NCBI GenBank assembly: GCA_036340075.1
Contig: JAYYZJ010000008.1
Span: 25,836-89,835 of the forward strand
Source: Thermodesulfobacteriota bacterium
Lineage (GTDB): Bacteria > Desulfobacterota_D > UBA1144
DNA: 64,000 nt
Direction of reading: 5' to 3'
Part shown: piece after piece, positions 1 through 64,000 of the stretch
Numbering within the stretch: the stretch's first letter is position 1
How the letters are laid out: each line of letters begins with the position of its first letter
Position numbers and translations under genes: made by a program
Notes under the pieces: model-generated
Told to the model about the DNA's origin: nothing
The model's input: the letters and a program-made list of their open reading frames with translations, nothing else
The model's database searches: none

Positions 1-89
1 ATACCATTCAGCATGTTGAATATGTAAGTGAAATCTCACAAGAACCTGATTATAATGCAGCGTTAAATGTTATAAAAAGTTTAGTATAA
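1..89 (+). CDS. tpx: Thiol peroxidase (Tpx-type peroxiredoxin), 3' end only
   Basis: The frame from base 3 reads TIQHVEYVSEISQEPDYNAALNVIKSLV*, matching the Tpx C-terminal EPDYxAAL motif. Its TAA overlaps the next ATG (TAATG). Confidence 0.75.
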   Translation, partial: TIQHVEYVSEISQEPDYNAALNVIKSLV

Positions 90-397
90 TGAGTGAGTCT
101 CTAAGCAAGGAGAAGATTTTAGAAGCATTGTCTCAGGTTTACGATCCTGAAATACCTATAGATATAGTAAATCTAGGACTTGTTTACAAAGTAACTATAG
201 ATAATGACATTGTAAACCTAGAGATGACCATGACCTCTCCAGGTTGCCCTTCAGCAAGAGAGATAATAATGGAAGCTCAAACTGTAGTAAGTGAGCTGGA
301 TGGTGTAAAAGAAACAAATATAGAGATAGTTTGGGATCCACCTTGGTCGCCTGAAAAGATGAGTGAAGAAGCAAAACTTAGTATGGGTATTGATTAA
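89..397 (+). CDS. DUF59 / SufT-like Fe-S cluster assembly protein
   Basis: DPEIPIDIVNLGLVY, MTMTSPGCP and VWDPPWSPEKMS motifs. Confidence 0.9.
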   Translation: MSESLSKEKILEALSQVYDPEIPIDIVNLGLVYKVTIDNDIVNLEMTMTSPGCPSAREIIMEAQTVVSELDGVKETNIEIVWDPPWSPEKMSEEAKLSMGID

Positions 398-846
398 TGG
401 CGAAAAAGAAATTAGCTATAGGTGATATTGCACCAGATTTTAACTATAAATTCGAAAACAATGAAGAAATATCGCTTAAAAATTTTATAGGCAAAAAAGT
501 TTTAATTTATTTTTATCCTAAGGACAACACCCCAGGATGTACAAAACAAGCCTGTTCGCTAAGAGACTCGAAAAAAGATTTTGAAAACTTAGGGATTGAG
601 ATTATAGGAATAAGTAAAGATTCTGAAAAATCACACAAAAACTTTGAATCTAAATATGGATTAAATTTCATTTTAGTTCCAGATCCAAATAAAAAAATAA
701 TCCAACTGTATGGCGTACTCAATGATGCTGGTTCTGCACAAAGAGTTTCATTCTTAATCGATGAATACGGGAAAATTCTTAATATATGGACAAAAGTTAA
801 TACCAAAGAACATGGAAAAGAAATTTTAGATTTCCTTAACTTATAA
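397..846 (+). CDS. bcp: Peroxiredoxin, BCP/PrxQ family
   Basis: YFYPKDNTPGCTKQAC active-site motif. Confidence 0.92.
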   Translation: MAKKKLAIGDIAPDFNYKFENNEEISLKNFIGKKVLIYFYPKDNTPGCTKQACSLRDSKKDFENLGIEIIGISKDSEKSHKNFESKYGLNFILVPDPNKKIIQLYGVLNDAGSAQRVSFLIDEYGKILNIWTKVNTKEHGKEILDFLNL

Positions 847-847
847 T

Positions 848-1591
848 ATGATAATCTTTGTAACCGGAACAGATACAAATATTGGCAAAACTTTTACAAC
901 AGCAATGTTGACCCGTTGTTTAAGTAGAAAATATAAGAAATTAGCTGTTGTTAAACCTATTGAGTCAGGAGTGGTTGCTTCTAATAAATCTGATTTATAC
1001 ACAATAAAAAAATTCAATGAAAATAACTCCAGAAGTATTGATTATTACAACTTTATTACTTTTAGAGAACCTGTTGCACCACTAACAGCGGCCAAGTTAA
1101 ATCAGAGAAGAATTAATTTTTCAGATATTGTAAAAAGCATTAAAAATCTCAAGAAAAAATATAATTTAGTCATTGTTGAGGGAGCCGGTGGAGTTAGAGT
1201 TCCTATTACAAAAAAATTCCAAATGATTGATTTAATGAAGAAATTGGATGCTGTGGTTATATTAGTCGCCTCCCCTTCTTTGGGGACAATTAATCATATT
1301 CTATTGTCTGTTCAGGCTCTAATTAGTCATAGAATTAAATTTAAGGGCATTATTATTAATAGGTACCCCAAAAAGCCCAACATTTCTGAAATATACAATC
1401 CAATTATAATATCCCAAAGCAAAATCAAGATTCTCGGCGTTATTCCAGATTTTGGCTCAATAAATCTCAAAAAAAGCAAAATCAACTATAAAAATTTTTT
1501 TACTCCATTCTTAAATGGAAGCTTTAATTCAAAAATTTTTTTGAAGAATTGCAGATCCAAATTCAAGAATATTTCTAATAAAGTAGGCTGA
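848..1591 (+). CDS. bioD: Dethiobiotin synthase
   Basis: FVTGTDTNIGKT P-loop, KPIESG, VEGAGG, LGTINH. Confidence 0.95.
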   Translation: MIIFVTGTDTNIGKTFTTAMLTRCLSRKYKKLAVVKPIESGVVASNKSDLYTIKKFNENNSRSIDYYNFITFREPVAPLTAAKLNQRRINFSDIVKSIKNLKKKYNLVIVEGAGGVRVPITKKFQMIDLMKKLDAVVILVASPSLGTINHILLSVQALISHRIKFKGIIINRYPKKPNISEIYNPIIISQSKIKILGVIPDFGSINLKKSKINYKNFFTPFLNGSFNSKIFLKNCRSKFKNISNKVG

Positions 1592-1619
1592 TTGACAGTA
1601 AAAATCACTATGATATCAT
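1592..1619 (+). promoter_or_regulatory. Sigma70-type promoter of the act operon
   Basis: TTGACA (1592-1597), 16-nt spacer, TG-A-TATCAT (1611-1619, extended -10). AAGGA RBS precedes the TTG start at 1665. Confidence 0.65.
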
Positions 1620-1664
1620 TTTACGAGTCTTACGATTCGGCTGTAAAAAATAAGGAATACTTCG

Positions 1665-2450
1665 TTGTCAAAGAAACTTGCGCTTATAACTATTTCTGCA
1701 TTTTTGTTCGCTCTTATTGCTATTTATTTTGCTTTTTTTAGAGACGTGAGACCTTACCAACCCATAGCGTTTAGCCATAAGATTCATGCTGGTGTTAATG
1801 AAATTCCATGTACTTACTGCCATTCTTATGTTGCGAAATCATCACAACCTGGAATTCCTTCCGTAATGGAATGTATGGGATGTCACCAATATGTAAAAGC
1901 CGAATACGATCCAAATGACCCAAAATCGGTTTATCAATATAAAGGGAAGCCAATAAATCCAAATGATTATCTTTATGATGGACGAAGACGAATTAAATTT
2001 GAAGAAGAAATTAAAAAGTTGGCAGGTTATTGGGAGAGAAAAGAAGATATTCCCTGGGTAAATTATCACTATGTACCAGAGCACGCTAAGTTTCCGCATA
2101 AGCCTCATATCCGATATGGATTAGAATGTAAAACTTGTCATGGTAACGTAGAAGATGTAGACATACCAAAACCAATAGTAAATATAAAGATGGGCTGGTG
2201 CATAAGCTGTCATGAAGAAAAGTTAGATAAGAATTTTGAAGAACTTGAAAAACTTCATGAAGGTCTTTCTCAACTAAGTGAATTAGATAGACGAATAATG
2301 ACTCATACAGGAAGAATACCGTACAATAAACTTTATAAAGATAAAAAGAAATTGGGTGATGCATGGACTTCTACTCAAGAATCAGAAAGATTAATTAATA
2401 TTGATAAGGAGGTTGCTTGGCTTAAAGATTGCTCTACATGTCATTATTAA
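1665..2450 (+). CDS. actA: Alternative complex III pentaheme cytochrome c subunit ActA
   Basis: N-terminal TM helix, QPIAFSHKIHAG and five CxxCH motifs (CTYCH, CMGCH, CKTCH, CISCH, CSTCH). TTG start. Confidence 0.92.
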   Translation: MSKKLALITISAFLFALIAIYFAFFRDVRPYQPIAFSHKIHAGVNEIPCTYCHSYVAKSSQPGIPSVMECMGCHQYVKAEYDPNDPKSVYQYKGKPINPNDYLYDGRRRIKFEEEIKKLAGYWERKEDIPWVNYHYVPEHAKFPHKPHIRYGLECKTCHGNVEDVDIPKPIVNIKMGWCISCHEEKLDKNFEELEKLHEGLSQLSELDRRIMTHTGRIPYNKLYKDKKKLGDAWTSTQESERLINIDKEVAWLKDCSTCHY

Positions 2451-2472
2451 GCCAAGACTGTTGAATTGAAAA

Positions 2473-5472
2473 ATGAGTTCTAAAATAAAAAAAGAAAAAG
2501 GTTCATTAAGTAGAAGAGATTTCCTTAAAGCAATTTCAGCAATAGGGGGAGCTGCTATAATATCATCTGGCTGCTCACCGGAACCTTTAGATAAGTTAGT
2601 TTCGTATGCAATTCCGCCAGAGGATGTAATACCAGGAGTTCCAAATTTTTATTCAACAGCACTGCCGCATTCTCCTGTGGGGTCTTCCATTGTTGTTAAA
2701 ATAAGAGAAGGAAGAGCAATTAAGGTAGAAGGGAACCCTCTTGATCCAGTATGTAAAGGTTCAACAACTGCTGAGACTCAAGCTTCTCTTCAAGGACTAT
2801 ATGACCCAGATAGGATAAAACAGCCTTTATTTAGAAACGATAGAAATAATTTGGTTCCGCTTACGTGGACCTCTGCACTAGATATTCTGTCAAAAAAATT
2901 GAACGAAAAACCAAAGAATATATATTTTCTCACAGACAATACGACCGGAACTTTAGATGTACTTATAAATTCATTTTGTAATAAAATCAACGCTAAAAGA
3001 ATTAAATATGAGATGTTATCTTATGAACATATTTCTTATGGAAACTATTTGTCTTTTGGTAAGAGACTAATACCTACTTATAAAATCGACAAAGCAAATT
3101 ACCTGTTAAGTTTTGGAGCGGACTTTTTAGAAACCTGGCTCTCTCCAGATGAATACAATAGAAGATTTTCTAAGATGCACTCTATTGATGGAAAGAGAAA
3201 AGGGAAATTTGTTCAAATTGAACCAAAACTTACTCTTACAGGCGCGAAGGCAGACGAATGGGTGCCAGCAGCACCTAATACTAGTCTTTATTTAGCTTTA
3301 GGTTTGATTAACTACATTAAACAAAAAGGATTAAACAAGAAACCTGTACCAAACACTTTTTCAAACTTATCTGATTTTAATCTTTCAACAACAAGTCGAA
3401 TTACAGGAGTGTCAACTGAATCAATAAAGAAAATTGCTAAAGATTTTGCTAAATCTAAATCCGCTCTTGCAATAGGAGGCTCAATATCTAATGCTGGCAA
3501 TCAAGAGCATTTAACTATCGTTGCCATCAATATACTCAATCATATAACAAACAATTTAGACAAGGTTGATTTTGACAATAATTTATCATTGTCTAACGCA
3601 TCTCCTTATTCTGATATTCTTGATTTTGTAAATAAAGCGAAATCCGGAGAGGTAGATATTGTTTTAATTCATAATACTAATCCAGTCTATTCTCTTTCGG
3701 ATTCTTTAGATATAGAGAAAGCTTTTGAGAAGATTCCATACAAAGTTAGTTTTAATTCTAGTATGGATGAAACAACGGAATTTTGTGATTTAGTGCTTCC
3801 GGATGCACATCCTTTAGAACAGTGGGGTGATTACGAAGGAAAGAAAGGAAACCGATATATTATTCAGCCTGTAATGAAGCCGCTATATGGAAACTTGTCT
3901 GTAGGAGAATGTATAGTTTCAATTTTCAACGATGTTGAGCCTACAAAAGGAAACATAACCTCTAAGTCTTATCTAGATTATTTGAAAAATTCTTGGAGAA
4001 AATTATCTACTGAAGGATCATTTGAAGATTTTTGGAACAAAGTTCTTGTCTCTGGTGGATTATTTAAAGAATACACATCAGCATCTAATGTTTCTTTTAG
4101 TTCATCAAGAAGACATTCAGTGGTCCTGCCTGAATTCAATCAAGAAAGGCTGAACCTTTACATAACTCCTTCATACAGATTTTATGATGGACGGAGTGCG
4201 AATAAGTCTTGGCTTCAAGAATTACCAGACCTTCTAACCACTGCAGTATGGGACTCTTGGGTAGAAATCAATTCCAAGCTTGCTGATAAGTTAAAAATTA
4301 AAGAAGGAGACTATGTAGAAATTGAATCAAATTATGGAAAGATTACAACTCAAGCGTATCTTTCTAAAGCTATGAGGCCAGATACGGTTTCTATATCTTT
4401 AGGTCAGGGGCACACATCCATGGGGCGTTATGCAAGTGATCGTGGAGTGAATCCAATAAACCTACTAGATGGAAACGAAATTGGTCAAGCTGGGAATCTG
4501 AATTGGTCTTCAACAAAAGTTGTTATAAGAAAAACAGGTAGATGGTCACAATTTGTTAAGGTTCAACACTCGTATTCACAAGAAAATAGAGATATTGCTC
4601 AAACTATAGCACTCTCAAAATTAATTAAAGACCACCATGATGAAAAACACGAGGAACATCATAATGGGAAAAGTTACGGACAAGACAAAGGCCATCATGA
4701 TGAACATCATGGCGATCATCATGCTACATATGATTACGATATGTATAAAGAATATGATTATTTTGTTCACAAATGGGGTATGAATATTGATTTAGATAAG
4801 TGTGTCGGCTGTGGAGCATGTGTTGTGGCATGCTATGCAGAAAACAACATCCCTGTTGTTGGTAAAGAACAAGTGGCGAATGGAAGACATATGGCGTGGT
4901 TAAAATTAGAAAGATTTCAAGATGAAGAGGACCATTTGGGAGACACTAGAATCGATACTAGGGTTCTTCCACAATTGTGCCAGCATTGTGAAAATGCGCC
5001 TTGTGAACCTGTTTGTCCAGTTTTTGCTACTTATCATAATCCAGAAGGACTTAATCTCATGGTATACAGTCGATGTGTAGGAACTCGATATTGTTCTAAC
5101 AACTGTTCTTACAAAGTAAGAAGATTTAATTGGTTTAAATACGAATGGCCGGAGCCACTAAATTATCAGCTTAATCCTGATGTTACAGTTAGGTCAAAAG
5201 GTGTAATGGAAAAATGTAGTCTATGTGTGCAAAGAATAAATTATGCAAAAGATAAAGCGAAAGATGAAGATAGAAAAGTTAGAGATGGTGAAATTCGTCC
5301 TGCGTGTGAACAGGCATGCGGATGTGATGCTATTACATTTGGAGATTTAAATGATCCAAAAAGTAAGCTATCAAAATTAAATAAATCAGAACGAACATAC
5401 CATGTTCTCAGCGAACTTAATACAAGACCAACTATCTCTTATTTGAAAAAAATCGAGTGGGATAAAGGATAA
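2473..5472 (+). CDS. actB: Alternative complex III subunit ActB (molybdopterin-oxidoreductase-like domain plus Fe-S domain)
   Basis: Tat signal SRRDFLK with lipobox-like SSGC, LYDPDR, NKSWLQELPD. C-terminal Cys motifs CVGCGACVVAC, CQHCENAPC, CVGTRYCSNNC, KCSLC. Confidence 0.95.
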   Translation: MSSKIKKEKGSLSRRDFLKAISAIGGAAIISSGCSPEPLDKLVSYAIPPEDVIPGVPNFYSTALPHSPVGSSIVVKIREGRAIKVEGNPLDPVCKGSTTAETQASLQGLYDPDRIKQPLFRNDRNNLVPLTWTSALDILSKKLNEKPKNIYFLTDNTTGTLDVLINSFCNKINAKRIKYEMLSYEHISYGNYLSFGKRLIPTYKIDKANYLLSFGADFLETWLSPDEYNRRFSKMHSIDGKRKGKFVQIEPKLTLTGAKADEWVPAAPNTSLYLALGLINYIKQKGLNKKPVPNTFSNLSDFNLSTTSRITGVSTESIKKIAKDFAKSKSALAIGGSISNAGNQEHLTIVAINILNHITNNLDKVDFDNNLSLSNASPYSDILDFVNKAKSGEVDIVLIHNTNPVYSLSDSLDIEKAFEKIPYKVSFNSSMDETTEFCDLVLPDAHPLEQWGDYEGKKGNRYIIQPVMKPLYGNLSVGECIVSIFNDVEPTKGNITSKSYLDYLKNSWRKLSTEGSFEDFWNKVLVSGGLFKEYTSASNVSFSSSRRHSVVLPEFNQERLNLYITPSYRFYDGRSANKSWLQELPDLLTTAVWDSWVEINSKLADKLKIKEGDYVEIESNYGKITTQAYLSKAMRPDTVSISLGQGHTSMGRYASDRGVNPINLLDGNEIGQAGNLNWSSTKVVIRKTGRWSQFVKVQHSYSQENRDIAQTIALSKLIKDHHDEKHEEHHNGKSYGQDKGHHDEHHGDHHATYDYDMYKEYDYFVHKWGMNIDLDKCVGCGACVVACYAENNIPVVGKEQVANGRHMAWLKLERFQDEEDHLGDTRIDTRVLPQLCQHCENAPCEPVCPVFATYHNPEGLNLMVYSRCVGTRYCSNNCSYKVRRFNWFKYEWPEPLNYQLNPDVTVRSKGVMEKCSLCVQRINYAKDKAKDEDRKVRDGEIRPACEQACGCDAITFGDLNDPKSKLSKLNKSERTYHVLSELNTRPTISYLKKIEWDKG

Positions 5473-6815
5473 TGAGCAACATAGCTGAAGCAGATAAATA
5501 TGCAAATTTAAATCAAACTGTTATGAACATGTTGAACAAGCCTTCGTTTGGCTGGTGGGCTATTTTCGTAGTTGATTTAATGTTTCTTGCTTTTGGAATT
5601 TTTTGTTTTATGTATCAAGTTTACACAGGTTTAGGTGTAGCCGGATATAGCCACCCTGTTCTTTGGGGAGTATATATTACTAATTTTGTTTTTTGGGTTG
5701 GTATTGCTCATTCTGGAACCTTGATTTCCGCGGTTCTTTATCTATTCAGAGCACGATTTAGAATGTCTATCTATAGAATTGCTGAGGCAATGACGGTATT
5801 TGCAGTTTTCACCGCAGGATTATTTCCAATCATTCACCTTGGTAGACCGTGGAATTTTTATTGGCTCTTACCTTATCCTAACCAAAGAGGTTTATGGGTA
5901 AATTTTGATTCACCACTTTTATGGGATGTTTTTGCTGTTAGTACTTATTTGACGATAAGTTCAACATTCTTTTTTATAGGGATGATTCCGGATATAGCTG
6001 CAATAAGAGATTCAGTAGTCAGCAAAGCAAAGAAGACTTTTTATTCTGTTCTGTCACTGGGATGGAAAGGATCAAGTTGGGAATGGGGACATTATACTAG
6101 AGCATATTTTTATTTTGCTGCATTTGCTACTCCTTTAGTTATTTCAGTCCATAGTGTTGTATCTTGGGATTTTGCTATGGCGAATACACCTGGTTGGCAT
6201 ACAACAATCTTCCCACCATATTTTGTGGCCGGAGCGATATTTTCTGGTCTTGCTATGGTTATAACTTTAGTCATTCCTCTTAGGAGTATATTTAAACTAG
6301 AAAATTATATAACTATGGATAATTTTGATGGGATGTCTAAGATGATTATTTTAACTTCAAGCATAGTATTTTACGCATACCTAACAGAATTTTTTATTGC
6401 TTGGTATAGTGACAATAAATATGAATATGACCAGTTCCTATATAGAGCAAATGGAGACTATGCATTATTTTACTGGACTATGATGTTTTGTAATGGAATA
6501 GTTCCGCATGCTTTATGGTTTAAAAAAATAAGACAAAATTTAAAAATTTTATTTGTAATTTCTTTATTAATCAACGTTGGAATGTGGTTTGAAAGATTTA
6601 ACATTATTGTTATTTCATTATCTAAAGAATTTGAACCTGGCTCATGGGGTTTATATAAACCGTCTTGGGTTGAGCTAGGTATAACTGTTGGAAGTTTTGC
6701 TTGGTTCTTTATGTTCTTTTTGATTTTTGTAAGAACTCTACCAGCTTTATCTATTGCAGAAATCAAGGAAATACTTCCTGTTCCAAAGAAAAATGGAGGA
6801 TCTAATAATGAGTGA
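5472..6815 (+). CDS. actC: Alternative complex III quinol-oxidising membrane subunit ActC (NrfD/PsrC family)
   Basis: FVFWVGIAHSGTLISA, IHLGRPW, SPLLWD, SVHSVVSWDFA, WHTTIFPPYFVAGA. Confidence 0.95.
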   Translation: MSNIAEADKYANLNQTVMNMLNKPSFGWWAIFVVDLMFLAFGIFCFMYQVYTGLGVAGYSHPVLWGVYITNFVFWVGIAHSGTLISAVLYLFRARFRMSIYRIAEAMTVFAVFTAGLFPIIHLGRPWNFYWLLPYPNQRGLWVNFDSPLLWDVFAVSTYLTISSTFFFIGMIPDIAAIRDSVVSKAKKTFYSVLSLGWKGSSWEWGHYTRAYFYFAAFATPLVISVHSVVSWDFAMANTPGWHTTIFPPYFVAGAIFSGLAMVITLVIPLRSIFKLENYITMDNFDGMSKMIILTSSIVFYAYLTEFFIAWYSDNKYEYDQFLYRANGDYALFYWTMMFCNGIVPHALWFKKIRQNLKILFVISLLINVGMWFERFNIIVISLSKEFEPGSWGLYKPSWVELGITVGSFAWFFMFFLIFVRTLPALSIAEIKEILPVPKKNGGSNNE

Positions 6816-8118
6816 TAAGAATCACGATGTACTAGGCGTCTACTCATATGTAGACTTATTGTTAGGTTCGGTAAAAGAATTAAGAAGCAAGGGCTTTGAG
6901 AGCATACAAGTTTTTACTCCATGTCCAAATCATGAAGTCGAGGATGCTTTAGATACTGGCAAGGAGCCTAGCAAGGTTAAATATTTCACTCTATGCGGCG
7001 CCATCCTAGGTGCTTTAGTTGGAGCGTCTTTTACTGTCTTGACGTCAATGGATTGGCCAGTTGTTACAAGTGCAAAGCCAATTGTTTCCATACCACCTTA
7101 TATGATAATAATTTTTGAATGTATGATTCTTATAGGTGGATTATCTACTTTTCTAGGGCTGATAATTAATTCAAGATTAAGAAAAAATATTTCACCTCAT
7201 CTTTATGATGAAAGATTTAGCAATGATAAGTTTGGTGTATTAGTAAATTGTTCAGGTGAGAATCTAGAGGAAGTTCAATCAATCTTGATTAATCATGGTT
7301 CAGAAGAAATAAAAATAGATGGACTAATTACTGAAGACCAAGAACAGGAACCGGAAGAAACTCCAAAAGAAGAACTAACAAAAGTAGAGGTTAAAGAAGA
7401 GCCAAAAGCAGCAGCGAAGGAAGAGCCTAAAAAAGAAGATGCACCAACACAACAAGAAGCAAAAACAGAAGCACCGGTAAAAGTGGAAGAGGCAAAAGCA
7501 GAAGCGAAGGAAGAGCCTAAAAAAGAAGATGCACCAACACAACAAGAAGCAAAAACAGAAGCACCAAGAGATGATGACGATTGGGCCCACAAGCCAGCAA
7601 CGAAACAAGGAGGAGAAAAGCAAGCTCCACCAAAAGAAGAGGTTAAAGAAGAGCCAAAAGTAGAAGCTTCACCAAAAGAAGAACCACCAAAAGTAGAGGT
7701 TAAAGAAGAGCCAAAAGCAGAAGCTCCACCAAAAGAAGAGCCTAAAGCAGAAGCTCCACCAAAAGAAGAAAGAGCGCAAAGACCAGAAGATGATAAAAAG
7801 ACTAAAATGGCGCGTCTAATGAAAATGGCTCAAAAGTCCAAGGGAGAAAAAGAAGCTAAAGAAGAGCCAAAAGCAGAAGCTCCACCAAAAGAAGAGGTTA
7901 AAGAAGAGCCAAAAGTAGAAGCTTCACCAAAAGAAGAACCACCAAAAGTAGAGGTTAAAGAAGAGCCAAAAGCAGAAGCTCCACCAAAAGAAGAGGTTAA
8001 AGAAGAGCCAAAAGCAGAAGCTCCACCAAAAGTAGAAACTACTTCACGGCAAGAGGGTACCAGACCTGACCTTGATGACTGGGAACACAAGCCAGCAAAA
8101 GGAGATAAAGATAAATAA
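6808..8118 (+). CDS. actD: Alternative complex III subunit ActD (DUF3341) with long E/K/P/A-rich C-terminal tail
   Basis: Start moved to ATG 6808 after the GGAGGA RBS. FTPCP, two TM helices and YDERFSNDKFGV, followed by about 260 aa of low-complexity repeats. Confidence 0.88.
   Translation: MSDKNHDVLGVYSYVDLLLGSVKELRSKGFESIQVFTPCPNHEVEDALDTGKEPSKVKYFTLCGAILGALVGASFTVLTSMDWPVVTSAKPIVSIPPYMIIIFECMILIGGLSTFLGLIINSRLRKNISPHLYDERFSNDKFGVLVNCSGENLEEVQSILINHGSEEIKIDGLITEDQEQEPEETPKEELTKVEVKEEPKAAAKEEPKKEDAPTQQEAKTEAPVKVEEAKAEAKEEPKKEDAPTQQEAKTEAPRDDDDWAHKPATKQGGEKQAPPKEEVKEEPKVEASPKEEPPKVEVKEEPKAEAPPKEEPKAEAPPKEERAQRPEDDKKTKMARLMKMAQKSKGEKEAKEEPKAEAPPKEEVKEEPKVEASPKEEPPKVEVKEEPKAEAPPKEEVKEEPKAEAPPKVETTSRQEGTRPDLDDWEHKPAKGDKDK
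7413..7565 (+). repeat. 63-nt exact direct repeat within the actD tail (7413-7475 and 7503-7565)
   Basis: Both copies encode AKEEPKKEDAPTQQEAKTEAP; period 90 nt. Confidence 0.9.
7622..7995 (+). repeat. 119-nt exact direct repeat within the actD tail (7622-7740 and 7877-7995), built from shorter EEPKAEAPPK-type units
   Basis: Copies compared base by base; offset 255 nt. Confidence 0.9.
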
Positions 8119-8630
8119 TGAATAAATATTCTTTTTTTCTAGTTTTGATTTCTATTTTTCTATTAGGAACATTATCTTCCATTGCTCTTCCTTGGTCTAC
8201 AGATATGTGGGATCATCCTAGCATTAAACCCTATGAAGAAGCGCGTGATTATCCTGAGAACTCAGTTTTTTCTGATAATTTTCCAAGAGAGCTTTCCAGA
8301 GATAAATACGAAGCAATTGAAAAAGGACCTAATAGGGGAGAAGAATCTTTAGTAAAAGGAAAAGTCCTTTATGAAACTTATTGTTATTCATGCCATGGAA
8401 TGGAAGGGAAAGGAGATGGTCCTGTAATTGCCAATGATTTAAGACCAAAGAAATATTTTTATCCTGTAAATTTAAATCAACAACAAACAAAAAATCGAAC
8501 AGATGGATACATATACGCATATATAAGATATGGGGGAAAAGTTATGATGCCTGCCTATGGAAGAATTACTCCTAGTGAGGCATGGGATGTAGTTTATTAT
8601 GTAAGATATCTGCAAGGCAAGGTGAAATAA
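8118..8630 (+). CDS. actE: Alternative complex III monoheme cytochrome c subunit ActE
   Basis: Signal peptide, PWSTDMWDHPSIKPYE, a single CYSCH, axial Met in MMPAYG, and WDVVYYVRYLQ. Confidence 0.9.
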   Translation: MNKYSFFLVLISIFLLGTLSSIALPWSTDMWDHPSIKPYEEARDYPENSVFSDNFPRELSRDKYEAIEKGPNRGEESLVKGKVLYETYCYSCHGMEGKGDGPVIANDLRPKKYFYPVNLNQQQTKNRTDGYIYAYIRYGGKVMMPAYGRITPSEAWDVVYYVRYLQGKVK

Positions 8631-8639
8631 GGAGATACA

Positions 8640-9866
8640 ATGAGTTCGGATATATCTAAAACATTAGATCAGAAAGTAGTTTTCCCAAAAGTTGTTGAAT
8701 ATTCACTTTTAGGGGGGTTTCTCTTAGGTGTAATAACTTTTATTTCTTCCTTAGCTCTTGGACATCAAGATGCAGCTTGGTCAGCATTTCATCTTAATTT
8801 TGTTTTTTGGGCCGGCATTACTCACGGTGGAGTAATTTTTGCCTGTGCAATGAGAATTACTAGTTCAAGTTGGGGAAGGTCTCTCATGAGAATTAGCGAA
8901 TCTTTCGCTGCCTTCTTGCCATTTGTTTTCATATTTCTACTTATTTTATTTTTAGGAAGAGAATACACAATGCCATACACAGTTTTAGAATATAAACAAA
9001 AATGGCTTAGTACTCCTTTGGTTTTTTTTAGAAGTATCATTTCTATAGGATTGTTACACATCTTAATATATTTATATTTATATAATTCAATCAAGCAGGA
9101 TTGTGTTGGGACAAAAAGATTTACTGGCTTTTTTGCATTTCTTTCTTCTGACGACGAAAAAGAAAAGGATTATGATTCAAATCTCTATAAGCTTTCTGTA
9201 GCATTGGCTTTTATATATGCATTATCTATGAGTTTCTTATCATGGGACTTTGTTATGTCCTTACATCCTCACTTTTATAGCACACTTTTTGGTGTTTACT
9301 ATTTTGTTGCTTCTCTCTTAGGAGCTTTAGGTTTATTAATCATCTTATCTTCAATACTAACTAATCGTTTTAATCTAGATAAAATAATTACCGAACATCA
9401 GTTTTATGATGCTGCCAAAATAATGTTCGGACTGTCAGTTTTTTGGCTGTACACTTTTTATTCTCAATTCCTTCCAATTTGGTATGCGAATATGCCAGAA
9501 GAAACTGGTTTTATTGGAATGAGAGTATTTGAACAACCATGGAAGTCTTTGTCTTGGGTAACAGTAACAGCCGTATTTGTTATACCATTTGTTACACTTA
9601 TTCCTAGAACAACAAAAATAGTAAAACCTGCATTAGCAACAATTGCAGCGATTTCTTTTCTCGGACTATTTCTTGAGAAAATCGTCCTTATTTATCCTTC
9701 AATTACTCACAATCATTTTCATTTTGGAATAGAAAGCATATTGATTTCGTTAGGCTTTCTGTCATTGTTTTTATTATGTGTAGTAAGGTTTCTAAGATAT
9801 TTTCCAATATTTGTTTCAAAGGACCAGTATCTTATTAAAAAACTATCCAAAGGAGATAATCATTAA
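8640..9866 (+). CDS. actF: Alternative complex III membrane subunit ActF
   Basis: About 10 TM helices, WDFVMSLHPHFYSTLFG, YSQFLPIWYANMPEE. ActC paralog positioned after actE. Confidence 0.9.
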   Translation: MSSDISKTLDQKVVFPKVVEYSLLGGFLLGVITFISSLALGHQDAAWSAFHLNFVFWAGITHGGVIFACAMRITSSSWGRSLMRISESFAAFLPFVFIFLLILFLGREYTMPYTVLEYKQKWLSTPLVFFRSIISIGLLHILIYLYLYNSIKQDCVGTKRFTGFFAFLSSDDEKEKDYDSNLYKLSVALAFIYALSMSFLSWDFVMSLHPHFYSTLFGVYYFVASLLGALGLLIILSSILTNRFNLDKIITEHQFYDAAKIMFGLSVFWLYTFYSQFLPIWYANMPEETGFIGMRVFEQPWKSLSWVTVTAVFVIPFVTLIPRTTKIVKPALATIAAISFLGLFLEKIVLIYPSITHNHFHFGIESILISLGFLSLFLLCVVRFLRYFPIFVSKDQYLIKKLSKGDNH

Positions 9867-10015
9867 TGGATTCACGTAGTGATAAATTAGGAAGAGCAGG
9901 AGCAATTGGATTAGCTATGGCTGTCTTTGGTTTTATTTCTCTTCTAGTGATTATATCTATGCTTGGGCCTTTTATTCCAAAAATTATAAGAATTCTAGGT
10001 GGTATAGTAAACTAG
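9866..10015 (+). CDS. 49-aa single-pass membrane protein, not in the ORF track; candidate ACIII small subunit
   Basis: MDSRSDKLGRAGAIGLAMAVFGFISLLVIISMLGPFIPKIIRILGGIVN*. TAATG-coupled to the actF stop, AGGAG at 9851-9855, and it fills the gap to purM. Confidence 0.75.
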   Translation: MDSRSDKLGRAGAIGLAMAVFGFISLLVIISMLGPFIPKIIRILGGIVN

Positions 10016-10022
10016 TTCTTAT

Positions 10023-11030
10023 ATGAAGAAAAAAACAACTTATCAAAATTCTGGAGTTAGTGTTAACACAGGAGATAAATTCGTTAAAAGCATTCAGCCT
10101 TATGTAAAGAAGACTCTAACCAAGGAGGTTGTTGGTTCCACTACATCATTTGCGGCTCTTTATTCAATTGAAGCAAAACAAAAGAAAATAAAAAAACCTA
10201 TATTGGTTGCTTGTACTGATGGAGTTGGAACAAAAATTGATCTTGGCATAAGAACTCGTAAGGTTAAAGGACTCGGTATAGATTTGGTTGCGATGTGCGT
10301 AAACGATTTAATTTGTTCTGGTGCTACACCTTTATTTTTTCTTGACTATTTGTCTACTTCTAAATTAGAAATAAAGTACCATTCAGAAGTCATCAAAGGT
10401 GTTGCGGAAGGATGTATTAAATCTGGTTGTTCATTGATAGGGGGCGAAACTGCAGAGATGCCAGGCATGTACAAATCAAAAGATTTCGATTTAGCGGGAT
10501 TCGCATTAGGAATAGTTGATAGAAATTATTTAATAGATTCAAAGAAAGTAAAAAAAGGTGATTTATTAATTGGAATTCAATCTAATGGGATTCATTCAAA
10601 TGGATATTCATTAATTCGAAAGCTCTTTTTTGGAAGAAAAAGTAAATTTTTAAATAACAAGAAACTAACAAACACCTTAATGAAGCCAACAAGAATTTAT
10701 GTTGATTTGATTGATAAAATAAAAAATAAAATTCAGATTAAGGGAATAGCTCATATAACAGGAGGAGGACTTTTGGGAAATATTCCAAGAATCATTCCGA
10801 AAAACTTAGATTATGATTTATATCCAGATTCCTGGAAGATACCAGAAATTTTTAATTTTATAAGTCATCATGCCAGACTCAATAATCAAGAAATGCTAAG
10901 TGTATATAATATGGGTATTGGCATGGTTCTTTGTATAAACGAAAATGATTTACAAAAATTAGACAAAGCATTTAAAGCCGCAAAAGAAAAGTATTATATA
11001 ATTGGAAGAGTAATAACAAAAAGAAAATAA
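10023..11030 (+). CDS. purM: Phosphoribosylformylglycinamidine cyclo-ligase (AIR synthetase)
   Basis: TDGVGTK, GIDLVAMCVND, GGETAEMPG, GIHSNGYSL, AHITGGG. Confidence 0.97.
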   Translation: MKKKTTYQNSGVSVNTGDKFVKSIQPYVKKTLTKEVVGSTTSFAALYSIEAKQKKIKKPILVACTDGVGTKIDLGIRTRKVKGLGIDLVAMCVNDLICSGATPLFFLDYLSTSKLEIKYHSEVIKGVAEGCIKSGCSLIGGETAEMPGMYKSKDFDLAGFALGIVDRNYLIDSKKVKKGDLLIGIQSNGIHSNGYSLIRKLFFGRKSKFLNNKKLTNTLMKPTRIYVDLIDKIKNKIQIKGIAHITGGGLLGNIPRIIPKNLDYDLYPDSWKIPEIFNFISHHARLNNQEMLSVYNMGIGMVLCINENDLQKLDKAFKAAKEKYYIIGRVITKRK

Positions 11031-11031
11031 T

Positions 11032-11826
11032 TTAAAAATCCCATGCTCCAGGAGCATAGTAAAAAGCAACTCTTATATTCAATTTCTGCAAGTTCCCCCA
11101 TGATTTAGGGAATGGAGGGTAGGGTGCTGCTTTTATGATAGATGATTTTGATTCGTTATCTAATCTTTTAAATCCAGAAGATTGTAAAATCTTAACATCA
11201 ATTAATTTTCCATCACGACTGATTGACATTTTCACCAGGACTTTTCCAACCTCTCCTCTATTTTTAGACTCAGGAGGATATTCCCATACCATCTCAATCT
11301 TTCTTTTGATTTTCAACATATAGGAGATATATTTAAACTCCTTAGTGTTAAGATCAACTGTGGCTTCTGTTTTAGCATTAGCAGAAGACATATCTGGTTT
11401 GAATATGCTTGCTTGATTTTTTATGGAATCACGATTCTTATCTTTCAAATCTTTCTGTTTCTTATTCTTCTTCTCAGTTTTTTTCAAGTCACCTGATTTA
11501 TCTTCTTCTTCAAGGTCCTCCTTCTCTCTTTTTTTTGAGAATTTACTTTCAACACTCTTCTTTGATGGAGGACTATAGTTATTTTTTTTGTTCTTTAATG
11601 CTTTTTCTTTTTCCGCTTTATTGGTATTCTTTGCAAATCTTTCTGCTTCATTATCTATATCATTATATTCTTGTTGAATTTCTGTAATTTCTATATATTT
11701 AATTGGCTTCTTATATATAAAATGGAAATCACTAAGAATTATGGCAAAAACAAATATTAACAGATGTATAAGTATTGATGATAATAAAAAATAATCTTTC
11801 TTAATTTTTTTAATTATTTTGTCCAC
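11032..11826 (-). CDS. tonB: TonB-family energy transducer
   Basis: N-terminal TM with SxxxH (SILIH), charged linker, and C-terminal YPPES...G.V...SSGFKRLD...AAPYPPFP domain. GTG start. Confidence 0.8.
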   Translation of the reverse strand: MDKIIKKIKKDYFLLSSILIHLLIFVFAIILSDFHFIYKKPIKYIEITEIQQEYNDIDNEAERFAKNTNKAEKEKALKNKKNNYSPPSKKSVESKFSKKREKEDLEEEDKSGDLKKTEKKNKKQKDLKDKNRDSIKNQASIFKPDMSSANAKTEATVDLNTKEFKYISYMLKIKRKIEMVWEYPPESKNRGEVGKVLVKMSISRDGKLIDVKILQSSGFKRLDNESKSSIIKAAPYPPFPKSWGNLQKLNIRVAFYYAPGAWDF

Positions 11827-11868
11827 ACTATGAATTTTAATTTATTTTTTCGAATGTATCATTAGTAA

Positions 11869-12123
11869 ATGACAAAAAAAAATAGTTTTACCTATTTTAT
11901 GCTTAGTTTCTTGGGTTTTTTCCTGCTATCAGAGAGTTACATGTATGCACTAAAATCACCAAGAGAACGCTGGAATTATAATAAGAGTGAAGATATGATT
12001 GAACATCATCAAAGAAAAGTTAAAATAAACGAAAAAGTAATAAAATCAATTAACAATTCAGAATTTGGACAAAATGAAAAGAACATGAGAAAAAGAAAAG
12101 GTTCACCAAGGGAACGATGGTAA
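11869..12123 (+). CDS. Small exported hypothetical protein with two SPRERW motifs
   Basis: Signal-peptide-like N-terminus. Fills the gap between tonB and the lipoprotein gene. Confidence 0.65.
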   Translation: MTKKNSFTYFMLSFLGFFLLSESYMYALKSPRERWNYNKSEDMIEHHQRKVKINEKVIKSINNSEFGQNEKNMRKRKGSPRERW

Positions 12124-12135
12124 GAGAGAGTAGAG

Positions 12136-12801
12136 ATGAAATTTAGTAAAAGAATTCCTATATTTATTATTTTCCTATTATTGATTGGTTGTTCTTCTAC
12201 CAGGGATCTCTGGGAAAAAAGACCGGATTGGATGATGCCAGATAAAAACAAGGCGGAGCTTAAGACTGATAGAAATTTAATTACGGGTTTTAATCTTGCT
12301 AGTTCTATTGGCGAAACAAAAAGAACAATTAAAGAGCGAGGTTTCGATTACAGAAAAGAGCGAATAGAGAAAAGAACCAAAATCGAATCTTATAAGTTTG
12401 ATGGCACCCTTTTTGATACAAAAAATCTTTTTACATATAAGAATTCACTTTCAACTGTAGATTTTTTCAAGGGCACCGTTCTATCTTCAAGGGTTTCGAT
12501 AGAGGCAACTAATGATGAAAATTTAGAGGAAATTGTGAATGCTGTTTATCAAATTTTAATTGATTTTTATTCTAATCCAATATCAGAGACTTCAATATAT
12601 TCCTTTCAGACTTATAAGTGGGACTTTGAAGATTTAGAAGTCTTTTTATCTATAGATAGGGAAAAGAGATCTGTTTTAATTTCCGAAGTTAATTCTAAAG
12701 TCGAAGAATCACGAAGTTTCCAAGAGTTTAAGGATGAATTTATTGAAGAGTATCAAACTTACGAAGAAGAAGTTAGATATGGAAAGAAAAAAGAACGCTA
12801 A
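12136..12801 (+). CDS. Hypothetical lipoprotein
   Basis: Basic N-terminus, hydrophobic stretch and lipobox LIGC. Confidence 0.7.
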   Translation: MKFSKRIPIFIIFLLLIGCSSTRDLWEKRPDWMMPDKNKAELKTDRNLITGFNLASSIGETKRTIKERGFDYRKERIEKRTKIESYKFDGTLFDTKNLFTYKNSLSTVDFFKGTVLSSRVSIEATNDENLEEIVNAVYQILIDFYSNPISETSIYSFQTYKWDFEDLEVFLSIDREKRSVLISEVNSKVEESRSFQEFKDEFIEEYQTYEEEVRYGKKKER

Positions 12802-14759
12802 TTTGCTTTTTCTACAATTTCAGCAAAATCTACCATTATTTCATTAAGGGAATAATCTTTAGGAGTATAAATAGCTTTTACGCCAAAACCTTTAAGCACT
12901 TTATGATCTTCGTTAGGTATAATTCCGCCAACGATTAAAGGTGTTGACTGAAAACCTTTCTCTTCTAACATTTTTATTATTCTTGGAACTATAGTTAGAT
13001 GAGAGCCAGACAATATACTAAGCCCTATTAAATCAACGTTTTCTTGTTCAACGGTACTTACAATTTCTTGAGGAGTTAACCTGATTCCATGATAGATTAC
13101 CTCCATTCCAACATCTCTTGCACGAACCGCAATTTGTTCTGCACCGTTTGAATGACCATCTAAACCTGGTTTCCCAACTAGTATTTTCAGCGGTCTACCA
13201 AGTTTTTCATTAACTTGACTTATTTTCTTACGCGCAATCTCTGTAGAGTCATCTTCTATATTTGCGGAAATTGATGTACCAGTAGGAGGTCTATATTCGC
13301 CAAGTACCTCTCTTAAAGTGTTAGCCCATTCTCCTGTAGTAACACCACTAGATGCACACTCAATAGATATCCCCATAATGTTTTCTTTGTCTTCTATGGC
13401 TTTTTGTAATTTTTTTAAATTATTATTTATAATTTCTTGGTTTCTATTTTTTTTGAAAAGTTTTAACGAATCAATTTTTTTCCTAGCAGTATCTTCATTG
13501 ACTTTTTGTATAGATTCATCCATTTGGAGCGGAGATTCTTCAGTTTCTTCGAAACAATTTACACCAACAATTTGTTTTTCTTTTGTTTCTATCTCATGGG
13601 ACCTTTTAGAAAGTGATGATACTAATGATTCCTTCATATAACCATTTTCTAGGGCGACGGTTGCGCCTCCCATCTTTTCAATTTTATCAATTTCTTTATA
13701 AGCATCAGCTTTTAGCTCCTTAACTTTGCTTTCTATTACCGGTGAACCCTCAAATATATCAGAATACTCTAAAAGGTCTGTCTCATAAGCTAAAATTTGC
13801 TGAAACCTTAGAGACCACTGTTGATCCCACGGTTTTGGAAGACCTAGTGCTTCATTCCACCCAGGAAGCTGTATTGCTCGTGCCCTAGCATTTTTACTTA
13901 AAGTCACAGCCAACATCTCTATAATAATTCTCGCTACATTGTTTTCTGGTTGTTGAGCAGTTAATCCTAGTGAGTTTACTTGTACTCCATATCTGAATCT
14001 TCTATTTTTAGGGTCTTCAACTTTATACTTTTTAAGGCAAATTTCATCCCACATTTCTGTAAAAGCTCTCATCTTGCATAACTCTTCAACGAATCTAATT
14101 CCAGCATTTACAAAAAAAGATATCCTACCAACAACATTAGGAAATTCTTTTTCAGGAATTTCTCCAGAGTCCTTAACTGCATCAAGTATGCAAATCGCAT
14201 TAGAAAGTGAAAAAGCTATTTCTTGGACAGGAGTAGCTCCTGCTTCTTGCAAATGATAGCTGCATATATTTGTTGGATTCCACTTGGGTATGTTTTTGTA
14301 GCAAAAGACTATCATGTCAGAGATTAATTTTATTGATTCTTTAGGGGGAAAGATATAGGTCCCTCTTGATAAATATTCTTTCATTATGTCGTTTTGCGTT
14401 GTCCCTTGTAGATTTTTTAAATCTACTTTGTTTTCCTTAGCACTTGCACAATACAAAGCTAATAACCATGCAGCAGTTGCATTTATCGTCATAGACGTGT
14501 TCATTTTGTCTAGAGGTATTCCATCAAAAAGAGTTAACATATCTTCCATGTTAGAAATAGGTACGCCTACTTTTCCTACTTCTCCTTCTGATAATATATG
14601 GTCTGAGTCATAGCCAGTTTGAGTAGGAAGATCAAAAGCAATACTTAAACCAGTTTGTCCTTTTGATAAATTAGTTTTAAAAAGTTTATTTGATTCCTTG
14701 GCAGTACTATGTCCAGCATAGGTTCTCATTATCCATGATCTATCTTTACTTGAACTCAT
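12798..14759 (-). CDS. ecm: Ethylmalonyl-CoA mutase (B12-dependent, MeaA/Ecm)
   Basis: WIMRTYAGHSTA (Ecm-type), NICSYHLQEAGATP, GVQVNSLGLT, and B12-binding GKPGLDGHSNGA. Confidence 0.95.
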   Translation of the reverse strand: MSSSKDRSWIMRTYAGHSTAKESNKLFKTNLSKGQTGLSIAFDLPTQTGYDSDHILSEGEVGKVGVPISNMEDMLTLFDGIPLDKMNTSMTINATAAWLLALYCASAKENKVDLKNLQGTTQNDIMKEYLSRGTYIFPPKESIKLISDMIVFCYKNIPKWNPTNICSYHLQEAGATPVQEIAFSLSNAICILDAVKDSGEIPEKEFPNVVGRISFFVNAGIRFVEELCKMRAFTEMWDEICLKKYKVEDPKNRRFRYGVQVNSLGLTAQQPENNVARIIIEMLAVTLSKNARARAIQLPGWNEALGLPKPWDQQWSLRFQQILAYETDLLEYSDIFEGSPVIESKVKELKADAYKEIDKIEKMGGATVALENGYMKESLVSSLSKRSHEIETKEKQIVGVNCFEETEESPLQMDESIQKVNEDTARKKIDSLKLFKKNRNQEIINNNLKKLQKAIEDKENIMGISIECASSGVTTGEWANTLREVLGEYRPPTGTSISANIEDDSTEIARKKISQVNEKLGRPLKILVGKPGLDGHSNGAEQIAVRARDVGMEVIYHGIRLTPQEIVSTVEQENVDLIGLSILSGSHLTIVPRIIKMLEEKGFQSTPLIVGGIIPNEDHKVLKGFGVKAIYTPKDYSLNEIMVDFAEIVEKAN

Positions 14760-14804
14760 AACGTAATTTTACCTGTTTTTGCTGATAATCTGACTATGTA
14801 TAGT

Positions 14805-15839
14805 TTAATCGGTTGAGCTTAATATGTCATAGCCAGTTATAGACTTACTTTTTTCGGCCATTGAGTCGAGATATTCTTTGTCAACCAATCCAGCAAGATG
14901 CGCTTTTGATACTCTCATAAGTGCTATTTTTGCAGTAGCCTCATCAATCATTTCGCCGGTTTCAGGATTGAACATTGATCCTCCACCCATTTCATGATAG
15001 AACTCTAATTGCTGCTTTGCTTCTTTAATTTGTTGTTCATTCGGAGTAAATGCATCATTTGAAATGATAGCTTGTTGAGGATGAATCACCCAAGTTCCAT
15101 CCATACCTATTAAAGCCGAGCCTTGTACTTTTTTTCTTAAACCATCTTCAACTTTTTTAACTTGTTCAGGAGTATCATCTTTTCTCCAAAGACCTAGATA
15201 AACATTATCAATAGCATGAAGACCAGCGGCTTTGGCAGCAGTAATCACAGCTTTCTTTTCATAATAGAATACTTCATTCTGACCATCTAAACATGCGCTA
15301 GGATCTACACCAAGTTCTGCAGTATAATCAGCAATACCAAAAATTAATCCAGCCATCCTAGGGGAGGCTTTTGCCATTTCAAAAGCATATTCTAAAGCCC
15401 TAGGTCTTTCTATTAAAGCTTCAATTGCTAATTTAGTTTTCCATCCATTTTTAGCTTCTAGTTCATCAAGTGTATCCGAAACCAGTTTTACATCTTCTGG
15501 TCCATTACATTTAGGAATTATGATTCCATGAAACTTATCAACTGCACCACTCAAAACTGCTTCCATGTCTCCTCTAAAGAATTCTGACCTTAGATTATTT
15601 GGCCTTACAGTTATAACTTTCTTTCCAAAATCTAAAGTATTAAGAGCTTCCACCATTGTCGCTCTACTTTTATCACCTTTGAATTCATAAGGACATGCAT
15701 CTTCTAAATCAGCCATTACGTGGTCTACAGGAGTTTTTTCTGGACTCGCGGCATTTGTATGTAGCTTCATATTATGACCAGGATATGTTAGCTCAGTTCT
15801 TGGTACTACTATTCGTGTTCCTTCATCTAATATAAACAA
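14805..15839 (-). CDS. mcl: CitE-family CoA-ester lyase, probable malyl-CoA/beta-methylmalyl-CoA lyase
   Basis: ADLEDAC, VRPN, IIPK, LIE, IFGIADY, WVIHPQQ, GEMIDEA. Adjacent to ecm; TTG start with GGAGG RBS. Confidence 0.75.
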   Translation of the reverse strand: MFILDEGTRIVVPRTELTYPGHNMKLHTNAASPEKTPVDHVMADLEDACPYEFKGDKSRATMVEALNTLDFGKKVITVRPNNLRSEFFRGDMEAVLSGAVDKFHGIIIPKCNGPEDVKLVSDTLDELEAKNGWKTKLAIEALIERPRALEYAFEMAKASPRMAGLIFGIADYTAELGVDPSACLDGQNEVFYYEKKAVITAAKAAGLHAIDNVYLGLWRKDDTPEQVKKVEDGLRKKVQGSALIGMDGTWVIHPQQAIISNDAFTPNEQQIKEAKQQLEFYHEMGGGSMFNPETGEMIDEATAKIALMRVSKAHLAGLVDKEYLDSMAEKSKSITGYDILSSTD

Positions 15840-15860
15840 TTTAATTCCTCCTAAAGAAAT

Positions 15861-17024
15861 CTATTTATTTAAAATTGATTTTGCAATTACTTCGTGCTGA
15901 ATTTCGCTGGTACCTTCGAAGATGCTTATTACTCTTCCATCTCTCCAGTATCGCTCTACTGGAAATTCTTTAGAGTAACCATATCCTCCAAGTATTTGCA
16001 TAGCCTCTCTTGTTATAAACTCTACAGCTTTAGCAGCTTTGACTTTTGCCATTCCAGCCTCTAAATCACATCGTTTACCAGAATCTTTCATAGATGCAGC
16101 ATAATAAACAAGCTGTCTAGCAGCTTCAAGTTCTACTGCCATTTCCGAGAGTTTCATTCTTATTGCTTGATGTTCGCATATTGGTTTTCCAAACTGCTCT
16201 CTTTCTTTTGAATATTGCAGAGCAAAATCAAAAGCAGCCTGAGAAACTCCTACGGCTCGTGCAGCAGTTTGCAATCTTGCTGACTCATAACTTACCATTA
16301 ATTGATAAAAGCCTTTATTTTCTTCACCACTTAAGAGATTTTCGTCTGGAACAAAGACATCTTCAAAGGCAAGATTAAAAGATCTCATTCCGTGATAACC
16401 AACTGTAGGTATAGGCTCACCTTTAATATTAGGATGGTCAATTTTTTCACCAGGTTCTTTGTCGACAAAGAATATACTTAATCCTTTATGTCGCTTACTT
16501 GCATCAGGATCAGTTCTAGCAAGGACTATCAAACAGTTTGAGCGATTTGCAAATGTGCACCATGCTTTTGCACCATTAAGCAAATACCCACCATCAGTTT
16601 TTGTAGCTTTCAATCTCATACTGGCCGAGTCTGAGCCAGAATCAGGTTCTGTAAAAGCCGCAGCAGGAAGTATTTGTCCAGTTGCAAGTCCAGGTAGATA
16701 TTTTTTCTTTTGTTCTTCAGTTCCATGAGCCATTAACAATGTGCCCATTATTACTCCACGTGTCATAACACTTCCTACACTAAGCCACCCTCTGCTTAGT
16801 TCTTCTGCAACTATCGACATAGTTATATTGTCTAATTCAAGACCATCATATTCTTCGGGAAAAACTATACCGAAGTAACCTTGTTCTGCCATCTTCTGTA
16901 TAATTTCAGTTGGTATTTCAGCATTTTTTGCATCTAGCTCTGAAGCTATAGGCTCTATTTCTTCTTCAGTGAATCTTCTGACAGCACTTCTAAATTCTTC
17001 ATGATCTTTAGTTATTAAAGGCAT
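15861..17024 (-). CDS. Acyl-CoA dehydrogenase, probable (2S)-methylsuccinyl-CoA dehydrogenase
   Basis: EELSRGWLSVGS, FTEPDSGSD, VGYHGM, ESARLQTAARAVG, SIFEGTSEIQ. In operon with ecm and mcl. Confidence 0.75.
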   Translation of the reverse strand: MPLITKDHEEFRSAVRRFTEEEIEPIASELDAKNAEIPTEIIQKMAEQGYFGIVFPEEYDGLELDNITMSIVAEELSRGWLSVGSVMTRGVIMGTLLMAHGTEEQKKKYLPGLATGQILPAAAFTEPDSGSDSASMRLKATKTDGGYLLNGAKAWCTFANRSNCLIVLARTDPDASKRHKGLSIFFVDKEPGEKIDHPNIKGEPIPTVGYHGMRSFNLAFEDVFVPDENLLSGEENKGFYQLMVSYESARLQTAARAVGVSQAAFDFALQYSKEREQFGKPICEHQAIRMKLSEMAVELEAARQLVYYAASMKDSGKRCDLEAGMAKVKAAKAVEFITREAMQILGGYGYSKEFPVERYWRDGRVISIFEGTSEIQHEVIAKSILNK

Positions 17025-17168
17025 ATATCCTCCTAATTGGTAAAATATTTAAAAGGCAAAACTTTCAGTCTTTTATTATACATTGCAATTGCTCAAATAA
17101 AAGAAAAAAGAGTCCAAATAAGACATATTTAGTGTAAACTGATTTTAAAAAGGGAAACGGAGGCTATT

Positions 17169-17636
17169 ATGGATTTTACTCACATAAATATAGAGCTAGA
17201 AACGGGCATTGTTAAGATTAAATTACGAACCGACCTCGCGCCAAACCACTGTAAAAGAATCGCAGAGCTAGCAGAAGAAGGTTTTTACAATGAAGTAGTT
17301 TTTCATAGGGTTATACCAAATTTTATGGCACAAACTGGGGATCCAACAGGAACTGGAACAGGTGGATCTGACAAACCAGACTTAAAGGCGGAATTTAGCA
17401 GCGAAAACCATAAGAGAGGCACAGCCTCCATGGCAAGATCTCAAAGCGAGGATTCAGGAAATTCTCAATTTTTTATTTGTTTCCAGGATTGTTCATGGCT
17501 TGATGGTCAATATACAGTTTGGGGAGAAGTTGAAGAAGGAATGGAGTTTGTTGATGCAATTAAAAAGGGAACAGATGAAAGTGGAATTGTTGATACTCCT
17601 GATAAAATGATTAAAGTTACCCCCATTAAGGAATAA
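17169..17636 (+). CDS. Cyclophilin-type peptidyl-prolyl cis-trans isomerase
   Basis: FHRVIPNFMAQTGDPTGTGTGGS, SMAR, NSQFFI, LDGQYTVWG. Confidence 0.95.
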   Translation: MDFTHINIELETGIVKIKLRTDLAPNHCKRIAELAEEGFYNEVVFHRVIPNFMAQTGDPTGTGTGGSDKPDLKAEFSSENHKRGTASMARSQSEDSGNSQFFICFQDCSWLDGQYTVWGEVEEGMEFVDAIKKGTDESGIVDTPDKMIKVTPIKE

Positions 17637-17638
17637 TT

Positions 17639-18202
17639 ATGAATTTAAACAAGGTGCCTTTTATTAGAGACAACAAGTGGTTGCTTACTCCGGTTTTGTA
17701 TGTGTCAGTTCTAGTACTATTTTCAGTTTTGTTTTTGTACAAGAATTCACAAAACAATTATGTCGATTATGATGAAGATTCCATCTTAGGTATAGAGCTT
17801 CATATGCGATACCCTGAGATTAATGAAAAATTAAAATATAAATCAGATTCCAAAGAGTTTGCTTTAATCTCCCGAATACTTAATAAAAAAGATTTTCAAT
17901 TAGCTAGAGATTCAGAATTATCACTATTGCAGAATGCAAATGTAGCAGGATTTTATGTTTTTAATTCAGATTATAAAATGCTTGCGATTGGTTACATGTC
18001 TAATAATGGTGCAGACTGCAAGAAGCTTAGAGCTATAACAATTAGCAAATTAGGGAAACACGATATGGCATCAAAAGACGATTCTTTAAGTGAAAAACTT
18101 TCGTGGAAATCGGAAATGAACAATTACACCTTTTTTAATCAATTTTCATCTCAAGGTGTTCAATTAGGAAGAATCTGTGGTTATATGATTTCTTCTAATT
18201 AG
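17639..18202 (+). CDS. Hypothetical membrane-anchored protein
   Basis: One N-terminal TM helix. Starts 2 nt after the PPIase stop. Confidence 0.7.
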   Translation: MNLNKVPFIRDNKWLLTPVLYVSVLVLFSVLFLYKNSQNNYVDYDEDSILGIELHMRYPEINEKLKYKSDSKEFALISRILNKKDFQLARDSELSLLQNANVAGFYVFNSDYKMLAIGYMSNNGADCKKLRAITISKLGKHDMASKDDSLSEKLSWKSEMNNYTFFNQFSSQGVQLGRICGYMISSN

Positions 18203-18210
18203 AGGTATTA

Positions 18211-18957
18211 ATTTTCAAATATTTAGATTTTGAATCAATTCAAAATAATTATGAACAGCAAGAGAATATCGAATTATTTCCTGAATCTCTTAACAATGAA
18301 AATTGTTTTTCTAGACATTTATTAATAAACAAATATCTATTTACAAAAAAAACAAAATATTTATTTTGGGCTATTGAATATGACTCGAACTCTCTTATGG
18401 ACCCGTTTGTTGTTGAAAGTGTTAATTGGTGGAAGGAAATATCTCAGACATCTAAGAGTAATTCTACCAAAACGATAGCGCTTGTAATGTTACAAAATAT
18501 CGGAATTGCTTTATCAAATTCGCGTGACACAACAAAAGATTATCATTATGACACTGGTTTTGTTCATAGCTACAAAAATCCAGAAAACCCAATTATTACT
18601 TTTGAAGTTCATCCACCTAGAAGATGTTTTAGATTGATAGAAAATTTTGAAAACATAATTAAAGAGATTGGAATAATGCAAACAAAAGAAAAAGATATGG
18701 AATCACAAATTAAAAATAAGTACAAAATAAAAGATATTAATATAAACTTTTCTAATCCATTATTGATCGCTGCCCAAATTATTTCTCAAGTTCATAATGG
18801 AATTAAAAAAAATCTCAATGAAAAAAATGAATTATATTTGTCTCCACCATTAGCAGAAGAAATCTACTCAGACGCATTAAGATTTACAAAGAATTTGAAT
18901 TATATAGTCGATACTTTTCAGGAGGTTGATTACTGGGATCCTGACAAGAAGAGGTAA
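18211..18957 (+). CDS. Hypothetical protein; probable ATT start at 18211 (first ATG at 18397)
   Basis: The frame is open from 18199. AGAGGT SD at 18201-18206 precedes the in-frame ATT. Confidence 0.6.
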   Translation: MFKYLDFESIQNNYEQQENIELFPESLNNENCFSRHLLINKYLFTKKTKYLFWAIEYDSNSLMDPFVVESVNWWKEISQTSKSNSTKTIALVMLQNIGIALSNSRDTTKDYHYDTGFVHSYKNPENPIITFEVHPPRRCFRLIENFENIIKEIGIMQTKEKDMESQIKNKYKIKDININFSNPLLIAAQIISQVHNGIKKNLNEKNELYLSPPLAEEIYSDALRFTKNLNYIVDTFQEVDYWDPDKKR

Positions 18958-19514
18958 ACACTTTTCTTGAATTTGTCGATTCCAAAATATATTCCAGTGC
19001 TAATCAAAAATAGCAGCACTCTTCTACTTATTCGTAGAGAAGTAAAGTAAGTTACAAAGAATATATACTGACAGGCAAACATCCATACCATTAATACGAG
19101 AAGCGTAGAATAATAAAAAACTTTGTAGGAAGTTGGATTTGAAACGGGGTCGTTCCAGTTAGTTGAAACAGATAAAAGTATTATTATCACTGATCCAATA
19201 ATTACAGGAGATAGGGTATAGCTATATCCTTTAAATATTGCACCAAATGTACATTGTCTGGCGGAGCATCCAACAACTCTAGATATTAGAGCGACTACAA
19301 AGCAGGTTAATATGATTTCAAAAAAATAAAAAATAAAACTAAAATTACTTAAAGCGTATTTCGAATCAAAACAGTAATAAGCAATATCATCAAGAAATGT
19401 TGCCAACAGGACTATAAGTAAAGCCCTTTTTCCGGGTATATAATGTCTATTGAGCGAAGCTGCCATATAGACTTTATTAGAAAAAAAGAAAGATGCAAGC
19501 AAATTTAAAAACAT
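18930..19514 (-). CDS. Hypothetical multi-pass membrane protein (possibly Yip1-like)
   Basis: About 5 hydrophobic segments and a YSYTLSP motif. Confidence 0.6.
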   Translation of the reverse strand: MFLNLLASFFFSNKVYMAASLNRHYIPGKRALLIVLLATFLDDIAYYCFDSKYALSNFSFIFYFFEIILTCFVVALISRVVGCSARQCTFGAIFKGYSYTLSPVIIGSVIIILLSVSTNWNDPVSNPTSYKVFYYSTLLVLMVWMFACQYIFFVTYFTSLRISRRVLLFLISTGIYFGIDKFKKSVYLFLSGSQ

Positions 19515-19702
19515 AATACTAATATTATTTAAAGCTTTTGCGCTAAAATATCCCCTTCACAAAATTTTAACATAATATTAGAATGAAAATCCTCATTTAT
19601 TTCGATATCTTGTATTTAGATATAAATATTGTAATATCACATCAAACTGGTTGTTCCATACTATTCTTATGGATTTGAATTGAAAAGGAGCCACACGCAC
19701 TA

Positions 19703-20677
19703 ATGATTACAGCTGAAAATGAGAAAAAAGTTAAGCTTAAAAAGCAGATTACACAAATCTTAGGATGGGTGATAAGTGCAGTAGCCCTATATTTCGTATA
19801 TCACTATGTAGTTCAAATAGATTTAGAAGCAGCAAAGGCAAAATTAAATATTTATTGGATTCCTTTTGTACTTGTTTTTATAGCAATTTATGTCTGTTTA
19901 ATGTCTTTTCTTGCAAACGGATGGAGGTACGTACTAGAGCTATTACATGGATCCCCATTGCCAAAATGGAGATTTATTGGCATTTACACTAAAACTCAAA
20001 TTTACAAATATATTCCGTCAAACTTAATGCATGTTATTGCTAGAATATATTTTGCAACAAAGTTAGGACCTTCGAAAAGAAATGTGGTGCAGAGCTATTT
20101 CTTAGAAATTGTATTTATGGTATTAATTGGATTGTTAATTGTTGGCACCTGTACTTACGCTGGTGTTTTTTCTGTATCTGATGAATTAATAGTAAAAATT
20201 AAAGAGTTCTCAGGTGGGAAGCTCAAAGGTTTTTCTTTAGGAATTTTAGGTTTTGGAGCAATTGCAATAGGGTTTTATTTATATAAAGCTTTTAGAAATT
20301 TTGATACTTCTTTTAGTTCTGAGAATTTATTAAAAATTGGAAAACTTATCTTATTGCTCCTTGGTTTTTTTGCTGGTATGGGACTAGTAGAATATATAGT
20401 TTTTGCAAACTTACTAGGAATGGATGTGGGATACTTTTATATCCTTGCACTTTTTACTATTACATGGTTGGGAATGTTTATAATTCCTGGGGCTCCAGGC
20501 GGAATAGGAATTAGAGAATTCATAGTTATAACCTTGCTCGCTCCAATTTATGGACCTGATGATCCAACTATAGGAATACTAGTATTTCGAGTTGTTACGG
20601 TTGTAGGAGATGCATTACTACTTCCTATTGGTAACATTTTTCTGCCTGAAGATATTTCTGAGGCAAAAGAAGTATAA
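19703..20677 (+). CDS. Lysylphosphatidylglycerol-synthase-TM / flippase-like (UPF0104) membrane protein
   Basis: KYIPSN and PGAPGGIGIRE motifs, many TM helices, AGGAG RBS. Confidence 0.8.
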   Translation: MITAENEKKVKLKKQITQILGWVISAVALYFVYHYVVQIDLEAAKAKLNIYWIPFVLVFIAIYVCLMSFLANGWRYVLELLHGSPLPKWRFIGIYTKTQIYKYIPSNLMHVIARIYFATKLGPSKRNVVQSYFLEIVFMVLIGLLIVGTCTYAGVFSVSDELIVKIKEFSGGKLKGFSLGILGFGAIAIGFYLYKAFRNFDTSFSSENLLKIGKLILLLLGFFAGMGLVEYIVFANLLGMDVGYFYILALFTITWLGMFIIPGAPGGIGIREFIVITLLAPIYGPDDPTIGILVFRVVTVVGDALLLPIGNIFLPEDISEAKEV

Positions 20678-20681
20678 ATAT

Positions 20682-20709
20682 TTGACTTTTTTTCAAGATA
20701 GATTATATT
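20682..20709 (+). promoter_or_regulatory. Sigma70-like promoter with no downstream CDS on this strand
   Basis: TTGACT, 16 nt, TATATT. It points into the structured element at 20715-20793. Confidence 0.45.
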
Positions 20710-20714
20710 AATGG

Positions 20715-20793
20715 CAGTAGGTTGAGTTAGAGACAAAGTGTTTGTCTCACGAAGAAAGCTAAGAGATTAGCACTAAAACTCAATCTTTTTTTT
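20715..20793 (+). ncRNA. Candidate structured small RNA (three-way junction plus U tail)
   Basis: P1 20719-20728/20777-20786; P2 20730-20737/20741-20748; P3 20758-20762/20767-20771 with a GAGA tetraloop; then a T8 run. Confidence 0.45.
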
Positions 20794-20805
20794 CGCCTTT
20801 TTTCC

Positions 20806-21405
20806 TTAAACATTATGTAGACCACATTCACGTTTCTCATCAACTTTTGTTGGATCAAAATAATCGTATTCATTTACTAGATTGTTTTCCTTCATATATT
20901 GATCTAAATCTTTATCTGACCAATTATAAAATGGACTTAGTTTTAATAATCCCTCCTCCGTTTTACTTAGGATATCTATAGAATCCCTAAAACTAGTTTG
21001 ACCTTTTCTTAAATTAGTAATCCACAAATCAGGCTTAATTTCAGACATGGCTCTTTTAAAGGGTTCCAATTTAACTTGTTCAGTAAAGATTTCGTGCAAT
21101 GGATTTTCAATTCCTGGTATTTCTCCTACAAATTTTTCTTTAGGTTTGTATATATTTATATTTAATTTTAATTCGGAAATTATTTTTTCAGCATATTCAT
21201 AAGTTGCTTTTGTATTGTACCCAGTATCGCACCATATTACTTTTAGATCCTCTTTGATTTGAACACATAAATGCAATATCACTATTTCATATGGTCGAAA
21301 ATTAGTAGTGAGTATCGGATTTGCGGAATCTTTTAAACCCCATTCTACTATCTCAGAGGGGGATTTTTTTTCAAGGCTTTGATTTAAAGAGTCTATTTCT
21401 ATCAT
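20806..21405 (-). CDS. cysH: (P)APS reductase family protein without Fe-S motif
   Basis: WCDTGY, KLEPF, KLSPFYNWS and C-terminal RECGLH. No CC or CxxC motif. Confidence 0.9.
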   Translation of the reverse strand: MIEIDSLNQSLEKKSPSEIVEWGLKDSANPILTTNFRPYEIVILHLCVQIKEDLKVIWCDTGYNTKATYEYAEKIISELKLNINIYKPKEKFVGEIPGIENPLHEIFTEQVKLEPFKRAMSEIKPDLWITNLRKGQTSFRDSIDILSKTEEGLLKLSPFYNWSDKDLDQYMKENNLVNEYDYFDPTKVDEKRECGLHNV

Positions 21406-21423
21406 TTTGTTTTTATTTTAAGT

Positions 21424-22398
21424 CTACCTTAATAATGAATTAGCTATTATATAAGATAATACAACACAACCTATTGGAGCCACAATCCAGAAGCTTAAAA
21501 TGTTGGAAACACTAGTATTTTTAAGAGTTCTTGAAAAACCGGTGCTAGCACAAGAAAATCCAATAATCCCAGCTGTAACTATTTCGGCCAATGATATAGG
21601 TATTCCATAAAAAGATGCAAGGCAAAGCAACAATCCACCAGTTAAATGAACTGAAATCGCTCTAATTAAACAGATATCAGTTATTTCTTTAGCAACTGTT
21701 TCAAGAATTCTCCCTCCAAAAAAGAATGCACCGAGTGCCATAAAAAGGCCAGCGAGCAAAGCACCGTCTTTAGCATTAATTAAATCAATTGCAACAATTG
21801 GACCGGCAGCATTTGCCGAATTATTTGATCCAGCAAAGAATGCGATAAAACAACCAGACGTTATTAGCGAAAATTTTAAAATTTTATTAATCTTCTCTTC
21901 ATTCTTATGTGAAGCAAGATAATTAATAATTTTTATATATAAATGTTTGCCGATTAAGTAATTGGTTAGCCAGAGTATTGCAGGAGTAAGAATCCACCAA
22001 ATTACAATTTCTACTACTTTCTGTGAATTAATTTCTTTTAAAGCTAAACCTATCCCCATAATGGTACAAACAACAATATGAGTTGTTGCAATAGGTATCT
22101 TCAATATATTGGCAATTAATATTGACAATACCGGTAGACCTAGAATTAGAAAGATAAATTTTGTCCCGAATTCATGAGTTGATAAATCGACCGAGACTAT
22201 CTCTTTTCCTACAGTATGAACTACTTTTTCTCCACCAAATGCAGCTCCTAAAAAAACAAAAACAAATATTAATGATACAGATGCAAGCTTTGATAACGAA
22301 TTAGATCCGTAAGCAGTTGCCATTGATGCTCCTGCGTTATTGGCTCCAATATTAAAAGAAAGAGCGAGAGCAAGCAGAGATATTATAAAAGTTTCCAT
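21424..22398 (-). CDS. cysP: PiT-family anion permease, probable CysP-type sulfate permease
   Basis: GANNAGASM and GSNNSANA PiT repeats. Located within the sulfate assimilation cluster. Confidence 0.75.
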   Translation of the reverse strand: METFIISLLALALSFNIGANNAGASMATAYGSNSLSKLASVSLIFVFVFLGAAFGGEKVVHTVGKEIVSVDLSTHEFGTKFIFLILGLPVLSILIANILKIPIATTHIVVCTIMGIGLALKEINSQKVVEIVIWWILTPAILWLTNYLIGKHLYIKIINYLASHKNEEKINKILKFSLITSGCFIAFFAGSNNSANAAGPIVAIDLINAKDGALLAGLFMALGAFFFGGRILETVAKEITDICLIRAISVHLTGGLLLCLASFYGIPISLAEIVTAGIIGFSCASTGFSRTLKNTSVSNILSFWIVAPIGCVVLSYIIANSLLR

Positions 22399-22589
22399 AA
22401 TTAATCAAAAGGAAAATATACATCTTTTAGATTATTTTTAAATAAAAATAAGAAAATTTATTCAGATTTACTTGAAAATTAATCAAATCTCATGTTTTCT
22501 TATATATAAATAGCTTAAGAACCCTAAAAATCTCATTTTTTGAGTTTTTACTGGGTTTTTATAAAAAATTTAATTTAGGATTTTATTAT

Positions 22590-24296
22590 ATGTCAGAATC
22601 AAAAGAAGTTAAAAAAGTACGAAACGAATTCATTAAAGAAGAGAGCGATGGCCTTCGAGGTTCGATTCATGAAGAAATACAAGATAAAACAACTGATAAG
22701 TTCAATAAAGATAATATTCAGGTCTTAAAATTCCACGGTATATATCAACAAGAAGATAGAGATAGAAGAAAAGAGCTAAAGGAGCAAGGCTTAGATCGAG
22801 AATATAGTTTCATGATAAGGACAAAAAATCCAGGCGGAGGAAATATTACACCAAAGCAGTGGGAAATATTAAATAGAATTAGTGATGAATGGGCAAATAA
22901 AACTTTAAGAATTACTACAAGAGAGTGTTTTCAATTTCATGGAGTTGGAAAAACAAATTTATGGAATACTTTGAATTTCTTAAATTCAAATCTAATTTCA
23001 AGCTACGGAGCATGTGGAGATATAGTAAGAAATACAGTAGCTTCCCCTATTGCGGATATAAGGCAAGATTTTACTTATGATGCACAATCTATGGCTGTAG
23101 AAATCGACAAAGCCACGCTGGCTAAATCCAAAGGTTATTATGAGATTTGGGTAGATGGAGAAAAAGTTACAACAAAATTAAATAGAGAAAAAATTGAGAA
23201 TGATGATTTGTATGGTGAAACATATCTTCCAAGAAAGTTCAAAATAGGAGTAGGTCACCAATTTGATAATTCAATTGATATTTATACTCAAGATATTGGA
23301 ATAATGCCCGTTTTTAATGGGCAATTGATGGGTTTCAATATCTTGGTTGGTGGAGGATTAGGAAGTCATCACAGACAAAGTCAAACTTTCCCCAGATTAG
23401 CAGATGAATTAGGAATGTGTAATGAAGAAGATGTTGTTAAAGTTGTAAGACAGATTGTAGAGATTCAAAGAGATTATGGCTGTAGGACTAATAGAAAGAG
23501 AGCAAGAATGAAATATTTGCTGGATGAATGGGGAGTTGAAAAATTCAGAGGCGAACTTGAATCTAGACTTGGTTTTAAATTATCCGATTATCACAAAGTA
23601 AAGATCAATTCCATTGATGATTACTATGGTTGGCACGAACAAAAAGACAAAGGAAAATTTTTCTGTGGTATTTTTGTAGAAAATGGAAGAATTAAAGATA
23701 AAGATTCTGTTTTACTAAAGACAGGTTTAGCAAGAATTATTTCCCATTTTAATATAGAATCACGCTTAACGGCTACTCAAGATTTAATTCTTGTAAATAT
23801 AAATGAGCCAGACATAGAAAAAATTAATCAAATGTTTGATGAGTTTAATATAGACATTCATAAGAGTTTTTCTATAATGAGAAAAGCTTCAATGGCATGT
23901 CCTGCATTACCAACATGTAGCTTAGCCATGGCTGAATCTGAAAGATACTTGCCTACATTGATGGATGATTTAGAAAAAAGGGGATATGGAAACGAAAGAA
24001 TAAAGATTCGTATGAGCGGATGCCCTAATTCATGTTCTCGTCCTCCAGTATCAGAAATTGGATTAATTGGAGCAACAACAGGAAAATACAATATTTACTT
24101 GGGCGGAGATTTTTATGGTACGAGATTAAATCGTCTATTCTTAGAGTTAGTTGAAGATTCTGAATTAGCAAATACTATTTCAAAATTAATTGATTTTTGG
24201 AAAGAAAACAAAAAAGATGAATTAGAAACATTCGGAGACTTCTGTAATGACCAAGACTTTAATAAACTTAAAGAAGTAGTTGGTAGAGATGTCTAA
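22590..24296 (+). CDS. cysI: Assimilatory sulfite reductase, siroheme/4Fe-4S subunit
   Basis: KFHGIYQQEDRD, YLPRKFKI, ACPALPTC and SGCPNSC siroheme/Fe-S ligands. Confidence 0.95.
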   Translation: MSESKEVKKVRNEFIKEESDGLRGSIHEEIQDKTTDKFNKDNIQVLKFHGIYQQEDRDRRKELKEQGLDREYSFMIRTKNPGGGNITPKQWEILNRISDEWANKTLRITTRECFQFHGVGKTNLWNTLNFLNSNLISSYGACGDIVRNTVASPIADIRQDFTYDAQSMAVEIDKATLAKSKGYYEIWVDGEKVTTKLNREKIENDDLYGETYLPRKFKIGVGHQFDNSIDIYTQDIGIMPVFNGQLMGFNILVGGGLGSHHRQSQTFPRLADELGMCNEEDVVKVVRQIVEIQRDYGCRTNRKRARMKYLLDEWGVEKFRGELESRLGFKLSDYHKVKINSIDDYYGWHEQKDKGKFFCGIFVENGRIKDKDSVLLKTGLARIISHFNIESRLTATQDLILVNINEPDIEKINQMFDEFNIDIHKSFSIMRKASMACPALPTCSLAMAESERYLPTLMDDLEKRGYGNERIKIRMSGCPNSCSRPPVSEIGLIGATTGKYNIYLGGDFYGTRLNRLFLELVEDSELANTISKLIDFWKENKKDELETFGDFCNDQDFNKLKEVVGRDV

Positions 24297-25176
24297 AACA
24301 AAATCTTTAAAAGAACTAGAAAATGAATCAATTTTTATTTTACGAGAAGTTGTTGCGGAATTTAACAATCCTGTAATGCTTTATTCTGTAGGTAAAGATT
24401 CTAGCGTAATGCTACATTTAGCACAAAAAGCATTTTATCCTTCAAAAATCCCTTTTCCATTATTACATATTGATACTGGTTACAAATTTAGAGAGATGTA
24501 TGAATTTAGAGATACTTTTACAAAAGAAATTGGAGCCGAATTGCTCGTTTATAGGAACGAAGAAGCAATTTCAAATGGAGCACATCCTGACAAGCTTGGA
24601 GTTGCTAAATGCTGTGGAGCATTAAAAACCAAAGCTTTGTTGGATGCTCTAGACAAATACAGTTTTGATGCTGCTATTGGAGGAGCTCGAAGAGACGAAG
24701 AAAGATCAAGAGCAAAGGAGCGAGTGTTCTCTTTCAGAGATTCTTTTGGACAGTGGAACCCTAAAACTCAGAGACCAGAGCTATGGAGTATATTTAATGC
24801 AAATATAGATGAAGGAGAGTCGGTTAGAGTTTTTCCTTTATCCAGTTGGACCGAGGCTGATATTTGGAACTACATAAAAGAAGAAGGAATAAAGATAGTC
24901 CCACTTTATTTTTCAAAAAAACGAAAAGTTATTAGGAGCGGAAAAAATTTAATTCCAATCTCGGATTCTGACAACAATAAGGAAGCCGAAGAGATGTTGA
25001 CAAGATTTAGATCACTAGGGTGTTCGCCATGCACAGGTGCAATTCAGTCAGATGCTAGTAATATTGAAATGATAGTTCAAGAAGCTGTTTCAGCAACTAG
25101 AAGCGAAAGAGAAAACAGAATAATAGATCATGGTACAAACACTATGGAAGACAAGAAAAAAGAAGGATATTTCTAA
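24289..25176 (+). CDS. cysD: Sulfate adenylyltransferase subunit 2
   Basis: YSVGKDSSV, HIDTGYKF, GGARRDEERSRAKER, QRPELW, MEDKKKEGYF. ATG at 24289 overlaps the cysI end. Confidence 0.95.
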   Translation: MSKTKSLKELENESIFILREVVAEFNNPVMLYSVGKDSSVMLHLAQKAFYPSKIPFPLLHIDTGYKFREMYEFRDTFTKEIGAELLVYRNEEAISNGAHPDKLGVAKCCGALKTKALLDALDKYSFDAAIGGARRDEERSRAKERVFSFRDSFGQWNPKTQRPELWSIFNANIDEGESVRVFPLSSWTEADIWNYIKEEGIKIVPLYFSKKRKVIRSGKNLIPISDSDNNKEAEEMLTRFRSLGCSPCTGAIQSDASNIEMIVQEAVSATRSERENRIIDHGTNTMEDKKKEGYF

Positions 25177-26429
25177 TGTCCGACTCTATTGATATATTAA
25201 GATTTGCCACTGCAGGAAGCGTTGATGATGGTAAGTCAACCTTGATTGGTAGATTACTGTTTGATACAAAAGGAGTTTTTACAGACCAACTCGAAGCCCT
25301 AGAGGGAACATCTTATTCGGAAGAGCAAAAAGGTATTGATTTAGCTCTTATTACAGACGGGCTAAAGGCAGAACGAGAACAAGGTATAACAATCGATGTA
25401 GCTTACAGATATTTCTCTACTCCAAAAAGAAAATTTATTATTGCTGATACCCCTGGGCACGTACAATATACAAGAAATATGTTTACTGGAGCAAGCAATT
25501 CTGATCTTGCAATAATATTGATTGATTCAAGGAATGGAGTTCAACAACAGTCTAAAAGACATTTGTATATTAGCTGGTTATTAGGGATTAAGAATATTAT
25601 TGTAGCAATCAATAAGATGGATTTGATTGATTACGACAAAAAGAGATTTGATTATTTATCAAAAGATTTTTTAAGCATAACTAAGAATTTAAGTATCCCA
25701 CATATTGATTTTGTGCCTATTTCTGCACTAAAAGGGGACATGATTGTATCCAGAGGTGAAAATATGAAATGGTACAAAGGCCCAACGCTAATTGAGATTT
25801 TAGAGACAGTTGAAATAAATTATTTAGATAAAAAAGATTCTTCGAGATTTCCGGTGCAATTAGTAAATAGAGTTAATGATGAAACTACTAAGGATTTCAG
25901 AGGATATATGGGAACATTAATGTCAGGAACTCTTGCTGTGGGAGATTCAATAAAGATTTTACCTTCAAACAGAGAAACAAAAATAAAAGAAATAATATTA
26001 TCATCTATGAATGTCGATACAATTTCCTCAGATGATTCTGCAACTATTGTTCTGGATGAAGAGATCGATATATCAAGAGGAGATATGTTTTCCTCTATAG
26101 AAGACCAGCCCGAAGTTTCAAATACAATTTCAGCTAGAATATGTTGGATGGATGAACAAAAACTTAATCTAAAAAATAAATATTTATTGAAGCATTGTAA
26201 TAAAATTTCTAAAGCTTTAATTAAAGAAATATTATACAAAGTTGACATGGAAACACTTAATCACGTATCTGCAGATTCAGTGTTAGAAATGAATGATATA
26301 GCCCAGGTTGAAATAATGCTCCAAAATCAGATAGCATTTGATTCATACAAAAGAAATAAAAAAACTGGATCATTCATCATAATAGATTCTGAATCAAATA
26401 ATACAGTTGCAGCGGGAACAATTCTTTAA
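25176..26429 (+). CDS. cysN: Sulfate adenylyltransferase subunit 1 (GTPase; no APS-kinase domain)
   Basis: GSVDDGKSTLIGRL, EREQGITIDVAY, DTPGH, NKMD. Ends at TVAAGTIL. Confidence 0.95.
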   Translation: MSDSIDILRFATAGSVDDGKSTLIGRLLFDTKGVFTDQLEALEGTSYSEEQKGIDLALITDGLKAEREQGITIDVAYRYFSTPKRKFIIADTPGHVQYTRNMFTGASNSDLAIILIDSRNGVQQQSKRHLYISWLLGIKNIIVAINKMDLIDYDKKRFDYLSKDFLSITKNLSIPHIDFVPISALKGDMIVSRGENMKWYKGPTLIEILETVEINYLDKKDSSRFPVQLVNRVNDETTKDFRGYMGTLMSGTLAVGDSIKILPSNRETKIKEIILSSMNVDTISSDDSATIVLDEEIDISRGDMFSSIEDQPEVSNTISARICWMDEQKLNLKNKYLLKHCNKISKALIKEILYKVDMETLNHVSADSVLEMNDIAQVEIMLQNQIAFDSYKRNKKTGSFIIIDSESNNTVAAGTIL

Positions 26430-26444
26430 TATTATATCAAACAG

Positions 26445-27350
26445 ATGACTGAATATAAGAATATAGGTTTTTATAAATTTACAAGAATTAAGTCTCCGAA
26501 TTTGGTCAGAGAGAGATTCTATTTGGCTTGTAAAAGATTAAAAATATTAGGAACTCTAATACTATCAGAAGAAGGACTAAATGGAATGCTTGCAGGAGTC
26601 ACTGGCTCAATTGATAAGATATTACCAATGATTTATGAACTAGGAGTTGAGGTTGATGATATTAAGATTTCGTTCTCCGAGATTAAGCCATTTAATAGGT
26701 TACGCATTAAGATTAAAGAAGAAATTATAAGTTTGGGAAATGCAGAAAAGTCGAATCCTAATAATGAAGTCGGAGTATATGTTGACCCAATAGATTGGAA
26801 TGAAATAATAATGAAGAAAGATGCTGTTGTTATTGATACTAGAAATTACTATGAAACATCTATAGGTACTTTTGAAAAATCTTTAATACCCAACATTAAT
26901 ACTTTTAAAGAATTTCCAGAATTTATTGAAAAATCACAAATTAGCAAAGACAAAGACATAGCAATGTTCTGTACTGGTGGTATTAGATGCGAGAAAGCAA
27001 GTTCTTATATGCTGCAGCTTGGATTTAAGAATGTTTATCATTTAAAGGGAGGAATAATTAAATACTTAGAAGATATTCCAGCCGAAGAATCTAGATGGGA
27101 AGGGGAATGCTTTGTGTTTGACAATAGAGTTGCTATAGAGCATGAATTAAATATTGGTTCTTATGTGATATGTAATGCATGTGGAGAGCCGGTCAATAAA
27201 TCAGAATTCACATCTACTAAATTTAGGAAAGGGATTTCTTGTCCATCCTGTTTTGATTCATTAACAGAAAAACAAATTAAAAAAGCAACAGAGAGACAAA
27301 AGCAAGTTGAATTAGCAAAAGAAAGAGGAAAGATACACATTGGAGAATAA
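26445..27350 (+). CDS. trhO: Rhodanese-domain UPF0176 protein (tRNA U34 hydroxylase TrhO family)
   Basis: FYKF, EGLNG, IDTRNYYE, FCTGGIRCEKAS, WEGECFVFDNR. Confidence 0.9.
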   Translation: MTEYKNIGFYKFTRIKSPNLVRERFYLACKRLKILGTLILSEEGLNGMLAGVTGSIDKILPMIYELGVEVDDIKISFSEIKPFNRLRIKIKEEIISLGNAEKSNPNNEVGVYVDPIDWNEIIMKKDAVVIDTRNYYETSIGTFEKSLIPNINTFKEFPEFIEKSQISKDKDIAMFCTGGIRCEKASSYMLQLGFKNVYHLKGGIIKYLEDIPAEESRWEGECFVFDNRVAIEHELNIGSYVICNACGEPVNKSEFTSTKFRKGISCPSCFDSLTEKQIKKATERQKQVELAKERGKIHIGE

Positions 27351-27828
27351 ATTTATTTTAACACTGATAGCTTTTCTACTTATTTCCTATAACTCTAGTA
27401 GCGAAGTATTTCAAGCTTCTGGAATATTTATTAGCCCAAAAAATATTCAAATAGGAAACGTAGAAATGATTGAGCAAGGCGCAGGTTCTAATTTTAGAAT
27501 TCACCTTGAGGGTCTCGTTCCAGGTTCTTATGCCTTTTATATACATGAAAAAGGATTATGTGATACTCCTAATTTTGCTAGTACGGGTAATCCTATAAGA
27601 TTAGGCACAAAAGATTTTGTAACAATATATGTGAAGAATAACGTTAGCAAATATACAGGAAAATTAAAGCCATTTAATCAGATTATCTTTCTCCGAGGTA
27701 TATATTTGAATCCAAATTCCGAGTATACAATCCTTGATAAAAATGAATCATCTATTGTAATACAAGAAAAAACAACTACTGGAAAAAGGGTCGCCTGTGC
27801 CGTAATTAAAAAAGGACGATTAAATTAA
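27340..27828 (+). CDS. Exported Cu/Zn superoxide dismutase-fold protein lacking most metal ligands
   Basis: Signal peptide, GLVPG...FYIHEKGLC...FASTG, SSIVIQ and C-terminal GKRVACAVI. Confidence 0.7.
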   Translation: MENKFILTLIAFLLISYNSSSEVFQASGIFISPKNIQIGNVEMIEQGAGSNFRIHLEGLVPGSYAFYIHEKGLCDTPNFASTGNPIRLGTKDFVTIYVKNNVSKYTGKLKPFNQIIFLRGIYLNPNSEYTILDKNESSIVIQEKTTTGKRVACAVIKKGRLN

Positions 27829-28056
27829 TTTGCCAGCATCATTTAAAGCATTAAGATCGTCATAACCTCCTACCAATTCATCATTAATTAGAATTAAAGG
27901 AACAGTTCTCCAATTATATTTCGTAGAAATTTCTAATCGAAGATCAATATTGTCTGTAAGATCAATTTCCGAATATTCTAAATTTTTGCTATCTAATAAG
28001 TTTTTAGCAGCAACACAGAATGGACAATTTTTTGTAGTATATAATTCAATTTTCAT
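27820..28056 (-). CDS. grxC: Glutaredoxin
   Basis: CPFC, TVPLI, VGGYDDL. Confidence 0.92.
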   Translation of the reverse strand: MKIELYTTKNCPFCVAAKNLLDSKNLEYSEIDLTDNIDLRLEISTKYNWRTVPLILINDELVGGYDDLNALNDAGKLI

Positions 28057-28057
28057 T

Positions 28058-28489
28058 CTATTTGTTCTTTCTATATAAAATAGCTAAAGTAAAATAAAAA
28101 ATCGACACCCCAATCAAATCTTGGAAAAGAAACACGCTCATTTCTTGTAATCTGTCTATACCAAAAGTTAGAAATAATATAAAACAATATAGGACAAATA
28201 TAGATATGCTCAGAATTATTGCTTTTAACAATCTGCCAAATTTAATCTTATCGTAAAAAATAATATAGATAATTCCTAGGACGAGGCCAAAAACATAATA
28301 AAGAAAGATTGAATAGAATGTATTGTCAGGTAAGAAGAAATTAATTCTAGAAAAATAATATAATATATCTACTGAATCAAACGGATAAAAAGAATATAGA
28401 TAGAAAAAGTAAGACAAAAGACATCCTACAGCAACTACTATAAGGAAATCTAAAAAATTCAACAAAGATGATAAAAGTTTTGCTAACAC
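28058..28489 (-). CDS. Hypothetical membrane protein (about 4 TM)
   Basis: Hydrophobic ORF abutting grxC; GTG start. Confidence 0.65.
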   Translation of the reverse strand: MLAKLLSSLLNFLDFLIVVAVGCLLSYFFYLYSFYPFDSVDILYYFSRINFFLPDNTFYSIFLYYVFGLVLGIIYIIFYDKIKFGRLLKAIILSISIFVLYCFILFLTFGIDRLQEMSVFLFQDLIGVSIFYFTLAILYRKNK

Positions 28490-28507
28490 TTAGTGTTAGA
28501 TTAATTG

Positions 28508-28579
28508 AAAAAAAAAGAAAAAAAAGGGCAGATTTTAAATAAAGACAGCACCCCGCAGCCTTAACAAAAACTAACCCTT
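28508..28579 (-). terminator. Long imperfect hairpin followed by a long U tract on the minus strand
   Basis: AAGGG...CCCTT closing stem (28524-28579) with further pairing inside. The A-runs at 28508-28525 become the U tail on the minus strand. Confidence 0.5.
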
Positions 28580-28631
28580 AATTTCCTAATAACGTCTAAA
28601 TTATGCAACCAAAATTGCAAAATAAAATTCT

Positions 28632-28835
28632 TTAATCGGCAAGTCCATTTTTTCTTCTTGTAGGACTTTCCTCTGGACGACCAAAATCTAAGCCAACTTT
28701 CGCTGCCCAATTTTGTGTTCCAGCTACGTGACCAGCATAACCTCTACCATTTTGTGGATTATGTGCAGTTTGGCCTGCATCTATGCTTACACGTCTTGCC
28801 CAATTTCTCATTGGAGAATTTTGTTGATCTGGCAT
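28632..28835 (-). CDS. Small hypothetical protein with an internal NWAxxVxxDxG repeat
   Basis: Strong GGAGGT RBS upstream of the ATG; fills the gap after the ferredoxin. Confidence 0.7.
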   Translation of the reverse strand: MPDQQNSPMRNWARRVSIDAGQTAHNPQNGRGYAGHVAGTQNWAAKVGLDFGRPEESPTRRKNGLAD

Positions 28836-28894
28836 ATTGCACCTCCGAATAGTTTAATTGTATCAAATGGGAATTTTAAAAACAAGAGGAGTAT

Positions 28895-29179
28895 TTATTC
28901 TTCAGATTCCTCAATAATTAAGCTACTTTTAGGCGTAGCAACACATAGCAGGACCATGTTGTTATCTATATCTTCCTCAGTAAGAGTGTTTGCTTCAGGT
29001 GGCTCTAAATATTCTATTTCTCCTTCTACTAGTTTTGCTATACAGGTAGTGCACATTCCCTGCATACAACTAAAAGGTAAATCCATCCCTTGGGAGTTTG
29101 ATGACGATATAATAGAGTCTCCCTCATTGACTTTGACCACTTTATTTGATCTTGTAAATTTTATTTCATGAATAGACAT
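28895..29179 (-). CDS. fdx: 2Fe-2S plant-type ferredoxin
   Basis: LPFSCMQGMCTTC ... VLLCVATPKS. Confidence 0.92.
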   Translation of the reverse strand: MSIHEIKFTRSNKVVKVNEGDSIISSSNSQGMDLPFSCMQGMCTTCIAKLVEGEIEYLEPPEANTLTEEDIDNNMVLLCVATPKSSLIIEESEE

Positions 29180-29223
29180 TTAATTATTACCTAATTATCC
29201 TTCTAAGATATATAATAAATGAA

Positions 29224-30474
29224 ATGACAAATTATATAAATGGGAAACTTTTTGTTGAAGATGTTAGCTTTCAAGCTTTAGCTGAAAACTACGGAACCCC
29301 TTGCTACATCTACAGTTATGAATATCTAATCAACGAATTTAATGATTACAAGCAAGCATTTGAGGCCTATCCCGAAACCATGATATGTTTCTCTGTGAAG
29401 GCAAATTCGAACTTATCCGTAATGTCTGTTTTTAACAATTTAGGAGCAGGATTTGACATCGTATCAGAAGGAGAGCTAGAAAGAGCAATTAAAGTTGGAG
29501 CTAATCCTAAAAAGATAGTTTTTTCCGGTGTTGCAAAATCATCTAAAGAAATCATAAAGGGAATTGAAAATGAAATATTATTTTTCAATGTTGAATCCTT
29601 TGATGAGCTAGAAGAAATTAATCGAGTTGGTTCTGAATTAGGAAAAAAAGCAGGAATTTCAATTAGGGTTAATCCGGATATTGACCCCAAAACTCATCCA
29701 TACATTTCAACAGGTCTTAGTACTAGCAAGTTCGGAATACCAATAAAAGATTCACTCAAAGTTTATGCTGAAGCAAAAAACATGAAGAATGTTGAGATTT
29801 TAGGTATAGATGCTCATATTGGATCACAAATATTTGACTTGGATTCTTTTGATGATTCATTAGAAAGATTGATAAATCTATATTCTGAACTGAAAAACAA
29901 TAATATAAATATTCAATATATTGATATCGGAGGAGGACTTGGAATTAAATACAAAGACGAAGAAGTCCCTCCATCAAAAGCAGAATTTGCAAAAAGAATA
30001 ATATCTCAGATTAAAAAGACTGATTGCAAGTTAATACTTGAACCAGGTAGGTCCTTGGTTGGCAATTCCGGATATCTTCTAACTAGAGTTTTATACAAGA
30101 AAGCTAATGACAAAAAAAAGTTTTTAATTGTGGATGCAGGCATGAATGATTTGCTTAGACCGGTGCTCTACGGATCCTTTCATAAAATTACATCAATTAC
30201 CGATTCAAAGGAAAATATAGAATTTTTCGATATTGTTGGACCTATATGTGAGACTGGAGATATCTTAGGAACCAACATACCTATTGCCAATCCAAAATTG
30301 GGGGATATATTAGTAATAAATTCAGCTGGCGCATATGGAGCCGTTATGTCATCAAATTACAATTCAAGACCAAAAATTCCCGAAATACTTGTTTATAAAG
30401 ACCAACATTCTTTGATTAGAAAAAGAGAATCAATTGACCAAATTCTTGAGAACGAGGTTTTGATAAATTTATGA
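29224..30474 (+). CDS. lysA: Diaminopimelate decarboxylase
   Basis: FSVKAN, THPYISTG..SKFG, HIGSQ, EPGRS, GPICETGD, MSSNYNSRP. Confidence 0.97.
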   Translation: MTNYINGKLFVEDVSFQALAENYGTPCYIYSYEYLINEFNDYKQAFEAYPETMICFSVKANSNLSVMSVFNNLGAGFDIVSEGELERAIKVGANPKKIVFSGVAKSSKEIIKGIENEILFFNVESFDELEEINRVGSELGKKAGISIRVNPDIDPKTHPYISTGLSTSKFGIPIKDSLKVYAEAKNMKNVEILGIDAHIGSQIFDLDSFDDSLERLINLYSELKNNNINIQYIDIGGGLGIKYKDEEVPPSKAEFAKRIISQIKKTDCKLILEPGRSLVGNSGYLLTRVLYKKANDKKKFLIVDAGMNDLLRPVLYGSFHKITSITDSKENIEFFDIVGPICETGDILGTNIPIANPKLGDILVINSAGAYGAVMSSNYNSRPKIPEILVYKDQHSLIRKRESIDQILENEVLINL

Positions 30475-31085
30475 ACGACTCTTTAATACTCTCTATTTTT
30501 GATAAGGGTGGATTTTTTGTATACCCAATACTTGTTTGCTCTATTATTGCTCTCTCGATTTTCTTGAAAAAGTTTTTTTATACAAGAGACGAATATATTG
30601 TTACTAATCCGTTTGTTAGTAAACTTGAAAATTACATAAAACAAAACGATTTTGACAAGGCAATTACTTTATGCAAAGAAGATAAAACAATTTTCTCTAA
30701 TATTGCTATTGTTGGCTTAATCAATAAAGACAAGGCTCAATCAGAGCTTGAGAAAATAATAGAAGACGAAGGTTCAATACAGATATTCAATCTAGCAAAG
30801 TCAAATGAAATGCTAGGTTCTCTTAGCAATATAAGTACATTGCTGGGTTTGCTAGGAACAATATCCGGTATGATTACAGTATTCCAAGTTATTTCAACAC
30901 AAACTGTGGTAGACCCACCAAGTTTAGCAGGCGGAATCTCAGAGGCCCTTTATACAACTGCATTTGGTCTTTTAGTGGCAATACCATCTTTCATTGGATA
31001 CAAGTTTCTTTTAAATAGGATTAATGAAGCTGCTATAAAACTTCAGACACAATCTAAAAGACTATTGTCAATTTTAAAGAGTTAA
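30471..31085 (+). CDS. exbB: MotA/TolQ/ExbB proton channel protein
   Basis: LLGLLGTISGM, LAGGISEALYTTAFGLLVAIP. Confidence 0.9.
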   Translation: MNDSLILSIFDKGGFFVYPILVCSIIALSIFLKKFFYTRDEYIVTNPFVSKLENYIKQNDFDKAITLCKEDKTIFSNIAIVGLINKDKAQSELEKIIEDEGSIQIFNLAKSNEMLGSLSNISTLLGLLGTISGMITVFQVISTQTVVDPPSLAGGISEALYTTAFGLLVAIPSFIGYKFLLNRINEAAIKLQTQSKRLLSILKS

Positions 31086-31088
31086 AAG

Positions 31089-31490
31089 ATGAATTTTACA
31101 AAACTTTTAGAAGATAATGATTTAAGCCTAGATCTTACTCCAATTGTAGATGTAGTTTTTAATCTATTAATATTTTTTGCCCTATCATTAAATTTTAGTC
31201 AAATTACATCAAGTATAAATATTAAATTACCTAAAGCTGCTTCTTCTGAAGTAGTAACAGATAAACAAATTGTTGTCAGTATTGAAAAAGGTAACAAAAT
31301 CTACATTAATGATAAAAAGCTATTTTTAGATCAAGTTCCTACATATCTTAGCGATGAAGATAAGAGTAAAGTTATTGTTTTAAAGGCAGACAAAACCATT
31401 GATCATGGATTTGTAGTTCAAGTAATGGACATAATAAAAAGGTCAGGTTTTAGCAGGATTGGTATAGCTGTTAAGAAGTTGGCTAAATGA
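31089..31490 (+). CDS. exbD: ExbD/TolR biopolymer transport protein
   Basis: LTPIVDVVFNLLIFF, LKADK, VQVMD. Confidence 0.9.
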   Translation: MNFTKLLEDNDLSLDLTPIVDVVFNLLIFFALSLNFSQITSSINIKLPKAASSEVVTDKQIVVSIEKGNKIYINDKKLFLDQVPTYLSDEDKSKVIVLKADKTIDHGFVVQVMDIIKRSGFSRIGIAVKKLAK

Positions 31491-32383
31491 AGCATGATTC
31501 CAATTTAATCTTAGGCTATCTGTTTGTTGTTGGAACAGCCTTTTTTACAGCTTTTTCTTATATCTTTGGAAAGATGGTTTCTGATGATTTATATCCAGAG
31601 ACTGTTACTTTCTACTGGTTTTTAGGAGCATTTTTGGTTGCCATTATTAATGGAATTATTCTTTCTATTTTTAGCAATAATTTTAAATTTGTACTTTCAA
31701 ATCTAAAAGATTACAAAAAAGTTACTATCATATCTTCGTTGATAACAATTGTTTCAGTCGCTTTTTGGGTCATAGCCTTAAGGACAGTTGGCCCACCTGT
31801 TACTTCTTTTTTAATGAAGTTTCAAGTTGTATTTTCAGTATTGTTGGGATTTTTATTCTTAAACGAGAAGCTTAATAGATTAGAAATTCTAGGAATTACT
31901 ATTACGTTTGTAGGTGCATTTGTTATAACGTATGATTCATCAAATTTTGAATTAAAAGGATCACTCTACGCAATACTCGCAGCTTTTGGATATTCCAGCT
32001 TGTTTATGATTGTAAAAAAAATGGGGAGGCAATTAAATATGATGATGGTGGCAGTATTGAGGTCTTTAGGCGTATCCATCTTGGTTGGATTATATCTAAT
32101 TTGTTTTAATAAATTTCAACTTCCGACCCCAACCGATTTTATATATATGCTAATAGGGGGAACTTGTGGGGCTTATATAGGCAAGGCTTTTCAATTCCAA
32201 GCTATTAAGTTAGTTGATATATCACGAACTACAGCAATAACACCGTTAGAGGCCGTTTTTGTTCTCATCCTTACTTATATTTTTTTTGATAGTGTGCCAA
32301 GTACAATAAAACTAATCGGTGGGTCATTAATATTATTAGGAGTTCTTTCGCTAATAATATTTAGTAGAAAAAAGAATAATTAA
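31487..32383 (+). CDS. EamA/DMT family transporter
   Basis: About 10 TM helices in two repeats, FLNEK motif. Confidence 0.85.
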   Translation: MKHDSNLILGYLFVVGTAFFTAFSYIFGKMVSDDLYPETVTFYWFLGAFLVAIINGIILSIFSNNFKFVLSNLKDYKKVTIISSLITIVSVAFWVIALRTVGPPVTSFLMKFQVVFSVLLGFLFLNEKLNRLEILGITITFVGAFVITYDSSNFELKGSLYAILAAFGYSSLFMIVKKMGRQLNMMMVAVLRSLGVSILVGLYLICFNKFQLPTPTDFIYMLIGGTCGAYIGKAFQFQAIKLVDISRTTAITPLEAVFVLILTYIFFDSVPSTIKLIGGSLILLGVLSLIIFSRKKNN

Positions 32384-33489
32384 ATAAATTTGGTACTAAG
32401 TTTTTTTTCTTCTTTAAATTTTTCTATTGCAAGAAGAATTAATTCATTAAGTAGCTTCTCGTAAGAGATACCAACATTTTTCATAAGTTTTGGATACATA
32501 CTTATAGATGTAAAACCAGGTATAGTGTTAATTTCACTCGCATAAAGTTTTTTTGATTTTGTGTTTTTTGTTTCTCCATACAAGAAATCAATTCTGGCCA
32601 TACCGCTGCAACCAATAGACTTGTATGCTAACATTGCATTCTTTTTGATTTCTTTTTCAATGGAAGGATTTTTTCTTATTTTTTCCCATGGTATTTCTAT
32701 GGTTGATTTGCCGTCAATATATTTAGCATTGTAATCATAAAATTCAGAAGAAGGAACAACTAATCCAGGTCTAGAAACTTTTAGTTTGTTATTGCCCAAG
32801 ATACTAACTTCGATTTCATTAGGATTCATTACTGCTTCTTCTACTATAATTTTTTCTGCAAACTTAAAAGCTTTATTTATATTTTTTGATAAATCTTTTT
32901 TCGTTTTAGTTTTATAAACACCTACACTTGAACCAAGATTTGCCGCTTTGACGAAACAAGGAATTTTAATTTTTGAATACACTAAGTTATTTAATTTTGA
33001 CTTGCTTGTTTTCCAGTCATATTTATTGATTTCTATAAAATTTGTAGTTCTGATTCCAAGATTCTGAAATATTCTTTTTGTTATAATTTTATCAATACAA
33101 ACAGCAGAGCTAGTCACATTGCTTCCAACGTATGGTTTATCTAGAAGTTTTATTAAACCTTGTATGGAGCCGTCCTCTCCTCCAGTACCATGTACCATTG
33201 GTATAAATACATCAACATTTATTTTTCTTTTTTTATTAGCCAACTCTTTAACTAATATTGGATTTTTCTTACCTATAGAAAAAATAACATCCTTCCTAGT
33301 AGGACTAAATTTTAACCCCTTTTTTGAGCTAACGATTTTAGCTTCTTTAAACTCACCTTTTTTTGATATAAAAATTCCACTGATTTTGTAGTTCTTTCGA
33401 TTTAAGTTATTTAGAATTGAGTTAGCTGAGATTATGGAAATCTCATGTTCAACTGAATTACCGCCGTAAATAATACATATTTTAAGCAT
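32380..33489 (-). CDS. ddl: D-alanine--D-alanine ligase
   Basis: GGNSVEHEIS, HGTGGEDG, GSSVG, FYDYNAKY, EINTIPGFT..SMYP. Confidence 0.96.
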   Translation of the reverse strand: MLKICIIYGGNSVEHEISIISANSILNNLNRKNYKISGIFISKKGEFKEAKIVSSKKGLKFSPTRKDVIFSIGKKNPILVKELANKKRKINVDVFIPMVHGTGGEDGSIQGLIKLLDKPYVGSNVTSSAVCIDKIITKRIFQNLGIRTTNFIEINKYDWKTSKSKLNNLVYSKIKIPCFVKAANLGSSVGVYKTKTKKDLSKNINKAFKFAEKIIVEEAVMNPNEIEVSILGNNKLKVSRPGLVVPSSEFYDYNAKYIDGKSTIEIPWEKIRKNPSIEKEIKKNAMLAYKSIGCSGMARIDFLYGETKNTKSKKLYASEINTIPGFTSISMYPKLMKNVGISYEKLLNELILLAIEKFKEEKKLSTKFI

Positions 33490-33615
33490 ATCTATAACAA
33501 TAACACTTTTAGATTAATTAATTGTTTATTATTTCTTAAAATTTGGTAAAATAAAATATTCATTTTTGTTAATATCTTTTTATATTTTTAAGGTATGCAT
33601 AAAGGGGGAAATTAA

Positions 33616-34797
33616 ATGTCTACAAAAGTAGTTATAAGCGAGCCATTACGAACAGCGATTGGCACCTTTGGAGGTACATTGCAGGATGTTCCTGCAGTTG
33701 ACTTAGGTGTTACTGTTGTTAAGGAAATACTTAATAAAACCGGAGTCGAACCAACTCAAATTGATGAATTTATCATGGGAAATATCTTGGGAGCAGGACA
33801 AGGACAAAATCCAGCTAGACAGGTTGCACTTGGAGCAGGTCTAGATTACGATACTCCTTCTTATACTCTTAATAGAGTTTGTGCATCAGGTGTTCAATCA
33901 GTTGCTAATGCTGCACAAGCAATTAAAGCAGGAGATGCGGAAGTAGCTATTGCAGGTGGAATAGAAAATATGAACCTAGCACCTTTCTTACTACCAAAAG
34001 CTAGATATGGCTACAGAATGTCATTAGAAGCTAAAGATAATGTTCTAGATGGAATGGTTTATGATGGACTTTGGGACATTTTTAATAACTACCATATGGG
34101 AATTACGGCAGAAAATCTTGCTGAACAGTACAACATAAGCAGAGAAGAACAAGATCAATTTGCTATCAATAGTCAGGGAAAAGCAAAGAAAGCAATAAGA
34201 GCAGGAGTTTTTAAGAAAGAGATTGTTCCTGTACAACTTAAAAAAGGTGTTTTTGATATTGATGAGCATCCAAGAGAAGTTTCTATGGCTGCACTAAGTA
34301 GACTTAAGCCAGTATTTACCGCAGAAGGTTCAGTAACAGCAGGTAATGCATCAGGTATTAATGATGGAGCTGCAGCAATGCTTGTAACTTCAGAAGAGAA
34401 AGCTAAAGAGTTAGGACTCAATCCAGTTGGAGAAATAGTTTCTTGTGCTGTAGCAGGTGTTGATCCTTCTATTATGGGAATTGCCCCAGTGTCAGCAATG
34501 AACAAGGCACTTTCAAAAGCAGGCTTAACAATTGATGATATAGATTTAGTTGAGCTTAATGAAGCATTTGCGGCTCAAGCTTTAGCTGTTCTTAGTGATT
34601 TTCCAATTCCGGAAGAAAAACTTAATGTGAACGGAGGAGCGGTAGCACTTGGTCACCCAATTGGTGCATCAGGAACTATTTTGATTGTAAAACTACTTCA
34701 TGAGATGCAACGTAGAGGGGTAAAAAGAGGCCTAGTTTCTTTATGTGTTGGTGGTGGACAAGGTATTGCGATGGTTATTGAAAACCCAAACGCATAA
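33616..34797 (+). CDS. Acetyl-CoA C-acetyltransferase (thiolase)
   Basis: NRVCASG, NASGINDGAA, NEAFA, GHPIGASG, CVGGGQG. Confidence 0.96.
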   Translation: MSTKVVISEPLRTAIGTFGGTLQDVPAVDLGVTVVKEILNKTGVEPTQIDEFIMGNILGAGQGQNPARQVALGAGLDYDTPSYTLNRVCASGVQSVANAAQAIKAGDAEVAIAGGIENMNLAPFLLPKARYGYRMSLEAKDNVLDGMVYDGLWDIFNNYHMGITAENLAEQYNISREEQDQFAINSQGKAKKAIRAGVFKKEIVPVQLKKGVFDIDEHPREVSMAALSRLKPVFTAEGSVTAGNASGINDGAAAMLVTSEEKAKELGLNPVGEIVSCAVAGVDPSIMGIAPVSAMNKALSKAGLTIDDIDLVELNEAFAAQALAVLSDFPIPEEKLNVNGGAVALGHPIGASGTILIVKLLHEMQRRGVKRGLVSLCVGGGQGIAMVIENPNA

Positions 34798-34808
34798 ATT
34801 AAAAATAA

Positions 34809-35033
34809 ATGTCAGCAGATAAGAATAATCAAAGCAAGGATGTTTACAGTTCTCAGCTTGATATAGAAACTAAAAGATTCTTTTTTGATTTAAAAGAAAA
34901 TCATAAAGGTCAGTATTTGCGAATAACTGAGGTTAGCGGTGGAAGATCAAGTATAGTTATTCCGGTTGATGGCCTAGAAGATTTTTCAAGTCAAATTGAA
35001 GGAATTATCGATAAAGCCAACGGTTCAAGTTAG
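34809..35033 (+). CDS. PUR-domain (PurA/DUF3276) ssDNA/RNA-binding protein
   Basis: KRFFFDLKEN..GQYLRITE...RSSIVIP single PUR repeat. Confidence 0.85.
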   Translation: MSADKNNQSKDVYSSQLDIETKRFFFDLKENHKGQYLRITEVSGGRSSIVIPVDGLEDFSSQIEGIIDKANGSS

Positions 35034-35048
35034 ATTAAGCATTCTTTT

Positions 35049-35927
35049 TTAGCGAATAGTCTCTAAATTGTTTAGTTGATACAGGTTTTTTCTGACCAAA
35101 ATTTCTTCATTCTCATTATAGACAACATTTCCGTCGAAGTTTTCTTCTTGGTTAATAAATCCTAAAGCAAAAGTCATATTGTCTTTTTCTGAAAAGAACC
35201 TGCTCGTTATTCTACCAACAGATTTTCTATCTTTATTGGTCAGCTCTTCAATATTCTCTAGATTGCCATTTATAGACATGCAAGCTAAAGTTCTTGGAAC
35301 CTTTCCTCTGTAGCGGATTGTAGCAATTGTTTCTTGCCCCACGTAACAGCCTTTTGTAAAACTAATTGTGGACCACATATTGGACTCTATTGGAATTATT
35401 TTATTATTAATTTCGTTTGGGAAACTTGGTATACCATGAATTATTTTCCATTTAAAATAGTCCTCTTCGCCAATTTTCTTTGATTCAGGTAATTTATGAT
35501 CTTTAGCTACTATTGCAACATCAAGATCTTCTTCTAAAAATATGGGAGATTTCCAGATCATGTTGTTATTTATCTTTAGATGAGTTCCTTTAAGGGCTAT
35601 AAATTTATCTGACAAATTTTCAATATTGACTTGGTAAGACATTTTGTACTTATTTAAATAATCAATCAAATCTTGAACTTGTAAAGCATTCGTAATTATA
35701 TATATCTTCTCTTGATTAAAAATAGACATATCAAAGAGAATTCTACCTTTGTTAGTCAAAATCAGATTGTGTTGGATTTTCATAGATGAATCATTAGTAG
35801 ATATGCCATTTAAAAATTTTTCACAATCTTTTCCTTCTAGTTCTAATATTCCTAGGCTGTTTTGATAGAAATGAACTTTGTCTTTATCAAACAAGTTTTT
35901 TAATTCGTCATAAGAAAATTGGGACAT
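35049..35927 (-). CDS. ygfZ: YgfZ/GcvT-family folate-binding protein
   Basis: FLNGISTND and ISFTKGCYVGQE signature. Confidence 0.9.
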   Translation of the reverse strand: MSQFSYDELKNLFDKDKVHFYQNSLGILELEGKDCEKFLNGISTNDSSMKIQHNLILTNKGRILFDMSIFNQEKIYIITNALQVQDLIDYLNKYKMSYQVNIENLSDKFIALKGTHLKINNNMIWKSPIFLEEDLDVAIVAKDHKLPESKKIGEEDYFKWKIIHGIPSFPNEINNKIIPIESNMWSTISFTKGCYVGQETIATIRYRGKVPRTLACMSINGNLENIEELTNKDRKSVGRITSRFFSEKDNMTFALGFINQEENFDGNVVYNENEEILVRKNLYQLNNLETIR

Positions 35928-36021
35928 TTTTACACCATTGTTGATTTTTCTTACATTGTTTATAAAATAACATACATAATATTTACCTAATTTAGTACAT
36001 TTTGTTTATTATTATATTAAT

Positions 36022-36963
36022 ATGGAATTTGATTTAGAGAACAGAGTTGTGATAGTAGGATCAGGACCAGCTGGTCTGACTGCGGGGATTTATGCAGCTA
36101 GGGCAAATTTAAGCCCCTTGGTTTTTGAAGGTTTTCAGGCAGGTGGCCAGTTAACAATGACCACAGACGTAGAAAACTTTCCTGGATTCCCAACTGGTAT
36201 AATGGGTCCAAATTTAATGAACTCTTTAAGAGAACAAGCTGAAAGATTTGGTGCAAAATGCATAATGGCCCAGGTTGATAAAATAGATTTTGGTTCCTAC
36301 CCTTATCTTTTAACTGTCGGCAAACAAGAGGTTTCTGCTTATTCAATAATTATTGCAACAGGTGCCACTGCAAAACTTTTAAATATACCCGGAGAACGAG
36401 AATTGGTTGGAAGAGGTGTTTCCACTTGTGCGACTTGCGATGGATTCTTTTTCAAAGATAAAAATATTCATGTGATAGGTGGTGGAGATAGCGCAATGGA
36501 AGAAGCAATCTTTCTTACAAAATTTGCTAAAGAAGTTACGATTGTACACAGAAGAGATAAATTAAGAGCATCAAAAATAATGGAAGATAGAGCCAGATCA
36601 AACTCTAAAATTAATTTTTTATGGAATGCTGAAGTGCAAGAGATAGTTGGAACTGAAGCTGAAGGGGTAAAGTCCTTTTCGTATAAAGATTTAAAAACAA
36701 ATGAAAATCTTATTGTAGAGAGCGAGGGCATCTTTGTCGCCATTGGACATACACCTAACAATGAATTATTTGCAAATAATATTAATCTAGATGATAACGG
36801 TTATATAATTACTGCAGGAAAATCTTCTAAAACAAATTTAAAAGGAGTATTTGCGGCAGGAGATGTGCAAGACAGTATATATAGACAAGCTATTACAGCT
36901 GCCGGTACGGGTTGCGTTGCAGCGATAGATGCAGAACGTTTTTTAGAAGAGAATGAATTATAG
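36022..36963 (+). CDS. trxB: Thioredoxin reductase
   Basis: GSGPAG, CATCDG, GGGDSAMEEA, YRQAITAAG. Confidence 0.97.
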   Translation: MEFDLENRVVIVGSGPAGLTAGIYAARANLSPLVFEGFQAGGQLTMTTDVENFPGFPTGIMGPNLMNSLREQAERFGAKCIMAQVDKIDFGSYPYLLTVGKQEVSAYSIIIATGATAKLLNIPGERELVGRGVSTCATCDGFFFKDKNIHVIGGGDSAMEEAIFLTKFAKEVTIVHRRDKLRASKIMEDRARSNSKINFLWNAEVQEIVGTEAEGVKSFSYKDLKTNENLIVESEGIFVAIGHTPNNELFANNINLDDNGYIITAGKSSKTNLKGVFAAGDVQDSIYRQAITAAGTGCVAAIDAERFLEENEL

Positions 36964-37975
36964 ATTTTTCCCAAGAAATAAAGATATAAAAGTATCTGAA
37001 ATAGGCTTCGGCGTATGGTCTGTTGCTACCAAGTGGTGGGGAGTAACCGATGAGAAACTTGCTTTATCTTTGCTTCAACATGCTTTTGATAGAGGAATAA
37101 ATTTTTTTGATACCGCTGATGTATATGGAGAAGGATATGGAGAAGAAATATTATCCAAAGCTTTTCCAAAGTCTAGAGATAAGAGAATATATGCAACTAA
37201 ATTTGGCTACGATATATATTCTAATCCAGGTGAAAGGAAGGGACACACAGAGCTTCCACAAAAATTTTCTTCTAAAGATATAATATTCTCTTGCGAACAA
37301 AGTCTTAAAAGACTAAAAACCGATTATATAGATATATATCAAATGCATAATCCAAGATTTGATTTTATTAACAATGAGGAAGTATTGGATACTTTGAAAC
37401 AATTGGTAAAAGAAGGAAAAATCAGATCATTTGCTATGGCACTTGGACCTGATATTGGCTGGCTTGAAGAAGGCCTAGATGCAATGAATCATGAACCAAT
37501 CGCAATACAAATAATTTATAACTTACTAGAACAAGAGCCTTCAAAGTTTCTTTTTGAAAAATCTGAAAAAACATCAACAGGATTAATAGCCAGGGTGCCT
37601 CATGCATCAGGTATTATGGATGGGACCTTTACAAAGGAGAGGACATTTGAAAAGAGCGATCACCGCAGTCATAGAAAACAGAAGTGGATGGAAGCTGGAC
37701 TACAAGCAAAAAAAGACTTAGACTTTTTATACAAAGAAAATGATAGAACAATAGGACAAGCCGCTATATTGTTCTCATTGGCAGTTAACAATATTTGTAC
37801 AGTACTTCCAAATTTTACAAACCATGAAGAAATTGATGAATTTACTGAAGCTTCTGATATGCCCCCTCTTTCAGATTCTGATTTAACAAAAATAGAAGAT
37901 TTATGGAATAATTCCCATTCAGATATTCTTTCTCAACCCTTTTCAGATAGTACTACCAAACCTACACCTACTTAG
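36953..37975 (+). CDS. Aldo/keto reductase
   Basis: SEIGFG, FFDTADVYG, ATKFG, SLKRLKTDYIDIYQMH. Confidence 0.92.
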   Translation: MNYRFFPRNKDIKVSEIGFGVWSVATKWWGVTDEKLALSLLQHAFDRGINFFDTADVYGEGYGEEILSKAFPKSRDKRIYATKFGYDIYSNPGERKGHTELPQKFSSKDIIFSCEQSLKRLKTDYIDIYQMHNPRFDFINNEEVLDTLKQLVKEGKIRSFAMALGPDIGWLEEGLDAMNHEPIAIQIIYNLLEQEPSKFLFEKSEKTSTGLIARVPHASGIMDGTFTKERTFEKSDHRSHRKQKWMEAGLQAKKDLDFLYKENDRTIGQAAILFSLAVNNICTVLPNFTNHEEIDEFTEASDMPPLSDSDLTKIEDLWNNSHSDILSQPFSDSTTKPTPT

Positions 37976-37983
37976 TTTTGATT

Positions 37984-39300
37984 TTAATTCATTTTTAATG
38001 CTCTAAAATAGAAATATGTTCCTACTGATAATATGCATAGATTTCTTATAACTAATGATAGAGCTGCTCCATCATGTTGCATAGCTCTAACTAAATAAAA
38101 TAGCGATAAGCAATAAATTATTGTTGTAATTATAGTTATCATTGTAAGATATTTAGCTTTTCCAAGAGCCAGCATTGATGGATTAATCCAATATCCTCCA
38201 TTATGAAGTATCATTGCAATTATTAGAATGAAGAGTGCGGATTCCGCATTTATATATTGTGCACCAAAAAATAATGCAATAATCTCTGAAGAAAATAAGT
38301 ATATCCCTGATCCCACAATCAATGAAGACAACACAAGCATTTTTACAGATTCTATTATTACTTTTTTATAGTTTTGAAAATCTTTTTCCGCATTTAATTT
38401 AACAAACTCTGGGAATATTATCTCTAGAGCAGGGTCCATTATCCTTCTTATAATCTTAGTTATTGCCCTTGCTACTCTATATAGACCGGCATAGATAGGT
38501 CCAACAAAATAACCTACGACTAATACACCAAGATTTTTATCATTAGCCAGATTAAGGATGTTCGAAAAATGCGCATTTGACATAAACTTTAGGTAATCAA
38601 ATCTTTCAGAACGATTAAGAGAATTAGATGGTTTAAGATTAATTTTTTCTTCATTTAAAGCTTTTTTTAAGTAAATAAATCTTAATAGTGCCCCCATTGC
38701 AAAAGCTACAACAAAACAAATCAACACTTCTGTTAATGCTCCATAGTAATATATACATAAAACGACCAGAACTAATCTTAATAGATTTGTAATAATATTT
38801 ATTTTAAGAATTGAATTATATTGGTTATAGGTTCGTAACATTCCATCAAAATTATCATTTACAGAAATAAACAAGACGGAGAAGGCGTATATAGATATAA
38901 GCTTAGCAAGTTGATCATGCTCTACGACAGCGCCGAAAAGAGTAAAGCTAAAAAGATTATGGGTTACCCAATCGGCAAGAAGCAAAATAAGTATTAGGGA
39001 GAAGAAAGAGGAAAAAAAAGATACCATTGTTGAAAAAGATATATAGCTAGAGATATTTTGCTTATTGGTCGCATTATCCCCAATAAATTTAACTGTAGTG
39101 TCCCACACTCTGAAGCTAAAGAGTATGTTTAATATTTCTACGCTGGAGATTATCATTGCAAAAATTCCAAATTGACTAACTCCAAGCCATCTTGCTATTA
39201 TTAAAAGTGTTAGTGCTGACGCCAATCCACCAATTATTTTAGTTGATACAAGCAATTTGTAGTTATTTAATATTCTTTTTTTGATATCATCAAATTTCAT
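37984..39300 (-). CDS. Polysaccharide flippase (Wzx/RfbX family)
   Basis: IIARWLGVSQFG, AGLYRVA, FFGAQY, about 12 TM helices. Confidence 0.8.
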   Translation of the reverse strand: MKFDDIKKRILNNYKLLVSTKIIGGLASALTLLIIARWLGVSQFGIFAMIISSVEILNILFSFRVWDTTVKFIGDNATNKQNISSYISFSTMVSFFSSFFSLILILLLADWVTHNLFSFTLFGAVVEHDQLAKLISIYAFSVLFISVNDNFDGMLRTYNQYNSILKINIITNLLRLVLVVLCIYYYGALTEVLICFVVAFAMGALLRFIYLKKALNEEKINLKPSNSLNRSERFDYLKFMSNAHFSNILNLANDKNLGVLVVGYFVGPIYAGLYRVARAITKIIRRIMDPALEIIFPEFVKLNAEKDFQNYKKVIIESVKMLVLSSLIVGSGIYLFSSEIIALFFGAQYINAESALFILIIAMILHNGGYWINPSMLALGKAKYLTMITIITTIIYCLSLFYLVRAMQHDGAALSLVIRNLCILSVGTYFYFRALKMN

Positions 39301-40865
39301 TTTATTTGATTAATTTTAAAGATATTCTTTTTTGAATTTTCTTTAATAAAACCTATTATTTCTTTATCAAAAAAATGTATCTTTTTATTTTCAGATATGC
39401 AATTCATATTCCTGTCTCCAGATAAAGTGTTATAAGGCTTCTTGCAGAATAGTGGTATATTGAAATATATTTCATTAAATCTACTGATTCTTTCATTGAA
39501 TTCATTTTTATTTTCTACTTTACTAAAAAGCGGGAGATAATAAGGCTTTAAGGGCACAATGTCAGACCTTTTGTAGTCCAACTGTCTTTCTCCGAATATT
39601 ACGGCACTCCCATCTTTAATCTTTTTGTATTTCTCCATTATTTTTGCTACATTTTGATTGTAATTTATTTCATTGTAAGAAATTTGTTTATAGAGCACAT
39701 TAAACGAAAAAGAAAATGCGCCTATGCAACACAATATTATATATATTTTATTAAAATCTTTGCACCATATTTGTTTTTTTGAAAGTATTTTTAAAATTAT
39801 TCCTAAGCCAATTAAAAGTAATGATGGGAATAATATTCTATATGAAAAAGGTGAGAACCAAATTATCAATCTCCAAACAAAAACCACCAATATATATAAA
39901 ACACCGGAAGCAATTAACTTGTTTGATAGCTTGTTTAAATATGTGTAAACAACTTCTTTTTCTTTAAGGTACTTGTAAATATAATAAATTAAATACAAGG
40001 ATAAGATTGATGATAAAGATGCAGAAATAGGGTTGCTAGAGAACCTTACACTTGCCATTATTAAATTTAATTCTTCAAACATTTTCTTTATAAACTGTAT
40101 AGATATTTCATAAGAAGATTCATAAGTTAGATAAGCATGGGAATATGTAGTAAATCCTGAAGAAATCTTATTAATAGACAAATAAGCTGCTACATATATT
40201 GAACAGTAAAGAAGCAGTAAAACCAGATGCTTAAATGAAGATTGATTCTTCTTAAATGCCCAAATTAAGTATAGAAAATTAAATACTAATAAATAGGCAC
40301 CTATGTATCTACTGGTGAAAGCTAAAACGAATGCAAAGAAAGCATAGATTAGATTTTTTTTTGATTGACTAATTTCTAACTCATGTAGTCTTAGTATATA
40401 AAGGACGAGACCCAATCCAAATAAACTTTCAGTCATAGTATATGAAAAGATATTTATAAAACTTCCCCAAATAAAAATTACAGGAATTAAAGAGAACCCA
40501 GATTTAACATATCTTTTTACTGAAAATATTATTAAAATTCCTGCAATTATGTTGATAAACTTAGATGACCAGAAAACGTCTAAATGACTTATTTTCGATA
40601 ACAAATAAATTGAAAATGGATATCCAATTGGCCAAGTACTAAAAAACCTACTATCACCACTATTAGTCCAGGAGTAAACACTGAAACCATTACCATCCTT
40701 TAAAGACTGAGCTAATCTTAAAAAGTGTGTTGAGTCATTTGTTAAAAAACCATTTATATCTATATACGAATTTGATAAGACAGAGTAAATAAAAGCCAGA
40801 ATAGAAACAGTAAAAACTAATTTTTCAATCCCACGATGATTTTTTTCTTCAGAGTTTGGAGCCAT
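39297..40865 (-). CDS. Multi-pass membrane protein, GT-C (ArnT/PMT-like) glycosyltransferase candidate
   Basis: TNDSTHF...WPIGYP loop after TM1, MTESLF, TSRYIG, YRILFP; C-terminal soluble domain. Confidence 0.6.
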   Translation of the reverse strand: MAPNSEEKNHRGIEKLVFTVSILAFIYSVLSNSYIDINGFLTNDSTHFLRLAQSLKDGNGFSVYSWTNSGDSRFFSTWPIGYPFSIYLLSKISHLDVFWSSKFINIIAGILIIFSVKRYVKSGFSLIPVIFIWGSFINIFSYTMTESLFGLGLVLYILRLHELEISQSKKNLIYAFFAFVLAFTSRYIGAYLLVFNFLYLIWAFKKNQSSFKHLVLLLLYCSIYVAAYLSINKISSGFTTYSHAYLTYESSYEISIQFIKKMFEELNLIMASVRFSSNPISASLSSILSLYLIYYIYKYLKEKEVVYTYLNKLSNKLIASGVLYILVVFVWRLIIWFSPFSYRILFPSLLLIGLGIILKILSKKQIWCKDFNKIYIILCCIGAFSFSFNVLYKQISYNEINYNQNVAKIMEKYKKIKDGSAVIFGERQLDYKRSDIVPLKPYYLPLFSKVENKNEFNERISRFNEIYFNIPLFCKKPYNTLSGDRNMNCISENKKIHFFDKEIIGFIKENSKKNIFKINQIK

Positions 40866-40909
40866 TTCAATTATTCTATATCAATTACAATATTAATAAA
40901 TATATTAGT

Positions 40910-40938
40910 TTGACTAATTAGCTAATTAAATTTATCAT
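40910..40938 (+). promoter_or_regulatory. Sigma70-type promoter with a 14-bp palindrome in the spacer
   Basis: TTGACT, 17 nt, TATCAT; TAATTAGCTAATTA at 40915-40928. Confidence 0.55.
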
Positions 40939-40951
40939 CCTACTCAATCAG

Positions 40952-41353
40952 ATGGCTAAATTCTTGCAATATTTATATTCTCTACTAAAAGATATTAAAA
41001 CTTATAAGTGGGGAACTATTGGTCTATTTGCTTTATTGTGTGATTATTCTACTTATAATTTTCTTCTTTCTATAATTGATATGGATTACGCAAAAGCGGC
41101 ATCAACTTTTGTAGGAGTTAACATATCATTTCATTTTAATAGACTTTGGACTTTTCAATCAAAGGCAAAGTATTTTGATGATTTAAAAAGATATCTTGCT
41201 CTATATTCTCTCACAATTGCAGTCAATGTATATGCAAACAAAGTATCCTATATGATCTTAGAAGATATCAACACAGCTTACTTGATAGCTTTATTTATTT
41301 CTGTAACTATAGGATATTTCGGGCAAAGACTATGGGTTTTTAAAAATAGGTAA
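40952..41353 (+). CDS. GtrA-family protein
   Basis: 4 TM helices, FHFNRLWTF and QRLWVF motifs. Confidence 0.88.
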   Translation: MAKFLQYLYSLLKDIKTYKWGTIGLFALLCDYSTYNFLLSIIDMDYAKAASTFVGVNISFHFNRLWTFQSKAKYFDDLKRYLALYSLTIAVNVYANKVSYMILEDINTAYLIALFISVTIGYFGQRLWVFKNR

Positions 41354-41375
41354 AACTAGGTTATATTTTCAATAA

Positions 41376-42362
41376 ATGAAAAAAATTCTTTTAACTGGTG
41401 CAGCGGGATTCATTGGATATCATCTTTCTCTTTTATTATTAAAAAAAGGCTATGTTGTTTATGGAGTAGACAACCTAAATAATAATTATGATAAGAGAAT
41501 AAAAGAATGGAGATTGTCCCAACTAAAGAAATACAATAGTTTTAAATTTACCAAGCTAGATATATCTTCACCAGGAACAATTAAAAAATATTTTAATAGA
41601 AATTTTAAATCAAACGATTTGTACTCAATTATCAATCTTGCAGCAAGAACTGGAGTTAGAAAATCAACTATAGATCCATATTCATATTACAAATCCAATG
41701 TCCTAGGTCTACTTAATTTAGTACAGTTGTCTAAAGAATACAAAGTTAAGAAGTTTCTGCACGCGTCTACTTCAAGTGTTTATGGAGAGAGCAAGGAGTC
41801 TAGTTTTAAAGTCAATGCGAATACAAACAATCCATTGTCTAATTATGCCGCATCAAAGAAAAGTTCAGAAATACTATTGTACGCATACCATAAGTTGCAC
41901 AAGCAAGATATATCAATATTAAGATTTTTTACTGTGTATGGACCAGCAGGAAGGCCGGATATGAGCCCATTTATATTTATTCAATCTTCAATAAACTCCA
42001 ACCCTATAAACCTTTATGGAACCGGTAAGCAAAAGAGAGATTTTACATATATAGATGATGTAATTGCAGGTATATACAAAGCCCTGAAATTAAAAGGCTT
42101 TAATACTTTAAATATTGGAAATAATAGACCTGTTTCAATTAATTCACTAATAGAAAAAATATCAGAGTTATCCGGTAAGCAAATTAAAATTATCAAGAAA
42201 CCTTCAAGTCCAGAAGATGTACCTTATACTTCCGCTAATTTATCTAAAACAAAGAAGTTAATTAATTGGTATCCTAAAACTAAAATTGATAAGGGCATAG
42301 CTAAGACTTTTAATTGGCACATAGAGAACAAAGAATGGCTAAAGAAGATAAAAACTTATTAA
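41376..42362 (+). CDS. NAD-dependent epimerase, UDP-glucuronate 4-epimerase-like
   Basis: TGAAGFIG, ASTSSVYG, YAASK, RFFTVYGPAGRPDM, RDFTYIDD. Confidence 0.9.
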   Translation: MKKILLTGAAGFIGYHLSLLLLKKGYVVYGVDNLNNNYDKRIKEWRLSQLKKYNSFKFTKLDISSPGTIKKYFNRNFKSNDLYSIINLAARTGVRKSTIDPYSYYKSNVLGLLNLVQLSKEYKVKKFLHASTSSVYGESKESSFKVNANTNNPLSNYAASKKSSEILLYAYHKLHKQDISILRFFTVYGPAGRPDMSPFIFIQSSINSNPINLYGTGKQKRDFTYIDDVIAGIYKALKLKGFNTLNIGNNRPVSINSLIEKISELSGKQIKIIKKPSSPEDVPYTSANLSKTKKLINWYPKTKIDKGIAKTFNWHIENKEWLKKIKTY

Positions 42363-43444
42363 AAGATTTAGTTGAGATTTCTAAATATTTTGGACAAAGG
42401 TTTGATTTAACTCAAGCAGCTGGTGGTAATTCGTCTATAAAGATAGGAAAAAAAATGTATATAAAATCTAGCGGCTATTCTTTGTCAGAAGTTACTTATA
42501 AGAATGGGTATACAATTTTAAACAATAACAAGCTGATTGACTATTTATATAAAGTAGAAAATAAAAAAATAAATTCTTATCTAGAAAGGCAATCAGCTAA
42601 AATTCTAAAGGACTCTGTAATCAAGGGTGGAAATCCTTCAATCGAAACATTTGCTCATTCACTTATGAAGAAATACACAATTCATATTCATCCAATTGCA
42701 ACCAACATGGTTTCAGTTAATAAACAGTCGGAAAAAATATTTAATAAAATCTTTAAGAAAAGAAGCAAAGATGTAAATCTTCTTTATATAAAATATAAAA
42801 ATCCGGGTATATCACTTGCAAATGAAATTATGAAGAATTTAGTTATAAACAAGGAGATATTGGATACAAATAAGCCGATTATTGTATTTCTCGAAAATCA
42901 CGGACTAATTTGCTCATCAGATTATAAATCAGAGTTAATAGAGACGGTAGAAAAGTTTGTTAGAAAATTTGAAAATTATTTAAAATTAGATTTTAAACGT
43001 TACAAGCAGACCACAGAAATATCAAAGATTCTTTGGGAAAATTCGTATAAAGACCTAGTATCTTATTACAGTGAAGATTCTTTACTGGATAAATTGATAC
43101 ATTTAAAAAATTCTAAAAATTTTGTCAAACCACTCAACCCCGATCAGTTGTTGTACTGTGGAGAGTCTCCGCTAATTGTTAAATCTTCACTTGAAGCGAG
43201 CATTAAAGCTTATATAGGAAAGAATCGAACTTATCCTAGAGTTGTAATTATTAAAAAAAGTGTTTATTTTATTGCCTGGAATGTTTTAAAGGCCAAGGAG
43301 AGGGAAGATGTCTTCAAGGCTCATTTGTATTTCAATTCCACAAAAGAACTTAAACGAACTTTAAAGAATAAGGATATTAAGAATTTAGAATCCTATAATC
43401 TTTTTAAAAATCGATTACGATTCTGGTTTGATTACATTAAATAA
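42335..43444 (+). CDS. Class II aldolase/adducin family protein
   Basis: QAAGGNSS, IKSSG, PSIETFAH, HIHP, LENHGL. ATG 42335 chosen as start. Confidence 0.82.
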   Translation: MAKEDKNLLKDLVEISKYFGQRFDLTQAAGGNSSIKIGKKMYIKSSGYSLSEVTYKNGYTILNNNKLIDYLYKVENKKINSYLERQSAKILKDSVIKGGNPSIETFAHSLMKKYTIHIHPIATNMVSVNKQSEKIFNKIFKKRSKDVNLLYIKYKNPGISLANEIMKNLVINKEILDTNKPIIVFLENHGLICSSDYKSELIETVEKFVRKFENYLKLDFKRYKQTTEISKILWENSYKDLVSYYSEDSLLDKLIHLKNSKNFVKPLNPDQLLYCGESPLIVKSSLEASIKAYIGKNRTYPRVVIIKKSVYFIAWNVLKAKEREDVFKAHLYFNSTKELKRTLKNKDIKNLESYNLFKNRLRFWFDYIK

Positions 43445-43753
43445 TTTGCTAATTTTATATCTATTTTTTGCGATAAATTTATATAAATTTTTTCCTATGT
43501 AATTAGGGAGTATTTTTAAAAGTTTTGTTAAGAAGGACTGGTTGTTTCTTGCTTCCATTGATTTAATAACAGCGTCAATTCCATAAAAATATTTACCCTC
43601 AGATTCAAATATCATTTCATTGTTCAGATAAAAATCTTTTCCTAATTTTTTTATATCTTGAATTTCTATTTCGCACTTTTCTCCTGATTTCATATATGAA
43701 GCATAATTTGAACAAATATTACAAGATTCGTCTATATATAGTTTTTTATCCAT
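43415..43753 (-). CDS. DCC1-like (DUF393) thiol-disulfide oxidoreductase family protein
   Basis: YIDESCNIC (DxxCxxC) and YKFIAKNRY. Start moved to ATG 43753 to avoid the tRNA. Confidence 0.8.
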   Translation of the reverse strand: MDKKLYIDESCNICSNYASYMKSGEKCEIEIQDIKKLGKDFYLNNEMIFESEGKYFYGIDAVIKSMEARNNQSFLTKLLKILPNYIGKNLYKFIAKNRYKISKLFNVIKPES

Positions 43754-43791
43754 TAAGATAATTGTAACTATTAATGATAAAATACTAAAAT

Positions 43792-43863
43792 CCGCTTGTA
43801 GTGTAATGGATAACACACTTGACTTCGGATCAAGTAATTGGGGTTCAAGTCCTCACGAGCGGG
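43792..43863 (+). tRNA. tRNA-Arg (anticodon UCG); CCA not encoded
   Basis: Acceptor CCGCTTG/CGAGCGG; D arm GTGT-AATGGATA-ACAC; anticodon arm CTTGA-CTTCGGA-TCAAG (TCG at 43825-43827); T arm TGGGG-TTCAAGT-CCTCA. Confidence 0.93.
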
Positions 43864-43868
43864 TAAGG

Positions 43869-45611
43869 CTATATGTCGATTAGTAAAGATTTGGCCTTTA
43901 CAATATTGTGATCTATGCATTCACTGAGAATTTCTTTTACTTGAGTAGGATCAGTTGTTTTTAGACAATCTTTTAGGACATTTTCACACTCGTTATAAGA
44001 TAGATCATGGATAACGCTTTTTATCTTAGGTATTGAGTGATAGTTCATACTTAATTCATTGATCCCCAGACCTATAAAGATAGGCAAACAATTAATGTCA
44101 TTGGCCATCTCTCCGCATACAGATATGTATGTTTTGTCAGGAACATTGTCAATTATGTATTTAAGTATTCTTATTACAGAAGGTTGAAAATGAGTAAAGA
44201 TATTCCTTAAGTTCTCATTTGTTCTGTCTGCAGCTAGTGTATATTGTATTAAATCATTTGTACCTATGCTTATAAAATCTATATGTTTGCAAATTTCATT
44301 TACTAATAATGCTGCTGAGGGAGTTTCTATTACTACTCCTATGAGGACTTCTTCATCAAATACAAAATCTTTTTTAAGATTGTTTATTATAGTTGTTGAT
44401 TCGACTACTTCATCTAATGTTGATATCATAGGAAGCAAGATTCTTACTGGCTTCTTTTTGTCTTGAGCTACTTTAAGAATAGCTTTAATTTGTTGAATAA
44501 AAGTTTCCTTTTCAAGCAATGAATATCTTATTCCTCGAACTCCTAAAGCAGGATTATTTTCTTCATTATTTATATCGTCAGACTTGTCACCACCTGTATC
44601 AAGAGTTCTAATTGTAATTTCATTGAACAAGTCATCTTTAAATAAACCTATATAATCTGAGTATTGCTCTTCCATTGAAGGGAATTGCTGTTTCCTAGTA
44701 AACAAAAATTCTGTTCTATACATCCCAATGCCTTCGGCTCCATACTTCTTAGAGATTTCCACTTCTGATGTAAGCTCAATATTAGCTTTTACAGAAACTA
44801 TTTTCTTATCTTTTGTTTCTCCCGACAATTTCGAAAAGTCCATCAAGCTTTCCTCAAGTGATACATATCTACTTCGTAAATCTTCCATTTGATCCTTTTC
44901 ATGTTTTTTCACTTTCCAAGTTGCTATTCCTTTGTATCCATCTACATAAACTTTTTGTCCAGTATCGAGACTTATGCTTATGTCTCCTAAAGACATGACT
45001 GTCGGTATACCCATTGATCTTGCAATTATCGCTGTGTGTGATGTTGTTCCTCCTAAATCTGTAAGAATCCCTTTAACTTTATCGTTCTCGCAGTACTTAA
45101 GGGCATCTATAGGAGACAAATCATGAGCTACAAGCACAGTATTTCTTTTAATATCTGCAAAATTGTCGCCAGAACCTCTTAAATTCTTAATTATTCTTTC
45201 AGCTATATAATAAAAATCCGCCAATCTTTCTTTCATGTATAGATCACTTACTTTAGAAAACTCTCTACTTTTATGTGTTAATACATTGTTTAATGCCCAT
45301 TCAGCGTTGATTAGTTTAGTTTCAATTATATTTATAACCTCTCCAGCTAATATTTCATCTTCTAGAATTAAAATATTGAAATCAAGAATTTCAATGTGTT
45401 CGGTTTTGTATTTAGATTCTTGGTTTCCTCTTAAAGCGCTAATCTCATCTTTTGATATTTCAACAGCGTTTTGGAATCTGTTTATTTCTTTTACGACTTC
45501 TCTTCTGTTGATTTTTCTTTTTTGTACCGCTGTTTTAGCTTGGTTTATTAACAAAACATTACCAACTGAGAAACCAGGTGATATTGCTAAACCTCTTTTC
45601 TCTTGACTCAT
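43869..45611 (-). CDS. ptsI: PTS enzyme I (phosphoenolpyruvate-protein phosphotransferase)
   Basis: GGTTSHTAI phospho-His, GMYRTEF, IRTLDTGGDK, ENNPALGVRGIR, SIGTNDL, CGEMA. No GAF domain. Confidence 0.95.
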   Translation of the reverse strand: MSQEKRGLAISPGFSVGNVLLINQAKTAVQKRKINRREVVKEINRFQNAVEISKDEISALRGNQESKYKTEHIEILDFNILILEDEILAGEVINIIETKLINAEWALNNVLTHKSREFSKVSDLYMKERLADFYYIAERIIKNLRGSGDNFADIKRNTVLVAHDLSPIDALKYCENDKVKGILTDLGGTTSHTAIIARSMGIPTVMSLGDISISLDTGQKVYVDGYKGIATWKVKKHEKDQMEDLRSRYVSLEESLMDFSKLSGETKDKKIVSVKANIELTSEVEISKKYGAEGIGMYRTEFLFTRKQQFPSMEEQYSDYIGLFKDDLFNEITIRTLDTGGDKSDDINNEENNPALGVRGIRYSLLEKETFIQQIKAILKVAQDKKKPVRILLPMISTLDEVVESTTIINNLKKDFVFDEEVLIGVVIETPSAALLVNEICKHIDFISIGTNDLIQYTLAADRTNENLRNIFTHFQPSVIRILKYIIDNVPDKTYISVCGEMANDINCLPIFIGLGINELSMNYHSIPKIKSVIHDLSYNECENVLKDCLKTTDPTQVKEILSECIDHNIVKAKSLLIDI

Positions 45612-45874
45612 GATGATTCTCCAAACTTATTATTAAATAATTCTTCAATTTCTCTTAATGCTTCGTTTTCATCTGAGCCGTTAACCTCAACAATAATTTC
45701 AGTATTTATACTTGCGGCAAGGGATAGAAGTCCTAAAATACTTTTTCCATTAGCTGTTATATGACCTTTTGATATCTTAATTTCGGAAACAAATTTATTC
45801 GTTAATTGGACGAGCTTTGAAGCAGCTCTTGCGTGCAGGCCTAATCTATTTGATATTATTATTTTCTTTTCCAT
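45608..45874 (-). CDS. ptsH: HPr phosphocarrier protein
   Basis: GLHARAA (His15) and NGKSILG (Ser46). Confidence 0.95.
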   Translation of the reverse strand: MEKKIIISNRLGLHARAASKLVQLTNKFVSEIKISKGHITANGKSILGLLSLAASINTEIIVEVNGSDENEALREIEELFNNKFGESS

Positions 45875-45914
45875 GGATTATTGATAAATTAAATAGAGTG
45901 CATATTATTGTTCT

Positions 45915-46643
45915 TTAAATTTCTTTATTAATTATTATATCATTTTGGAAATTTATTTGCATTGAGAAAGTTTTTGTCTTTAATTCTACATATAATGGTA
46001 GGTTAATGTCTTCGTTTTCTACAGGAGAGTATTTTGAGTAAGTTATTTCTATACCTCTTTTATCATTAATAAAAACCTTCTCTATTTCATTGGTCTTTAA
46101 ATCGATAATACATTTGTGTGTTTTATTGAACAGTAGAAGCTTGTTCCCATTCGAGATATACATATAGTTCTCATTAAAACTATCTAAATTCATTCCTAGC
46201 AAGAAATTATTTAATTCTAATGGGGTCAATGGTAAGTCTAAATATTTATTAAATATTCTTAAATTAAAATCACCAATATTTCTTATTCTATCTTTCTTTC
46301 CTAATCTTTTGTAGATAACTCTTTTATCTTCTGTAAAGAATTCAGCGACTTTGATTTTCCATATAGCAAATATATCAACATGTATATTAGACTCTTTCTT
46401 TATAGAATAGACTTGTACAAGTTTTAGTTTTTTTCTAAAAGGCAAATTATAAGTGACTTTGCTTTCTAGCCTAGCAGTTTTAATTAACTTTTTTTTATTT
46501 TTTAATTTTTCCACAATCTTTATTACATCAGTATCTGCATTTTTACTATTAATAGGTGTACTGGATTTTTCATTTGCAATAACTGCAAAATGAATAGAAA
46601 AAATTAAAATAAGTGTTGTAATAAGCTTATATATAAAATTCAT
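45915..46643 (-). CDS. Hypothetical exported protein (possibly LolA/LolB-like beta-rich fold)
   Basis: Signal peptide, beta-rich sequence, LDLPLTP..L..FLLG segment. The fold call is a guess. Confidence 0.55.
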   Translation of the reverse strand: MNFIYKLITTLILIFSIHFAVIANEKSSTPINSKNADTDVIKIVEKLKNKKKLIKTARLESKVTYNLPFRKKLKLVQVYSIKKESNIHVDIFAIWKIKVAEFFTEDKRVIYKRLGKKDRIRNIGDFNLRIFNKYLDLPLTPLELNNFLLGMNLDSFNENYMYISNGNKLLLFNKTHKCIIDLKTNEIEKVFINDKRGIEITYSKYSPVENEDINLPLYVELKTKTFSMQINFQNDIIINKEI

Positions 46644-46735
46644 TAGAACAGACTAAAACAGATTTAATTATTTTCTGAAATATCAATTACATCTTAACAT
46701 ATTGACTAAGATTTTTTATTTGTTTAAATATTCAT

Positions 46736-47806
46736 ATGATGGATCTCAAAGAAAAGATTTTTTCTAATTCCAGAATTGATTCAGATGAGGGTCTAGAAAT
46801 CCTTAAGAAGTTCTCTACATTAGAAATCGGTCAATTTGCAAATTTTGTAAAGCTAAATAGAGGCTTGAATAAGGAAGTGGGATTTGTTGTTGATACTAAT
46901 CCAAATTATACAAATATTTGTGATACCGAATGCAGCTTTTGTGCATTCTGGAGAACAAAGGATTCCAATGATTCATATACTCTTCCAGTAGATAAAATTA
47001 TTGAGATTGTTCGCACTTCGTATCATAATGGAGCTACTACGGTTCTCTTACAAGGAGGCCACAATTCTTCTATTGATTTAGATTATTATTCTGAATTAAT
47101 AAAAAGAGTACTAAAAGAAGTACCGGGGATACATTTACATGCTTTTTCAGCACCAGAAATTCACTCTATTGCAAAATATACAAATAAAACAAGCAAAGAT
47201 ATCTTGAAATTATTTTGGGACTTAGGCCTAAGAACAATGCCCGGGGGTGGGGCGGAAGTTCTTTCTAATAAAGTCAGAAAAAAGATAAGCCCACTTAAAA
47301 TTTCTGCTGATGATTGGATGAGAATAACTAGAGAAGCACATATAGTGGGATTTAAGACAACTGCAACTATGATGTTCGGACATTTAGAAGAGGATGAAGA
47401 TATAGTTGAACATTTAGGAAAAATAAGAGAATTACAAGATGAAACAAATGGATTTCTCTCTTTTATCCCATGGACTTTTAAACCAGAAAATACTTTTATT
47501 GGAAATAAAATTAAATCCGAGATTGGCGGTGATAGGTACTTAAGAGTGTTGGGACTATCAAGAATTTTTCTTGATAACTTTAAGCATATACAAGGTTCAT
47601 GGTTTACTCAGGGTTTTAAAGTGGGTGGTATGTCTTTGCATTATGGAGCCAATGATGTTGGTGGAACCTTGCTTCAGGAAAATGTTTTAAAACTTGCAAA
47701 CAATCCTTACAAGGCAGGGATTAATCAAATTATTCACCTAATTAAATCAGAAGGTTTTCAACCTATTCAGAGAAATACTTTTTACGAGCCAATCAAATCT
47801 TATTAG
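46736..47806 (+). CDS. mqnC: Radical SAM cyclic dehypoxanthinyl futalosine synthase (CofH/MqnC family)
   Basis: DTNPNYTNICDTECSFCAF, LLQGG, MPGGGAE, TTATMMFGH, FIPWTF, HIQGSW, GANDVG. Confidence 0.85.
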   Translation: MMDLKEKIFSNSRIDSDEGLEILKKFSTLEIGQFANFVKLNRGLNKEVGFVVDTNPNYTNICDTECSFCAFWRTKDSNDSYTLPVDKIIEIVRTSYHNGATTVLLQGGHNSSIDLDYYSELIKRVLKEVPGIHLHAFSAPEIHSIAKYTNKTSKDILKLFWDLGLRTMPGGGAEVLSNKVRKKISPLKISADDWMRITREAHIVGFKTTATMMFGHLEEDEDIVEHLGKIRELQDETNGFLSFIPWTFKPENTFIGNKIKSEIGGDRYLRVLGLSRIFLDNFKHIQGSWFTQGFKVGGMSLHYGANDVGGTLLQENVLKLANNPYKAGINQIIHLIKSEGFQPIQRNTFYEPIKSY

Positions 47807-48323
47807 TAAGTATTTCCTCAGAGAATATATTTATTTCTTTTTTATGTAATTCAGGATTTTCTTGCCAATGAATTATAGTTGCAAACATATCCTTTACAAA
47901 TATTTGAATTTCTTCATTATCTGAGTCCCATATCTTATCTACAGAAAATAAAGATATAAATTTCTTTGAGAAATAAGTCTGCTCGAACTGAGTAGATTTA
48001 AGTTCATTTCTTTTAAATCTGACACAACAATAAGAATCGGCACATATAATGCTATATTTCTCATTCAACCCCAGAATCATAGACTTGGCAATTACTAGGC
48101 CTTGGCATATTACATAGAATAAATCTAAATTTATCTTGGAAAAATCGATTTTTTCAAATAAATTATCACTAAGAACAGCTTTTCCCTTGTATATTAAACG
48201 AGGCAAATCCTCATTATGGATTAGTTGGCTAGGAAAATCAGTTATTACCTGACACATAGAAAAACTGGAGCTTACATCTTCCCATATAGCCCTTTTTTTC
48301 TCTTCTAAAGTGAGTTCCGCCAC
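47793..48323 (-). CDS. Hypothetical protein
   Basis: 176-aa ORF with GTG start, filling the gap between mqnC and bioB. Confidence 0.6.
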   Translation of the reverse strand: MAELTLEEKKRAIWEDVSSSFSMCQVITDFPSQLIHNEDLPRLIYKGKAVLSDNLFEKIDFSKINLDLFYVICQGLVIAKSMILGLNEKYSIICADSYCCVRFKRNELKSTQFEQTYFSKKFISLFSVDKIWDSDNEEIQIFVKDMFATIIHWQENPELHKKEINIFSEEILTNKI

Positions 48324-48333
48324 AGTAAGAAAT

Positions 48334-48378
48334 TATAACCTAGATTGAATAAAGCTTATATTGTATGTAAAATACATA
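48334..48378 (+). promoter_or_regulatory. bioB promoter overlapped by two inverted repeats
   Basis: TTGAAT (48345-48350), 17 nt, TAAAAT (48368-48373). Inverted repeats TATAACC-N13-GCTTATA and TATGTA-AAA-TACATA. Confidence 0.45.
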
Positions 48379-48400
48379 GAGTTTTTTGGAAGATATAAAA

Positions 48401-49384
48401 ATGGATTTTACTAAATTAGAAGATAGGCTACTTAACAAAGAAGAAGATATTACCTTCGATGAGGCTTTAGAGCTTACAAATACACCTAATGACAAAATCT
48501 TAGAACTTACATCTCTTGCAAGAAGAGTGACTTTGAAATATAAGGGTGACGGAGTTTTCCTTAGATCAATTATTAGTGCCAAAACAGGAGATTGCTCAGA
48601 AGATTGTTCGTTTTGCTCACAGTCGGTACATTATTCTTCGCCAATTTCTAAGCATCCCTTTTTAGATCCAGACGAGGTCCTTCAAGCAGCGCTCCAATCA
48701 GAAAAAATGGGTGCATTTGATTTTTGTATAGTTATTGCAGTCAAAGGTCCAAACAAAAGACAATTTCAAAAAGTTTTAGAATCTATAGAATTAATTAAGA
48801 AACATACTAAGCTCGAGATAGGTTGTTCTTTAGGTAGTTTAACTAAAGAACAAGCAGATGCTCTGGGTGAAGCAGGAGTATGGAGATATAATCACAATAT
48901 AGAAGCTTGCAAGGAGTACTTCCCTAACATTTGCTCTACTCATACTTATGAAGATAGAGTTAGCACAGCAAAACTTGTGAAAGAGGCTGGGATGGAGCTT
49001 TGTTGCGGCGGAATAATTGGTATGGGAGAAACTGTCAAACAAAGAATACAACTAGCTTTTGAGATTAAAGAACTTGATCCACACACTGTTCCAATTAATT
49101 TTCTTAATCCAAGAAAGGGGACTCCTTTAGGTCATTTGAAGCCTTTGCCCAGTTTGGAAGCTATTAAAACTATTGCGATTTTTAGATTGATAATGCCTAG
49201 TAAAGTTTTAATGTCAGGTGGAGGAAGAGAAATCACATTAAGAGATCTTCAATCTATGGGAATTATGGCTGGATCAAATGGAATGATAATAGGCAATTAT
49301 TTAACTACTGTAGGCCGATCTCCGGAAGAGGATCTTAAAATGATAGAAGACTTAGAAATACCTATTAGGGATAGATACAGCTAA
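48401..49384 (+). CDS. bioB: Biotin synthase
   Basis: KTGDCSEDCSFCSQS, YNHNIE, CCGGIIGMGET, VPINFL, GNYLTT. ATG 48401 preferred over TTG 48386. Confidence 0.96.
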   Translation: MDFTKLEDRLLNKEEDITFDEALELTNTPNDKILELTSLARRVTLKYKGDGVFLRSIISAKTGDCSEDCSFCSQSVHYSSPISKHPFLDPDEVLQAALQSEKMGAFDFCIVIAVKGPNKRQFQKVLESIELIKKHTKLEIGCSLGSLTKEQADALGEAGVWRYNHNIEACKEYFPNICSTHTYEDRVSTAKLVKEAGMELCCGGIIGMGETVKQRIQLAFEIKELDPHTVPINFLNPRKGTPLGHLKPLPSLEAIKTIAIFRLIMPSKVLMSGGGREITLRDLQSMGIMAGSNGMIIGNYLTTVGRSPEEDLKMIEDLEIPIRDRYS

Positions 49385-49398
49385 ATCTAAAATCTATA

Positions 49399-50724
49399 AT
49401 GACCTCAAAATCAAATATTAAATCATATGATCTAGATTATATTTGGCATCCTTTTACCCAAATGAAAGAGTATGCAGAAGAAGAGCCTCTTGTAATTGAG
49501 GATTCTGATGGCGTCTATTTAATTGATTCTGATGGTAAAAAATATATTGATGGTGTTTCTTCTTTGTGGGTGAATATACATGGTCACAAAGTAGAAAAAA
49601 TTGACAATGCTGTTAAAAAACAATTAAATAAGAATTCACATTCTACTCTGTTAGGTATTACAAACCCATCAGCAGCTATTTTAGCAAAAAAACTAATTGA
49701 TATAGCACCTAAAGGGTTGAAAAAAGTCTTTTATTCTGGAGATGGAGCAAGTGCTGTAGAAGTCGCATTAAAGATGGCTTTTCATTATTGGATTCTAAGA
49801 AACAAGCCAGAAAAACAGAAATTTATTTGTCTCAAAGACGGATACCATGGAGACACATTAGGAGCGGTTTCTGTTGGAGGAATTGATATTTTTCATTCAA
49901 CTTATAAGCCTCTTCTCTTTGAGTCCTTACAGATTTCTTCATATGATTCTTCGAATCAAACACTTCTTGAACTAGAAGAGATTCTGGATAAAAAATCTGA
50001 TGAAGTAGCTGCGATTATTCTTGAACCTTATGTTCAAGCTGCAGGTGGAATAAAAGTTGCCAGTCCTGGATATTTAAAGAAAATTAAAATCCTTTGTGAT
50101 AAATACAATATTCTTTTAATTGCAGACGAAGTAGCAACTGCATTTGGAAGGACAGGAGAAATGTTTGCCTGCAATCATGATAGTGTTACACCCGACATAC
50201 TAGTTCTTGGTAAAGGTTTAACCAGTGGTTATTTGCCACTGTCGGCCACAATAACAACACAAGATATTTTTGATGCTTTTCTAGGAGAAGCGGATGAACT
50301 TAAAACTTTCTTCCATGGTCATAGCTACAGTGGAAATCCTCTAGCCTGTGCAACTGGTATTGCTAATTTGGAAATTTTTGAAGAAGAAAAAACTATTTTC
50401 AAAATAAAGAAAACTGTTGAAATTTTAGAGGACGAATTAAAAGAATTTAGGGGGCTTAGTCATGTAAGCGACATAAGAAACAAAGGTCTTATGGCAGGCA
50501 TTGATTTAAAAAAAGATCCAAGCAAGGGTATTTCTTATAAAATAAATGAAAGGATAGGTAAAAAAGTATGTGATTTAGCAAAAGAAGAGGGTGTTTTGAT
50601 TAGACCATTAGGTGACACTATAGTTATAATGCCTCCTGTTTCAATAAAAGAAAAAGAGCTTAAAAAACTTACTAGATCAATATATAAATGTATTAAAATA
50701 GTTACTGAGGATGAAAAAGAATAA
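49399..50724 (+). CDS. bioA: Adenosylmethionine-8-amino-7-oxononanoate aminotransferase
   Basis: IWHPFTQM, GYHGDT, ADEVATAFGRTG, GKGLTSGYLP, FFHGHSY, IRPLG. Confidence 0.96.
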   Translation: MTSKSNIKSYDLDYIWHPFTQMKEYAEEEPLVIEDSDGVYLIDSDGKKYIDGVSSLWVNIHGHKVEKIDNAVKKQLNKNSHSTLLGITNPSAAILAKKLIDIAPKGLKKVFYSGDGASAVEVALKMAFHYWILRNKPEKQKFICLKDGYHGDTLGAVSVGGIDIFHSTYKPLLFESLQISSYDSSNQTLLELEEILDKKSDEVAAIILEPYVQAAGGIKVASPGYLKKIKILCDKYNILLIADEVATAFGRTGEMFACNHDSVTPDILVLGKGLTSGYLPLSATITTQDIFDAFLGEADELKTFFHGHSYSGNPLACATGIANLEIFEEEKTIFKIKKTVEILEDELKEFRGLSHVSDIRNKGLMAGIDLKKDPSKGISYKINERIGKKVCDLAKEEGVLIRPLGDTIVIMPPVSIKEKELKKLTRSIYKCIKIVTEDEKE

Positions 50725-52246
50725 TTTTGAGAAATCGATATCGAAACAACTAAAAGATATTAAGAGAGCAAATTTACATAGGACCTTAATAGAAATTTCT
50801 AGCTCTATGGGTCCAGAAATAAAAATTGCAAATAAGGAATTATACCAATTTGCATCAAACAACTATTTAGGTATAACCATAAATCCCGAGGTTGTAAAAG
50901 CATCTATAGATGGCTTAAAAATTTTTGGTACAGGAACAGGTGGGTCTAGACTTGTTACTGGAACATCATCATTACATAAAGAACTAGAAAAAGAAATAGC
51001 GGCTTTCAAAAAAACTGAAGACGCAATAGTTTTTAGTTCCGGTTATTTGGCAAACATAGGGACAATTTCAAGTCTAATGGGGGAAAATGATGTTATTTTT
51101 AGCGATGAACTTAATCATGCATCACTAATAGATGGCTGTAAAATTTCGAAAGCCAAGACTGTAATTTACAAACATTGCGACATGGAAGACCTGGAAAGAA
51201 AAATTATCTCGTTCTCTAAAGGAATGAATCAAAGAATGATTCTAACAGATAGCGTCTTTAGCATGGATGGAGATATAGCCCCGTTAGATAAAATAATTGA
51301 ATTGTGTAAAAAATATGACTGTATATCAATGATAGACGAGGCTCATGCTACAGGAGTTCTTGGGAAAAATGGTGCTGGTGCTAGTGAGTTTTTTAATATT
51401 GAAGACAAAGTAGATATATGTATGGGTACTCTCTCTAAAGCAATAGGTTCAATTGGAGGATATGTAGCAGGATCCTTTGATTTGATAGACTTTCTAAAAA
51501 ATAAAGCACGATCATTTATATTTGACACATCTCTTCCAGCATCTACTCTTAATGCTTCGATTTCAGCAATAAGAATTATTCGTGAAAACAATTCTATAAG
51601 AGAAAACCTAAGTAACAATATAAAAAACCTGTCGAACTTTTTAGATGAGAATCAGTTTCCTCATTTTAATTCCCAAACGGCTATTGTTCCAATATTAATA
51701 GGTGGAGAAAAAGAAACTCTAAAAGTTTCAGATTCACTCTTGTCTAATGGTGTATTTATTCCAGCTGTAAGACCGCCATCAGTCCCAGCTGGCAAATCAA
51801 GAATCCGAATTACATTAATGGCTTTACATAAGAAAAAGCATATGGACCGACTCTTTGAATCTTTATTCTCCATCAAAAAAATGATAGACAAGACACAAAG
51901 AGGAAGTAAGATTAAAGCAGAAAGAGGAACCAAGCTGCTATCTAAATTAGATAATGATTTTGAGGTATTTTGGAAGTTGCTTGCAGGAAGAAAGATAAAT
52001 AAGAAAAAAGCAAGACTAGAATATTTGAAGATAAATACTAATCTAAGTGCCGAAGATTTGGCTCAAAGATTTAATCAACTTTATAATCAAACTGATGATG
52101 AAAAATATGTCCCCTATCCTGAAAGATGGCTAAAATATGAGAGATGGAATGATGAACTAATCGAGGTCTCTAAAGGAGAAAGAGTTTATCGTGATAAGCA
52201 AGGATATGTAATATCAAAAGAAGATTGGGAAAAGGAGCAGGTCTAG
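50711..52246 (+). CDS. bioF: 8-amino-7-oxononanoate synthase fused to an extra C-terminal domain of about 120 aa
   Basis: FASNNYLG, SRLVTG, DELNHASL, SMDGD, DEAH, GTLSKA, AVRPPSVP. The extra domain follows at about 51880. Confidence 0.93.
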   Translation: MKKNNFEKSISKQLKDIKRANLHRTLIEISSSMGPEIKIANKELYQFASNNYLGITINPEVVKASIDGLKIFGTGTGGSRLVTGTSSLHKELEKEIAAFKKTEDAIVFSSGYLANIGTISSLMGENDVIFSDELNHASLIDGCKISKAKTVIYKHCDMEDLERKIISFSKGMNQRMILTDSVFSMDGDIAPLDKIIELCKKYDCISMIDEAHATGVLGKNGAGASEFFNIEDKVDICMGTLSKAIGSIGGYVAGSFDLIDFLKNKARSFIFDTSLPASTLNASISAIRIIRENNSIRENLSNNIKNLSNFLDENQFPHFNSQTAIVPILIGGEKETLKVSDSLLSNGVFIPAVRPPSVPAGKSRIRITLMALHKKKHMDRLFESLFSIKKMIDKTQRGSKIKAERGTKLLSKLDNDFEVFWKLLAGRKINKKKARLEYLKINTNLSAEDLAQRFNQLYNQTDDEKYVPYPERWLKYERWNDELIEVSKGERVYRDKQGYVISKEDWEKEQV

Positions 52247-52256
52247 CCTAGCTAAA

Positions 52257-53660
52257 ATGAAAAGAGTTATATTTTTACTTCTAGATGGTTCTAGAGTTGA
52301 GGCCATAAACAAATATTTAGATTTAGGTTATTTACCTAATTTAAAGAATCTAATAGAGAATAAAGGGTCTAATCAAAGTGCTATAACGGTATTTCCATCA
52401 ACAACAGGTCCTGCATATGTTCCATTTCTCATGGGTCTATATCCAGGGAATGCAAATCTTCCAGGAATTAGATGGTTTGATAAATATAAATATTCTAAGA
52501 GTAAGTGGAATCGCGATGGACATAGAAGCTATGTAGGCATTGAATCTATATTTCTTAATTCGGATATTAAAAAATCAAAAAAGACAATATTTGAATACAT
52601 TCCTCAATCAAGATCAATATTTAATGAAATAACTAAAGGAATCAACCCAAAGTTCAATATGACAAAGTTAGCGAAGATATATTACAAAATGAAATCACAC
52701 TTCTTTGGTTCAAACGATATCGACTCTTTGGCGATGAGAAAACTACTAGAGGCGATAGATACAGATGCGGAATTTATTTTTTGTTGTTTGCATGGAGTAG
52801 ATTCAAACTCCCATATATATGGGTGCAATCATAATGCTGTAATAGATTCTTATAAAGAGTTTGATTTAAATCTGGGTTTAGTTATTAATAAAATAAAAAA
52901 AAGAAATGAGATGAAAGATACGCTATTGATTATTACTAGTGATCATGGCCATTCTGACACTGCTATTCACATAGATTTAGTAGAGTTTCTTCAATCAAGA
53001 GGACATAAGGTTTTATCTTATCCTATGATATTTAATAAATATTTATCAGATATAGATTGTTCGGTTATGGTTTCAGGCAATTCAATGGCTCATATATACC
53101 TAAGAAGTGAGTCTAATTGGAAAAATAAAACTCATTTTCCGGAATCCGACAAATTGATTAATGACTTGTTAAAAACTGATGGTATTGATTTAGTTCTTAC
53201 TTTAAATGAAAAACAACAAATCCAAGTTAGAAGCAAGAAAGGTTTTGCATTAATAGAAGAAAAAGAAAATCTAATTTACTATAAACCATTGAAAGATGAT
53301 CCGTTTAATTATAAAGAAATGAATGAGATGCTCAGTTTTGAAGAAATTTTAAGAGAGACTCAGAATTCTGATTATCCTGATGCAATTACACAGATTGTTC
53401 AGCTTTTTAAATCACCAAGATGCGGAGATATAGTTATAAGTGCAGAAACGGGTTATGATCTAAGAAAAGATTACGAATATCCTGAACACAAGTCTTCTCA
53501 CGGCTCTCTTAAAAGAGAACATATGGTTGTCCCTCTAATTGTAAACAAAAAAATAAATGATAAGAATATAAGAACCGTTGATTTGTTTCCTACAATTCTA
53601 AATTATCTTGGTAAAGATTTAATAGATGGTATTGATGGAAAAAATCTAAATATTGATTAA
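52257..53660 (+). CDS. Alkaline phosphatase superfamily, nucleotide pyrophosphatase/phosphodiesterase-like
   Basis: LLDG, VFPSTT (nucleophile Thr), DSNSH, TSDHGH, HGSL, RTVDLFPT. No signal peptide. Confidence 0.88.
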   Translation: MKRVIFLLLDGSRVEAINKYLDLGYLPNLKNLIENKGSNQSAITVFPSTTGPAYVPFLMGLYPGNANLPGIRWFDKYKYSKSKWNRDGHRSYVGIESIFLNSDIKKSKKTIFEYIPQSRSIFNEITKGINPKFNMTKLAKIYYKMKSHFFGSNDIDSLAMRKLLEAIDTDAEFIFCCLHGVDSNSHIYGCNHNAVIDSYKEFDLNLGLVINKIKKRNEMKDTLLIITSDHGHSDTAIHIDLVEFLQSRGHKVLSYPMIFNKYLSDIDCSVMVSGNSMAHIYLRSESNWKNKTHFPESDKLINDLLKTDGIDLVLTLNEKQQIQVRSKKGFALIEEKENLIYYKPLKDDPFNYKEMNEMLSFEEILRETQNSDYPDAITQIVQLFKSPRCGDIVISAETGYDLRKDYEYPEHKSSHGSLKREHMVVPLIVNKKINDKNIRTVDLFPTILNYLGKDLIDGIDGKNLNID

Positions 53661-54152
53661 ATCTTTTTTATTTAGAAGTTTCCTGAGATCCTTTTCTGTT
53701 TCTTCTTCCTTAGTCTTTTCAGTTGCACTAATTTCTTTAACTAATCTTGTAAAAGCATTTTCAAGTATTTTTTGTTCACCAAAAGACAACTCTTTTGTTT
53801 TCGAAATATCATTAATTTCTCTAAAAACTTCACCAGCTTTAATTATATTCCCTGTCTTTAATTTTTCCGTATATGTCCTATATCTTTTATTCCAACTAAC
53901 ATTGTCCTCGATTTTATACCTACTTTTCCCCTTAATTAAGAGCCATAATTCTTTTAGCTCGCTTTTTTTTGCAATAGGCCTTAAGCCCCTCGCATTCACT
54001 GAACTCTGGGGAATCATAACAGTTACGTCGCTATCTACCACTTTAAGGATTAGGAATTTATGCGAAACATTAGCAATATTTTTTTCTTCAATTGAGGCTA
54101 CCGTTACAAGGCCATGGGATGGGTAGACGGCTTTATCACCGACTTTATACAT
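53646..54152 (-). CDS. carD: CarD/CdnL RNA polymerase-binding transcription factor
   Basis: YKVGDKAVYPSHG, GLRP, WNKRYR, LSFGE. Confidence 0.93.
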   Translation of the reverse strand: MYKVGDKAVYPSHGLVTVASIEEKNIANVSHKFLILKVVDSDVTVMIPQSSVNARGLRPIAKKSELKELWLLIKGKSRYKIEDNVSWNKRYRTYTEKLKTGNIIKAGEVFREINDISKTKELSFGEQKILENAFTRLVKEISATEKTKEEETEKDLRKLLNKKDLINI

Positions 54153-54245
54153 AAATTTATTATCTCACATTTCATATTCTACCGCAATTTGTATTTAATA
54201 CTTTTTTGATTGACTAAATAAATAATAATGATTTATATTCAACAT

Positions 54246-55211
54246 ATGGATGTTAACAATTTGTTGAGAACTTTTGAAAGACACTTAAGAGGAGAGAACT
54301 TGTCTGAAAACACAGTAGTTACTTACTTGGGCGATATACTTTTTTACTTTTCAGAACAAAACTGTGTCAAAGAAAATGTGGATCCAAAAAAATTTTCCAA
54401 AGCTATAAGCAAAGAAACCATTACAAACTACTTTCAAAATATTATTTTTTCAGACAAGTATAAGAATAATCTTAAGCTTAAAGGCAAACTAAGAAGAACT
54501 GCGTCAAAAAAAATTTCCGCATTTTCTAAATTTTTTACATATTTGGAAAGGGAAGGGATATTAGACAAAAATTATTTAAAAGGAATAGATCGTACTGAAT
54601 TAATAGGAAAGCATGAAAAAAGCATTGAACACAAGAACTATATAGATCAAAAAAAGCTTTATCTCTTTGTTGAAGAGCTAGAGAAGCTTTATAAAGGTAG
54701 CAAAGATAATTATCTTCAATTAAGAGATGTTTCTATACTTTTTGTTCTTATTTTTTCAGGATTAAGAGCATCGGAAGTTGCAAATATAAGTATTGGAAAT
54801 ATAGATTTAGATAACAATATAATTAAAAACGTTACAAGAAAAAGAGGAGAAAAGGTTGAAATTCCTATTGAGTCTCATTATCTTAAACCAGCAATGACTG
54901 ATTATGTTAATCTGAGAAAAAGAAAACCTTTCGATCATAACCAGTTATTTACTAATAATAGAGGAGGGAGAATTTCAAGACACCTAATTTATAAAATAGT
55001 AGAGAAATATTCATTAAAATCACTTGGCTATAGAGTCCACCCTCATACTTTTAGACACACATTTGCTACATGTTTATTGTTGAACGGCGCTACAACAGCT
55101 GAGGTAAAAACTATGCTTGATCATAAAAATATTGCTTCTACTGAAGTATATGAGCATGTAAATGAAATAAAAACTAAGTATAATCTTATAAATAATTTTT
55201 ATAAAAAATAG
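54246..55211 (+). CDS. xerC: Tyrosine recombinase, XerC-like
   Basis: LSENTV..Y, GLRASE, HPHTFRHTFAT, LDH..IASTEVY. Directly upstream of argB. The TTGACT promoter at 54210 favours ATG 54246. Confidence 0.75.
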   Translation: MDVNNLLRTFERHLRGENLSENTVVTYLGDILFYFSEQNCVKENVDPKKFSKAISKETITNYFQNIIFSDKYKNNLKLKGKLRRTASKKISAFSKFFTYLEREGILDKNYLKGIDRTELIGKHEKSIEHKNYIDQKKLYLFVEELEKLYKGSKDNYLQLRDVSILFVLIFSGLRASEVANISIGNIDLDNNIIKNVTRKRGEKVEIPIESHYLKPAMTDYVNLRKRKPFDHNQLFTNNRGGRISRHLIYKIVEKYSLKSLGYRVHPHTFRHTFATCLLLNGATTAEVKTMLDHKNIASTEVYEHVNEIKTKYNLINNFYKK

Positions 55212-55237
55212 AATTATTATTTAAGTGTAATTACAAC

Positions 55238-56083
55238 ATGAAGAAGAATATTCAAATCGCAAAGACTTTAATTGAAGCTTTGCCGTATATTAAAAAATTT
55301 AATTCGAAAACCATTGTACTTAAATATGGTGGAAGCATAGGTTCAAAAGATTTTTCTAACTTTGCAACGGATTTAGTTTTGATGAAATTGGTTGGTATAA
55401 ATCCCATTGTTGTACATGGAGGAGGAATTGAAATCAATAAAGCATTGAAACTTAGTGGCATTGAGTCAGAATTTATAAATGGACTTAGAATTACTTGTGA
55501 TAAAAGCATGAAGATAGTTGAAAAAACTTTGATTAGCAAAGTAAACAAGGAAATTGTATTAAAAATTAATTATAATGGTGGTAATGCAATTGGTGTTTCC
55601 GGCAAAGATAATCAATTACTTAAAGTGAAGAAGCTTAAATCCGCTGATGGCGACTTGGGAAGGGTAGGAGAAATAATTAAGGTCAATACAAAGTCTATTA
55701 AGAAATTGCAAGATTTAGGCTACATACCAGTAGTGGCACCAATTGGTTGTGACAATAGAGGCGTTACTTATAATATTAATGCTGATCATGTAGCTTCAAA
55801 GGTCGCTTCCTCGATAAAAGCAGAAAAATTAATTGTTCTTACAAATGTTTCTGGAATATCTGGCAAAAATGGGAAATTGATATCATCGCTAAGTAAGAGC
55901 CAAGCAAATTCTCTTATCAAGAAAGGGATTATAAAAAAGGGGATGCTCCCAAAGGTTAAATGTTTAGTTGAAGCTTTATCTGGAGGAGTTGCAAAAGCTC
56001 ATATTATTGACGGCAGGATTCCGCATGCCGTTATATTGGAAACTTTTACTGATGCGGGAATAGGTACAGAGATTTTATTATGA
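55238..56083 (+). CDS. argB: Acetylglutamate kinase
   Basis: EALPYI, KYGG, VHGGG, NINAD, GMLPK, IIDGRIPH. Confidence 0.97.
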   Translation: MKKNIQIAKTLIEALPYIKKFNSKTIVLKYGGSIGSKDFSNFATDLVLMKLVGINPIVVHGGGIEINKALKLSGIESEFINGLRITCDKSMKIVEKTLISKVNKEIVLKINYNGGNAIGVSGKDNQLLKVKKLKSADGDLGRVGEIIKVNTKSIKKLQDLGYIPVVAPIGCDNRGVTYNINADHVASKVASSIKAEKLIVLTNVSGISGKNGKLISSLSKSQANSLIKKGIIKKGMLPKVKCLVEALSGGVAKAHIIDGRIPHAVILETFTDAGIGTEILL

Positions 56084-56090
56084 GGAAATT

Positions 56091-57290
56091 TTGAAAAAGT
56101 CAGGGTTAATTTTTAAAAACAATAAATATTTAATTCAGAATTATCAAAGATACCCGATAAGTATAGTAAAAGGGGCAGGTTCATGGGTTTATGATTCCAA
56201 GGGTAAAAAATATTTGGATTTTACTAGTGGTATAGCTGTAAACAACCTTGGACATAATAATAAAAAAATAAATTCATCAATTATTAGCCAATTAAAGAAA
56301 ATTACCCATGTTTCCAATCTATTTCTAATAGAAGAACAGATTGATTTTGCAAAAGAATTGATAAAATCTAAGCCAGGATATAAAGCTTTTTTCTGCAATA
56401 GTGGAACTGAAGCAAATGAAGCAGCAATTAAGCTAGCAAGAAAGTGGGGGATTTTTAATGGAAAAAAGAAAGTTATTATATCCGTTTCAGGGGCATTTCA
56501 TGGGAGAACACTAGGGTCTTTAAGTGCCACTAGTCCAAACAAATATAGACAAGGCTTTTATCCTTTAGTGCCAGGCTTTAAATCCGTAGAATTTAATAAT
56601 ATTAATAAGATAGAAGAAGTCGTAAGAAAAAATAAAAATATAGCTGCAATAATACTAGAGCCAATTCAAGGTGAGGCTGGTGTTAAATTCGCAGAGAAAA
56701 GTTATTTAAATAAAATTCAAAATATATGTAGAAGAAACAAAATTTTACTTATACTTGATGAAATTCAAGTTGGTTTGGGAAGAACGGGAAAATTATATTG
56801 CCATGAACATTTTAATTTAAAACCAGATATTATCTGTTTAGCCAAAGGACTGGGAGGCGGCCTTCCTTGCGGTGCAATACTTGCTAATTCAAAAATAGCA
56901 GATTTTTTGACACCAGGATCGCATGGTACAACTATGGGTGGAAACCCATTGTCTATGTCAGCTGGGCTTGCGTACTTGAGCCAAATAAACAAGAAGAGTT
57001 TTCTTAAAGAAATAGACAAGAAAGGTAAGTATTTTCTTGATGAGTTAAAAAAAATTGAGAAACATAATGCTGTGAGAGAAGTAAGAGGATTAGGTTTAAT
57101 ATTGGCTGTTGAGTTCTATTCTGATAAGGTTGCAAAACAATTTTCTCAGTTATGTATAAAAAAAGGACTTTTGGTAATACTTACAGAAAAATTTAATATT
57201 AGAATCTTACCACCTCTTAATGTTAAACTTACTGAGATAAGGAAATCAATAGAAATATTTAATTCTGTTTTTGAAGAAATAAATGAGTAA
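56091..57290 (+). CDS. argD: Acetylornithine aminotransferase
   Basis: FFCNSGTEANEAA, FHGRT, EPIQGE, DEIQVG, AKGLGGG, HGTTMGGNP. TTG start. Confidence 0.95.
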   Translation: MKKSGLIFKNNKYLIQNYQRYPISIVKGAGSWVYDSKGKKYLDFTSGIAVNNLGHNNKKINSSIISQLKKITHVSNLFLIEEQIDFAKELIKSKPGYKAFFCNSGTEANEAAIKLARKWGIFNGKKKVIISVSGAFHGRTLGSLSATSPNKYRQGFYPLVPGFKSVEFNNINKIEEVVRKNKNIAAIILEPIQGEAGVKFAEKSYLNKIQNICRRNKILLILDEIQVGLGRTGKLYCHEHFNLKPDIICLAKGLGGGLPCGAILANSKIADFLTPGSHGTTMGGNPLSMSAGLAYLSQINKKSFLKEIDKKGKYFLDELKKIEKHNAVREVRGLGLILAVEFYSDKVAKQFSQLCIKKGLLVILTEKFNIRILPPLNVKLTEIRKSIEIFNSVFEEINE

Positions 57291-58155
57291 GTCGTTAATA
57301 GTAACTTCAGATTTTACAAAAGAAGATTTAGAATCTATTTTTGATTCAGCAAAATCTTTTAAAAGTAATAAAATCAGTGAGAAACATCAAGGAAAGATTA
57401 TCGGATTATTGTTTGAAAAATTTTCAACTAGAACAAGACTTTCTTTTGAGGCAGCTATATCTAAATTAGGAGCTAACCCTATTTATATAAATAAGTCTGA
57501 TACACAAATATCAAGAGGTGAATCAATAGAAGAGACAGGAAAAATATTCTCCCTTTATCTTGATGCTTTGGTTTACAGAACATCGAACCATAAAAACTTA
57601 GAAGAATTTTCTAAATTTTCTTCAATACCAACAATTAATGCACTTTCAGATTTAGAGCACCCAACTCAAATTATTTCAGATATTTTCACAATTCAAAATG
57701 AAAATCAATCACGTAAGGAGATAAAAGATTTAAAAATAGTTTATTTAGGGGATGGTAACAATATTGCTAATTCTCTAAATTCCATTGCGGAGATCTTAGA
57801 TTTGAATTTAACTATTTGCACCCCAGTTGGATACGAACCTAAAGAGATGAAATATTGGAAGGAAGACCCATTTGAAGCGATTAGTGAAGCAGATGTTGTA
57901 TATACAGACGTTTGGACTAGTATGGGAAGCGAAGGCGAGGAAAAGAAAAGAATTAAAGATTTTAAAAATTATCAGGTAAATTCAGATTTGATAAAATTAG
58001 CTAAAAAAGATTATCTATTTATGCATTGTCTACCTGCACATATTGGAGAAGAAGTCACTCAGGAAATCATCGAATCTGCTAATTCTATAATCTATAAGCA
58101 AGCTGAAAACAAAAAATATATAGCGATGGGAATAATTGATTTTCTTTTAAGCTAG
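57283..58155 (+). CDS. argF: Ornithine carbamoyltransferase
   Basis: STRTR, HPTQ, GDGNN, DVWTSMG, HCLP, QAEN. Confidence 0.96.
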   Translation: MSKSLIVTSDFTKEDLESIFDSAKSFKSNKISEKHQGKIIGLLFEKFSTRTRLSFEAAISKLGANPIYINKSDTQISRGESIEETGKIFSLYLDALVYRTSNHKNLEEFSKFSSIPTINALSDLEHPTQIISDIFTIQNENQSRKEIKDLKIVYLGDGNNIANSLNSIAEILDLNLTICTPVGYEPKEMKYWKEDPFEAISEADVVYTDVWTSMGSEGEEKKRIKDFKNYQVNSDLIKLAKKDYLFMHCLPAHIGEEVTQEIIESANSIIYKQAENKKYIAMGIIDFLLS

Positions 58156-58158
58156 ATT

Positions 58159-59790
58159 TTAACTAAACATAGCCTTACTTCTCTTTGATTTATGAAAACC
58201 AATTGCAAAACGATGAGCCTCATCTCTTGCTTTAATTAATATATTAAGCTCATCTTGGTTGCTATTGAAGTCGACAGGTAATTTTTTATTAGGCAAATAT
58301 ATTTTGTCTCTCTCTTGTTTATTTTTAGATTTAGCAATGGAAGCAATATTAATATCACTATCTATAATTTTATGTATTTTATTCAGATGACCTTTTCCTC
58401 CATCAATAAGAAGCAGGTCGGGTTTTTCCCATCCAGACTCCCCAATTCTTTTTAATCTTCTTGATACTACTTCTTCCATCATTGCGTAATCATTCGGTCC
58501 ACGTGTCTTAATTTTAAATTTCCTATAAAGATTTTTCTCCGATTTTCCATTTATAAAGGTTACCATCGAACCGACTGAGTTTTTTCCTTGAATATTTGAT
58601 ATATCGAAGCATTCAATCCTTCTAGGAATTCTATCCAAATTCATTATCCTTTTTAAACCCTCTAATAATGAGCTAGTATCCTTTTCGGATTTGATATTCT
58701 TTTTTATATAATCATCTGCATTTTTAGTTGCTAATTCAATAAGCATATTTTTTTTACCCTTCTTTGGAGCTTCAACTTTTATCTTGCGTGAACTTATTTC
58801 TAATAAATCCTCCTTTAGTTCAGTTAAATAAATAAATTTATCAGATACTAGAACAGTATTGGGTATAGAAATTTGTTTTGAATAAAATTGGGAGATAATT
58901 TGATAAATTTCCATCTGTAGTTGTTTTGTTTTGCTTGTAAAATACAAATCAGCTTTATCTATAATATATCCTCCTCTGAGAAACAATATAATTATTTGAA
59001 CCTTATTGTTTTGAGTTTTAAAGCCTACTACATCTAAATTTCCTATTTTCTTTAATATTTGATTATCAAAAAGATTAGTAGTATTAAGTATTTCTAGTTG
59101 ATCTCTATAAAAAGCTGCTTCTTCAAATCTTTCTTGTGTAGCCATTGATTCCATATTTTTCTTAATTTTACTTCCTAATTTATTTAATTTTCCGTTGAAT
59201 ATATTTACTACAGAATCCATGTTGTCTTTATACTTCTTTTCTAATCCATTTTCGTCGCAAGGGCCTAAACATAATCCTATATTTTTAAATATACAGGCTC
59301 TAATTCTGTGTCTATTAAATTTATTATCACTACAATCTCTAATTCCAAACATTTTTTGTATTAATCTTTTAGTTTTGTATAATGCATTCGAAGACTTAAA
59401 AGGACCTAGATATATCGATTCTTGATCATCACATTTTCTGGAAATTGAAATTCTAGGATAAAGTTTGTTTATCTCTAATTTTAAAGATGCATACGTTTTA
59501 TCATCTTTCAGAAGAACATTATATTTGGGTTGTTTATTTTTTATAGCTTTATTTTCTAATATTAATGCATCCGCTTCAGTTTGAGTAGAAATAAAGTCTA
59601 AGCTATTTGCTTCTTCCATTAAAAAATCTATTTTCCCCCTTAGATTTTTTGAGCTATAAAAATAAGATTTTACACGCTTTTTTATATTTTTTGCCTTACC
59701 AATATAGATTGGCTTGTTGTCCTGATTTTTGAATATGTATATTCCAGGATTCTCCGGCAAATCAGATAATTGTTTTTTATCTATAATCAC
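58159..59790 (-). CDS. uvrC: Excinuclease ABC subunit C, lacking the C-terminal helix-hairpin-helix domain
   Basis: GIY-YIG (PGIY..YIGKA), UVR domain (ERFEEAA), RNaseH-like domain (ECFDIS, DGGKGH, RDEAHRFA), then a stop. Confidence 0.93.
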   Translation of the reverse strand: MIIDKKQLSDLPENPGIYIFKNQDNKPIYIGKAKNIKKRVKSYFYSSKNLRGKIDFLMEEANSLDFISTQTEADALILENKAIKNKQPKYNVLLKDDKTYASLKLEINKLYPRISISRKCDDQESIYLGPFKSSNALYKTKRLIQKMFGIRDCSDNKFNRHRIRACIFKNIGLCLGPCDENGLEKKYKDNMDSVVNIFNGKLNKLGSKIKKNMESMATQERFEEAAFYRDQLEILNTTNLFDNQILKKIGNLDVVGFKTQNNKVQIIILFLRGGYIIDKADLYFTSKTKQLQMEIYQIISQFYSKQISIPNTVLVSDKFIYLTELKEDLLEISSRKIKVEAPKKGKKNMLIELATKNADDYIKKNIKSEKDTSSLLEGLKRIMNLDRIPRRIECFDISNIQGKNSVGSMVTFINGKSEKNLYRKFKIKTRGPNDYAMMEEVVSRRLKRIGESGWEKPDLLLIDGGKGHLNKIHKIIDSDINIASIAKSKNKQERDKIYLPNKKLPVDFNSNQDELNILIKARDEAHRFAIGFHKSKRSKAMFS

Positions 59791-59844
59791 ATATTTATGT
59801 TAAACGATTTTATAAATTTAGAAAATCTGCTAACTTTTAATAGT

Positions 59845-60507
59845 ATGGACGAAAAGACAATAGGGAGAATAATCAGAAAAATGCAGAAATGCAGGAGAAA
59901 CAGCCCTCCTACTGCTGTAGAAAGCTTTGTTCAGCTAAATAGGAAAAAGAATCCTTTTAAGGTTTTAGTCTCCACAATAATTAGCTTAAGAACTAAAGAT
60001 GAAGTAACTTATGAATCTGCCAAGTCGTTATTCAAACTTGCTACTACACCACAACGAATGTCATCTTTAACTATAAGAGAGATACAAAAAGCAATTTATC
60101 CTTGCGGTTTCTATAAAAATAAATCAAAAGTCATAAGGAATTTATCTAAAAAAATTGAAATTGAATATAATGGAATAACTCCAGATTCAATAGATGAATT
60201 ATTGAAATTTAATGGTGTTGGAAGGAAGACTGCAAACTTAGTTGTAACATTGGGATACGATAAGCCTGGTATTTGTGTTGATACCCATGTGCATAGGATA
60301 TTCAATAGAATAGGATACGTCGAAACTAAAACTCCTGATGAAACCGAGTTTGCTCTTAGAAAGAAATTGCCCAAAAAATACTGGAAACCTATAAATTCTT
60401 TATTGGTATTTTATGGTCAAAAGATTTGCAAACCAATTTCACCATATTGTACAAAATGTGAAATAAAAAAAGACTGTAAAAGAAACGGAGTAAAAACAAA
60501 CAGATAA
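59845..60507 (+). CDS. nth: Endonuclease III
   Basis: SLRTKD, GVGRKTAN, VDTHVHR, C-x6-C-x2-C-x5-C. ATG 59845 preferred. Confidence 0.95.
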   Translation: MDEKTIGRIIRKMQKCRRNSPPTAVESFVQLNRKKNPFKVLVSTIISLRTKDEVTYESAKSLFKLATTPQRMSSLTIREIQKAIYPCGFYKNKSKVIRNLSKKIEIEYNGITPDSIDELLKFNGVGRKTANLVVTLGYDKPGICVDTHVHRIFNRIGYVETKTPDETEFALRKKLPKKYWKPINSLLVFYGQKICKPISPYCTKCEIKKDCKRNGVKTNR

Positions 60508-60550
60508 AAGCCCTAAGGTTTTATCGCTAGAGCTTTTATCATTATTTTTT
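60503..60550. terminator. Intrinsic terminator between convergent nth and glnA
   Basis: GATAAAAGC...GCTTTTATC inverted repeat (60503-60540) followed by a T tract. Confidence 0.65.
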
Positions 60551-61968
60551 TAAACACTGTAGTACATTACAAATTCAAATGGATTAGGTCGTGCACGCCA
60601 AGGTGTAATTTCCTCATCCATTTTATAATTAATGTATGCTTCAATTAAATCCTCAGTGAATACTCCACCTTCTAAAAGAAACTTGTGATCTTTCTTTAAA
60701 GCATCTAAAGCTTCATCTAGTGCTGCAGGAACAGAAGGATACCTGTTTAGCTCCCTTTCGGAGAGAGAATATATGTCTTTCTCTAATTCAGGAGTTGGCT
60801 TGATTTTATTTCTAATTCCATCGAGACCAGCCATTAAAAGAGCAGAAAAAATTAGATAGCAATTTCCAGCAGGATCTGGAAATCTGGTTTCAATTCTTTT
60901 TGCTTTAGGGCTCTCTGAATACATTGGAATTCTTATAGCAGCACTTCTATTTCTTGCTGAATGAGCAAGAATAATAGGTGCTTCATACCCAGGCACGAGT
61001 CTTTTGTATGAATTAATTGTAGAGTTTGAGAATGCACAAATTGCTCGAGCATGCTTTAAAACTCCTCCTACATAATGTAACGCAGTATCACTTAAGCCCG
61101 CGTATTTTTTTCCTGCGAATAGGGGACTTGACCCTTTCCAAATAGATTGATGAACATGCATCCCAGAGCCATTATCTACGTATACAGGTTTAGGCATAAA
61201 AGTAGCTGATTTGCCATGAAGTTTTGCAACATTTTTAACAATATATTTATACCACATAACATTATCTGCCATTTCTTTTAGCGGAGCAAATTTCATATCT
61301 ATTTCAGCTTGACCTGGACCTCCAACTTCATGATGATGACACTCAACTGTAAGACCACAGTCTTGCATAACACTAACCATTTCCGACCTTACATCTTGAT
61401 AAGTATCATTAGGCGAAGTCGGGAAATACCCTTCCTTGTATCTAATTTTATGTCCAAGATTTGGAACTTCGTCTTCTCCTGAATTCCATTCACCCTCTAC
61501 AGAGTCAACTGAATGAAATGCTTGATTTGGAGAGAACTCATATCTAACATCATCAAAAATAAAAAATTCTAATTCTGGACCAAAGAACGCTTTGTCTCCA
61601 ACACCTGTTTTTTTAAGATAATTTTCTGCTTTTGTTGCAACATATCTTGGATCTTTATCATATCTCTGTTTAGTAATAGCATCCTTAATATCACAAATTA
61701 TTGATAGAGTAGGGTGAGATGTAAATGGATCCAAAACTGCTGTAGCAGGATCAGGAATAATCAACATATCACTGTTATTTATGTCCTGCCATGCTCTAAT
61801 ACTTGAACCATCGAAACCCAAACCATCCTTAAAAACTCCTGCATCAATTTCTGAAGCAGGGAATGAAGTATGCTGCCAAGTACCTAACAAATCACAAAAT
61901 CTTAAATCTACAAATTCAACTTTTTTAGATTTTATTAGCTTCAAAACATCATTAACTTTATATCCCAT
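60550..61968 (-). CDS. glnA: Glutamine synthetase type I
   Basis: FDGSSI, HHHEV, TFMPKP..DNGSGMH, SYKRLVPGYEAP, RNRSA, RIETRFPD; adenylylation-loop Tyr in KDIYSL. Confidence 0.98.
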   Translation of the reverse strand: MGYKVNDVLKLIKSKKVEFVDLRFCDLLGTWQHTSFPASEIDAGVFKDGLGFDGSSIRAWQDINNSDMLIIPDPATAVLDPFTSHPTLSIICDIKDAITKQRYDKDPRYVATKAENYLKKTGVGDKAFFGPELEFFIFDDVRYEFSPNQAFHSVDSVEGEWNSGEDEVPNLGHKIRYKEGYFPTSPNDTYQDVRSEMVSVMQDCGLTVECHHHEVGGPGQAEIDMKFAPLKEMADNVMWYKYIVKNVAKLHGKSATFMPKPVYVDNGSGMHVHQSIWKGSSPLFAGKKYAGLSDTALHYVGGVLKHARAICAFSNSTINSYKRLVPGYEAPIILAHSARNRSAAIRIPMYSESPKAKRIETRFPDPAGNCYLIFSALLMAGLDGIRNKIKPTPELEKDIYSLSERELNRYPSVPAALDEALDALKKDHKFLLEGGVFTEDLIEAYINYKMDEEITPWRARPNPFEFVMYYSV

Positions 61969-62012
61969 GAAACACCTCCTAAATATTTCATATTGAAAAA
62001 CTATTATTTTTT

Positions 62013-62384
<372 letters not shown>

Positions 62385-62442
62385 TTATAATGATACATTT
62401 AAAAGAAATAGTACGAAAGGAACATCTCTTTTTTGTATGTAG

Positions 62443-62459
62443 TGCAAAAATCGTGCCAA
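62443..62459 (-). promoter_or_regulatory. Sigma54 (-24/-12) promoter of glnB-glnA
   Basis: The minus strand reads TTGGCACGATTTTTGCA, matching the TGGCACG-N4-TTGCA consensus, about 90 nt upstream of glnB. Confidence 0.85.
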
Positions 62460-62466
62460 AATCTTA

Positions 62467-64000
62467 CTATTTTCTAGCGCTAAATTTCAGTCCCGTTTTG
62501 GCTCTATCCCAAGTTTTGTCGTTAATTTCTTTAAGTTCTGCTACTTTAACCTTTTGGGAAGCTGTCATAGGGAATCCACCGTCAAATATCTCAATAAACC
62601 TTGGAACCATGGCGATAATAGTTTTTTCAGCCATCCAAGTGCAAAATTCAGCATGATCGTATTTTTCACCATCTTGCAATATTATGTTTAGCTTTAGTTC
62701 ATCATCTGACACATCTGGAAGCCTTACACCTACAGCTATAGCATCTTGTATTGCAGGATACTCTAAAGCTAAATCTGCTACAGCTATTGGATCAACATTT
62801 TCACCAGAAACTCTAAGACGAGAGTATCTTCCTTGGAAATAATATCTTCCATCTGTTCCAGCTGCAAAAATATCATCAGAATTAAAAAATCCATCATCAT
62901 CAAAGGCTTCTCTTGTTCTTCTTTCGTCTTTAAAATATTCGTTAAGCGTAGTGTTCGGAACCAGAGGTCTAATAAAAAGTAATCCTTTAGAACTTTCAGG
63001 GGGTGTTTTTTCTGTTTCGGGATCCCAGTGAGGCTTGATAACTTCTTCTATATTCTCAGGATTTCTAATTTCTAGATAGTATCCATCCACAGTATAACCA
63101 CATGAACCTGTTCTTTCATCTTCCGCATATTTCCATAGAGGCATACCCATCTCTGTTGAACCATAACCTTCGATTATTTTTAAAGAGAATCTTTTTTCAA
63201 ATTCTTTAAGATTCTTTGGAGCAGGTCCAGCGAGAACAAATCTTATATTATGCTTCTGGTCATACTCGCTAGGTTTGGAAGACCATAAATATTCCGATAC
63301 AGCACCTAAAAAGTTTGTTATTGTTGCTCCACAGTCATGAGCCCACTTAAAAAAGTTTGATGCAGAAAATCTAGGGAAGAAAACAGCGGTAGCTCCTGCA
63401 CCAATGGCACTAAACAAACACATAGCCTGTGCGTTTGCATGACCTAATGAAAGTACGCTCATCATAGTGTCTTCTGAGCCAACACCTTGTTGCAAATAAC
63501 TTCTCACAGTCATTATTATTCCACCGTGTTCTCTAACAACACCCTTCGGCAAACCCGTAGTTCCTGAAGTAAACATACATCTTTCTTGGTCTTTGATTAA
63601 AACTTCTACATTAGGGTTTTCACTTGAAAACTCATAAAGATTATCAAAAGGTTCGGCATCTATATTTCCAACCTTATCAGGTACATCTGATTTTTCTCCT
63701 GTTACATAAACAACTTTTAAATTCTCCAATTTGTCTGCTATCTCTTCTATAAGAGGTAGTCCTGAAGGATCTACAACCAATGCAATCATTTCTGAATAAT
63801 TTACAACATAGGATAATCTTTCCCCCTTCTCATCTTTATTTATAGGAACTTGGACTCCACCAGTTTTATGAATAGCAAGAATAGATAAAACGAATTCAGC
63901 GCAGTTAAGCATGTACATACCAACTTTGTCACCTTTCTTAACACCAACTTTATCTATCAAGCCATTTGCAACTTGATTGGCCTTTTCATTTGTTTCTTTG
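62467..64000 (-). CDS. AMP-forming acyl-CoA ligase (CaiC-like), 5' end outside the window
   Basis: FTSGTTGLPKG, EGYGSTE, FFNSDD, SGENV. The frame stays open to the window edge (KETNEKANQVANG). Confidence 0.88.
   Translation of the reverse strand, partial: KETNEKANQVANGLIDKVGVKKGDKVGMYMLNCAEFVLSILAIHKTGGVQVPINKDEKGERLSYVVNYSEMIALVVDPSGLPLIEEIADKLENLKVVYVTGEKSDVPDKVGNIDAEPFDNLYEFSSENPNVEVLIKDQERCMFTSGTTGLPKGVVREHGGIIMTVRSYLQQGVGSEDTMMSVLSLGHANAQAMCLFSAIGAGATAVFFPRFSASNFFKWAHDCGATITNFLGAVSEYLWSSKPSEYDQKHNIRFVLAGPAPKNLKEFEKRFSLKIIEGYGSTEMGMPLWKYAEDERTGSCGYTVDGYYLEIRNPENIEEVIKPHWDPETEKTPPESSKGLLFIRPLVPNTTLNEYFKDERRTREAFDDDGFFNSDDIFAAGTDGRYYFQGRYSRLRVSGENVDPIAVADLALEYPAIQDAIAVGVRLPDVSDDELKLNIILQDGEKYDHAEFCTWMAEKTIIAMVPRFIEIFDGGFPMTASQKVKVAELKEINDKTWDRAKTGLKFSARK

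Follow-up and report, generated by a model that had tools for sequence, protein, structure and literature searches.

A BioF protein with a phage replication-initiator-like C-terminal domain in a streamlined marine lineage of Thermodesulfobacteriota

Why should a biotin-biosynthesis enzyme, 8-amino-7-oxononanoate synthase (AONS; BioF), run on into a domain that resembles the C-terminal part of phage replication initiators, and does this extension belong to biotin metabolism or is it a resident gene of phage origin that became joined to bioF? The question is raised by a genome of Thermodesulfobacteriota bacterium (UBA1144; assembly GCA_036340075.1), from which we analysed 64,000 nt of contig JAYYZJ010000008.1 (25,836-89,835, forward strand; hereafter the window). 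The initial annotation had viewed the extension as a domesticated phage domain that provides BioF with a DNA- or protein-binding module, either for autoregulation or as a link to replication.

The fused reading frame and its neighbours

The ORF list and the translation gave one uninterrupted frame at 50711-52246 (+) coding for 511 aa, in which a complete BioF is followed by a basic linker of 25 aa and a domain of ~96 aa. The features of the locus, in window coordinates, are:

48386-49384, + strand: bioB (biotin synthase; Pfam Radical_SAM and BATS, ORF list), which opens the bioB-bioA-bioF run
49399-50724, + strand: bioA (class III aminotransferase; PF00202, E 3e-105), with a 14-nt overlap with the bioF start
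50711-51880, + strand: BioF domain (8-amino-7-oxononanoate synthase), residues 1-390 (TIGR00858, PF00155)
51881-51955, + strand: basic linker, residues 391-415, pI 10.2 (junction alignment, low pLDDT)
51956-52246, + strand: phage replication-initiator C-terminal-like domain, residues 416-511, and the stop codon (phrog_270, phmmer, AF2)
52257-53660, + strand: type I phosphodiesterase/nucleotide pyrophosphatase (PDE) gene (PF01663, E 8.2e-33)
53646-54152, - strand: carD-like gene, convergent (Pfam CarD_C and CarD_TRCF_RID)

TIGR00858 (bioF) matched residues 23-385 at 458.2 bits (equivalog cut-off, 426.45) and PF00155 matched residues 45-385. TLSKA (with the PLP lysine, K243), DEAHA and SMDGD, which we take to be the catalytic motifs of the class-II aminotransferase type, did not vary across four aligned fused proteins. 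Judged by the score above the equivalog cut-off and by these motifs, residues 1-390 make up an ordinary BioF. From M391 (51881), another 121 residues follow in the same frame, with FEVFW starting at 51959 and RWNDE ending at 52156, as initially described for the region behind a complete AONS domain.

The operon had been called intact, which is correct for bioB-bioA-bioF and incorrect for bioD, located ~50 kb away at ~857-1360. The birA gene lies elsewhere in the genome and its open frame has 264 aa only; an N-terminal repressor domain would not fit into it, and another biotin regulator would therefore be needed. The PDE gene starts 10 nt past the stop of the fused ORF. Consistent with the earlier remark that phage genes are missing nearby, we found no prophage around the fused ORF, the neighbours being bioA/bioF, the core PDE gene and carD by Pfam annotation. 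Coverage in an RNA run was confined to 52352-52665, inside the PDE gene, with none over the fusion. A sigma-70 scan (30 sites against 27 expected in AT-rich DNA) was uninformative, as was a terminator scan.

As the genomes are metagenome-assembled, we checked for a frameshift from sequencing or assembly that would have joined two genes in the window's genome alone, and found no sign in its support. An open frame of 513-514 codons is shared by five genomes of two genera, whose sequences have diverged; their tails are 55-86% identical and the junction is in frame in all five. The 511-aa proteins form four 90%-identity clusters with 9, 23, 35 and 10 members. Three DNA runs from as many studies each gave one contig that extended across 50701-53700 with 10-11 substitutions and no indels, and thus crossed 51870-51885, where the initial annotation had wanted support for the join. 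The substitution G>T at 51887 in the spanning contigs changes D393 to Y and does not create a stop. The fusion is genuine and not an assembly error, for which we see virtually no chance.

Relationship of the tail to phage initiators

When the tail alone was compared with PHROGs, it matched phrog_270 ('replication initiation protein') with an E-value of 4.7e-7 and, more weakly, phrog_9327 ('primosomal protein', 4.2e-5) and phrog_9474 (5.2e-5). It aligns only with positions 174-262 of the 383 in the phrog_270 profile. With phmmer, 500 proteins among 1.84 billion representatives matched at E<=1e-3. Among the 30 matches that were scanned for domains, 16 have an N-terminal HTH_36 and others have DUF1376 or Lin1244_N. 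The nearest relatives outside the bacterial family of the window's genome (hereafter the family) are marine-phage proteins with an HTH_36 N-terminus (P0007-P0014), 49-54% identical to the tail over a stretch that takes in the terminal YRDxxGxIIS-EE motif. Tail and initiators have the signature F..FW / K..K / P.P..WL..ERW.DE in common, its columns being at least 90% conserved in an alignment of 37 sequences. A relative of P0013 encoded on a 38-kb viral contig (IMG/VR, L026) matched phrog_270 over residues 2-247 (1.8e-31), and its gene adjoins ParB-like and terminase genes. The domain is also found in gp14 of Pelagibacter phage HTVC112P.

The AF2 model of the tail alone had a pLDDT of 85. Its fold matches in BFVD are phage proteins, several of them called replisome organizer. 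The nearest ESM Atlas clusters are viral, and the nearest named one is Phg_2220_C (0.93); by Pfam, neither the tail nor any of 37 sequences of the domain family matched lambda O (Phg_2220_C) or lambda P. Pfam or NCBIfam families that cover the tail were not found, Pfam did not detect an HTH in it, and HTH_36 was above cut-off nowhere in the window's genome. The tail profile found nothing below E 1 among PDB sequences and Foldseek of the tail model gave no PDB match. A wide VIA-align comparison of the model gave a best Z of 4.0, the value of 2.7 for the Geobacillus primosomal protein DnaB being at noise level. No fold or sequence likeness of the tail model to DnaT, PriC, DnaD or any solved structure was detectable. 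The structural comparison suggested earlier was thus positive for phage proteins in BFVD and negative for the PDB.

Some other matches were set aside. We took as noise those to BREX-6 PglZ (E 0.12) and, from PADLOC, to DruH (E 4.6e-4 for the 121-aa piece; weak in two of 37 domain-family sequences); PADLOC gave no match for the PDE neighbour. The second tail-like match of the window's genome, to PurQ, was spurious, and the domain is single-copy there. A literature search, judged by its list of results only, contained no paper on this replisome-organizer C-terminal domain.

The likeness to the C-terminal domain of phage replication proteins, which had been proposed initially, is thus upheld by phrog_270, phmmer, the viral relatives and BFVD. 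Based on these comparisons, we conclude that the tail, with a likeness above chance, is a homologue of the C-terminal domain in phage replication initiators.

Descent of the small gene and the loss of priA

We compared 41 genomes of the class, 19 of the family, whose members are streamlined marine bacteria with ~1-Mb genomes, and 22 of other families. The domain was present in 19/19 family genomes and in 0/22 of the others, always between bioF and the PDE gene. It is a separate ORF of 100-103 aa in 14 of the 19 and is fused to bioF in five, which form one clade of two genera including the window's. In a BioF tree rooted with five outgroups, the fused clade (support 100/99) is nested in a larger clade (90/94) that also contains the split genera g2 and g6. 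This topology indicates a single and secondary fusion event, before the window's genus and its sister genus diverged. Conservation of the fusion in relatives is therefore limited to five genomes of two genera; in the other 14, a stop precedes the small gene, which is the two-gene arrangement that the initial annotation had set against its reading.

We aligned the junction at the DNA level and observed that the linker sits where relatives have the bioF stop codon, a spacer and the small-gene start, and that it nearly equals these in length; the aligned junction measures 138 nt in fused genomes and 143-151 nt in split ones. The spacers of split genomes (~46-66 nt) have stops in all frames and no Rfam match; those of genera g2, g4 and g5 have a conserved, promoter-like motif (TAGTAAA...GGTAAA) in common. 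The gap between the small gene and the PDE gene is only 10-35 nt in the 14 split genomes. The spacer motif and this short gap together point to a transcription unit of the small gene's own. In the window, the stretch from M391 to FEVFW is without an in-frame ATG, GTG or TTG after M391, and M391 is not kept in genome G001. Residues 398-411 had a pLDDT <50 in the full-length AF2 model, which was poor even in BioF (mean pLDDT 68.8, pTM 0.49, 30-row alignment) and gave no confident inter-domain arrangement and no information on docking of the tail.

The PDE gene lies directly 3' of the small gene in 19/19 family genomes. A mobile module of small gene plus PDE was ruled out, as PDE is a core gene found in 41/41 class genomes. 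The genes bioA and bioF are neighbours in four of five outgroup genomes too. In outgroups, bioF is the last gene of the operon and nothing comparable lies downstream.

Omega was 0.04-0.16 for the tail and 0.05-0.17 for BioF (15 chosen pairs, of which 10 for the tail and 11 for BioF are not dS-saturated). Inside the fused clade it was 0.04-0.14, indicating that purifying selection persists after fusion. Mean pairwise identity was 0.64 for the tail and 0.69 for BioF (171 pairs). The ORF is intact in 19/19 genomes, which represent six genera and are at or near saturation at synonymous sites, and the signature residues F, FW, K, P, WL, RW and DE are conserved across the family. In a quick tree of the tail (without G014, and with the closest phage group limited to P0008, P0010 and P0012), the internal topology mirrors that of the BioF tree, and the host branches are short compared to the phage branches. 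These comparative data indicate that the tail gene is a resident chromosomal gene, vertically inherited and under purifying selection as strong as that on BioF. The idea of a domesticated phage domain is consistent with this selection. The idea of a new module added to BioF is not supported in that form, as the domain is an independent gene family-wide and was fused once.

PriA was above cut-off in 0/19 family genomes and in 22/22 non-family genomes, and an outgroup PriA query gave generic helicase-core matches only in the 19. The annotated order in outgroup G026 is priA-glnE-PDE-carD (carD domains at locus L047), the unannotated ORFs of G033 have the same layout, and in all 22 non-family genomes a PriA and the PDE match share contig and strand and are 2.8-3.5 kb apart. 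The family order is bioF-small gene-PDE-carD. The small gene thus occupies the place of priA-glnE in the outgroup genomes examined. As glnE was lost along with priA, the small gene may merely mark a deletion or rearrangement scar. The complementarity of PriA and the small gene is also one phylogenetic event, in a lineage whose genome shrank by about half, and carries little statistical weight. DciA was found in 0/41 class genomes, and a DnaC/I-like loader in 38/41 including the window's. Co-domestication with this loader was ruled out, as the loader occurs class-wide and predates the small gene. The window's genome gave no match to the PriC and DnaB_2 families.

Possible roles of the domain and known systems

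The explanation that we prefer, and consider rather probable as a whole, is a domesticated recruiting module with fusion as a by-product. A gene of ~100 aa, derived from the C-terminal domain of an HTH_36-type (phrog_270) phage initiator, became resident in the family ancestor, with the DNA-binding N-terminus of the source dropped. In the ancestor of the two genera, the bioF stop, the spacer and the small-gene start then turned into the 25-aa basic linker, giving the 511-aa BioF-tail protein, and purifying selection on the domain has been maintained ever since. The genome comparison bears out these steps, namely capture, residency, secondary fusion and continued selection. More tentatively, the domain may retain a putative ancestral role in recruiting a partner, by binding the replicative helicase, the DnaC/I-type loader or ssDNA/SSB, and may aid helicase (re)loading in a PriA-less lineage. 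The fusion restores the ancestral arrangement, in which a flexible basic linker connects the tail to an oligomeric N-terminal body. Most likely, it is a by-product of genome compaction that has been tolerated, and it probably did not arise as a new means of regulating biotin synthesis, the tie of the domain to biotin being one of position alone. Autoregulation at the bioB promoter, as first proposed, found no support, since the HTH_36 N-terminus is absent from the retained part; the proposed link to replication is possible through the ancestry of the domain and the loss of priA, not through BioF. We consider it doubtful that the module goes further and acts as a minimal adaptor for helicase (re)loading without PriA, a functional analogue of PriC or DopC, which replaced priA in situ and, tethered to dimeric BioF in two genera, couples replication (re)start with the supply of biotin and fatty-acid precursors via one polypeptide and expression signal.

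Alternatively, the small protein could be a partner of BioF, for instance a scaffolding or regulatory subunit or a sensor that tunes AONS activity, and the fusion would make their complex permanent. Such coupling fits the position of the gene beside bioF in 19/19 genomes and, in line with the Rosetta-stone expectation, a fusion kept in five genomes through the divergence of two genera, with purifying selection after it (omega, 0.04-0.14). The 264-aa BirA, without room for a repressor domain, would also call for another regulator. Regulatory C-terminal extensions occur in other alpha-oxoamine synthases, for example eukaryotic ALAS, and offer a precedent. However, a biotin context was absent among the 30 scanned and the top phmmer matches, which are phage initiators, and the HTH is missing from the domain that was kept. 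A promoter-like motif parts the small gene from bioF in the 14 split genomes, where the PDE gene is only 10-35 nt away; the outgroup bioF closes its operon with nothing comparable behind it; and the full-length AF2 model, poor overall, does not place the two domains against each other with confidence. We regard a function in biotin synthesis as unlikely.

It could also be argued that the resident copy is a mimic of the domain with which initiators of abundant marine phages bind their partner, competes for the host factor that these require and thereby blocks phage replication. Brezellec et al. 2017 (PMC5509034) suggested a benefit of this kind for phage replication genes that have been domesticated. 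The nearest relatives are indeed marine-virus proteins with ~50% identity and the same subgroup-specific C-terminal hairpin motif, and their clusters occur on many ocean contigs, one member being named prokaryotic dsDNA virus protein. The phages examined have no helicase or loader of their own beside the initiator, so that a host factor must be recruited. On the other hand, there is no sign of an arms race, omega being uniformly low and the topology that of the host; PADLOC was inconsistent (weak DruH in 2/37 sequences, none for the PDE neighbour); and this family is only a putative host of those phages. The gene bioF is weakly expressed, and the dose of a fused decoy would follow it. Such a defence role appears improbable. 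The domain might, finally, be a decaying prophage scrap, kept for signals of the downstream PDE gene, and the fusion a read-through of junk. A position at the rearrangement breakpoint where priA-glnE vanished, directly 5' of a core PDE gene, would suit this, but the selection analysis already contradicts it: the ORF is intact across six genera despite near-saturated synonymous sites, omega equals that of BioF, the signature residues are conserved, and ~1-Mb genomes hold very little non-functional DNA. Its probability is very low.

If the domain is no more than a passenger tolerated on BioF, the locus would be a clean, datable case of a phage gene fragment fixed as a cellular gene under extreme streamlining, and of an intergenic spacer turned into an interdomain linker. 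Adjacency and fusion without shared function would also be a caution for Rosetta-stone inference. If the role in helicase loading is true, a new and very small accessory factor would stand beside DnaC/I, DciA, DopE and PriA/PriB/PriC/DnaT and account for a free-living lineage managing without PriA. It would also give a function to a C-terminal domain shared by hundreds of phage initiator clusters, a domain absent from the Pfam copy and PDB searches used here.

A full-text literature search gave no report of a BioF fusion or C-terminal extension of this kind. Compared to the C-terminal extensions of the ALAS type, the BioF tail is a domain that is folded, comes from phage and is encoded on its own, and not an intrinsically disordered extension with a regulatory role. 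Its closest counterparts are the HTH_36 (PF13730)/phrog_270 initiators, with which it shares the C-terminal domain and the signature (nearest, 49-54% identical). Their layout of N-terminal body, basic low-complexity linker and C-terminal domain is repeated in the BioF fusion. In the latter, however, the N-terminal body is a PLP enzyme without an HTH or other DNA-binding N-terminus, and the family gene is chromosomal, single-copy, vertically inherited and outside a phage or plasmid replication module. PriC and DnaT of Escherichia coli and DnaD and DnaB of Bacillus are small, largely helical bridges from a fork or origin to the helicase and its loader that lack the helicase activity of PriA; the tail may work like them, as a candidate analogue in function only, with no sequence or fold similarity detected and a weak match to the phrog_9327 'primosomal protein'.

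The domesticated lambda O/P genes dopC and dopE of Cellvibrionales and Oceanospirillales offer another comparison (Brezellec et al. 2017, PMC5509034). DopC is a derivative of an HTH_36 initiator that keeps the HTH and has a DnaT_C-like C-terminus, and DopCE is present where DciA and DnaC/I are both missing (PMC5509034). Unlike the DopCE hosts, this family has a DnaC/I-like loader, and the absent factor is PriA. Unlike DopC, the family gene keeps only a C-terminal domain, and a different one, and has no lambda-P-like partner gene next to it. As with DopC and DopE, a phage replication gene is resident outside any prophage context, with short branches and a host-like phylogeny, in a host lineage without an ancestral replication accessory factor.

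The fused open reading frame and the relatives of its tail

A single + strand open reading frame (50711-52246; ORF list and translation) encodes 511 aa. Residues 23-385 matched the BioF equivalog TIGR00858 (458.2 bits against a cut-off of 426.45) and Pfam PF00155 covered residues 45-385; as judged from these models, the protein begins with an ordinary BioF. The final 121 residues, from M391 (51881), form the tail, for which no family was matched in Pfam and NCBIfam. Among the PHROG replication-protein families, the tail matched phrog_270 ('replication initiation protein'; E 4.7e-7, tail residues 22-105 against profile positions 174-262 of 383), phrog_9327 ('primosomal protein'; E 4.2e-5) and a third one, phrog_9474 (E 5.2e-5). 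The TIGR00858 and PHROG matches together confirmed the proposal of the initial annotation that BioF and an extra C-terminal domain share one frame, and the motif coordinates that it gave (51959-52156) were exact.

A phmmer search with the tail against 1.84 billion representative proteins yielded 500 matches at E<=1e-3, 14 at <=1e-10 and 2 at <=1e-30. The best matches outside the family proteins (P0007-P0014; 49-54% identity, 121-279 aa) carry the domain C-terminally and have the terminal YRDxxGxIIS-EE motif in common with the tail. When 30 matches were scanned with Pfam, HTH_36 was observed at the N-terminus of 16, and others showed DUF1376, Lin1244_N or weak RepL- or PaaX-like matches; in none of the 30 was the tail domain covered by a family, and no model of it exists in the Pfam copy used. 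According to the cluster records, the closest relatives come from ocean metagenomes and viromes, and one member is named a 'Prokaryotic dsDNA virus' protein. One 38-kb IMG/VR contig encodes a relative of P0013 beside HNH, ParB-like and terminase genes, and phrog_270 matches this whole protein (1.8e-31, residues 2-247). The domain is also present in gp14 of Pelagibacter phage HTVC112P, again in an early region of this kind. Since these relatives are phage initiator proteins, the likeness to phage replication proteins put forward in the initial annotation is real. By sequence, the tail corresponds to the C-terminal domain of these initiators, devoid of their DNA-binding N-terminus.

The AF2 model of the tail domain (37-sequence alignment; mean pLDDT 85, pTM 0.77) is confident and shows four helices followed by a short hairpin and a final helix. 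A Foldseek search of solved structures gave no match; in the viral model library phage proteins matched (top E 2.8e-7), and weaker matches were named replisome organizer, HTH-domain, RepA-like or DUF1376 proteins. The domain's ESM Atlas neighbours are viral clusters (about 92 aa, 0.96). The PDB sequence-profile search gave no match, and the best VIA-align wide score (Z 4.0, on AAA+ lid-like helical bundles) was not convincing. The full-length fusion model is poor (pLDDT 68.8, pTM 0.49; linker residues 398-411 below 50) and uninformative on docking.

Tail and linker (51881-52243) also weakly matched two defence proteins, DruH of Druantia III (E 4.6e-4, profile positions 902-985 of 1100) and BREX-6 PglZ (E 0.12, positions 814-889 of 958). 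These are probably noise, because only 2 of the 37 domain-family members repeat the DruH match.

Other features of the window, and biotin genes elsewhere in its genome (G000), are as follows.

Window ~857-1360 (G000:C8:26692-27195), +: bioD, about 50 kb from bioB-bioA-bioF
G000:C3:13520-14236, -: BirA, open frame of only 264 aa
Window 54228-55211, +: tyrosine recombinase, 327 aa, 2 kb downstream of the fusion
Window 47793-48323, -: 176-aa ORF between a CofH/MqnC-like radical-SAM gene and bioB

BirA is too short for an N-terminal repressor domain. The recombinase matched the XerA, XerC and XerD models at E 1e-37 to 1e-39, far below the equivalog cut-offs, and could be either a chromosomal dimer resolvase or an integrase remnant. 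For the 176-aa ORF, no family was found in Pfam, NCBIfam or PADLOC.

A resident small gene and a single fusion

We compared 19 family genomes (each about 0.8-1.1 Mb, 77-94% complete). All 19 have the domain in single copy, directly 3' of bioF and 10-35 nt 5' of a 467-aa type I phosphodiesterase gene; no copy was found in 22 genomes representing four further families of the class. The domain has its own ORF of 100-103 aa in 14 genomes (genera g2, g4, g5 and g6), where a spacer of about 46-66 nt, closed in all three frames by stops, lies between the bioF stop and the ATG of this ORF. In the other five, from g1 (G000, G001) and g3 (G003, G008, G012), it is joined to bioF in frame. Conservation of the fusion among relatives holds for g1 and g3 and fails in the 14 split genomes.

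In a maximum-likelihood BioF tree with five outgroups, the fused genomes form one clade (100/99), nested in a clade with split genera g2 and g6 (90/94), and g4 and g5 branch outside. In fused genomes 138 nt separate the end of bioF from the FxxFW codons, against 143-151 nt in split ones, and a conserved spacer motif is common to split genera g2, g4 and g5. From this nesting, the similar junction lengths and the shared motif, we concluded that the split state is ancestral and that stop, spacer and start became a 25-aa basic linker (pI 10.2) in one event. Separate translation of the tail in fused genomes is unlikely, as the window has no further in-frame start codon (ATG, GTG or TTG) after M391 and ahead of the domain, and G001 has not conserved M391.

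The spacer motif has two parts, TAGTAAA-N14-17-GGTAAA(A/C)T, located as follows.

L008:1440-1500: split-spacer motif; homologous spacers in L007, L009-L013 and L015-L020

Of the 13 split genomes aligned, 11 contain TAGTAAA and 12 contain GGTAAA. The motif lies about 20-28 nt 5' of the small-gene ATG and is conserved across genera with saturated synonymous sites. It looks promoter-like; the sigma-70 scan did not call it.

That the fusion is an artefact has practically no probability left. Five genomes agree in frame in spite of diverged sequences, 511-aa proteins form four clusters (9, 23, 35 and 10 members), and three DNA runs, each from a different study, gave one contig apiece that spans 50701-53700, with 10-11 substitutions and 0 indels. 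These contigs run without break or indel through the junction, where a split-gene error had been considered, and D393Y is the sole change near it. RNA signal was obtained in a single run, limited to part of the phosphodiesterase gene. A functionless remnant, also very improbable, is contradicted by omega (Nei-Gojobori, 15 chosen genome pairs; dS unsaturated in 10 for the tail and 11 for BioF). The unsaturated pairs gave values of 0.04-0.16 in the tail and 0.05-0.17 in BioF; within the fused clade the tail gave 0.041, 0.105, 0.136 and 0.136. Averaged over 171 pairs, protein identity reached 0.64 in the tail and 0.69 in BioF. A quick tail tree (G014 left out) placed the family tails with P0008, P0010 and P0012 (SH-aLRT 98). 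Within the family the branching order follows that of the BioF tree, and the terminal branches are much shorter than those of the phage sequences. Before and after fusion alike, the small gene encodes a functional protein and is inherited vertically; purifying selection and the matching tree order bear out the idea of a domesticated phage domain.

PriA, the helicase loader and the history of the locus

PriA (TIGR00595) scored above cut-off in 22/22 non-family genomes (E 1e-176 to 1e-188) and in 0/19 family genomes; in the latter, a query with outgroup PriA hit only the generic helicase core of other helicases. A search for PriC and DnaD-type domains found none, and DciA was found neither in the window's genome nor in any of the 41 class genomes. 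A loader is present.

G000:C1:15423-16208 (L033 1492-2280), -: DnaC/DnaI-like AAA+ helicase loader, 262 aa, Cys-rich N-terminus

Its homologues in 38/41 class genomes indicate that the loader is older than the small gene. Its neighbours look like housekeeping genes.

Outgroup G026 has the order priA-glnE-phosphodiesterase with carD convergent, and G033 has the same layout as judged from ORFs alone. A like spacing recurs throughout the 22 non-family genomes: on one contig and strand, 2.8-3.5 kb separate the end of the PriA match from the phosphodiesterase match that follows it. The family order is bioF-small gene-phosphodiesterase, again with carD convergent; glnE was not found in G000, the only family genome checked for it. 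From these gene orders, the phage-derived gene occupies the place of priA-glnE in outgroups. Absence of PriA and presence of the small gene coincide in a single event, in a lineage whose genome shrank by about half, and the pattern is therefore a lead rather than a correlation.

Among outgroups, the phosphodiesterase match of G037 (G037:C1:1040680-1042068) lies within a 1313-aa open frame, which suggests that glnE and the phosphodiesterase gene are fused in frame there; in G026 and G033 they have a 4-nt overlap. A further ORF adjoins priA in G026.

L047:799-2190, +: TnpB / Cas12f-like ORF (OrfB_IS605 + TNB domain), directly upstream of priA

Possible roles and known systems

The identity of both parts, the resident small gene, its single secondary fusion and continued purifying selection are established. 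Phage initiators bind the origin through their N-terminal HTH, and their C-terminal module would be expected to recruit the replication machinery. As the phages examined have no helicase or loader gene next to the initiator, we infer that the partner of this module should be a host protein. The lambda O-P and plasmid Rep-DnaB interactions give a general basis for such an expectation. Our preferred reading, a tentative one, is that the resident domain would still bind the host helicase, a DnaC/I-type loader or ssDNA/SSB, and may aid helicase (re)loading without PriA. The BioF fusion would then be a tolerated outcome of spacer loss in a compact genome, recreating the ancestral layout of oligomeric body, basic linker and domain. 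That the small protein is instead a true BioF partner or regulator seems rather unlikely, and a role as an anti-phage decoy slightly more so. The weight of the finding lies mainly in the family-wide domestication and the PriA lead, and not in the fusion itself, of whose kind no report was found in full-text literature searches.

With the phrog_270 / HTH_36 initiators the tail has one domain in common; it lacks their defining features, the HTH and the phage replication context, and is therefore not itself an initiator. DopC/DopE (PMC5509034) differ from the tail in the factor missing in the host, in the domain kept and in their P-like partner, which is absent here; they are likewise a case of a domesticated, resident phage replication gene.
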